DNA from: Promethearchaeia archaeon
GTDB taxonomy: Archaea > Asgardarchaeota > Lokiarchaeia > Sigyniarchaeales > SOKP01
Reading direction: 5' to 3'
NCBI GenBank assembly: GCA_029856155.1
Contig: JAHQWL010000012.1
Coordinates: 1-10,376, forward strand
Length of the DNA: 10,376 nt
Of the stretch, positions 1 through 10,376 are shown piece by piece. The notes beneath the pieces are model-generated. The model searched no databases and had not been told where the DNA came from. It saw only the letters and a program-made list of their open reading frames with translations. Positions within the stretch are counted from its first letter, which is position 1; every line of letters begins with the position of its first letter. Position numbers and translations under genes: made by a program.

Positions 1-1168
1 GCATTTTAATGAATGACTGATCTATTTTTGACCAATGAGGCATCCCTTCTAAAAATACATTCCATATGGATTTATCCTTATTTCTAGATCTTGATTTAAC
101 TTCTTTTGAAAGAAGGAACCAAAATAAAATTAATTTGTATGAAACACCCGTATCAATTTTTAATCCCATACGTTGAAAACTCCCAAATGCTAGAATCATT
201 AACAAGGCTAAAGAATATCTCATTTGAATTTTATAGGAATGGATTAAATATTGATCTTTTAGTGAATCCCAATTAAGATCATTAAGTAATTGATTACCAG
301 TCTCCTTTATGCTATCCCTTAATTTATTATAATAAAATTCTTTGGTTAAATGTGGTTTTGTTTCAACAAATTGGAATATTCTAAGGGCACCTGCAAGCCT
401 CCATTCCAACCATTCTTGTGAATATTCTTTCGCTTTATTTAGTGCTAACTCTTTATTTGGCCAAATATTTAAAATAATTTTTAATTTTGAATTTATTTCA
501 TCATAATACTTGATATAGTGATCAAAGATTTTAGTGTAGTAGTAGCCAAGAATATCAATATATGTAAAAACTTCTAGTAGATCAATGAATCTATCAATGG
601 TATTTTCATATTTAAGTAGCTTATTGAATTCTGGATCATTAAATAATGAATAAATCCCATAAAAAGTAGATTCTCCAGTATATATTGTTGCAATAATTAA
701 GTGATAGTGAATTAGTTTTCTGATAAGTAATTTCTCGATATCTGAAAGCTCAAAAGATTCAAGTAAATCCATGCTTGATATAAGTTGATAACTATGAAAT
801 GGATGTTCCTTATTATCAATATATCTACCAATATCATGATACATCAAAAGTATGGGGATGATCAACTGATTTTGAGTGTGTTGATTCAGAATTTTTTCTC
901 GGATTTTAGTTATGGATTCTTGTGAAAGAGTTTCGTGAGAGAACATTCCACTTTTTATTAAAAAGAATATTTTAAAAGATCTAAATATATGTCGTATTGT
1001 TCTTTGAATTTCATCTCTATTTTTCTCTTGAGCTTCTTGAAAAATTCTCTTTAAATTTGGGAATATTAACAATAAATTAGCAAATTCATCAGAATTGTCG
1101 ATATTATCTACAGAATCAATCCATGAAAGATCTATACTGTTGAATAAGGCATCCAATGATTCTAACAT
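1..1168 (-). CDS. HD-domain metal-dependent phosphohydrolase-like protein, 3' end outside window (>=389 aa)
   Basis: Not in the ORF track. Manual translation from ATG at 1168 stays open to the window edge: MLESLDALFNSIDLSW...RTIRH(60)IFRS...LLMYH(111)D(112)IGRYIDNKEH(122)PFHS...LIHYH(156)LII...FTYID(205)ILG...SFIKM. The H...HD...H...H...D pattern is that of the HD superfamily. Starts 3 nt after the upstream gene's TAA (1172-1174). Confidence 0.8.
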   Translation of the reverse strand, partial: MLESLDALFNSIDLSWIDSVDNIDNSDEFANLLLIFPNLKRIFQEAQEKNRDEIQRTIRHIFRSFKIFFLIKSGMFSHETLSQESITKIREKILNQHTQNQLIIPILLMYHDIGRYIDNKEHPFHSYQLISSMDLLESFELSDIEKLLIRKLIHYHLIIATIYTGESTFYGIYSLFNDPEFNKLLKYENTIDRFIDLLEVFTYIDILGYYYTKIFDHYIKYYDEINSKLKIILNIWPNKELALNKAKEYSQEWLEWRLAGALRIFQFVETKPHLTKEFYYNKLRDSIKETGNQLLNDLNWDSLKDQYLIHSYKIQMRYSLALLMILAFGSFQRMGLKIDTGVSYKLILFWFLLSKEVKSRSRNKDKSIWNVFLEGMPHWSKIDQSFIKM

Positions 1169-1171
1169 AAT

Positions 1172-2128
1172 TTATCCAATTTTTTTCTCTAATATTTCAA
1201 AAAAAGGTTCTACATCAATATTTCCACCACTTAATATAACCCCAACCTTTTCATTCTCTACTGAAACTTTTTTTGATAATATAGCTGCTAAAGGAACTGC
1301 TCCAGAGGGTTCTACGATTATCTTCATACGTTCCCAAAGAAATCTCATAGCTTCTATAATTTCGATTTCAGAAACAGTTATTACATCATCAACATATTCG
1401 CGGATAATGTTGAAGGTCCTCTCACAAAGAGAAGTACGTAAACCATCTGCTATAGTATCTGGATAAGTACTTGGTATGATATAACCTGCTTTAAGTGATT
1501 TTAAAGCATCATCTGCTAACATAGGTTCAACTCCAATAACCTTAGTATTCGAATGTAATCCTTTAGTAGCAAGAGCAGTTCCACTTAATAAACCTCCTCC
1601 CCCAAGTGGAGTAATAACAATGTCTAGTGTCCCTATTTCTTTAATTAACTCATAAACAGCAGTTCCTTGGCCATTAATTATATTATTGTTATCATAAGGA
1701 TGGATCAGGATAAATTTATGCTTTTTAATTAAATCTTCAGCTGTTTTAGTCCTCGCTTCGAGTGTATTATCACAAAACACGATATGAGCACCATAATTTC
1801 TAGTAGCATTGATTTTATTAATTGGTGCTCCCTTTGGCATAACAATTGTTGCTTTAATACCTAATAATGAGGCAGCGAGCGCGACAGCTTGAGCATGATT
1901 GCCACTGGAATGAGTGATGACTCCCATTTTTTTTTGTCTATCTGAAAGTAAACATAAAGCATTATAAGCCCCTCGAAATTTAAAAGCACCTACTCTTTGG
2001 AAATTCTCACACTTAAAAAAAATATTTGCTTTCAGAAGAAGATTTAAAGTCCGTGAAGTCATAACCGGAGTCTTATTAACAATATTGCCAATTCTATTGT
2101 ATGCTTCTTCTATTCCTTGAAATGACAT
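1172..2128 (-). CDS. PLP-dependent fold-type II serine racemase / serine-threonine dehydratase / threo-3-hydroxyaspartate ammonia-lyase family enzyme (318 aa, no ACT domain)
   Basis: KCENFQRVGAFK(50)FRGA PLP-lysine motif, THSSGNHAQA, HPYD..GQGT, PLGGGGLLSG phosphate loop, TIADG, EPSGA, LSGGN. Confidence 0.92.
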   Translation of the reverse strand: MSFQGIEEAYNRIGNIVNKTPVMTSRTLNLLLKANIFFKCENFQRVGAFKFRGAYNALCLLSDRQKKMGVITHSSGNHAQAVALAASLLGIKATIVMPKGAPINKINATRNYGAHIVFCDNTLEARTKTAEDLIKKHKFILIHPYDNNNIINGQGTAVYELIKEIGTLDIVITPLGGGGLLSGTALATKGLHSNTKVIGVEPMLADDALKSLKAGYIIPSTYPDTIADGLRTSLCERTFNIIREYVDDVITVSEIEIIEAMRFLWERMKIIVEPSGAVPLAAILSKKVSVENEKVGVILSGGNIDVEPFFEILEKKIG

Positions 2129-2198
2129 TTAAAGTTAAATTTTTAATTGAGTTGTTATATCTTTAAAATTGTTTTAGAATTAAAAATATATAGAATAT

Positions 2199-3500
2199 TT
2201 AATACCGTATTGGGGGTTCTTGGCGGAGATGTTTTATTTTACCTTTAAGAATCGGGTCGTCTGTTCGTTTCATCCATTCATATAATTTATTTTTTAATTC
2301 TTTTACAATATCTTTATAGTTGGGATCATCAATTAAGTTATGAATCTCGGTGTGATCCTTTTTTAGATCATAAAGTTCTTCATTAGGTCGAGTTTTCTTA
2401 ATCTGCTCTGACATATATTTTCCAATAGCATCTTGTTGTATATCCATCCCAATTTGATATAGGATTTCTGATTTTTCAAAATTAATTATGTACTTACACT
2501 CTTCAGTTCTAATACTTCGAATAGGGTCATAATATTCATGGAAAGTTTTTTCTGAATATATTTCTTTTCTGAATTTATTAGTTTCACCCTTTAAAAGTGG
2601 CATAAAACTTTTTCCTTCAATATTTTTTGGGATTTTCGCTCCAATTAATTCTAATAAAGTAGGCAACAAATCAATATTACTAATCATTTGATTGTACACC
2701 TTATTATGTTCAAAAATAACTGAACCTGGCCAAGACATTAATAAAAGGGTCTTCAACCCGGGATCATAAAGTGTGCATTTTGCTCTAGGATAAGCTTCTC
2801 CATGGTCAGTAGTATAAATGAATAGAATATTTTCCCTTAAGCCAAGGTCTTCTAATTGCTTAATTATACTTCCAATACAATTGTCAACTCCCTCTATTGC
2901 TCCATAAAATTGAGATAAATCATCCCTTACGATCTTATTATCTGGTAAGTAATGAGGAACTATGACTCCATTTGGATCAACAGGTTCTCCCCAAACTCCG
3001 AAAGGCCGATGTACTTGAGTGACTCCTATACATAAATAGAATGGATTTTCTTCATTCTGATGTGTTTCAAAAAATTTTTGGTAATCTTTATTCATTTTTT
3101 GGCAATTATATAAAGGTTCTGGTCGTCGCTTACTAATTGTATCATAACCTAAACTATAAGCATCAAAAACTTCATGTTGGAACCCCATTAAATGAGTTGT
3201 ATATCCCTGTTCTTTTAGATACATCGGAAGAGTCTTATTTCTTTCCGGTAAAGTCCAACCTCTGTCCACAAGTCCCATAAGTCCATTTTGATGAGGATAA
3301 AGAGATGTTTGAATTCCACCTCTACTTGGACTGCATTGAGGAGCAGTACAAAAATGATTTGTAAATCGTACTCCATTTTCAGCAAGTTTATCTAAATTAG
3401 GAGTGTTAAGAGAATTGGGATTTTGTGGTGAATTATAACATCCAAGAAACTGCCCTTGGTCATGAGTTATAAATAATATGATATTTGGTTTTTCCTTCAT
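2199..3500 (-). CDS. Cys-type formylglycine-dependent sulfatase, N-sulfoglucosamine sulfohydrolase (sulfamidase)-like, 433 aa
   Basis: KPNIILFITHD N-terminus, TPNLDKLA, CSPSR (CxPxR) signature, HRPF, YLPD, TDHG...PRAK.TLYD.G, ELYDL..D..E..NL. No signal peptide. Subfamily is from motif recognition only. Confidence 0.9.
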   Translation of the reverse strand: MKEKPNIILFITHDQGQFLGCYNSPQNPNSLNTPNLDKLAENGVRFTNHFCTAPQCSPSRGGIQTSLYPHQNGLMGLVDRGWTLPERNKTLPMYLKEQGYTTHLMGFQHEVFDAYSLGYDTISKRRPEPLYNCQKMNKDYQKFFETHQNEENPFYLCIGVTQVHRPFGVWGEPVDPNGVIVPHYLPDNKIVRDDLSQFYGAIEGVDNCIGSIIKQLEDLGLRENILFIYTTDHGEAYPRAKCTLYDPGLKTLLLMSWPGSVIFEHNKVYNQMISNIDLLPTLLELIGAKIPKNIEGKSFMPLLKGETNKFRKEIYSEKTFHEYYDPIRSIRTEECKYIINFEKSEILYQIGMDIQQDAIGKYMSEQIKKTRPNEELYDLKKDHTEIHNLIDDPNYKDIVKELKNKLYEWMKRTDDPILKGKIKHLRQEPPIRY

Positions 3501-3518
3501 TAAATCTCGAACAAAAAA

Positions 3519-4499
3519 TTACATTTTAACTAATATTTTAATAAATTTTCTTTCACCAGGTTCCAAAAACAGTTGAAATGTATTTTGAATATCTTTTAAA
3601 GATATTACTTTAGAGATGAATTTATTAGGATGCACTTTATTCTTAGCAAATAAATCGATCGCTGCTAAGATGTCTTCCTTATCGTGTCCAAGACAACCTT
3701 TTATAAAAACTTCTTTATTGATAATTTGAAATGTAGGCAGTGAAATGGTTCCTTTTTGGATACCTTCTATTAAGATGGTACCACCTTTTTGAATTAAATC
3801 AATTCCCATTAAGATTGTATTTTCACTTCCAACGGTGTCAAAGATAAAAGATGGGGGTCCGGATGATTTTAATATTTTTCTTATTTTTGCTTTGCTCGGA
3901 GGTAATGAATCAGTTGCACCTAATTCAATTGCCTTTTCCCTTAAAAATTCATGAGGTTCTATGACAATAACATATTGTGGGTTCCTTTCACTTATTATAG
4001 TGTCAAGAAAAGCTAACCCTATATTTCCACCGCCCATGATTAAAATTTTCTCATTCTCTTTTATTCTTGATGTTTTTATTGCTCGTGTAATGTTTGCAAA
4101 TGATTCAATCATAGCTGCATCTTTAATAGAAGTTCCTTGAGGTATAGAGAAAACACTAGTTCTTCTTACTTTAACATATTCTGCAAATCCACCATTTTCA
4201 AAAATACCTAAACCTCTTAATTCACCTTTACCAACATCAAGTGCTACATTCATAGCTACTATTTTATCTCCAATGCTTAAACCTGATATATTTTCACCAA
4301 TTTCTGCTATTTCCCCTGATATTTCATGTCCCATGATTAATGGTACCTGATACATTTTATATTTAAAATTTGTTAAATCGCTCCCGCATATTCCACAATA
4401 ATTAACTTTTACCAGAGCCTCATCTGGTCCAACAATTGGTTCTGGATAATCTTCTCTATAGACTATTTTTTTAATATCCTCAATAACTGCAGCTCTAAT
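3519..4499 (-). CDS. Zn-dependent medium-chain dehydrogenase/reductase (threonine/sorbitol dehydrogenase-like), 326 aa from a proposed ATT start
   Basis: The track ORF (3519..4355) extends in frame by 48 codons: IRAAVIEDIKKIVYREDYPEPIVGPDEALVKVNYCGICGSDLTNFKYK-MYQVPLIMGHE. Contains CGSD, GHE, GGFAEY, the GGGNIG Rossmann motif and a C-terminal KILV. Family call is firm; the start codon is inferred. Confidence 0.88.
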   Translation of the reverse strand: MRAAVIEDIKKIVYREDYPEPIVGPDEALVKVNYCGICGSDLTNFKYKMYQVPLIMGHEISGEIAEIGENISGLSIGDKIVAMNVALDVGKGELRGLGIFENGGFAEYVKVRRTSVFSIPQGTSIKDAAMIESFANITRAIKTSRIKENEKILIMGGGNIGLAFLDTIISERNPQYVIVIEPHEFLREKAIELGATDSLPPSKAKIRKILKSSGPPSFIFDTVGSENTILMGIDLIQKGGTILIEGIQKGTISLPTFQIINKEVFIKGCLGHDKEDILAAIDLFAKNKVHPNKFISKVISLKDIQNTFQLFLEPGERKFIKILVKM

Positions 4500-4506
4500 A
4501 GAATAA

Positions 4507-4514
4507 TCAACTCC
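4507..4514 (-). promoter_or_regulatory. Shine-Dalgarno-like site GGAGTTGA for the MDR gene
   Basis: One mismatch to the archaeal consensus GGAGGTGA, 7 nt upstream of the ATT at 4499. Confidence 0.65.
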
Positions 4515-4570
4515 AATTAGCTTTTATATTATTTCATTTATTTAAGAAAAATAATATATTTTATGTAATT

Positions 4571-4598
4571 TTGAAATAAAAATATAAAAAAAATGAAA
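4571..4598 (-). terminator. Putative archaeal-type oligo(T) terminator after the crotonase gene
   Basis: Minus strand after the TGA reads TTTCA-T8-ATA-T5-ATTTC (T8 at 4586-4593). AT-rich background lowers the significance. Confidence 0.4.
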
Positions 4599-5345
4599 TC
4601 AAATCCCTAATAACGAGCTCATGCTTTTTAAGATTGTGTCAATTTCAGTATCAAAGGTTTTAACTTGATTGAAGAAAATATTGTTTACTTGAAGTAATTG
4701 CTTTACTACATATTCAGGTGATTGAATGATCTGTTTTGCCAAGTTAATTGCCTCATTCAATACTTCCCCTTTCTCAACCAACTTATTAATGATATTCAAC
4801 CGATATGCTTCCTCCGCGGTAAGAAAAGTCTCTTGAGTTCCTGTATTTAATGTAATTTCTAGAGCTTTTCCACGCCCCATAAGAGTCATATAGGGAAAGA
4901 AGAGAGGGCATGCACCAAATCTTATCTCAGGGTGACCAAAAAGGGATCCCTTTGAAGCAACCCGAAGATGACATATAACAGTTAAATCAAAAGCTCCCGC
5001 AAGAGCATATCCATTCACAGCAGCAATTAATAACTTAGGAAATTCAAATATTGTCTGATGAAAAAGATGATTGGAATCGATAAATTGTTGATAGTCTCCT
5101 TTTCCTTGTACTACTGCTTGTACCTCATCTCTATCAAACCCAGCAGAAAAAAGTTCTTCTCCTCCATAGAATATTACTGCTTTTACTCTTTTTTCTTCTT
5201 TAAGAGAATTTAAAGCGTCAATAATTTCTGCTCTCATCGCTTCACTTAAGGCATTTTTCTTTTCAAGGCGATCAAACTTAATTATGGAGATTTTGCCTTT
5301 CTTCTCTACTTTAATATATTGATATTGTTTTTCCATTTTTTCCAA
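4599..5345 (-). CDS. Enoyl-CoA hydratase/isomerase (crotonase) family protein (245-248 aa)
   Basis: KKNALS, FSAGFD oxyanion-hole motif, IAAVNGYALAGAFDL, FGHPEIRFG, AEEAYRLNIINKLV. Start is TTG at 5345 or, more likely, ATG at 5336. Confidence 0.9.
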   Translation of the reverse strand: MEKMEKQYQYIKVEKKGKISIIKFDRLEKKNALSEAMRAEIIDALNSLKEEKRVKAVIFYGGEELFSAGFDRDEVQAVVQGKGDYQQFIDSNHLFHQTIFEFPKLLIAAVNGYALAGAFDLTVICHLRVASKGSLFGHPEIRFGACPLFFPYMTLMGRGKALEITLNTGTQETFLTAEEAYRLNIINKLVEKGEVLNEAINLAKQIIQSPEYVVKQLLQVNNIFFNQVKTFDTEIDTILKSMSSLLGI

Positions 5346-5458
5346 CTCATGAAAATTTCATACAAATTATTTAAGATTTAGATATATTACTTTAAATTTC
5401 TTTGATCAATAACAATTAGCATAAAAAATATTTTAGAGATAAACTTAAAATTATAATT

Positions 5459-5701
5459 ATGAGACCACCTATTTGTAGAATATGTGATAAGAATTTAGTA
5501 GATAAGGATGACGGAGGATTGATATATTTTAAAAAACGCCCTTCTGATAAAGAATGGGAAAATAGAATGGAAGAAATTGGAGGCGTAGGACATCCACCCT
5601 ATGCAGAATGGTTCTGTAAAAATCATTATGAAAGAGCAAAGGAGCTAAAACATTTACCTATCAACGAAGCAATAAAAATCTTAATGTCTGAAAGGCCCTA
5701 A
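5459..5701 (+). CDS. Small hypothetical protein with CxxC...CxxH putative metal (Zn) site, 80 aa
   Basis: ATG start; fills an otherwise empty gap; C6-x2-C9, GHPP, WFC53-x2-H56; protein-like composition. The last 21 nt overlap the convergent mvhD. Confidence 0.75.
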   Translation: MRPPICRICDKNLVDKDDGGLIYFKKRPSDKEWENRMEEIGGVGHPPYAEWFCKNHYERAKELKHLPINEAIKILMSERP

Positions 5702-6115
5702 TTCTTTAATTTGATTAGTGAATTCTGTAATTACCTCAGCAAATCGTTTTCCTTCAGATGCGCTTACCCATTCTAACCGTACCCGCTTAGGATCCACTCC
5801 CAATTGTTTAATTAATATCGAATGTAACCTTTCGAATCTTTCTTGAGTGTATTCATTTCCAGTAATATAATGACAATCGCCTATATGACATCCACTTACA
5901 AGGACACCATCAGCTCCATTTTTTAAAGCTTTTAATACAAATGCAGGATCTACTCGTCCAGAGCACATAACCCTTATAATTCGGATATTGGGAGGATATT
6001 GAAATCGTGAAACTCCTGCTAGATCTGCTCCTGCATAGCTACACCAATTACAACAAAAAACCAAAATGCGTGGTTCAAATTCTTCCCATTTTGCTTTCTT
6101 TTTCGACTTTGCCAT
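5681..6115 (-). CDS. mvhD: MvhD/FlxD-type [2Fe-2S] hydrogenase/heterodisulfide reductase electron-transfer subunit (144 aa)
   Basis: FCCNWCSYAGADLAG, RVMCSGRVDP, GADGV, GCHIGDCHY, WVSASEG. Start moved from the track's GTG (6124) to ATG 6115, because that GTG is part of an AGGTGA RBS 5 nt upstream of the ATG. Confidence 0.95.
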   Translation of the reverse strand: MAKSKKKAKWEEFEPRILVFCCNWCSYAGADLAGVSRFQYPPNIRIIRVMCSGRVDPAFVLKALKNGADGVLVSGCHIGDCHYITGNEYTQERFERLHSILIKQLGVDPKRVRLEWVSASEGKRFAEVITEFTNQIKELGPFRH

Positions 6116-6120
6116 GATTA

Positions 6121-6126
6121 TCACCT
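6121..6126 (-). promoter_or_regulatory. Shine-Dalgarno AGGTGA for mvhD, overlapping the hdrA TAG stop
   Basis: Minus strand reads TTA-TAG-GTGA-TAATC-ATG. Confidence 0.75.
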
Positions 6127-9100
6127 ATAAACCGTTCTTAACTTCCTCCTTTTCTAATAAATAAGAATCAATCATTGTAGAGATCTGGTCAAAATCATAG
6201 TGTTTTACCATTATAGCCCCAACAGGGCAAGTTGCAGCACACGTTCCACAACCTTTGCAGACTGCAGCGTTGATATTAGACTTTTTTACTTTAATACTTA
6301 TATCCTCAAATTCTTTTGTGATCTCTATGAGCTCTATAGCTTTATAAGGACACACGTCTTCACATTTACCACATCCGATACATTTTTCTTCTGAGACTTC
6401 GGCAACTAATCCCGATGTGGTAATTTTATCCGCACTTAAGAATCTACTTGCTCTTCCTGCAGCACCATAAGCTTGTGCAATCGAATCCTGAATGTTTTTT
6501 GGCCATTGTGCACAACCACATAAGAAAATTCCATCAGTAGCAAAATCTAAGGGCCTCAATTTAACATGTGCTTCTAAGAAGAACCCGTTCTTGTCTAATG
6601 GAACTTTCAGCATCATTGCTAATTCTTTTAGGTTGTCTGCCGGAATCATAGGCGTCGAAAGTATTACTAAATCTGTTTCAAATTCGATATTATCTTTTAA
6701 ATTAGTATCATATACTTTTATCTGATATTTTTCAGGGCTTCCTTTTTTCTTTTTTACATCTGGTATATTTTCTAAGTCATATCTTAAAAACATAGCGTCT
6801 CTTCTGCGTTCACGATAATATTCTTCGAATTCTTTTTTAGCCATTTGTAAATCTCTATAAATTACAATAATTTCTAAATCAGGCTTCAATTCTTTTAATA
6901 TTCTAATATTTTTGATTGAATTAGCACAACAAATATTGGAACAGTAAGTTATTCCTTCATTTTGTCTTGCATTTACACATAAAATTAATGTTATCCGATT
7001 AATTTGATCTAACCAAGATTTATCCTTATTTTGTAATTTCTGTTCTAACTCCAATTGAGTCATTACATTCCTATTTTTATCGTGGTATTCAAAAAGCCCT
7101 GATGGTTTAAATTCTTGACCCCCAGTAGCAACTATTATTGTCCCTATTTTTAACTCATGGATTTCGTTATTTGAATCGTTTATCTCTACATCATAATTTC
7201 CGACATAACCTTTAATGTTCTTAATTCCACTATTTAAGAATACCTGAATGTTACTACTTTTCCCTATCTTCTCTTTTGTTTCATTTAATAATTCTAATGC
7301 ATTTTTATGAACGGGATATAACACATTTAGGAATCTTAAGTTTCCCCCCAACTCGTTTTCTTTTTCGACAAGAAAAGTTTTAAATCCTTGATTAGCTATA
7401 TTTAAGGCTGCGCTCATCCCTGAAATGCCTCCACCGATGACTAGAGCTGTATGGGTAATATCTATTTTATCTTCTCTCTGGGGTTTTAATAATTTAGACT
7501 TTGCTACATTCATTCTAATTAAGTCTATGGCTTTATGAGTAGCAGCATCTTTTTGTGTCATATGAACCCAACTGCACTGATCGCGAATATTAACAAGTTC
7601 AAAAAGATATTTGTTTAACCCCGCTTCTTGACATGTTTCTTGAAATAAGCTTTCGTGTGTTCTAGGCGTACAAGATGCCACAATAAATCTATTTAAATCA
7701 TGTTCGGCAATTAATTCTTTAATTCTGATTTGAGAGTCAGATGAACATGAATATAAATTTGCTTCACATACCACTACGTTTGGGAGGTTTTTAACATATT
7801 CTACAACTCGAGGAACATCTACATAATTTCCTATATTAATTCCACAATGACAAACCATTACTCCTATTCTTGGTTTATCTGTAATTTTAACCTCTTTTTC
7901 TGCTATATCAAATATTTTTTCTTTTATTTGAGTAAATTTAACAGAGTTTAATAAATCAGCAATTTGTGCAGCTACTCCACTGGCATCTGCTACTGTTTCT
8001 GGAATATCCATTGGTCCTTGACAGAATCCACATAAGAAAATTCCATTTCTAGTAGATTTTAATTTATCAAAATACGATTTTTCTTGGAAAAAGTTGTATT
8101 TACCTAACTCAATTCCTAAAGAGTTACCTAATTCTTTACCTCCTTTTGATGGAACTAAAGGTGATGCCAGAACAACCAAATTTGCGCGAAAATCTTTAAA
8201 TTCACCTGTTTTTAAGTCCTCAAAATGTATGATTAGATCTTGATTTTCAGGATCTTCCGCAATTGTACTTATTTTTGATTGAAAATATTTAACTCCATAT
8301 TCTTCTTGAGCTCTTTGAGTAAACTCATAGAAATTTTTACCATATGCGCGAATATCATGTCGAAATACATAACATTCTGAATTATCCGAATGCTCTTGGG
8401 TAATTATTGCTTGTTTTGCTGTATACGTACAACAAACACTAGAACAGAAGGGTACATTTTCATGGAGATCTCTTGAACCTGCACACTGAACAAAAGCAAT
8501 TACTTCAGGTTCCTCATCATCACTTAATCTTTTTACATGTCCACTGAATGGACCAGATGCACATAATATCCTCTCATATTCAAGGGCACTTACAACATTT
8601 TCGTACTTATATCCCCATCTTGAAGATAATTTTTCAGCAGGCATTTCAAAACCAGTTGCTACCACTACTGCTCCAATTTTAATTTCAAATTCTTTAGGTT
8701 TCTGTTCAAAATCTATAGCATCAGCAGGGCAGGCTTTTTTGCATATTTGACATACTCCCTTCGTTAAATATAAACACATTTCTGAATCAATTAAATAAAT
8801 AGGAGGTACTGCTTGTGGAAAAGGAATAAATACTGATTTTCTTTTACCAATATTCATTTCAAAAGGATTAGGCGCCATTATTTTAGGGCATTTAGCAGAA
8901 CATTCTCCACATCCTTTGCACTTTATCTCGTCAATATATCGAGGTTTCTTAAGAATTTTCGCAGTAAAATTACCAGGTTCACCATCTACTTCAAGTACCT
9001 CATGATATGTCATTAGTTCAACATTAGGATTACGAAATACTTCGACCATCTTTGGAGCTAATATACATAAGGAACAATCTAATGTTGGAAAAGTCTTATC

Positions 9101-9232
9101 CAGTTGAGCCATTCTCCCTCCAATTGAAGGTGATCTCTCAACTAGGTATACTTTAAATCCTAATTCTGTGAGATCAAGAGAAATTTGTATTCCTGCTATA
9201 CCTCCTCCAATTACTAACACTGAACCCTCCAT
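6125..9232 (-). CDS. hdrA: Large heterodisulfide reductase subunit A-like flavoprotein with two FAD modules (1035 aa)
   Basis: GGGIAG (res 9), GGRMAQLDKTFPTLDCSLC, inserted ferredoxin (CKGCGECSAKCP, CQICKKACP), QCAGSR..CSSVCC; internal HdrA N-terminal domain RIGVMVCHCG (res 455) with SCTPRTHE and NIRDQCSWVH; second GGGISG (~res 600), CSNICC; C-terminal ferredoxin CIGCGKCEDVCP / CKGCGTCAATCP (from res 951). Confidence 0.95.
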   Translation of the reverse strand: MEGSVLVIGGGIAGIQISLDLTELGFKVYLVERSPSIGGRMAQLDKTFPTLDCSLCILAPKMVEVFRNPNVELMTYHEVLEVDGEPGNFTAKILKKPRYIDEIKCKGCGECSAKCPKIMAPNPFEMNIGKRKSVFIPFPQAVPPIYLIDSEMCLYLTKGVCQICKKACPADAIDFEQKPKEFEIKIGAVVVATGFEMPAEKLSSRWGYKYENVVSALEYERILCASGPFSGHVKRLSDDEEPEVIAFVQCAGSRDLHENVPFCSSVCCTYTAKQAIITQEHSDNSECYVFRHDIRAYGKNFYEFTQRAQEEYGVKYFQSKISTIAEDPENQDLIIHFEDLKTGEFKDFRANLVVLASPLVPSKGGKELGNSLGIELGKYNFFQEKSYFDKLKSTRNGIFLCGFCQGPMDIPETVADASGVAAQIADLLNSVKFTQIKEKIFDIAEKEVKITDKPRIGVMVCHCGINIGNYVDVPRVVEYVKNLPNVVVCEANLYSCSSDSQIRIKELIAEHDLNRFIVASCTPRTHESLFQETCQEAGLNKYLFELVNIRDQCSWVHMTQKDAATHKAIDLIRMNVAKSKLLKPQREDKIDITHTALVIGGGISGMSAALNIANQGFKTFLVEKENELGGNLRFLNVLYPVHKNALELLNETKEKIGKSSNIQVFLNSGIKNIKGYVGNYDVEINDSNNEIHELKIGTIIVATGGQEFKPSGLFEYHDKNRNVMTQLELEQKLQNKDKSWLDQINRITLILCVNARQNEGITYCSNICCANSIKNIRILKELKPDLEIIVIYRDLQMAKKEFEEYYRERRRDAMFLRYDLENIPDVKKKKGSPEKYQIKVYDTNLKDNIEFETDLVILSTPMIPADNLKELAMMLKVPLDKNGFFLEAHVKLRPLDFATDGIFLCGCAQWPKNIQDSIAQAYGAAGRASRFLSADKITTSGLVAEVSEEKCIGCGKCEDVCPYKAIELIEITKEFEDISIKVKKSNINAAVCKGCGTCAATCPVGAIMVKHYDFDQISTMIDSYLLEKEEVKNGL

Positions 9233-10376
9233 TATTTTTCTCCCTCTGCCATTGGATTAGAATCAACGACAAATATTAAATTTACTAAGAATTCAGAAAA
9301 ATCCACTATTTCTATTGATGATATATCTTCATAATCTTCTTGTAAACAAGATAAATGCATTTTACACTTTGGGCATGAGGTGACCATTATTTCTCCGACA
9401 TCTTTTGCTTCTAAGAGTCTTTTATATCGCAATGCTTTTGAACGGTCATTACAATTCATCCAAGAGCTCACTCCACAACACAAAGCATCTTTTTTATTGT
9501 GTGCCATTTCATTAAACTTATATCCTATTTTTTTTAAATGGGAAAAAATTTCACGTACATTTTCTATTATATGACTATTTTTAGGCAAAAATCGACTTAA
9601 ACGACATGGATCGTGATAAGTAAATGGGATAAGTTCTTCTTTTTGAGATGGATTTTTAAACTCAATCTTATTTGCTTTCCAATTTTCATATATATACTCA
9701 ATTAAATGTTTAATAATGAATTTTTTATTAAAATCTTCAAAAAGATTTTGATAATCTACTTTAAGTGTCCTATAACATTCAGCACAGGCAGTAATAATTG
9801 TTTTAACACCAGTTTCTTCAATTCTTTTGATATTTTTCTTTGCTAGATTAATAAATTCTTTAAGTTTTCCTTGACCCCAATAAAGATCATGTCCACAACA
9901 GATTTCATCTTGAAGAACTACTATAGGTTCTTTTTCAATCTGGCATAATATTTTCAAAGTGCTTTCTGCTATAGAATTAGAATTTTCAAACTCAAAATTA
10001 AAAAAGGGTAAGCACCCAACATAATACATAATATTTCCTTGTGTTGAAATTTCACATCCCTTTGGAACCCATTCAAGAGATCTCTCGGGTTTTATAGAGG
10101 GTTCGCTCATAATTTCCGAGATAGTGGTATACACCCCCTTATGAGCAATATACTCATCCGGGTCTTGACTATAAGATTCTCGCATTTTGTATTTAGCCAT
10201 TCTTACGATATCTGCGAAATTTATTCCTTCAGGGCAATTTTGAAGACACGCATTGCAAGTTAAACAATCCCATAAAACACCGCTCTCAATAATTTTTTCT
10301 TCAAAACCCTCAAGAATCATTTGAATTATTCTGCTCGGTTCAAAAGTTTGAACTTTACTAAGTTGACATACACCAC
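9232..10376 (-). CDS. hdrD: HdrC-HdrB fusion (HdrD-type) Fe-S oxidoreductase with two CCG domains, 5' end outside window
   Basis: The frame is open upstream of the track's ATG (10320) to the edge (GVCQLSKVQTFEPSRIIQ-MILEG, likely the tail of a first CxxCxxCxxxC motif). CLTCNACLQNCP; CCG motifs C-x37-CC-x36-CxxC and C-x41-CC-x33-CxxC. Stop overlaps the hdrA start (TAATG). Confidence 0.88.
   Translation of the reverse strand, partial: GVCQLSKVQTFEPSRIIQMILEGFEEKIIESGVLWDCLTCNACLQNCPEGINFADIVRMAKYKMRESYSQDPDEYIAHKGVYTTISEIMSEPSIKPERSLEWVPKGCEISTQGNIMYYVGCLPFFNFEFENSNSIAESTLKILCQIEKEPIVVLQDEICCGHDLYWGQGKLKEFINLAKKNIKRIEETGVKTIITACAECYRTLKVDYQNLFEDFNKKFIIKHLIEYIYENWKANKIEFKNPSQKEELIPFTYHDPCRLSRFLPKNSHIIENVREIFSHLKKIGYKFNEMAHNKKDALCCGVSSWMNCNDRSKALRYKRLLEAKDVGEIMVTSCPKCKMHLSCLQEDYEDISSIEIVDFSEFLVNLIFVVDSNPMAEGEK

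Follow-up and report, generated by a model that had tools for sequence, protein, structure and literature searches.

Translation table 11 counts ATT, ATC and ATA among its start codons, and the E. coli gene pcnB has an AUU start. Also infC of E. coli, which encodes IF3, is AUU-initiated (PMC4705826), and the same is true for ebpA of Enterococcus faecalis, whose true N-terminus was missed by annotation from the next ATG (PMC4447247). Regarding archaea, it is described for S. solfataricus that 30S complexes form in vitro on AUU without aIF1 and are rejected in the presence of aIF1 (cited in PMC4705826, a review, and in PMC6237735). Ribosome profiling in Haloferax found about 30% of the novel initiation sites to be near-cognate (PMC7261190), and in eukaryotes non-AUG initiation is tuned by the levels of eIF1 and eIF5 (PMC4705826, PMC3326321). 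A full-text literature search of incomplete coverage gave no description of ATT or ATA starts in Asgard archaea, nor of an aIF1 gene with a start other than AUG. Initiation at AUU as such is known; the dehydrogenase gene described here is, as judged from sequence, a new and well-supported archaeal case, which is set apart by its deep conservation, the compensation by its Shine-Dalgarno (SD) sequence and the large genomic class to which it belongs.

The window, i.e. the whole stretch of DNA that was analysed (10,376 bp), is one entire contig (C12) of a genome (G000) of 4.1 Mb in 104 contigs with 30% GC, and the host of the dehydrogenase gene is an Asgard (Loki-type) archaeon. The following features of the window are relevant for the start of this gene:

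3519..4499, minus strand: full coding sequence of an MDR-type Zn-dependent dehydrogenase, 326 codons from ATT 4499, stop codon at 3521-3519 (translation)
4353..4355, minus strand: internal ATG codon of Met49, the first canonical start (ORF list)
4356..4496, minus strand: dehydrogenase codons 2-48, first strands of the GroES-like domain and Cys38 (translation, Pfam, entropy)
4386..4388, minus strand: TGC codon of Cys38, the catalytic-zinc ligand of the C-G-I-C-G-S-D motif (sequence reading; aligned with CGICGSD of 6ie0 and 4ej6)
4497..4499, minus strand: inferred initiation codon ATT (AUU) (orthologue alignment; onset of coding periodicity)
4500..4598, minus strand: AT-rich spacer of 99 nt that separates the dehydrogenase from the upstream enoyl-CoA hydratase ORF (end at 4599), presumed location of the promoter and a short 5' leader
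4506..4514, minus strand: extended Shine-Dalgarno sequence GGAGTTGAT, 6 nt upstream of the ATT (match to the 16S tail of the lineage)
4524..4526, minus strand: in-frame TAA closing the dehydrogenase frame upstream (sequence reading)

Read on the minus strand, TAA 4526-4524 is followed by the codons AAG CTA ATT GGA GTT GAT TAT TCT, then by ATT 4499-4497 and AGA GCT GCA GTT ATT, and there is no in-frame ATG, GTG or TTG between this TAA and ATG 4355-4353. The standard ORF list calls the dehydrogenase only from 4355, which corresponds to residue 49 when residues are counted from the ATT, as is done throughout. An earlier note on this DNA had claimed that no canonical start exists in this interval and that the 48 codons upstream of ATG 4355 encode the MDR N-terminus including Cys38; the direct reading agrees with the first statement, and translation and Pfam agree with the second one. 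Both Pfam domains score above the Pfam cut-offs, ADH_N at residues 24-120 (profile positions 1-103 of 104, 75 bits) and ADH_zinc_N at residues 176-285 (50.5 bits). Hence, a start at 4355 would cost one quarter of ADH_N and the Zn-ligand Cys38, which is the second Cys of CGICGSD. Furthermore, the alignments with NCBIfam models start at position 2 of the ATT-started protein, and MDR homologues in the PDB share their residue numbering with it from about residue 5-13.

The order of the two domains, ADH_N (GroES-like) and then ADH_zinc_N (Rossmann), represents the MDR architecture. The putative ligands of the catalytic zinc, Cys38 and His58-Glu59 (G-H-E), can be read from the translation, and 6ie0 and 4ej6 have these motifs at the aligned positions; the conserved E-P/E-S Glu, the putative third ligand, is aligned within 'IESFA'. 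The translation contains no Cys at residues 64-140, and thus no four-Cys lobe of the structural zinc. This lobe is present in classical ADHs and missing from several polyol dehydrogenases; its absence places the enzyme with the MDR branches without structural zinc and is still compatible with MDR membership. By its motifs, the enzyme is an MDR of the polyol/threonine/butanediol dehydrogenase branch. It resembles members of this branch (PDB 6ie0, 4ej6, 1pl6; NCBIfam PRK05396, PRK10083) in the combination of ADH_N and ADH_zinc_N, the Cys of CGICGSD, the GHE motif, the GGGNIG dinucleotide loop and the overall length, but differs from them in the missing four-Cys lobe and in staying below all equivalog cut-offs. 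None of the 17 NCBIfam matches reached its equivalog cut-off, the best being PRK05396 with 118 bits compared to a cut-off of 380, and therefore no substrate is assigned to the dehydrogenase. Specific families such as L-threonine 3-dehydrogenase, RspB-like proteins, AdhP and others were rejected, because all 17 scores were far under the cut-offs.

Within 1.5 kb, the orthologues of the dehydrogenase gene often have as neighbours an enoyl-CoA hydratase (in 15 of 43 loci), a Cys-type sulfatase (in 13 of 43) or a PLP-dependent enzyme (in 12 of 43). In the window, the Cys-type sulfatase gene (2199-3500, minus strand) begins 18 nt past the dehydrogenase stop; its product matches Pfam Sulfatase, has the C-S-P-S-R formylglycine motif near the N-terminus and shows no obvious signal peptide. 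Upstream of the dehydrogenase, the gene row at 5681-10320 (minus strand) comprises an MvhD-like gene (FlpD), an HdrA-like flavoprotein of 1035 residues that carries ferredoxin clusters and two FAD/NAD domains, and an HdrB-like gene with a CCG domain, and looks like a module of the heterodisulfide-reductase/electron-bifurcation type.

Loci from 40 related genomes and a species-level genome collection resulted in 41 distinct orthologues with 40-93% identity, and all statistics on them compare rows that are related by descent and not phylogenetically independent. The codon aligned to ATT 4499 is ATT in 31 of these orthologues, ATA in two, ATC in one, ATG in three, GTG in three and ACG in one; the orthologue with ACG (L022) has an in-frame GTG four codons upstream. 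No canonical in-frame codon exists upstream in 24 of the ATT-started orthologues. On the maximum-likelihood orthologue tree, ATT is the state of the backbone with all its deep nodes, and the other codons appear as scattered single tips. Among the ATH codons (ATT, ATA or ATC) of the start column, 31 of 34 (91%) are ATT; in the same genes, 12 conserved Ile columns of the interior have 53% ATT (237), 28% ATA (125) and 20% ATC (89). Replacements by non-Ile codons at the start column are, apart from the ACG of L022, only ATG and GTG and not GTT or GTA. The earlier note had suggested an alignment of orthologous loci and had asked whether ATT or other near-cognate codons recur there or all close orthologues have ATG; the three orthologues with ATG stand against 34 with ATT or the near-cognates ATA and ATC.

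The onset of coding is also visible at the nucleotide level. In 37 AT-rich orthologues, the entropy of codons 2-48 is 0.43/0.27/1.01 at codon positions 1/2/3, while the 48 nt upstream of the ATT show 1.36/1.48/1.31 and no periodicity. This onset of periodicity together with the conservation of the ATT indicates that coding begins at the ATT. At the protein level, the 48 'extra' codons are more conserved (0.84) than the remaining protein (0.72), which together with the entropy pattern rules out an open frame arising by chance. The same data bear on the assumption of a decaying gene or of translation from ATG 4355 alone, which would yield a truncated protein without the 48 residues and Cys38. 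The standard ORF call beginning at 4355 would fit such a truncation, but the 48 codons are under stronger purifying selection than the remaining gene, with wobble at the third position, the frame is intact in the 41 orthologues, and one quarter of ADH_N would be lost with a start at Met49. We regard this explanation as very unlikely.

For an evaluation of the SD sequence the 16S 3' end is needed. No 16S rRNA gene is assembled in G000, and the anti-SD was therefore taken from a closed genome of the same genus (G023, locus L053), in which the match to the 16S model was limited to its last 124 nt. The 16S of this genome ends with ...GGATCACCTCCA, also given as ...CTGGATCACCTCCA, and hence the full SD complement is GGAGGTGAT(C), also written GGAGGTGATC. 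At one position the SD of the dehydrogenase is mismatched with the 16S tail, having T (A in orthologues) instead of the G of the full complement. Its duplex has a predicted energy of -11.8 kcal/mol, and values of -8 or lower are reached in only 8% of the confident ATG genes, which have the consensus GGTGAT at -11..-6. The spacing between SD and start has its optimum at 5-6 nt in this genome, for ATG and ATH starts alike, and the SD of the dehydrogenase ends 6 nt before the ATT; the shorter motif named in the earlier note, GGAGTTGA at 4514-4507, indeed lies 7 nt before it. The SD is kept in the orthologues with the consensus GAGATGAT and the variants AGGTGAT, GAGGTG and GAGGAG. Moreover, the median duplex energy is -6.8 kcal/mol in ATT-started compared to -3.75 kcal/mol in ATG/GTG-started orthologues (one-sided Mann-Whitney p = 0.008, rows not phylogenetically independent). 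Taken together, no canonical start precedes the needed coding sequence, the codon is conserved and aligned with canonical starts, and the spacing to the ribosome binding site is appropriate, as is expected for a near-cognate start.

The SD itself contains an NTG codon, which leads to another explanation, namely a start at the out-of-frame TTG 4510-4508 (ATG in most orthologues) inside GGAG(T/A)TGAT followed by a programmed -1 frameshift within the first four codons. The window and most orthologues have such an NTG 11 nt ahead of the ATT, and in the window its frame is open for 16 codons and ends after a run of seven A. However, this NTG corresponds to the GTG position of the SD complement GGAGGTGAT, and it is missing from the orthologues with a GAGGAG-type SD (L017-L019, L021, L042), which nevertheless have the ATT. 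There is no conserved slippery heptamer, the NTG frame stops after four codons in L003 and L005 and continues elsewhere as unrelated sequence, and the conserved protein frame starts at codon 2. Furthermore, the genome-wide signal of ATH codons described below peaks at a fixed SD spacing without a requirement for NTG. The frameshift was therefore rejected as highly improbable. The ORF opened by this TTG (4463-4510, minus strand) has 15 codons, overlaps the dehydrogenase start out of frame, ends with TAG just after the A7 run (4472-4466) and is probably meaningless; the A7 homopolymer is a place where sequencing indels could arise.

If a different non-canonical codon lying a few codons further upstream, such as ATT 4517-4515, were the start, a slightly longer N-terminus would result. 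It is true that the frame is open for eight codons before ATT 4499 and that some close relatives share the stretch K-L-I-G-(V/D)-D-Y-S, but this stretch is the SD itself, so that its conservation is at the nucleotide level, and ATT 4517 lies upstream of the SD. In about 15 orthologues a stop is found one or two codons before the aligned ATT (e.g. TAA ACT ATT or TGA ATA ATT), and codon periodicity is missing upstream of the ATT. We give very little credence to this possibility for the Loki gene. An in-frame TTG 2-5 codons upstream exists in a few ATT-started orthologues (L005, L017-L019, L042, L045, L050), where it could be an alternative start; it overlaps or abuts the SD. Finally, an assembly or sequencing error or a very recent ATG>ATT mutation, two options which the earlier note had placed beside a genuine AUU start in a probable archaeon and which only the general rarity of ATT starts favours, is practically refuted by the ATT in the independently assembled relative L032 (93% identity) and in 30 further species-level genomes and by the backbone state of the tree, all of which support the genuine AUU start.

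The probable AUU initiation at ATT 4499 is not an isolated case in this genome. For a scan of the whole G000 genome, every 5-mer of GGAGGTGATC in its 16S register was used as anchor, and triplets were considered if at least 100 codons are open behind them, an in-frame stop lies no more than 30 codons upstream, and no canonical start occurs from this stop to 20 codons downstream. At the aligned spacer 5, 35 of 63 such triplets are ATH (18 ATT, 14 ATA, 3 ATC), compared to 24 of 245 at the in-frame control spacers 2, 8, 11 and 14 (Fisher p = 6e-14); at spacer 6 the numbers are 11 of 34 and 25 of 168 (p = 0.025). Canonical starts peak at the same spacers (456 at spacers 3-7 in G000). A window-based scan of SD energy over all codons of the start-less extensions had been dropped in favour of this register-anchored scan, because neighbouring codons caught the signal. 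Of 3,250 non-overlapping long ORFs, at least 46 (1.4%) have an SD 5-mer with ATH behind it inside a start-less extension of at least 20 codons. The genome holds at least about 40 SD-led long ORFs with ATT, ATA or ATC at the start position and no canonical start, and the aIF1 gene is one of them. The scan for further extensions with ribosome binding site and ATT, which the earlier note had proposed, hence shows that the dehydrogenase does not stand alone, and the comparison made there with the rare, isolated AUU starts of infC and pcnB understates the case. Moreover, an SD 5-mer is found in 11.5% of the confident ATG genes but in at least 31% of the ORFs with a start-less extension of at least 30 codons, which indicates that weak start codons go together with strong SDs.

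Ten of the ATH candidates were tested with Pfam, and in all ten the domain begins 2-27 residues past the ATH codon, while the first canonical codon follows only at codon 22-107, far downstream of the domain start. They comprise an actin paralogue, a Ras-family GTPase, an ABC ATPase, a response regulator, myo-inositol-1-phosphate synthase, a hexapeptide protein, an MGMT-like DNA-binding protein, DsrE, HTH_34 and DUF134. Examples of ATH-start loci in G000 are C26:83436-84578(-), C88:63853-64461(-), C41:1105-1893(-), C97:1904-2281(+), C71:94951-96102(-) and C14:53977-54300(-). The ATH-started genes have GGTGA-type SDs at 5-6 nt, and standard ORF calls lose 22-107 of their codons. The actin paralogue has ATT as its start in five genomes, and four orthologues at a larger distance have TTG or ATG at the corresponding position of the alignment, whereas the main lokiactin always has ATG.

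The same scan was applied to small samples of relative genomes, with the following numbers of ATH starts at spacers 5-6 and of canonical SD-led starts at spacers 3-7:

G000, this genome, whole genome: 46 ATH, 456 canonical
G006, same genus, 400 kb: 5 ATH, 50 canonical
G032, another family of the order, 800 kb: 4 ATH, 98 canonical
G049, another order of the class, 400 kb: 0 ATH, 79 canonical (p = 0.001 compared to G000)

On the GC-rich relative G033 (53.5% GC) the scan was swamped by long chance ORFs. The habit of ATH starts appears to be strongest in the family of G000. Two of the ATH genes of G006 are orthologues of ATT genes of G000. In orthologous genes of the two genomes (G006 sample L146-L165 compared to G000 C9:5031-7175 and C44:124720-125337), ATT in G000 corresponds to ATA in G006 and the AGGTGA SD is kept. 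Hence, in some genes the weak codons are interchangeable over a short evolutionary distance, in contrast to the dehydrogenase, where ATT is strongly preferred.

A weak start is also found in the gene of the fidelity factor aIF1. G000 has a single SUI1/aIF1 gene (contig C34:43737-44060, minus strand), which contains neither ATG nor GTG anywhere in its frame of 107 codons, has a zinc-knuckle at codons 9-21 and has an ATT at codon 3 (44054-44052) behind a AAGGTTGTGA motif. Since no ATG or GTG exists in this frame, the start must be ATT 44054-44052. Among 32 loci of the class (L187-L218), the aligned aIF1 start is ATT or ATC in the family of G000, ATA in three other groups and TTG in two, and a clear ATG start practically never occurs.

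The initiator tRNA-Met(CAU) found by ARAGORN is ordinary; it has A1:U72, and its anticodon stem contains three G-C pairs. A tRNA dedicated to initiation at AUU or AUA is thus unsupported, although the tRNA set is incomplete: even with an intron search only 15-23 tRNAs, including tRNA-Sec, were detected in G000, and this low detection is attributed to introns. Within this incompletely detected set nothing points to a special decoding system. The missing 16S gene of G000, the match of only 124 nt in G023 and the few tRNAs suggest many intron-bearing or atypical RNA genes.

Based on these data, the start of the dehydrogenase is most probably a genuine SD-assisted AUU initiation with Met-tRNAi. 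The unusually long SD duplex between GGAGUUGAU and the 16S tail ...GAUCACCUCC would dock the small ribosomal subunit and would thereby set the AUU in the P site at the spacing preferred in the genome, 5-6 nt after the GGTGAT register. The ordinary Met-tRNAi with its anticodon CAU may then pair with AUU despite the third-base mismatch, and the protein would begin with Met, which gives the standard M-R-A-A-V N-terminus of MDR proteins. Given that aIF1 rejects AUU complexes in S. solfataricus, AUU-started genes should be aIF1-sensitive, and by this analogy the AUU probably lowers the output of the dehydrogenase compared to AUG and makes it sensitive to aIF1.

The weak start of aIF1, which is shared with the fidelity-factor genes infC in bacteria and eIF1 in eukaryotes, makes an aIF1-dependent control common to the AUU/AUA genes plausible. 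It is possible rather than probable, and here we only speculate, that a lineage-wide set of SD-led AUU/AUA genes exists (at least about 1.4% of the long ORFs, including the actin paralogue and the Ras-like GTPase), whose output is jointly set by the level of an aIF1 that is itself AUU-started.

Compared to infC, pcnB and ebpA, the Loki gene has likewise a near-cognate AUU at the start position behind an SD, and a lower, fidelity-factor-sensitive expression is expected for it as well; as with ebpA, its true N-terminus is lost when the next ATG is annotated as the start. In contrast to these bacterial genes, its host has aIF1, aIF1A and aIF2, i.e. eukaryote-type factors, and no IF3, and the codon is conserved over a family-level clade, with dozens of such starts in the genome and not two or three. 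Furthermore, unlike infC it encodes a metabolic enzyme and not a fidelity factor; in G000 it is the aIF1 gene, on another contig, whose product is the factor discriminating against weak start codons such as its own. Regarding the near-cognate initiation of eukaryotes, the homologous factors eIF1 and aIF1 police third-base mismatches, the gene of the factor is itself weak-started, as is the aIF1 of G000 with its ATT, and the set of weak starts could respond together. However, the Loki genes would use neither scanning nor a Kozak context but SD pairing at a fixed spacing. The data from S. solfataricus and Haloferax agree with the present case in showing archaeal ribosomes to be able to engage near-cognate codons, with aIF1 acting against it, but they concern in vitro complexes or unvalidated minor sites that were set aside by the authors, whereas the Loki AUU is the sole and conserved start of a full-length conserved enzyme.

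Gene finders limited to ATG, GTG and TTG cut this enzyme by 48 residues, including a catalytic ligand, and dozens of other proteins of G000 are truncated in the same way, among them eukaryote-like signature proteins such as the actin paralogue and the small GTPase. Structure predictions, phylogenies and expression constructs based on such truncated models would be wrong. Generally, the clade-wide combination of AUU with an extended SD, which is weaker where the codon reverts to ATG or GTG, provides evidence from nature that starts with a third-base mismatch can be used productively by archaeal ribosomes that work with eukaryote-type factors, given strong docking by the SD. If the ATH genes respond jointly to the dosage of aIF1, Asgard archaea would hold a forerunner of the eukaryotic control of start stringency.
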